This document shows, one piece after another, positions 1 to 33,212 of a DNA stretch of 33,212 nt. The number at the start of each line of letters is the position of its first letter. Position 1 is the first letter of the stretch. Origin of the DNA: Bigelowiella natans CCMP2755 (lineage: Eukaryota > Protista > Cercozoa); the NCBI GenBank assembly GCA_000320545.1, contig ADNK01003478.1, forward strand, positions 1-33,212, given 5' to 3'. A program made the translations under genes and the position numbers. The notes beneath the pieces are model-generated. The model saw only the letters and a program-made list of their open reading frames with translations, ran no database searches and was not told the DNA's origin.

Positions 1-215
1 TTAATCGTAGTATTGCGTCAATCTCCGAATTTGCTCACAAAACTCGCTAACACTCGGAAAATAGTTGATACTGTTTTTGTGTTCTCATGTTCTATTGAAT
101 GTCATGAATAAGACAAATATGGCGGCATTACACGTCCTCGATCGAGAGCGAGTGTGCGGTGCGGTGTGGTGTGGTGTGTGCGCCGAGAAACCGCCTTATT
201 CCTAGCTGCCCTCAC

Positions 216-304
216 CTTGATGTCTTTCGGGTAGTTATACAGAATCACGGGCGCATTGAATATCTTATCCGTAAGGAACTTCTCGTGCTCGGAAGCGAGG
301 TCTA

Positions 305-347
<43 letters not shown>

Positions 348-1017
348 ACCGCAGACGCATACGGTAGTAAGAGTCGCAAGTGTGGTAATAACCATACATT
401 CTAGTTTTGTTCTCTTCACGCCATCTAAATGTGTAATATGCCTATTTTTCCTATGTCTAATAGAGTCGCTAGAACAACACAAAAAGGCCTTCGCTCTCAC
501 CACGCTCTTATGCTGGAGGAGGGCCTTATTTCGTGCATTGTTTTTTTCAGCGCTATATGTATGATCAACAACTGACTACGGCTTACCCCAAAAGACTGGG
601 AACTCGAATCTATGTTTTCCTGAGTCATATTTGAATAGAACAAGGCGGGGGAGCACTAGCCTCAGCACCGTCATCTGCTGCACTCAAAGGATTTTCGCTC
701 CCCATTCGCATTTTGCAGGCAAACGACACGACTCATTTCATCACGCCGCCGAAACACAACCTTTGGTCTTTTTCTTCAAGTCTTTTGCTTTCATTTTCTT
801 TGCCTCCTCCTCGGTGATGACGATAGCCCGGTATTCCTACCCACCACGGCAACACAGCCCCAAACAATCGATTGAGAGAGATTACCGGTGCGCTGCGACT
901 ACGCTTTCAGCACTACCCTCGTTGCCCCTCTCTCGCAATTATACCGGCGCAATGCGTTTTTAAGATGTATGTATGCGTGCATGGTAGTTCGGTGCTGGAA
1001 CCAAATTGATTCTAAGC

Positions 1018-1086
<69 letters not shown>

Positions 1087-1127
1087 AGTCGCTTGTATGG
1101 TTTCCCTGTAATAACAATGCGTTTCCA

Positions 1128-1177
<50 letters not shown>

Positions 1178-2429
1178 CGGGACATTGAAACAATGGCAGG
1201 CCACAACATCAATCAACGAAAACAACAGCAGTGGCAACCAAGAAGAACTTGCAACGAATCTTTCAGCTTTGAAGGGGCCAGCGCGTCCTTGGCGACTTTC
1301 CCGCGTTTCTTCGCCTGAATGCAGGAACCACGCGCGCACGTGCACATACGAATCAAACACGTAGCACAACACATTCTTCATAATGCATCCATTTGAAAAC
1401 GATGTTTCCCTCCTCAAAAAGGTCCACAAAGCATGAGAAACCATTAGGACGGGCTCCGACGATTCGCATGCCGCGAGACGCAAGTACCGGCGTATTCAGT
1501 GAAGATTGAAAGGAGCAATACTTTGGGATTCAAGCGTCGTTTGTGGTGTGAGATGACTACCTGTGCAAACTCGCGCTGATGGTAGTCGGTAAGAAGCTGC
1601 ACGTCGTTGGCGCACTTGGTCAAAACGCTTTGAACGCAGTATTTGACGTAGTCCTCCGCTAGCGCCATGTCGTCCTGTCCGCGTTCAGAGGGCAATGTGT
1701 GTGTCGGAATACCGTTTACTCATTGATTGTGATTGATTCTTGTGCATTTGTCTGTTAATTTCGATAGTTTTTAATTCCATCTTCATAAAGGCATATCTAT
1801 CATTATCTAATCCAGTTGTGCATCGAATCTTCCTTTCGGGCAACCATCTGACCTCCAGCGTCGCGAAGGCGATTTCTGGCTCAATCATCCAGAACTCTGC
1901 AAGGTGCCTGCCGTTGAGCAGTACGGGGGGGAAGAATGAGGAGAGGGGGGACAATCGAGAGAAGAAATTTTGCTTTATTCTTGTATCTTCCTCCTTTTAT
2001 CTCAGAGGCCGAGTTTAAAATCATTATTAGACATCGTGTTGTGTGTGTTATACGCAGCCTTACCCCCCCCCCCCCACCCCCCACCCCCTTCCCCCCATGC
2101 CCTTCTGTTCATCGTCTAACCTCGTGGTCTTAGACTTTTCCGCACGGAATGTGGGGCCGAAGGTGTACACGTCGGAAAATGCACAGGCGTACGTTTCAAC
2201 GTTCAACTGGCCTGGGATCAAAAACAGAGGATGGTGATGGTGGTGATGATGATGAGTATAATCGTGATGGCGATGAAATAATGATGATGAAGAAGGAATC
2301 ACGTGAAGAAGCATCATCACCAAACGTTTCATAAAACACTCCCCGAGGAAACGATAAAGGTAGCATTTAATTCTCCAAGTTAAGGGCGTGATTATGATAT
2401 AACATGGCGCTTTGCTCTCTCCATCGTTG

Positions 2430-2463
<34 letters not shown>

Positions 2464-3197
2464 CGGAGACGGTGAGACTAACTGGTTTTCCGAAGAAATC
2501 TTTCGAGTAATCAATTTTGTCGGTCTGCGACATGAAAATAACAACGCACACGAGAACACCAAAACACACACGTCCCAAGCCAGTCCTGGTCACCATCTCA
2601 TGCGCGTACCCGCAAACTTGCACATATTCACTCGCAATGTCGCCAATCGTTCTTATTATAGTGCGGTGAGGGGGATCGAAGACAAAATGGGGAAAAGCAA
2701 AAATAATAAACGAAAGAATAAAAAAAAGAAAGAGACATACCTTCTTCTCGGCGTCCATAACGACTGGGATGTCGGAGATCTTGCTCCCTTCTTTGATAAG
2801 ATTGGTTACGGAGAACATCTCACCGGCACCTTCGCAATCCGCCCCCGTAAGAAGCGGCGTGTGGACGTATTTAAAGCCATGGCCTGAAGAGACGGTAGAG
2901 GTGTATACAATACTATTAATTGTCTTTCATGATGTATCAGACATCTCCCCCCTCCCCCCCTCCCACACCTCTCCATGCCCCATCTCTATGCTCTATATAT
3001 ATTTCTATATATTGTATATATTCGTGCATTGAAGTCGGTTTCTGTACGCAGCAGGAAGGGGACGACGTGTGGCTGCTGAATGGTAGTATCGATTAGCGAT
3101 GACCTTGGAAGAACGAGTGAGTCGCCCAAGCGCACTGGTTGCGGATGTTCTGCACAGCACGCATTGTGCGTGTGCGAATACGCCTTGAGACACACAA

Positions 3198-3266
<69 letters not shown>

Positions 3267-4384
3267 ACACAAATTTAGTAAAACTAATAAAGAAAAATAT
3301 TGAATACTGATGTTCAAATATATAATTCCATTTGTATGCGCGCGCGCGCGCGCGTGTGTGTGTATCCTCAAAGACCTACCAATCACCTACCAGTTTTGGT
3401 TTTCTCGCATGTACTCAAGCGTCAGCTTCTTCTTCGGAATGGGGTACGTCGCAGCATCCACGCCGCCTGATTTTTGAAGATATTTTAACAAGTTTCTTCT
3501 CATGTACTGACCGCTGAGAGGACTCCCGCAACCAACACTCGTCAAACACACCTATGAGTACTTGCTATCCCTATGAAAGAAATGTTGATGTTCAGTTGGA
3601 TATTTACCAAGGATAGTAACGCTCTCAGCCTTCAGTTCGATTGCTTGTCCTTTGGCCACAGATTTCACGATCTGTGTAAGACAACAAGGGCAAATCTCTT
3701 TTACTATCCCCTTTCGTTGAGACTAAATGATCAAGTGGATACTATCGAGGTATATACCACAGCCGCTTTTTTTTCAATACAATTCCGTATGATTCAGTGC
3801 TGCATGGCATGCGAATGCTGTGGGCTCAAAACCTTTCCATTTACTTTGCAAGATACGCCTGTCCCCCCCTTCGCAAAAACCCCCTCAACTTTTTGGTTTT
3901 TCTCCTCATCCTCTCCCTTCTGCACTAGAACTTGCAGGTTTCCTGGGCAGGAGCCTATTGATTGTGTGTGGGGGGGTGGGGGGTGGGGGTGGAGATTAGA
4001 CAAAGTTGTTGTGGGGTAATAAACGTCCCGCACATAATCTCTCCCATCCCTCCCCTTCCTCTCCACTTCTAGCTTCGCTGCTGCTTTCACATGAGGATGT
4101 CTCACCGTCGTTGAGCTCGACAAAAGCCATTTTTTCCCCTTGCTTTCTCATTGTCTGCATCCATCTATTTGTTTGTATTACGCGAAAAGAGTTTACTACA
4201 AAGGTTGTAGAGTTGGTGGTGACGCGGAGCGCAACTTGAAACACACGGTGCAAATATGAAATTGACATTCTCTCTCCCCCCCCCCCACCCCTTGACACAA
4301 AAAACAGCATGCTTACCCGCAGACGGTTACATCCTTTCCTTCGTAGGCGAATGCGTCCTCGTTCTCAAGAATGTCTTTGAGAAC
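216..4384 (-). CDS. asnS: Asparagine--tRNA ligase (class IIb AsnRS, bacterial/plant-type), multi-exon; 3' end lies beyond the left edge and the start codon is unresolved
   Basis: Manually spliced exons (GT-AG, phases consistent): 4317-4384, 4106-4164, 3833-3954, 3608-3671, 3391-3466, 3104-3183, 2741-2883, 2464-2524, 2121-2211, 1853-1907, 1561-1674, 1239-1314, ~1080-1105 (disrupted, see findings), possible 10-nt microexon 1002-1011, 761-836, 587-619, 216-307. The peptide carries AsnRS hallmarks: [33 protein letters not shown] (OB fold), [25 protein letters not shown] (motif 1), [62 protein letters not shown] (motif 2), [22 protein letters not shown]. An in-frame TAG precedes 4384, so a short first exon must lie upstream. 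Confidence 0.96.
1019..1083. repeat. (TA)32 microsatellite abutting an AsnRS exon
   Basis: Perfect alternating TA run read directly from the sequence. Confidence 0.95.
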
Positions 4385-5000
4385 CTAATGGCGAATGAAT
4401 ATTTACCAACCATGCTTTAAAATCTTCTGCCGGAATCATAAAATACGGAGGGGGCACACCTGCATGCATGCACGTGCTGTTGCATCGATCACGCACAGCG
4501 GAGCAAACAGATGCAACATCGATCAGCGCTGTGCGTAGCCGCTGCTACGTGTAGTGTTTTGCACAGCTACGCTGCATCAGGATGACCAGTGAAAAGATTT
4601 GATCAATTCATCACATCCGTCTCACATTGCATGCTGCAATTGGGATGATGATGAGATCGACTACATGATCGAATGGCCATTGTCTGTGCCCCACTAAGAC
4701 TGCACATGAGACTGCGTGCCAGCACGCATGGAGCACCGCTACATGTTCCGCACTGTTGTGAATGTATGAAAGTACACCGGAGTGAACGATGACGACGACA
4801 GGATTGCATCACGGTAGTAGTGACGGCGCAATGAGCGATGTGATACGTACGGATGAACCAGGCCGAAACATGCCAGCACATAGCTTTTAGAAGCCTGTGC
4901 TTTGTGGTTAGATGCAGCATGGTCATAATGATCATCGAGTGGGAACTCAATTATACCATACATGGTAACCAGCACCACATATCATCGGTATCTCACATCA

Positions 5001-5538
5001 TCATTGTCGAAGCGCTTTAAGAGCATAATTAAGCATATTCCTCCCCCCTTTTCCAGCCTTAGAGTACGCTTTTGTAATTTCCATCTCCGTCCTGAGAGAG
5101 GTAGGAAAAGAGCTGGATTACGACAAATTTCTCCAACCTTTCACCATATTTTTATCATGCATATTATTCATTCGACTCCCTTCACCATGTTGTGTGTGTG
5201 TGTGTGCGCGCGCGTTGAGCGTAGAGAAACTCATCAAAAGCTACCCACCACTCGAAAAGCTCCTGCATCTGAGGAGTCACCTGGGGGAATACACATGAAT
5301 TTGATGATCAGCGAATAAACACACACACACACACACACAAGTAGAGGGGGGCAAGGGATAAACATGTTACTAGCACCCCCCCCCTCCCTTCTCCCCTTTG
5401 CACATGCGTTCAGCCCACAGCTTCTAGTTACATCAAACCTTGAGGCATCGAATGCACATGGCCAAGCCGAAGAGAGATCGGACATTTCCAGGGCACAGCT
5501 CCAACGCCTGGATGTAGTACGTCCTGATGATGATGATG

Positions 5539-5584
<46 letters not shown>

Positions 5585-5859
5585 ACAAATACAAAAAGCT
5601 AAAAGCATCAGAGGTCGGTCAGAAAGGTCATCGATAAAACCACTGAGGAAAATGGAAAGTCGCTGCTCTTTTCTTATCCTCGACTGGTATGTGTTATATG
5701 CTGCTGCTACGCCTCCAACATTTCTAGTACTACTACTCCTAATGGGAAAATGGCGTTCATCGTCGTACTTCGCAGTTTCGATCGGGTTTCTCACGTTGCC
5801 CTTCCTCTTTTGCTGGCCTATGATCAGCGATAGGGAGCAAACACAAACACAAACACACA

Positions 5860-5899
<40 letters not shown>

Positions 5900-6275
5900 A
5901 CGCCTCTCAGAGACCCGTTACAACGTAGCACTCCCAACCAGATATCCTTGCTTTAGTTATAGGAGGAAGCTTTGATATCAATCACTACTCGCTCCCCCGC
6001 AATTATCTATCATGCTGTAGAACAGCACGGCACCGACCGAGAGAATATAAAGCGTCAGCATAAAGCAGCGGGTAACGATAGTCATGAGGCTCGATGAGAA
6101 TCGCTTCCTCGTAGCAGAACTTGACATATTCGTATCTTTGTGGTAAAAACAAGCGGACAAAACACCAAGAACATGATAATGCGCGTGAATGCACTCTCTA
6201 TCGAGGAGGATGGGGAGAAACGACGAGGAAGATAGGGCACTTTGATGCTGGGGTCAGCTCAATAGAGGATTATGA

Positions 6276-6309
<34 letters not shown>

Positions 6310-6730
6310 GGTGATGATGGGGAAGCTTATGATGATGAGTGCTCCGAATAATAGCGGATTGATGAGTCACTCGAAGTTGCTTACGACTAATACTTGTACT
6401 TCCCCTGCTACTACTAATACTACTACTGCTACTACTACCGCTCCAACGATGTGTACGCCTCCGCCAACTCTAGCCATCCTTCAAGATCTCCAGGGAAAAT
6501 CTAGAGAGAGGGGGGAGGGATAGGATATAAGAGTGTGAGTGTGTGTCGTTATGTTTTTCTTTTCTGAGTTATGTGACGGCAGCCCTTTCTCTTTCACAGC
6601 ATTCACTTAAACCCCCCCCCCCCTCCCCCCCTTCTGATACACACAGCCAGCAGAATACCTTGAGGTACTTATTTAGTGCTTCCACTGTAGCGCTGGTGTC
6701 TCCTTTCGCCTGATGGTGAGACCCAGAAAT

Positions 6731-6769
<39 letters not shown>

Positions 6770-6961
6770 TCATATGTTGATAGTTAGTATTGATTGCGTC
6801 TGCCCAAACGCCACGCCCTTCCGCGTCGCTCCATGAAATCGTCACGAGCAAGCCTTTCGCAGAGTCTACTTCTCTTCTCTCTAATCTCCCCCCACCTTGG
6901 CGATGCATGCCAGTCGGCGATATGCGTGCTTGTTCGCCTGGTCCCGATGAAGAATAGCTGT

Positions 6962-7005
<44 letters not shown>

Positions 7006-8179
7006 ACAAGCAATCGTCAGGGTTTTGGTGGTGATTTAACTCTAGTGGGCGCCTCCCCCTCAATATCATTTTGAAGTCGAAGCGATGTTGTTGTGGAAAG
7101 GCGTTGGTTGTTGATGCATATATTATTACAGTTATAGATCCTGGTGGCGTTTTCGTAGTTGCCTTGAAATTCCTGACAAATTCGGCAAATGACAATAGTA
7201 AAGAACACATTACTTCTTAAGCCCGAAATCATCATCATCAGCAGCAGCAGCAGCAGAAGCAGCATCTTTGACATCGTCAGCATCACACGATTACATATAA
7301 TCTTGCTTTGAGTCTATCCAGCCGGATCGAGCCCTCAGGCTTCTTGAACTTTTTCTCCAGCCTGAAACCAAGAACCCACGAATGAGGAATCTTCATCGGA
7401 GCTTGTACTGCATTCAATCTAGCTCCGAATGATAAATGGATCACATTGAATTGCGTCCCCCACCCCCTCTCACCATTTTACCACACACATAACAGTCTTC
7501 TTCGCTGTCATCGCCACATGTTCAACGGCAGCACGGCCCATACCGAGTTGTGTACATGTCGTACGCAAGCTGGGCATCTCCTATGTCCAAAGACGAGATC
7601 ATCACGTCCTCGATCATGTCCCATTCTGATGTGATATGAACACGTTTGGTCAGGCCCCCTTCTCTGCTCTTCTTTGAATAAAACGCCACACAGTTTATGC
7701 TAAATGCTATTCTCTCATGTTACAGCGTACCGTCATCTCCTAATTGGTGACTGTTGATTAGATCGAGTCCGTATTTCACAACCAAATCCGGTTTTCGCAT
7801 CTAGCCAATTCAGGAAATCAGATAATACGTACAAGCGCAGTGAAATAGTAACATTAGCCTAGCATTCGACACTGGTTATGACTGCCTTCGTCACAGATGG
7901 AACCCATGGAGAAGAATGCGTGGGAATGAGGGGAGTGGACCTTGTGATTTTTTAGAAATTGAATAAGCTCCAGCTTCTCCTTGACCTCGGCATTGGGTGT
8001 CACCTCGAGTTTTTTCAGCTTCTCTACCAAAGAACCTGTTGTATCGTCGAAGGCAGGCAGGCATAAACTCTCTGGCTTTAGATAGAATGTACAAATTTGT
8101 TAATGTTGTTGTTTGGGGGTAAATTCGCAGTGCCTTGGGGGTCATCTGAGAGAGTGAACTCGTCCGTGAGAGAGGCCAT
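5001..8179 (-). CDS. EMC2: ER membrane protein complex subunit 2 (TPR protein, TTC35 homologue), 14 exons, about 310 aa
   Basis: Exons 8134-8179, 7941-8035, 7731-7800, 7544-7625, 7295-7361, 7130-7172, 6896-6957, 6659-6709, 6439-6500, 6038-6135, 5769-5817 (tentative), 5439-5523, 5249-5280, 5001-5091; phases are consistent and the stop is TGA at 5001-5003. The peptide follows EMC2 throughout: LGDDEWDMIEDVMISSLDIGDAQLA, FKKPEGSIRLDRLKA, EFQGNYENATRIYNSILHRDQANKHAYRRLACIAKAKGD..VEALNKYLKIFPGDLEGWLELAEAY, YVKFCYEEAILIEPHDYRYPLLYADALYSLG, TYYIQALELCPGNVRSLFGL. Confidence 0.92.
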
Positions 8180-10156
8180 CGCGCTGGAGCAATGAGGAAG
8201 ACGAGGCTGCTCTGGCCGAAGTTTTATTTTTCTTGATTTTGTTAAGAAAAACAAGACGCAATGTGTAAAATCCAAGCCTTTTTCTAAAATTATCTAGGGC
8301 TGGTTTTGGTAAAAAAAAAAGGGAAATTCTTCGGTATCTGTGCGATTTGTTTTGTACACTTCCAACCGAGTGCGGCGGCCTGGGAAGTCCTTTCCCCCCA
8401 CTTTCTCGGAACCGCCAATTCTGGTTTTGAGAAAGTTCTCGAAATTCCATATTCAGATTGATCACAATTTTTAATACAAGGTAGAAAATGAATATTTCAT
8501 TGTTGAATCAATAAGAAATTGTGAAAATGCAGACAAAATCATTGTATTTCCAAGCAATTATGAACTACAAGCGTCCATCGAATTGCTGTTTTTCGATGGG
8601 GGTACCCAAAAAGTTTATTTTCCATGATTACATGGGATTTGGGAACAAAATACTAGGAAAAAACAAGGATTTTGATAGAAATAGAGAAGCATAGTGCTGC
8701 CCGAGGAAGGGCAAAAAACAGTCAACAAGAATGAAATCCGGTTTTGAACAATAATTATCTAAACGGGATGCATTTAGCCAACATTTACCGTCATTTAGGC
8801 CACATTAGGATGAAAACCCCTCATGCATTCGTGCATTTGGTTTGAGGTACCCACCAGCTGACAATCAGAAACCAAACTACTCAACCATCCAACGGAGTCT
8901 TCACTGACCCATTGGCCTCTCTGTGACGATGGAGTTCGTAGAGTTTGGCTTCTCATTCGTGTAACAGTGAAGTGGTGCTTTTCGAGAGCTATGAGTCAGA
9001 ACATGTGTAGTACCGAGAGTGAAGAATAGAAGCTTTTGCACACCTCACAGGATGTAGGAAAACAATGGAGAATGAAAATTTGAACAACCATGCTACAAGT
9101 TTCGAAGAATAATGTTTGCTACCCTTTCGAACTCAAAAAAAATTGAAGAGAAGAGCTTGGCATGCCACTGCTATGTGTTGTCCCTGGATTTGATGAATTC
9201 ACTCGCTTTGCCCTCTCTCCTGTCCTGGAAAATGTTGAAGACAATTTTTCAAAGAAAAAATATGCCCATCGAAGAGAAAGGAGACTATGAAAAAAAGAAG
9301 ATATGATGTAGAGATGATGCGAGCTTAGAGAAGGATAGCGATGATGCTTTGCTGCGAGACTTTTTGGGAACTGCTTGGGAAGTTGGGATGCTACTAGCTA
9401 TGCACTGGATTACAAATACCCCTGAACCCTGGATATATTATGTTGCCCCTGTGTACTACTATACTAGTTGGCGTCTTCATCCCCCCCGCCCCCCCCCCTC
9501 TCTCTCTCTCCCTCTCTCTCTGTGTGTGTGTGTGTCCCCTCACCTTCCCTCCCTCGTCCCCTTTCTCTGTGTTTTTTAATTTGTCACTTTCACCATTACC
9601 ACTACAATTGCAAATGTGCACTACAACTTCCGTCATACTGCTACGATCACGATGTCTTCAATTTTTGGGCTACTACTACTACCATCATGCTATTTTGTAC
9701 CTACTGGGATCCGTCTGCTGCTACCACTTTAGAGAGATAACTGCGATGATTGCTAGCTACATTATGTATTGAGACACAGGACTTGCTACTATGTTCGTGC
9801 TTGATGACGTCATGCTTACGATTTCGCTAGAGATGTTCCTGTTGAAGGCCATGTTTCATTCCCGCTCGCTGTCTCGTTTTTCTATCCGGTGTCTTTCCGT
9901 TCCTCTATTTGGTGTCTTTCTGTTGGTGTCTCGTTCCGTCTCCACTTTACAGTTTCATCTGTCTTTGGTCTCTGCTGTCTCGGATGTCTATGTTTCCTGT
10001 TTGACTCTTCTGGTCTGCTGTTGTGCGTCTGGACGTTGTAGTATACATCTATTTCGTGTGAGCGGTTCCTCGTACTTTCGGTGTAGATAGAATGTTGGAA
10101 AGATGCAGAATGTTGGAGAGAACTAGATGTGCGAAGCGAGAGTATACTAGAGTTTG

Positions 10157-10453
10157 GTTAGGGATGTAGAGTAAATGGAGTTAGTCTGTGTTGAGTCGTC
10201 TGTCCGAAAATCTGGCACTAGATTTCCCGCTGAATGCATACTTTAGTCACTGTGAAACGAACACAAATGCTGTCAATTACTACTATCACTATGGACCTGT
10301 GCTGCTGTTAGGGATATAGAGTTAAGTCTATGTTGAGTCGTCTGTCCGAAAATTTGGCACTAGATTTCCCGCTGAATACATACTTTAGTCACTGTGAAAC
10401 GAACACAAATACTGTCGATTACTACCATCACTATGGACCTGTGCTGCTGTTAG
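10157..10453 (+). repeat. Two-copy imperfect direct tandem repeat, unit about 142-150 bp
   Basis: GTTAGGGAT(G/A)TAGAG at 10157 and 10307. TTGAGTCGTCTGTCCGAAAAT(C/T)TGGCACTAGATTTCCCGCTGAAT...ATGGACCTGTGCTGCTGTTAG starts at 10191 and 10333, with a few substitutions and one small indel. Confidence 0.92.
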
Positions 10454-11539
10454 ATCACATAATGTTGCTGATGGGATGATGCTAGGCCCTAACACTGTAG
10501 ATTCACTCAATTCTGTGAGATGTCGTCACTACGTTGTCATTACGTTGTTACTATGCTTGGAATGCACTAAAGGGACTACAGAACATTGAAAAGATACTTT
10601 GATTAGTTGTACTGTACGCCTGGAATATGCTGTTAAAAGAATCACCACAATATTTGTCACACAAGAGAGAAATCTAGATAGTCCAGATAGATATGTTGGC
10701 GAATGTAGTCTGTGTGTCGTTATATCGTACTGTACTACAACTCGTTCCTACTAGTGTTCCTTCGTTCCCGTTCTTCTACATTTTGTCCCTGCCATCGCAC
10801 ACCGTGTTTCCTGTGTTACGAATTCGACACATGCTACTACATTTTGTTCCTGTTCCTGCTGCTGGTTGGTGTTGCGGAGTTTTGTTCCTGTCCTCGTCTA
10901 CCCGTCGTTCCTGTACCGTTCTTCTGTGTTTCTCTGTTCCTGCCTATTTTCTTGCTTCCGGAGTGTTGTGGTTCAGTCTCTCGCACGAATGAAGAAACTC
11001 TTTCGGATTTGTGGCTGTGGTATTGTCATGGTTGATGATGCTAGATTCCTGCATATGGCGAATTTCGTTTCTGGAAGTGTGTCAAGTTTTGGCGCCAGTC
11101 ATCGTCTGTTAGGATGCTGCATGTTCAGTCGTTTGGATTCTTTCTGTTCCTTCTGGTTGCTTTACGTTTGTGGGTTTGCGATCGAGTGGAGAGACATTCA
11201 AGCGTACATAGAGCTAGAAGCAAAAATGAAGTGAAATAGAAGCTAGAAGCAGATAGACAGATGATGCTAGAAGCAGAAACAAAGTGAAGTGTGCATAGCG
11301 AGGGGATAGATAGGGGGGGGGAGCTTCGCTGGAAACACTGACTTTTGTCAGTTTGGGGTTCAATTCCCCTTGAAGCTGCTCTTTCACATTGATGATGATG
11401 ATGAACACATTTTAATCACATTTTGACATGACGAAATGAAACAAAAATGTCAACCCTCATGCCGATCCATCCATTATTCCATCTAGCATTGTTCCACGCC
11501 TCGTGATGGCCAATGTAAATCATCACATCTGTCTACCAG

Positions 11540-12075
11540 GGCATTTGGCACACTGCACACAGCGCGTGAGATCGATGTGTTGTTCTGCCTGCTGTCAGCT
11601 GCAGATCGAGCTAGCATCTAGCAGGCAGCCCATCACACAACGTGATTCCAGTTTAAGATGTGTCACAAGTAGCTAGACAAAATGCGCATGGTAGCAGCTT
11701 AGGCATGCATGTTGGAACAATAACGCACTCTTCTAGTCTTGCTAGTTTGCGCATGCACTACAGCTAGACAGGGTGCTAGCGTAGCTAGTTGAGAGCTACG
11801 TGCAACAACGCACCATGCATGCTAGCGCATGCTGATCGATGTCTAGATGTGCATGCTAGCTAGCTAGCGTAGCGTGCTAGCGTGAGTACGACTTGGCACC
11901 ATAGAGACATTGAGCCTATGTAGCACGATCTAGCTGGCTAGCTAGCTGAGCTAGCTAGAGCTAGCTAGCGATGCATTGATCGGCATGAGCACTAGCTAGC
12001 TAGAGCACTAGATCGAGCATGCGAGAAGGATGCTCAATAATAGGAATCGAACAACAACGCTAGAACGTCTTCCTA
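11540..12075. repeat. Degenerate (GCTA/CTAG/GCAT)n palindromic low-complexity tract
   Basis: Dense GCTAGC, AGCT, CTAG, CATG, TGCA and GATC words, e.g. TAGCTGGCTAGCTAGCTGAGCTAGCTAGAGCTAGCTAGC at ~11931; no ORF. Confidence 0.7.
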
Positions 12076-12389
12076 ACTAGCTAGTGACAAACCCTCAAAG
12101 TACGTTTCTTACTGTGATCGGGTAAGTGGAAGTACAGATTCTCATTTTATACAACATTTTATAAAGGTGGCATCTATTTGAATTCGACTTAGACTCGGGT
12201 TGGATGGTACCACACGAAAAAGGATGATAAGTTGCTTTACGGGTGCTAACCTTACTAGCTAAGCTTGTCTGCTGCATCTAGTTGCGTGCAAATCTCTGCT
12301 CATTCACAATCTCGGCTAGCTTGAATCTCCTTCAATCGTTCTAGCGTTCGCACAAAGAAACGGTCTCTGTACTTCGTCGCCCTCAACTG

Positions 12390-17918
<5,529 letters not shown>

Positions 17919-19668
17919 GTCGATGAAGGAGGAGGGGTAGCCGCTTTGTACACCGGGAGGGGGATAGGGACGCGTGGTGGGCCTAGAACCCACGGATGAC
18001 GTAAACCATTGGCCTGACGGAAGCTCTCGGTACAGCAGATGCTTTTCAACTGTCCGTCCTTCTGACTTTTTATTTTAGATGTTTTTGGGTAATTAAAATG
18101 CGTTTTTTTCTGCGACAGGAGTTAGTTGCACAAGAGAAAACATTGGCGTAGAGTTGTCGCAGCTGGTTCATGTGGGTTGTTGAGTCGATGTTTCTCAACC
18201 CCGCTAGTTTGCTAGTCAGTCCTCACCATGCTGACAAGTCCTCGCAATGGTTTTCGCTTTCAGGCGCTGATGCATGCAAACGCTTCTCTCCCATGACTTG
18301 TTCTTGCGTGGTTCTTGCGCATGTGGATTTCTAGATTTGCATCAATGCTCAGTTCAACAGTGACGTTCAATGTTCAATGTTCAATGTTCACGACGCTCAA
18401 AGCACACAAGCGATTGTTTTTCCACGTGCTGGCGTGCAGCGGAGTCAGCTCAGTCAATTCCGGAAATCTCGCCTCTCTGGCTACGTTTCAAAACCCTCTT
18501 CGCTTAAAATCAACTCAGTGTTGTCGTCCCAGTTGGGAGTGGCCAGGACGTCACATGATTGCTTCGAACAGGCAGGTTGTGCCTGCAATGTGCATGGCAA
18601 CGCAACGTTGAACTTTGAATTGTTGCAACGTGGCAAAAAGCACGTGCACGAGAAACACGAGTGCTGCATCGCAAGCCCTCATGATGCGCGATTTTGCCAG
18701 ATTGGGCTAGCGGGCTTGCCAGCGTCTGGAGTGTGGCATGCAGAAAGCATGAAAACGAACATGCACTTGTGTCCCGTTTGCCAGTTTGGTCAGTGTGCGT
18801 GAAGGTGGTTTTTGCGATGCGCTGCGCTGGCTGTTCAATGCTCATCACGGCGTTGCAATTCAAATCAATGTGACAGCAATGTTTGCCGCAACGATGGATC
18901 GCACAGCTGACAGGCTAGCAGGCCACATCTGGACAGACACGCAAGTCTGGAAATGCTGCGCTTGATTGGCTTTGCATGTTTCCCATGCTAGCATGACGAT
19001 GCATGCTCATTGCACATGCAATGGCAGCTAACACTAGAACATGATGTTGGCTATCTGCTAACACGTGTGTCTGTCCACCAGTCCATGTCGCATGCATGGG
19101 CATTGCAAACGACTTCATTGCAACGTGTTCAGTGAGCTAGGAGGAAACTCGTGATGCGGGCATCTCATTGGGGCAACACTGATGAGAGCACATGTCTCTT
19201 TCACTTGATCAATCAACAGCCAACAATGGTAATGACACGAAGTATTGGTTGCAGGCGATCATTAATCAGCGCTGCTCTGCCTGCAAATGCATGTGTTTCA
19301 TGACACTTTGTATTAGTGTCCACTTCAATTTGTTGCAGACGTCGGAATGCATGTAGGCCATCCGCCAACTGAATTCTTTGCCACCGCAATGCCCTCAATG
19401 GACCAATCACAACTCGTCTTTGCCCGGATCTCCACTGTAAGTGATCCAACCCGGCTGAGTAGTGTTGTGGACGAAAAAATGTTGTTTTGTACTGGTGTGG
19501 CACAAATAGACAGCCCCCTCTCCTCCCCCATGTAAGCTTATATCAATCTCGGGTTTACAGAAACACAAAGTACATCATTTCTAAATGAACAAGAACAGTA
19601 CTCTGTAAGAATTTAACATTTTAAAGGAGGGGAGAGGCTTGCTCACATATTGAAAATTATAAGAAACT

Positions 19669-21562
19669 TAATCGACCAGAGACTTCCCCGAAGGAGCTGG
19701 TCCCTGTCTGCTAACGTCTGTTCTAATGCCTCCATGCGTTTCCATGTCCTGAACAACAGTCAAATCTCAAACTATCATCATCGCCGCCGCCGAGGTGAAT
19801 TTTTGCTTGTCATCACCATTGTTTTAGTATTAAGGAGAAATTCCTTAATCGCGAAATATCTCATTTTTTTAACATGATAATTAATGATGATGATGATCTA
19901 TCAACTCTTCAATTTTGTGTCACACCACAGGTACGCCATCCTGCATTATCATCGGGCTACTTCTTTCTCCATTGGAAGCAGGGAGCAGGTTAGTTTCGCT
20001 GCAGAGATCTGTTGCTTCTTGACAAACTGATGTATTTGAGTAGGATATCTACATCATATTGGATAACGTTAAATAATGATTTCTTTGCAGCAACCAATGT
20101 TAGTTTCCACCAACTGCCGTCCACCACCTTTTCGTGCAATGTCAACGAGCTCTGCGTTCGGATTCTGTATGTAGCACGCAGAAAGTGTTATTAAATGGTA
20201 TTCATCTTGCCCAAACCAAACTCAAAGCAGCATTACTTCGAGGAATGCCCTCTCCACTAATTCATCTCTTCCGTCATCGAGCTGCAATAAAACGTTCGGG
20301 GAACGTTAGCAAGTAAGAAATGATGATAAAAATGGCACATACACTCACAAAGGAGCAGGATGTTCCTATACAATGTATCGATACTGCTACTCATGCCGCG
20401 GTTTGTTAATAATCATATGTTAGATATAATAACTAAGGATCATAACCATCGCGTGAAATAAAGAATAATATATACAGCACAACGTCCAGAATCCTACATT
20501 GCACACTCCGACGCTACTAATTTTGTTGTTGTGCATTTAAAGTACCACATCCCTACAGGCCTTCATCATCTTCGGAATTGCACGAAAGATCGCATAATGA
20601 GGTGGAGGAGGAGGAGGGAAAATCGAAAGATTAGAGGGATCAGCAACTGTAGCAATGTAATACACAAAACACACATAAGTAAAGTTTTGTATTAACACAA
20701 AAGCAGTTCTGGACGAATGCATGGTGTAGGTAACAGCTTGCTCCTCCTCACGTTGTGGAGCGGTTCAATGCTACCAAAGCAGCGACTGATTGTGCTACAC
20801 ACTGTTTAATACCAACCTTCGGAGGAGGATAATCATATATCCGCAGCTTCTCGACAGCGCAGGCTGTTGCGACAGCATCAATAACCTGATCCATCGTGCT
20901 TTTGTATTTAGGCTGAAGAATCACAGACGTATATCGTTCGGATTGTGTTTTGATGCTGGTTAAGTGCTGCAGCAGTGCCATTCTCGAAAGTGGGACCTTT
21001 ACATCGAAACTACTGTTTTGACACCGCTGCTCTACCTACCCTTGCCTCATCCGTTCTCCATTTCTTCACTACTCGGTCAACTTCTACAATGATGGCCTTT
21101 CATCATTTGGGAAATGGCCGCAAGTAATAAGATCATTAGAGCAACGAATTAAAACAAAGCAATCATCGTCAATTTTCATAAACTGTTGTCTACCTCGCAG
21201 GCATTGCACATGGCTCTTGGGTCGCGAACAGCTTGTTTTCTGTAAAATTAACGTTTGTACACATATATACGCGTCAGAATTTAGTTATTTCATCGTTTGC
21301 TGTCAACTATGAAGGATAAAAGCTATTCACACGTATTGCTGAGTCATCTTTATGGGTGCGAAAGTAGTTTTTAGGAGGTGAGAGGAGGGCGATAATTATG
21401 GTGTTATAGTAAGTGTCTTAAATTATGTACGTGTTCTAGTTAATTCACCACCTTTGCTTTTTTTTTGGTTTTTTCCTCTTCTTCGCCTCGTTAACTTCAA
21501 GTACACTGTGATTTTCATCGTTGAGAATGTGAGAGGGGCAATCCCTTCTCCAAACCCCCCCC

Positions 21563-21632
<70 letters not shown>

Positions 21633-21637
21633 ATAAA

Positions 21638-21676
<39 letters not shown>

Positions 21677-21878
21677 TAACTATGCATAATATACATATGA
21701 ATATGTAGATACCAATTTGTGTCCCTCTCTTCTTTCCATCCCCCCCACGCTCTCAACTCTGCCCCAACTACCTCATCAGGACTAAGAATATAAGGAGCAG
21801 TCTGAAGCAACTAACACGAGTATTTGTCCTGCCCCAATACTCCTTAGCTGGTCGAGTTATATCACGGAAGATTGCCAT
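19669..21878 (-). CDS. Putative secreted/ER Canopy (CNPY)/saposin-B-like protein; C-terminal exons uncertain
   Basis: Exons 21772-21878, 21452-21505, 21194-21239, 21040-21096, 20813-20996, 20546-20646, 20237-20281, 20128-20164, then ~19927-20008 and ~19669-19749 (tentative). The first eight are phase-consistent. Peptide: signal-like CFRLLLIFLVLMSVLEVNEA, basic KKRKKPKKKQRK, then MCNACEAIIVEVD, DAVATAC, MMKACRDVLDDGRDELVERAF, DLCSET. This cysteine spacing resembles saposin-like Canopy proteins. The sixth cysteine was not located. Confidence 0.55.
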
Positions 21879-22518
21879 CAAGAAGAGATCGATGACTCCA
21901 GTATTGGCTTTGATCTGATCCTCTCGCACGCACACCTGGTTATGGTAAACGGGTTGATCCGCTTGTTGCTGATGGATGGATGATGTCAACACCTACTCGT
22001 GTTCTGCGCAACACGTATACCTTCAATGAACTTTATCTTATAGCCCTCCTTCACAAATCACCTCGCAGAGGAAAAGGTGAGCGACGTTTGATCGTAGTAT
22101 TATCCCAGTTCCCCCCTGTACTGGCGTTCGCGATATATTTTCACTCAAAGATCATTGTCGCACCACCGAAATACAGACATCTTAAAAGATCGGCTCAGAA
22201 GAAAGAGATAGAATCAGTCTGTTTTTTCAAACTTTTCGAAAAGAAACGCTGTGGAAAACACATCCCTTTTTTGTGCGTGAGACTGACGACCATGGTGTCG
22301 AATTAGGAAAATATGGCACCGTTTACGGTCTGGTGGAAAGATCGGGCAATCATTTTGAATCTTAAATCCGGCAACAGAAAAGGTTGCAGACGATTTAGAG
22401 AAGCAAGATGAAGAAAGTGCAACATCACTTCTCAAACGAACGCAACAAGGGATATCGAGTATCATCGTATTCCAAACAACTTTAGAAATACTTCTCGAAT
22501 CTATCGTCGAGGTAGAGA

Positions 22519-24897
22519 ATGACTGAAGCACGCATCGAGAGTATCTACGGTGAGCTTAAGGAGCTCTCTGTCGACGCGGAAGGACACCATTCAAGAATCT
22601 TGGAACGGCTCTGTGAGCTGGATGGAATGAGTATTTCCGCAAGGACTCTTGGAGAAACGATGATACCAAAAAAACTAAAAGGGTTACAGAAACTTTGGGC
22701 GGGGAAATTGAAGAGTAAAGCGCTCAAGCTAAGAGCAAAGTGGAAGAAGATATTTAGAGGCGGAGAGGAGAATGACGATTCAAAGAATATCGGAAGGTAT
22801 TTTATCAAAGTTGATCGAGTAGGTAGGTCGAATAAGAAATCGCTTCAGCTGACGTCTCCTGCAACACTGAAACTTGGGGGTCTCTGGGGGAAATCACTGA
22901 TTACATACAAGGGTCAGACCTATAAGCTCAGTGTACTTAAATCGCTAATGCAGAAGGCCTTGAGGCAGAACCATCGATCGTTCTCTTTATCGGTTAAAAT
23001 CATAGTAGAAGCGACGAAGTCGTACATGCAGGAAAATCGTAATCTCGAAAAGAAAGATCTTACTAAAGTCAAAAGCATATTGACGAATGTGGTGAACCGC
23101 TTATTGGTTATGGGTGTGGAGGAGGGCTCATTACTAATGCTAGTCGAGGAAGATAGGGCCAAGTTGGTGAAGGCATTTAAAAGGGCAAAAGGACTCTCAA
23201 TTAAAAAGATATCTTGGTCACTTTTGGAGCCATTGTGCTCTCTCCTAGAGAGGTGCGGGCCCATCCACTGTCGTGTGGTGTCTTACGTGTGGGCGCTCAC
23301 ACGCATCATCTCTCGATTCAAGACACACCCAAAGCACGTTGCGGCAGCTCTTGTGCAGTGCAAAGCTTCTTCGAGTCTCGTAAGTCGGCTTAGAACGCTA
23401 GCTCAAGAGACAAGGCTGCCCGAGTTTAACGAATTCTTGGAGGGGAGAGCACACTCTCTGGCTGGACTGGTGTCGCGATCGATTAGAGACTTTATAAACA
23501 TCGTCCCCAAGAATGCTGAATTCGGGAAGCGAAAGATGCAGTTTACAGGCGCAAGGCTTGCTTTGCGTTTCAAGCATGTATTTGGTGCGCAGCACATGTT
23601 ACCACCATCACCAGGTGACACACATGATGACGATAAGGAAGATAACCTTCCTACCCAAGAGGAATTGCAGGAAATGGGCGTAATCGATAGACACTGTGGT
23701 GGGAAAAGATCGAAGCATTTCTTTGCGGTGAAAGGAGCAAGGACACCTCATCTTCTGAAACATATCAGAGAAACAATATTGACCTTTTCCGAGAGGGCGA
23801 GGTTTACTCTTGACGAGCTCGAGACGGTATATATTGCTGAGAAGTTGAGCTTTGAGGTTGAACCAGAAGCTGAGTCAGGCGAAAAGGAAAACGTGAATGA
23901 AGAGACCTTACATGAAAAGGAAAGAGGTTTCGATGGCAAGCACATGGAAGTTGAGAAGTACCAGGGTAGGGGAGAGGATAAGAATGAGAAAAGGCAAGAT
24001 ATCATATCGACTGAAGCATTTCAGCAGCTTGGATTTAAAGGGTGGACTCTCCGAGTAGACACCAAAATGGTTCGGGGCCACAATGCGCAATTTGATGAAC
24101 ATATCCTTGACAAATTAGACAGCAGTCTTCCTCTCTTCTTCCTGAGACACGAGACGAATAAAGAACTAAAAACTCTTCATGAAATTCTTCGTGAAATGGT
24201 CAGTATTCCGAAATTACAAACCGTAGTGTCACTATCTAGAAAAGAGTGGGAGCCTATTAACTCCTTTCTCCAGTGCCACGCTCTTGCTTCAAGTCGTTAC
24301 AAAGACAAAGTTCTCAAGTCAACATCAAATCATACCAATCGCTCAGAAAGCCATTACATATTCTTGCAAGAGTTTATCTCTCAGATGACTAAGTTTTCAA
24401 AGTTACCGGACAAGCTTTTGCAATCTCGGGGGCCATTGATAGGGAAGCAGCTCCTTGAGCACTGTGTAGTGAATTATCTCCTGCCGCTGACAGACTTCAA
24501 TGGGACGAATTTAGGATTTGATTCTGCTTCGGGAATGACAATAAGATACGATTTGATGATCGAAAATAACATTAGTAAAGGGTTGAACACAAGAAAAAGA
24601 AAAGGTTTTGCAACTGCACAAGGCTGGAGCAAAAGATTTCGTGATCTCATAGGGAAAGCTATTCTGAAAAATGAGACGTTAGTGCTGGAAACATGTGAGC
24701 GTGTCTTCAAGGTTTTGGAAGCGAGGGCGGACAAGGACGATTCGTCTTGCCCGCTTTCAAGTCGTTTCCTGAGCTTTGCTCGTTCGACAGAACTCGGGAA
24801 AATGTTTGAGAAGAACAGATCTACCGAGCAGAGGGATGTAGCTGTGAAGGCAGCAAATGATTGCGCAGGAACCCTGCTTAAAAGAATGTCGTCCTGA
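22519..24897 (+). CDS. Intronless 792-aa hypothetical protein: TFIIS N-terminal-like helical bundle, MgsA-C-like helical region, and divergent kinase-like C-terminus
   Basis: Uninterrupted 2379-nt ATG-to-TGA ORF with ordinary globular amino-acid composition and no microsatellites. N-terminal ILERLCELDGMSISARTLGETMIPKKLKGLQK...KALKLRAKWKKIF fits the TFIIS-N/Med26 pattern. Internal motifs are LKSLMQKALRQ, NVVNRLLVMGVEE, IDRHCGG..FFAVKGA and TDFNGTNLGFD..IRYD. Domain assignments come from motif recognition only. Confidence 0.85.
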   Translation: MTEARIESIYGELKELSVDAEGHHSRILERLCELDGMSISARTLGETMIPKKLKGLQKLWAGKLKSKALKLRAKWKKIFRGGEENDDSKNIGRYFIKVDRVGRSNKKSLQLTSPATLKLGGLWGKSLITYKGQTYKLSVLKSLMQKALRQNHRSFSLSVKIIVEATKSYMQENRNLEKKDLTKVKSILTNVVNRLLVMGVEEGSLLMLVEEDRAKLVKAFKRAKGLSIKKISWSLLEPLCSLLERCGPIHCRVVSYVWALTRIISRFKTHPKHVAAALVQCKASSSLVSRLRTLAQETRLPEFNEFLEGRAHSLAGLVSRSIRDFINIVPKNAEFGKRKMQFTGARLALRFKHVFGAQHMLPPSPGDTHDDDKEDNLPTQEELQEMGVIDRHCGGKRSKHFFAVKGARTPHLLKHIRETILTFSERARFTLDELETVYIAEKLSFEVEPEAESGEKENVNEETLHEKERGFDGKHMEVEKYQGRGEDKNEKRQDIISTEAFQQLGFKGWTLRVDTKMVRGHNAQFDEHILDKLDSSLPLFFLRHETNKELKTLHEILREMVSIPKLQTVVSLSRKEWEPINSFLQCHALASSRYKDKVLKSTSNHTNRSESHYIFLQEFISQMTKFSKLPDKLLQSRGPLIGKQLLEHCVVNYLLPLTDFNGTNLGFDSASGMTIRYDLMIENNISKGLNTRKRKGFATAQGWSKRFRDLIGKAILKNETLVLETCERVFKVLEARADKDDSSCPLSSRFLSFARSTELGKMFEKNRSTEQRDVAVKAANDCAGTLLKRMSS

Positions 24898-26222
24898 TGC
24901 ATTACGCTTTGAATGAAATGATTACTTTTTAATTGACATCGCTCAGATTTCTGACCACCAGTGACACACATCTGTAGCTATGTGACATGTACTAATCGTT
25001 AAGCGCAAACACAGCTCTTGTGATGGTGCACGCATCATCCGCACTAGTCGTCTAGGTGTTGTGGTGAGAATATGATGAGAAAGTACATCAAGGCGTGTTC
25101 ATGTTGGTTGTGTGAGCATGCTATGCAAGTAAATATTTGAGTAGCTGGAGGCTAGTATGACACGGATGTAATGAATGAATTCAATCTTTTCAATGGTTAT
25201 CCTAATGTAGCGACGCAAAGCAGCGTGGCTATAACTACTGTGGAGCGCTAATAATCGTAGACAGATACAATTGATTTTGTGACTAGTGTTTGTTGTTCGA
25301 TTCGTACGTACGTACATCACTGAGCTAGCTATAGGCCTGTGACGCTGTCATCTCAATGCTACCTTGAACATAGGACCTTTTCGTGCGCACTATAGCACAT
25401 GCCATTTGTTTATGCTAGTAATGGCGCTATGATGCTATGCTAGCGCGCATTGATGACACATGTGCGTGACACGCTAGCATGCACGCGCGGCGCGTGGGCA
25501 TCGACGCACGAATAAGCGAGCATCGAATACAGCATAGCGCACGTGGGCTCAAGCGTATGAGACGGATTGTGTGTAAGCGATGCAATAAAATCCTATCAGT
25601 AGTCTAATAATCATGCATGCTCGATGTATGTTCATCGGGCAGGGCGAACCGTTTGCGAGCGCGTAGGTGAGATGCCTACCTAGCTACCCCCTAGCACAAA
25701 ACACAATGCATGCCGACAAGTCGATCCTGTGACTACGTACGTATGACATTCAGTAGCTGTTGCCGATATCTATAGATATGCATACCCACTCGCACGCTTG
25801 CCACGCATTGGTACGCTTTGCTGGCATCGTATTTTATTGCTAGCGATATTAGCAAATAGCTAGTAGCTGCACAGTCATCTTCAAAACGACGATGAAGTTG
25901 TGCACATTGCATTAAACAATACGTCCAGACATGTGAGGAAAGTTCTATTGAGCAGCAAAGATCATACCCGACGTTTCACTTCATATGTAGAGACACAGAA
26001 TACATGTTTTGTGCCTATTCTTACGACTTAATTTGTGTTCATATTGCCCCACGCTTCGCTCAGCCATGATAGCATTATCTATTACCAGAACTTTTCATGA
26101 CTTTTTAGGCGTCCATTACTAATGTACTATTTGTATTCTGGCGACAGGAGCTGTATCACTCGGTGGGAAAATTTTATGAATTTTGGCAACATTTCTGCAA
26201 CATCATGCCAAGCGATAGGTCT

Positions 26223-29200
26223 TCATATTTCCCTGCCAGCTCTCTGGTCAAACATGCGTAGCACTGGATTAAATATCAAAGGCTTTCGTCGATCCCTTCC
26301 CCTGACAGCTCTGAGGAAATTCACTCGCCCCGTAGTCGAAGTACTCTCCCTGGTACTTGAACCCTCAGTGGCCACACACACATCCACACAGCGCATCAGA
26401 GTGCGGAGTTGGTGTGAGAGCAGCATGTCCTTTTCCTCTCCATCATTCCTCCTTCCTCCTCCTCCTCCTCCTCCTCCTCCATCCTGGCTCTTCAAGGAGG
26501 ACGAAGCAGGATTTGCGGAAGCACAGTGGTGATTGACTTCAGCCTCAATGTGGGTTAAGAAGTTGCGATATGGTTTGGCCTTGGATAAGGCGAGAGCTTT
26601 AAGCGCACTCTTATGCGAGTATTTCTTTACAATATCAGGGAGCATGTTGGTTGCTACGTTCTCCATCATCCTGCTGCTACTACTACTACTACTACTACCG
26701 CCTAACCCCTTCAACACACCAACTACAAATCGTGGCTTGTCGCTGGGATACGTCACTGGAATGGCGACGACGAAACACACCTGCACACTTCCACTGTTAG
26801 CAGAGACAACGCCTTTTGCGTACATCTTGATGCCCTCGCGACTCAGTGGCGCAAATGAGCCTCTGAGCTTCTCAAATAGCCCGAGTGCGTCTGCTTCCGT
26901 GATGGGTGCCTGGAATTTGATCAGCTTAGAACGGATCATCGGGGGGGGAGGGCCGTTTTGGTTGTGGGTCTCTTGCTGCTGCATGCTCGGTGGAAGCTGC
27001 CATCTTATCAGCATCTTGATCTGTTTGCCTAGAGATATATGAGCTCTCACTCGGTTGCAAAGCCGCGATAGAACGCCCCGGAGATTCACAAGAGTGGGCC
27101 CTCTCGCTTTGTTATCATTGTTGTTATCATCCGTGCTAATGCTGCTGCGGTTGCTACTACTACTACACAGGGCTTGTACCCAGTCATAAGCTTTACTGCC
27201 AGGGTATGCTGCTACTACTGATGATGGTGGAGATGAGGATGATGACGATGATGCTGCACAAATGGGATTGCTATTCTCCGCGTCCTCCCCCCTTCCACTA
27301 TCATCACCTCCACTGCTGTTTGAGGGTTTTGGAAGCTCTGGAAAGAGGCCAGAAAGGATGGCTGAATCAAGCGCTCCGCTCTTTGTTTTCAACCAGGAAT
27401 AGACGACAACCCTGTCCTTCTTCTTAGAAGAGGAGGGAGAGGAGGAGGAGGATATCTCTGTTTCCCCTCCTCCTCCTCCTCCTCCTCCTCCTCCTCCTTC
27501 CCCTTCTTCTTCAGCTGCAAAGCTCAGAGCGAGCTGTTCTCCATGGCATGCAATATCCATCGATAGGATGATGATTCGTCTCTTTTTTCCTTCTTTTTCT
27601 CCTCCTCCTCCTCCTCCTCCTCCTCCTCCTCCTCTGCTATCATCTTTCTCTTGTTCCCTGCTGCCCTCTTCCACATCTTCCATCATCTCTCCCTCCTCCG
27701 GCTCCTCTCCTTCCTCCAATTCAGACCTCCTCATATCGTCCTCACCGCTGTCCAACACTCCCCCTCTCCGCTGCTTATTCGATGTTGATGACGGTGAGGT
27801 AGAAATGCCACTAGGGGTCATAGCAGCGACACGTAGCTGTTTCAATGGTTTGGTATATATGTGCATAAGGGATATGGCGGCTTTATAAAGGCGTGCAAGG
27901 GGGGCGGGCAGAACTGAAACGGGCTCTCCCTGCACCGAGAGGCCTTGGAACTCTGGCGGCAGCAGGTCTCGCACCATATGGCAATCCTGAACAAACATTA
28001 GGCCAACAACAACAACATGATGATGATGATGATGACGATGATGGAAAATAGCGTGATATCTTCGGATATAACTAAAGAATGTTTACGTCGCGACGAAGAA
28101 TGAAAATGAGACAAAAACCAGCAGCGACTTTATATCCATGAGCGTTTCAAGTTGCGGGTAGATATATAATCGGTTGCTGGTGGTATAAAAGAACTACCTG
28201 ATACAACTCTCGGATTTGCTGACCAAGCCCATCAAGAAACCTACGCTTTGCCGTATTCTCCTTACGAATGGCCTGGTTTTCCTCTCCCAGCTGCTTAAGC
28301 TCTCCAAGCAACTGCTTCCTTTTCCCCAATTCCGCTCTCAGAAGGGCAAGCTCCATCTCGTGGCTTTTCTTTTCGTAGCGTGACGCAGCTTCAGGGTCTT
28401 GAAGAAGGAACTCGTCCATGGAGAGGAGGTTGGTGGGCGCTTTGAACCGGAAAGCACGACAGCTAGCGATCAGTTTGCGTAAATGCGTCTGATGGAGGAT
28501 GATGATGATTAAACATTAATTTTGCCAAAAAGAGAGAAGAAGAAGAAAAATGTCAGCATGAAGAATAAACACTTTGAGGGAGGGGGGGCAAACCACCACA
28601 CATCGAGATACATCGCCACAACGGAGGCAGATGCAAGGAAAACGACGATCTGCTCAATGACTCTCGTATCACCACCATGACTGAAGAGAGAAAGAGAGGG
28701 GGGAGGGGTTAGGAAAATGTACTCGTTCGTATGCAAGACTCTGCAGGAAAAGGTTGAGATCATCCAGAGCTCGATTCTACGTTACGATAAATGATAGCGA
28801 TACAAATCATGATGAGGACAGAAGTTAATCAATGAGAGGGGGAGGAGGAGGAGGAGGAGGAGAAGAAGAAGAAGAAGAAGAAGAAGAAAAAGACATTCCT
28901 ATGATGATGCTGCTATGATCACCCATTCAATTACTACAAACATTCATTATCCTCGTCCTCATATTCATCATCATCTTCATAATTATTATTATTATTATTG
29001 TCGTTATATTCTCAGCAAAACCTTATCTTGAGTCGAATGTTTGACCTTCTCCGTAAGGAGAGTGAGGGTTCGATTGAGCTGCTTCAACTCCAAGAAATAC
29101 ATCATCGCCTCTGTTTCTTTCCTGTGTTGGGGGGGGGAGGTTTCAGGTCAATGAAAACTGGGAGCTTCGGAGAGCTCGACGAAATGTAAGACGTGTGTAA

Positions 29201-29722
29201 ATCCATGCACTTTGAAACATGAAAGTATTCGCACCCGACAGCATAAAAAGGAGCATTCTACGTACCTTTGGATCTTAGACGTTCGGTCTGATGCCATTCC
29301 CCAGGTTTTCGAGGATAGCGCATGCATATCATCAGCTTTTCGTTTGAGCTTCTGTATGAGCTGCTGGAAGGCTGGGATACTGTCCCGCTCTGGTACGCAT
29401 CAGCATCAACAAGTCAATCATCCATGTCGTCACATGTAGTGAGTTAGTAAGTGAGTCAGTGAGTCAGGAGGATTTCAAAAAGAACTAGACATTGGAAAGA
29501 AAGTCTTAGAAAACCCAAATTTCCGGGGTTTTTTTAAAATCAGACTGAAGCACGAAACGTTTTGCCACGAATTAAGAACGCATGGGGTGTGTATTTGTGG
29601 AAAAAATGAGGTTGTGAGGATGAGGCTGAAGAGCGATCTTTCATTCAGATTATAGCAGGTGCGTTTATTTGAACTATTTTGAGTATCTGCAGCAAGCCAC
29701 CTTTCGGGGCTGCAGCTGCCAT
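26223..29722 (-). CDS. THOC5: THO complex subunit 5 (FMIP), 6 exons, about 784 aa
   Basis: Exons 29701-29722 (MAAAAPK), 29266-29389, 29022-29121, 28723-28776, 28198-28488, 26223-27986; phases are consistent. THOC5 motifs: FLELKQLNR, LDDLNLFLQSLAYERTHLRKLIASCRAF, LLSMDEF, LLRAELGKRKQL, LPAPLARLY, AYDWVQALC, NRVRAHISLGKQI, LLSHQLRTLMRCVDV...FLRAVRGRDRRKPLIF. Confidence 0.9.
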
Positions 29723-30674
29723 CTTCCCTCAGTTAAGGATCCACGCAAGTGTCTGTGTCCTCTGCAGCGGGGAGGGCTGGAACTATGGCAACATCCCGTA
29801 GTCAAATGCCCTTGCGTTTCATTCTTGCGACAAATCCTTCTCGAGATTTCCCCAACCAAATGCATAAACTGAAAAAGACATCCTTATCATGGCTGCGACA
29901 TCATATAATCCACGACGCATGGGACCTGTTCGGCAGATGCTGAGAAACCCCAACACTTCTGGCCAGAACTAGAGTTTTGGCCTGCTTTTAGCCAAAAAAC
30001 TGTAGCATGCTTTCGGTGTTTGGAAACGATGATTGTCATGTTAGGAAACCTGGCCTGAAGTTTTCCTAGTTGTCAACAATGTGTAAAGTTCAAATGTGGT
30101 ATTAACATTGCGTCATGGTTTCAGAGTTGTCTCGAAGAGAAATTTGTCATAAGAATTCCAAACAATTCGATCAGGAAGCGCACAGTTTCTTTTAGCCGCC
30201 AGTATTATTTATTTTTCTTTCCCTATTTTTAAGATTTTTCACATGGATCGTTAGAACTGTTGTATTAAAAGTCATAGTTTTTAATATCTGCGACAAAAAA
30301 CAAATGGGGATTTAACTAAGAAATATCCTGTACCGCAGTGATACAGCTCGAGCATATCCGGTCGAAGCAGGTAATAGTCATCGGAATCATGGACAAACTT
30401 TCTAATAAACTACACTATTTTTTGAGACAACATTTCAGAAATCTCTATCTCTACACACATCCACTCATATAATAATGAGAATATTAGCATTTCGGCAGGA
30501 TAAAAACTGACACAGTTTGTTCACATTGCTGCCCGTACTCCTGGTCACGCTGTGAAGAAGAAGAAGAAGAAGGCACAAGAGTAGCGGGGCACCCATTTTC
30601 CCGCTAAACTGCAAGGTGACCACGCTCGTCTTTTCCCACCTTCCAATGGAAGAATGAATATTGCTGAGTTCTAG

Positions 30675-31045
30675 CATTCGTGCTATACAATGCACTATTC
30701 GAGAATGATTGGAGGCCGCTGCACATCAGAGATTTTCCCATAGACGACAAACAGCATGATACTGTTTTCGGGGAGAAATACTCCATCACGTCTCCTGATT
30801 TTATTTGTTTTACACGTACTTACAGGAGGGAGATAATGTACGGAAAAGCGGACCACCATCATGAGGATGATCCTGCTCAGCTTCTCCAGGAGAAAGAAAT
30901 GGCCAATCTGGCAGGAGCAGCATCAGGGGACTACTCCAGCAATGGAGGAAGAGGGCGGAGCTTCCATGATAGGGACGTCGAAGGGGGGATGCACATGGAT
31001 GGAATAGATGAGAAAGACTCCGATGGGTGTGTTGGTGTAAAATGT

Positions 31046-31080
<35 letters not shown>

Positions 31081-32567
31081 CATTTGTACGTTATTAGTTA
31101 AAATGTCCTCTGTACAGACGCTACGGCACCTTTTTCGATGAGGAGATCGATCAAATGACTCTGAAAGTACGAGGCCTCACTTATTACAGCCGAAGTAGCA
31201 CTTCTTGCCTCAACTCGGTAAAGGCAGATCATAATATGTTAATGAGTTTTGTGGAATTGGTGATGTTGCTCCGCCGCTGCTCGCATACCTACGATCGACA
31301 TAGCCAGATTCTATTAATTTTTTCATACAGCTGCTACTACTATCGTTCTTACTCTATAATTACTGCTATAATTTCACTACATTAAATCTGTTCTAATCAT
31401 CATCATCATCATCATCATAATCATCATCATCATTCACCAGTGTTTCGGGGGCGGGAATCCATCTCGGAAACTCCTCAAGAATATTAACGCCACCCTCAGG
31501 CCAAACCAAATGGTACCTTCTCTCCATCGTTAGCACTGCCATCATCGTCAATCATTGTTGCCAGCACCAAAAGTCATCATCGTCGTTTTCATTGATATTT
31601 TTGTCGCTATATTCCATCATGTAATGTGATTTGAATGTCCTTGTCAAGGTGGGGCTCATGGGTCCCTCTGGGGCGGGAAAGTCTACGTTTCTGAGGGTAC
31701 TGACAGGGAGAGCGGATGGAGTCATTGAGGTGAGTAAGTATGTCATCGTTATCATCCTGCATCATTATACATCACTTGTTGTCGTCAGCATCATTCCTCT
31801 CATCATTCTTCTCATCACCATCATCATCATCATCATCTTCATCATCAACATTATCGTCATCTTTCTTCGCCCTCAGGGAAAACTCGAATTAAACGGTCAA
31901 GATCTACGCGGCAAATGGGAACGTATGGCGATGATCTCCAAGTTTCTTCCTGCTGAAGACGTTCTGTACCAAGGCTTTACGCCGATGCAACTCCTATCGT
32001 AAGCAACCGACATCATTCCATTCATCATCATCAAAAACACCAGTAGCGACCGACAACAAAAACCAAATTCCATTGTAGTATCATCCGGCTCATCATTTTG
32101 TAGAATAATACTCGTTTTTGTGAGGATCACGATGGAAAATTTCTCGATTTCTCTATATTCAGCATCATCTTCATCTTCATGACGTGACAGTGGATCTCTC
32201 CCCCCCCCACCCCACCCCCCCCCCTCTTAATAGCTACGCTGCCTGCCTGAGACTAAGATGTAGCGAGGCGCAGAGACAACGACGAATTGGGCTGTTGATC
32301 CGTGAGCTCGGCCTGGAGAAATGCAAAAACACTGCTATTACCACCAGCAGCCACAGCTTGTCGACAGGAGAGCGAAAGCGCGTTATGATAGCTTTGGAGC
32401 TGCTCACAAATCCGAATTTCTTGCTGCTTGATGAGCCATGTTCAGGCTTAGACTCTAGGAATGCGGAGAATACGATGACGCTTCTCAGAGATATAGCACG
32501 GAATAAGCGTACAGTAGTGGTTTCCATCCATCAGCCCTCCATCAGTATATTTGAGAAGGTTAGATTA

Positions 32568-32601
<34 letters not shown>

Positions 32602-32999
32602 GATGATGATGAAGATGGTTATAGATAGTAGGTACGACAATAGCCTAGACACATTGATTGGACTTCAGATAATACATATGCATGAGGACAACCCACGCTA
32701 TTATCTCACATTGCCGATCAAGTCGATGATGGTTCTCTGAACAATTGAATTGTTGTGGCACAGCAAGTGAGAAATGCAAGCTATCAATGTTAATTGTACC
32801 AACTTGAGAACGTAATCATAAGTTAAATTACAACTACACTATTATTACTTTGTTTCACACACTACCACCCCTCGTTATATCAAACACATCATAGTTTGAC
32901 CTGGTGATATGGCTCAACAACGGCGACATGTGCTTCTATGGAAGTCCCAAGAAGCTTCGTGCGTATCTTAAGGACAAACTCAGTTCCCCTTGTGGGGAG
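30675..32999 (+). CDS. ABCG (white-family) ABC transporter, N-terminal nucleotide-binding domain; 5' start uncertain, continues past the right edge
   Basis: Exons 30675-30789 (tentative), 30826-31026, 31118-31217, 31441-31512, 31649-31729, 31877-31998, 32234-32558, 32895-32999. Peptide: KLLKNINATLRPNQMVGLMGPSGAGKST (Walker A), LSTGERKRVMIALELLTNPNFLLLDEPCSGLDS (signature and Walker B), VVVSIHQPS (H-loop), FDLVIWLNNGDMCFYG. Confidence 0.93.
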
Positions 33000-33115
33000 G
33001 TAAGAGGAGGAGAGGAGTGGGAGGGGGGGAGAGACAGCTTGTATTAAAATAATAGCACTATCTTTAGCAACTATTTCTTGTACATTATTATCAATTGTGT
33101 GTGTGGGGGGGGAGG

Positions 33116-33146
<31 letters not shown>

Positions 33147-33212
33147 GAGGTTTGCTTACGGTGGTCTCTGCTGCTTCTCCTTCCCTCCCTCCCCAATTTT
33201 CCTCCACCTCCT

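What the first reader, a model, noticed from the sequence alone, without database searches (positions are those of the whole stretch)
22519..24897. Intronless 792-aa ORF with a TFIIS-N-like domain fused to a giant-virus-like helical plus kinase-like module
Seen: this is the only long single-exon gene in a window where the other six genes have 5-21 introns, and about 21.8-25 kb lacks the microsatellites found elsewhere. Established: the N-terminal ~78 aa match the TFIIS-N/Med26/IWS1 helical bundle pattern (L..L..M.IS...L.ET.I.K.L..L.K.....A..L..KWK), a docking domain of Pol II elongation factors. Inference: KSLMQKALRQ (22939), NRLLVMGVEE (23095) and DRHCGG..F..KGA (23686) resemble the KS.LQK.IRR / NRL.VI..ED / D.HT..G....F...GA pattern of MgsA-C-like proteins I recall from nucleocytoplasmic large DNA viruses. 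DFNGTN..IRYD (24493-24552) resembles a D-x-x-x-x-N catalytic loop plus metal-binding Asp of atypical kinases. The hypothesis is a domesticated viral gene that gained a host transcription-elongation docking domain, potentially an undescribed Pol II-associated kinase or pseudokinase.
Basis: partly seen in the sequence, partly recalled or inferred. Interest (0 to 1): 0.8.

Follow-up and report, generated by a model that had tools for sequence, protein, structure and literature searches.

The report
Virus-type kinase-like gene with TFIIS-N domain
An expressed, intron-free gene of the alga Bigelowiella natans joins a transcription-factor docking domain to a two-part module (an unclassified helical domain plus an atypical kinase-like domain) whose relatives are mostly in giant-virus genomes, so it is probably a virus-related gene put to work in the host nucleus.

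Summary
The 792-aa ORF (22519-24897, +) is real. It is identical or nearly identical to Bigelowiella natans gene model 91880. Four transcriptome contigs match window 22435-24957 without gaps and carry a poly(A) tail, so the gene is expressed and unspliced.

It has three confidently modelled domains:
- **Residues 1-83:** a five-helix TFIIS-N-like bundle. It falls below the Pfam cut-off here but above it in the Chlorarachnion reptans orthologue, which also hits the solved Med26 N-terminal domain.
- **Residues 108-450:** a helical domain with no Pfam or PDB relative. The "MgsA-C" label is not supported.
- **Residues 495-792:** a protein-kinase-like fold. All 50 best PDB fold matches are kinases. 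D659, N664 and D678 are invariant, but the strand-3 Lys position is Arg here.

That superfamily gave 47 IMG/VR loci, most of them named giant-virus MAGs, plus a few bacteria. Full-length fold matches are giant-virus proteins (best E 2.8e-8).

Only the two chlorarachniophyte proteins carry the TFIIS-N domain. A giant-virus-linked origin is likely, but the direction of transfer is unproven and the function is inferred. This is a new variant of a known kind, of moderate to high interest.

The parts
22435..24957 (+). Transcribed region: unspliced mRNA with about 84 nt of 5'UTR and about 60 nt of 3'UTR, poly(A) added after 24957
   Evidence: L007-L010 (four B. natans transcriptome assemblies) align ungapped at 99.76-100% identity. 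The contigs end in A-runs that are absent from the genome.
22519..24897 (+). Coding sequence, 792 aa plus stop; equals B. natans JGI model 91880 apart from the model's different 3' end
22519..22767 (+). Residues 1-83: TFIIS N-terminal-like (TND) five-helix bundle
   Evidence: Model helices 2-17, 20-36, 41-47, 49-57 and 63-84, pLDDT about 87. PF08711 E 0.0065 and 16.7 bits, below the 20.6 cut-off. TIGR01385 TFSII N-terminal part E 0.0072. TFIIS N-terminal domain 8h6r E 0.11. Orthologue: PF08711 26.6 bits, and Med26 N-terminal domain 5odd E 2.8e-4.
22768..22839 (+). Residues 84-107: disordered linker, absent from the C. reptans orthologue
   Evidence: pLDDT below 50; gap in alignment A1
22840..23868 (+). 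Residues 108-450: mainly helical domain of an unnamed superfamily (giant-virus MAGs, some bacteria); no solved or curated relative
   Evidence: Domain model pLDDT 88.4, pTM 0.88. Best PDB fold match E 0.77. hhalign against the giant-virus N-domain alignment: probability 97.4%, E 1.4e-11. hhalign against the long two-domain forms: 97.3%, E 2.6e-11.
22939..23124 (+). Residues 141-202: motif blocks 1 and 2 (KSLMQKALRQ ... NRLLVMGVEE), the strongest link to the superfamily
   Evidence: HMM positions 64-135 correspond to window residues 135-205. They are matched by about 50 metagenome or bacterial proteins and by giant-virus ORFs. Ser, Gln, Lys, Arg / Asn, Arg, Glu are invariant in alignments A5 and A6.
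23686..23694 (+). Residues 390-392 (D-R-H): motif block 3; the Asp and His are invariant across the superfamily
   Evidence: A secondary matched stretch at HMM 319-352 corresponds to residues 387-417.
23869..24000 (+). Residues 451-494: disordered acidic/basic linker
   Evidence: pLDDT 25-35; variable in length among relatives
24001..24894 (+). Residues 495-792: protein-kinase-like (PKL) domain
   Evidence: All 50 best PDB fold matches are kinases: actin-fragmin kinase 1cja E 1.4e-3, then PI3K, GAK, PI4KII-alpha and Pan3, with probability 0.57-1.0 and mostly >=0.9. The order of secondary-structure elements fits a small sheet lobe followed by a helical lobe.
24145..24147 (+). Residue R543: the strand-3 position that is Lys in 9 of 11 relatives and Arg only in the two chlorarachniophytes
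24493..24552 (+). Residues 659-678: putative catalytic loop (D659, N661, N664) and metal-binding Asp (D678)
   Evidence: D659, N661, N664, G666, D678 and L679 are each present in 11 of 11 sequences. They lie after the long helix 631-654, around strands 665-668 and 673-676.
24604..24621 (+). Residues 696-701 (GFATAQ): invariant segment 18 residues after D678, role unknown
   Evidence: G696, T699, A700 and Q701 are each 11 of 11

Best explanation
The gene is a host-resident, expressed, intron-free gene of chlorarachniophyte algae with three parts.

**What is shown**
- The N-terminal TFIIS-N-like bundle belongs to a domain type that reads short disordered motifs in RNA polymerase II elongation factors.
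- After a flexible linker comes a two-domain module: an unclassified helical domain with invariant polar residues, followed by an atypical protein-kinase-like domain.
- This module belongs to an unnamed superfamily found mainly in giant-virus genomes and in a few bacteria.

**What is inferred**
- An ancestor of Bigelowiella and Chlorarachnion obtained the module by gene transfer involving giant viruses and fused it to a host-type docking domain.
- The docking domain tethers the module to the Pol II elongation machinery.
- There the kinase-like domain, which keeps the catalytic Asp/Asn and the metal-binding Asp, either phosphorylates a nearby substrate or acts as a nucleotide-binding pseudokinase scaffold, because the strand-3 Lys is Arg.
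For: - **Expression and lack of introns:**
- **Orthologue with the same three-part architecture in C. reptans:** 47% identity.
- **Docking domain:**. Its role as a reader of disordered motifs in elongation factors comes from PMC9987994.
- **Kinase-like fold and invariant D659/N664/D678:**
- **Rarity of close relatives:** an exhaustive search of 1.84 billion representative proteins found only 12 relatives, and none outside the chlorarachniophytes has the N-terminal domain.
- **Link to giant viruses:**
  - Full-length fold matches to giant-virus proteins of 620-730 aa, including Cedratvirus, Pithovirus and a Megaviridae sample, best E 2.8e-8.
  - 47 IMG/VR loci carry the helical domain, most of them named GVMAG.
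  - The family HMM hits giant-virus ORFs directly at E 3e-8 to 1e-5.
  - Profile-profile probability is 97.4%.
  - Contig L005 (27% G+C) carries this subfamily's kinase-like domain next to a helical-domain ORF that is 42% identical to GVMAG proteins.
- **Precedent:** giant-virus DNA is already known in B. natans, with 35 putative viral regions reported in PMC7909515 (also PMC13196603).
Against: - No exact motif match or close relative of the subfamily was found in IMG/VR.
- The kinase-like domains of the subfamily and of the giant-virus proteins are alike only weakly at sequence level (hhalign E 1.5e-3, probability 17%).
- The gene's composition matches the host, and its neighbours look like host genes.
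- One relative comes from a eukaryotic proteome (P0007). L002 carries a eukaryote-style membrane thioredoxin gene.
- Bacterial members exist, so the direction and source of transfer are not settled.
- No Pfam kinase family is matched.
- R543 replaces the usual Lys.
- No tool here tests binding or catalysis.
- The models rest on alignments of only 11-14 sequences.
Confidence: 0.55

Rival explanations
1. The family is an old cellular (eukaryotic or bacterial) gene family that giant viruses captured. On this reading the chlorarachniophyte gene is inherited vertically, or came from another cell, and is not of viral origin.
For: - Orthologues occur in two chlorarachniophyte genera, with host-like composition.
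- P0007 comes from a eukaryotic proteome.
- L002 (58% G+C) carries a gene for a thioredoxin protein with a signal peptide and a membrane anchor, typical of cells.
- The superfamily sits in bacterial chromosomes such as Desulfosarcina widdelii, and beside IMPDH and DAHP synthase genes in L018.
Against: - Only 12 relatives were found among 1.84 billion representatives, so the subfamily is absent from nearly all sequenced eukaryotes.
- The gene lacks introns in a genome whose neighbouring genes are fragmented.
- The helical domain is far more common in giant-virus MAGs.
- In the neighbour-joining tree a 27% G+C virus-like contig groups at 100% support with 55-58% G+C contigs, which indicates repeated exchange rather than vertical descent.
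Confidence: 0.25
2. The C-terminal domain is a catalytically dead pseudokinase, and the protein is only a scaffold tethered to transcription factors.
For: - The strand-3 position is Arg in both chlorarachniophytes but Lys in 9 of 11 relatives.
- No glycine-rich loop was recognisable.
- Pan3, a pseudokinase, is among the fold matches.
Against: - D659, N661, N664, D678 and the GFATAQ segment are invariant across sequences that share only 21-45% identity.
- K507, which lies in the first hairpin, is also invariant and could supply the missing Lys.
Confidence: 0.3
3. The kinase-like domain acts on a small molecule or lipid, as PI3K/PI4K or aminoglycoside-type kinases do, and has nothing to do with Pol II. 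The weak N-terminal match would then be a generic helical bundle.
For: - PI3K, PI4KII-alpha and actin-fragmin kinase lead the fold matches.
- One giant-virus relative has a weak PI3_PI4_kinase hit at E 0.011.
- The window's own TND score is below the Pfam cut-off.
Against: - The orthologue passes the Pfam cut-off and hits the solved Med26 N-terminal domain.
- The window's best PDB and NCBIfam hits are TFIIS itself.
- Fold-match E-values (1e-3 to 1e-2) do not separate lipid kinases from protein kinases.
Confidence: 0.15

Closest known systems
Uncharacterised two-domain proteins of giant viruses (BFVD models A0A142CK76, A0A0M4JK29, A0A8T9VLA2, A0A5J6VNI2 from a Megaviridae environmental sample, A0A285PWU0 from Cedratvirus lausannensis; IMG/VR GVMAG ORFs in L020-L066)
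   Same: - Same order of domains, a helical domain followed by a C-terminal domain of about 250-300 aa, with total size 600-750 aa.
- Invariant Ser/Gln/Lys/Arg, Asn/Arg/Glu and Asp/His positions in the helical domain.
- A D-x4-N pattern followed by a later Asp in the C-terminal domain.
   Different: - None has the TFIIS-N domain.
- Identity is only 11-29%.
- The C-terminal domains match at sequence level only weakly (E 1.5e-3).
- None has a known function.
Atypical protein-kinase-like enzymes: actin-fragmin kinase (PDB 1cja), PI3K/PI4K catalytic domains, PI4KII-alpha
   Same: The predicted fold, and a catalytic Asp/Asn pair five residues apart followed 14 residues later by an Asp.
   Different: - No sequence-level match to any Pfam kinase family.
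- Arg at the strand-3 Lys position.
- An invariant GFATAQ segment with no known counterpart.
- Preceded by a helical domain that has no solved relative.
TND-containing transcription factors (TFIIS, Med26, IWS1, Elongin A, PNUTS/PPP1R10)
   Same: An N-terminal five-helix bundle matching PF08711, the Med26 N-terminal domain and the TFIIS N-terminal domain. PNUTS is the nearest analogy in logic, because its TND brings PP1 phosphatase to elongation factors (PMC9987994).
   Different: - Here the TND is fused in one polypeptide to a kinase-like domain.
- The review describes the TND as having no enzymatic activity of its own, and the passages I retrieved from it mention no fusion to a kinase-like domain.
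- The window's own score is below the Pfam cut-off.
Giant-virus-derived insertions in the B. natans genome (Blanc et al. 2015, cited in PMC13196603; 35 putative viral regions in PMC7909515)
   Same: A virus-related, intron-free gene in the same nuclear genome.
   Different: - This is a single gene among host-type genes, not part of a multi-gene viral block.
- It has host-like composition and is transcribed and polyadenylated.
- It is shared with C. reptans and fused to a host-type domain.
   Same: Both are helical domains.
   Different: PF12002 gave no hit in the window protein, its 13 relatives, 17 long-form relatives or 28 giant-virus relatives. There was also no MgsA hit in PDB profile searches or the fold search, and no AAA+ ATPase domain lies upstream.

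Membership tests
TFIIS N-terminal domain (TND; Pfam PF08711 Med26) | Score above the Pfam gathering cut-off (20.6 bits) | tested here: inconclusive
   The window protein scores 13.2 bits full-length and 16.7 bits for residues 1-100, so it does not pass. The C. reptans orthologue, aligned along the whole domain, scores 26.6 bits and does pass.
TFIIS N-terminal domain (TND; Pfam PF08711 Med26) | Five-helix bundle | tested here: met
   The model has five helices in residues 2-84 with pLDDT 82-90. PMC9987994 defines the TND as a five-helical bundle.
TFIIS N-terminal domain (TND; Pfam PF08711 Med26) | Sequence similarity to solved TNDs | tested here: met
   The orthologue hits the Med26 N-terminal domain (5odd E 2.8e-4, 6zv3, 8t1i, 7emf). 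The window hits the TFIIS N-terminal domain 8h6r at E 0.11 as its best hit, and TIGR01385 at E 0.0072.
TFIIS N-terminal domain (TND; Pfam PF08711 Med26) | Binding of TND-interacting motifs through a basic patch and two hydrophobic pockets | not testable with these tools
Protein-kinase-like (PKL) superfamily | Bilobal kinase fold | tested here: met
   All 50 best Foldseek PDB matches are kinases or pseudokinases, with probability 0.57-1.0 (mostly >=0.9) and best E 1.4e-3. Many viral Ser/Thr kinases appear among the BFVD matches. E-values are modest, and the query was the whole protein.
Protein-kinase-like (PKL) superfamily | Catalytic-loop Asp and Asn five residues apart, plus a metal-binding Asp about 13-14 residues later | tested here: met
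   D659, N664 and D678 are each present in 11 of 11 sequences. They are located after helix 631-654 and around strands 665-676.
Protein-kinase-like (PKL) superfamily | ATP-anchoring Lys in strand 3 | tested here: not met
   Position 543 is Arg in the window protein and in C. reptans, and Lys in 9 of 11 relatives. The invariant K507 in the first hairpin may substitute, but this was not tested.
Protein-kinase-like (PKL) superfamily | Match to a curated kinase sequence family (Pkinase, PI3_PI4_kinase, APH and others) | tested here: not met
   No Pfam hit at E<=1 for residues 488-792. There is one chance-level PI3_PI4_kinase hit (E 0.011) among 28 giant-virus relatives.
MgsA_C (PF12002) | Pfam match, or sequence or fold similarity to solved MgsA/WRNIP1 C-terminal domains | tested here: not met
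   No Pfam match. The only PDB profile hit for alignment A2 was a ferritin, and A5 gave none. The best fold match was E 0.77 to citrate synthase. A profile-profile test against PF12002 could not be run.
MgsA_C (PF12002) | Position downstream of an AAA+ ATPase domain | tested here: not met
   Only the TND and a disordered linker precede the domain.
Unnamed helical-domain superfamily of giant viruses and bacteria (alignments A5, A6) | Profile-level homology of the helical domain | tested here: met
   hhalign gives probability 97.4% with E 1.4e-11 against giant-virus N-domains, and 97.3% with E 2.6e-11 against the long forms. The family HMM hits giant-virus ORFs at E 3e-8.
Unnamed helical-domain superfamily of giant viruses and bacteria (alignments A5, A6) | Invariant polar positions in three blocks (Ser-Gln-Lys-Arg; Asn-Arg-Glu; Asp-x-His) | tested here: met
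   The window protein has S142, Q145, K146 and R149; N190/N193, R194 and E201/E202; and D390 and H392. The superfamily's invariant Tyr is Ala in the window protein.
Endogenous giant-virus element (multi-gene insertion) | Flanking viral genes or hallmark genes | tested here: not met
   The flanks hold a THOC5-like ORF, pieces of an ABC-transporter gene and fragmented ORFs. No viral family was found.
Endogenous giant-virus element (multi-gene insertion) | Composition different from the host | tested here: not met
   The ORF is 44.8% G+C and the window 45.1%.

The most novel reading that the evidence does not exclude
A chlorarachniophyte ancestor captured a giant-virus two-domain protein (a helical domain of unknown fold class plus an atypical kinase) and fused it to a TFIIS-N docking domain. 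This would create a Pol II elongation-complex kinase of viral origin, a transcription-associated kinase class with no counterpart in animals, fungi or plants. The same analysis would give the first functional handle on a superfamily present in dozens of giant-virus genomes.
Probability: 0.25. Interest if true: 0.8.

Novelty: new variant of a known kind. Interest (0 to 1): 0.6.

Why it matters
**An unannotated superfamily.** The work defines a two-domain superfamily with no Pfam, NCBIfam, PADLOC or PDB entry. It is widespread in giant-virus metagenome-assembled genomes and present in some bacteria. Its helical domain carries a dozen invariant polar residues, which suggests an active or ligand-binding site.

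**A new domain combination.** The algal gene is the only known case in which this module is fused to a domain of known role, the TFIIS-N docking domain. That gives a testable clue that the viral proteins may also act on transcription machinery. In the passages retrieved from the TND review, no TND is described as joined to a kinase-like domain.

**A case of gene capture.** It is an example of a virus-related gene retained, expressed and remodelled in a host already known to carry giant-virus DNA and to be infected by giant viruses.

Tried and rejected
**Searches that found nothing**
- PDB sequence searches with the protein and with the family profile gave nothing except a chance ferritin hit at E 0.0019 over helical residues.
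- NCBIfam and PADLOC gave nothing for the wider family.
- IMG/VR scans with the close subfamily (alignment A3, P0020, neighbour genes, and a degenerate DNA pattern for the catalytic-loop motif) found no relatives.
- The JGI metagenome scan found none, and four pattern matches there were chance.
- The word-index protein search with alignment A3 returned only the two chlorarachniophyte proteins and missed known members, so it was uninformative.
- GenBank phages gave no match.
- The 2015 paper on B. natans provirophages is not held. The diurnal-expression paper has no supplements held.
- The bacterial-type promoter and terminator scan was at chance level and irrelevant for a eukaryotic gene.

**Ideas rejected**
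- A contaminant or gene-model artefact: transcripts and flanking host-type genes rule it out.
- Part of a multi-gene viral insertion: no viral neighbours were found.
- MgsA_C membership: every test run was negative.
- The D-R-H block at residues 390-392 as a PI3K-type catalytic loop: it lies in the helical domain, far from the kinase-like lobes.

**Left unresolved**
- Whether contigs L001-L004 and L006 are viral or from compact eukaryotic genomes.
- Weak single Pfam hits to AAA+ lid or clamp-loader C-terminal families among giant-virus relatives (E 0.0065-0.12). These are at chance level.

Full report
**Observation**

The window holds an ORF at 22519..24897 (+) of 792 aa. The quoted motifs are at the stated places: residues 141, 193, 390 and 659-678. 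Tandem Repeats Finder finds no microsatellite between 21672 and 26434 apart from one weak row inside the ORF. This is the longest such gap in the window.

The protein equals Bigelowiella natans JGI model 91880 except for the model's different 3' end, and it equals a 792-aa transcript product apart from two substitutions. The window is therefore B. natans nuclear DNA.

Four transcriptome contigs align without any gap to 22435-24957 at 99.76-100% identity and end in poly(A). The gene is expressed and unspliced, with a 5'UTR of about 84 nt and a 3'UTR of about 60 nt. Its G+C equals that of the window.

- There is another long ORF of 591 aa at 26223-27998 (-). It has a weak THOC5 match and long Gly/Ser runs and is probably one large exon.
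- The intron counts of the neighbours and the 'Canopy-like' gene were not verified. I saw only fragmented ORFs and an ABC-transporter domain split over ORF pieces.

**Relatives**

An exhaustive HMMER search of 1.84 billion representative proteins found only 12 relatives. The only full-length one is from Chlorarachnion reptans (P0002, 753 aa, 47% identity). It shares the N-terminal domain but lacks the first linker. All the others match only residues of about 121-765 and come from metagenomes or from one eukaryotic proteome.

Their contigs are gene-dense and intron-free.
- L001 (52% G+C) carries two tandem Rpb5_C-like genes plus RINGv, UCH, DUF4326 and DUF5654 genes.
- L003 carries a 3'-5' exonuclease gene.
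- L002 (58% G+C) carries a thioredoxin gene with a signal peptide and a membrane anchor.
- L005 (27% G+C) carries a truncated HSP70 gene and a DUF4326 gene.
- L006 carries ORFans.

Their origin, virus or compact eukaryote, is not settled except that L005 looks like a giant virus (see 'The wider superfamily').

**Domain 1 (residues 1-83)**

Pfam Med26/PF08711 scores 13.2-16.7 bits, below the 20.6 cut-off. The orthologue scores 26.6 bits and hits the solved Med26 N-terminal domain at E 2.8e-4. [quoted passage not shown] The AlphaFold2 model has five helices with pLDDT of about 87, as the TND is defined in PMC9987994. I accept a TND-like domain for the orthologous pair.

**Domain 2 (residues 108-450)**

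Modelled alone, this domain reaches pLDDT 88.4 and pTM 0.88. Foldseek finds nothing in the PDB (best E 0.77, probability 0.04). Neither Pfam nor PDB profile searches find MgsA_C or anything else. A profile-profile test against PF12002 could not be run.

**Domain 3 (residues 495-792)**

With the full model as query, all 50 best PDB matches are kinases or pseudokinases. Actin-fragmin kinase leads at E 1.4e-3, followed by PI3K, GAK, PI4KII-alpha and Pan3. The order of secondary-structure elements fits a small sheet lobe, a long helix (631-654), then two short hairpins.

In 11 sequences, D659, N661, N664, G666, D678 and L679 are invariant. So are F506 and K507, and G696, T699, A700 and Q701. The strand-3 position 543 is Lys in nine sequences and Arg in the two chlorarachniophytes. 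No Pfam kinase family is matched. I rate a kinase-like fold as likely, at about 0.85. Catalytic competence remains open.

**The wider superfamily**

On L005 the kinase-like ORF (1613-2410) is directly preceded by a 463-aa ORF in another frame (195-1586). These are either two genes or one broken gene. The N-terminus of the upstream ORF aligns to motif blocks 1 and 2 of domain 2 (hhalign E 1.2e-4).

A search with that ORF returned 81 proteins, none with a Pfam domain. They comprise stand-alone forms of about 400 aa and two-domain forms of 650-790 aa. They include chromosomal genes of Desulfosarcina widdelii, where the gene sits among RadC, Mrr and DUF1848 genes, and of an AT-rich marine bacterial assembly.

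Profile-profile comparison links domain 2 to their N-domain at probability 97.3%, E 2.6e-11.

An IMG/VR scan with these proteins found 47 loci, most on contigs named GVMAG or on viral contigs of 100-730 kb, with ORFs of 600-990 aa.
- The family HMM of the window protein hits such giant-virus ORFs directly at E 3e-8 to 1e-5.
- hhalign against their N-domains gives probability 97.4%, E 1.4e-11.

The invariant positions of the superfamily fall there: Ser, Gln, Lys, Arg; Asn, Arg, Glu; and Asp, His.

The C-terminal domains of the bacterial and viral forms also carry an invariant Asp, then Asn five residues later, then a later Asp. They align to the window's catalytic loop only weakly (E 1.5e-3 and 3.3e-4).

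Independently, the full model's best BFVD matches are giant-virus proteins of 620-730 aa aligned over about 760-850 columns. They include Cedratvirus, Pithovirus and a Megaviridae sample, with best E 2.8e-8.

L005's upstream ORF is 42% identical to GVMAG proteins. This places the window's kinase-like subfamily in a giant-virus-like genome. GenBank phages have no member.

**Origin**

In a neighbour-joining tree of the kinase-like domain, the two chlorarachniophytes form a clade (100% support) among the metagenomic lineages. The 27% G+C contig groups at 100% support with the 55-58% G+C contigs, which points to exchange between very different genomes.

B. natans is known to carry giant-virus DNA and to be a host lineage of giant viruses (PMC7909515; PMC13196603). 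Several observations fit a transfer involving giant viruses, followed by fusion to a host-type docking domain before Bigelowiella and Chlorarachnion diverged:
- the lack of introns;
- the rarity of the subfamily in eukaryotes;
- the abundance of the helical domain in giant viruses.

Several observations count against certainty:
- host-like composition and host-type neighbours;
- a relative from a eukaryotic proteome and bacterial members of the superfamily;
- no close relative in IMG/VR.

The gene is not part of a multi-gene viral insertion.

**How it most likely works (inferred)**

The TND docks on disordered motifs of elongation factors. Two disordered linkers (residues 84-107 and 451-494) give reach. 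The kinase-like domain acts on, or binds, something nearby. The closest analogy in logic is PNUTS, whose TND brings PP1 phosphatase to the same factors. The invariant polar residues of domain 2 suggest that it has a binding or catalytic site of its own.

**Limits**

- The models rest on alignments of 11-14 sequences.
- Fold E-values for the kinase match are modest.
- No library of predicted cellular structures was available.
- The tree is neighbour-joining with midpoint rooting.
- No binding or activity was tested.

While weighing the MgsA_C comparison I recalled part of that family's motif from memory in my reasoning, against the brief.

**Verdict**

It is unsupported on the MgsA_C name. Viral domestication and function remain unproven. 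I class this as a new variant of a known kind, with interest 0.6.

Noticed in passing
window 10178-10453: Tandem duplication of a 142-bp unit (2.0 copies, 94% matches), much longer than the microsatellites that fill the rest of the window.
   Followed up: no
window 26223-27998 (-): A 591-aa ORF with long poly-Gly and poly-Ser runs and a weak FmiP_Thoc5 match (E 0.064). It is probably a large exon of a THOC5-like gene convergent with the finding's gene.
   Followed up: partly
window 31631-32567 (+): An ABC-transporter ATPase domain split over at least two ORF pieces, which indicates an intron-containing ABC gene.
   Followed up: partly
L001 5658-8103 (-): Two tandem, divergent Rpb5_C-like genes lie next to RINGv, UCH, DUF4326 and DUF5654 genes on the contig that carries the closest non-chlorarachniophyte relative. 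The set looks giant-virus-like at 52% G+C.
   Followed up: partly
L001 135-716 and L005 2867-3235: A DUF4326 gene lies within about 2 kb of the family gene on two unrelated contigs (52% and 27% G+C). This may be a conserved neighbourhood. It was not seen near the giant-virus MAG relatives.
   Followed up: partly
L005 195-2410 (+): The helical-domain ORF and the kinase-like ORF are adjacent but in different frames. The helical part is of the giant-virus MAG type (42% identity), while the kinase-like part belongs to the window's subfamily, closest to the 58% G+C contig L002.
   Followed up: partly
L015 (Desulfosarcina widdelii AP021875.1, 2071356-2089503): A bacterial member of the superfamily (DSCW_19790) sits among RadC, Mrr_cat, CpXC and DUF1848 genes, a neighbourhood that looks like an island or mobile element.
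   Followed up: no
L006 3223-4641 and proteins P0011, P0012: Some relatives carry only the helical domain and others (P0013, P0014) only the kinase-like domain, so the two domains also occur apart. Short contigs may explain some of these cases.
   Followed up: partly
Alignment A6 (giant-virus MAG ORFs): Single chance-level Pfam hits among 28 giant-virus relatives: PI3_PI4_kinase (E 0.011), Rep_fac_C (0.01), AAA_lid_TANC1 (0.0065) and RuvB_C (0.12). Their positions in the proteins were not located.
   Followed up: no
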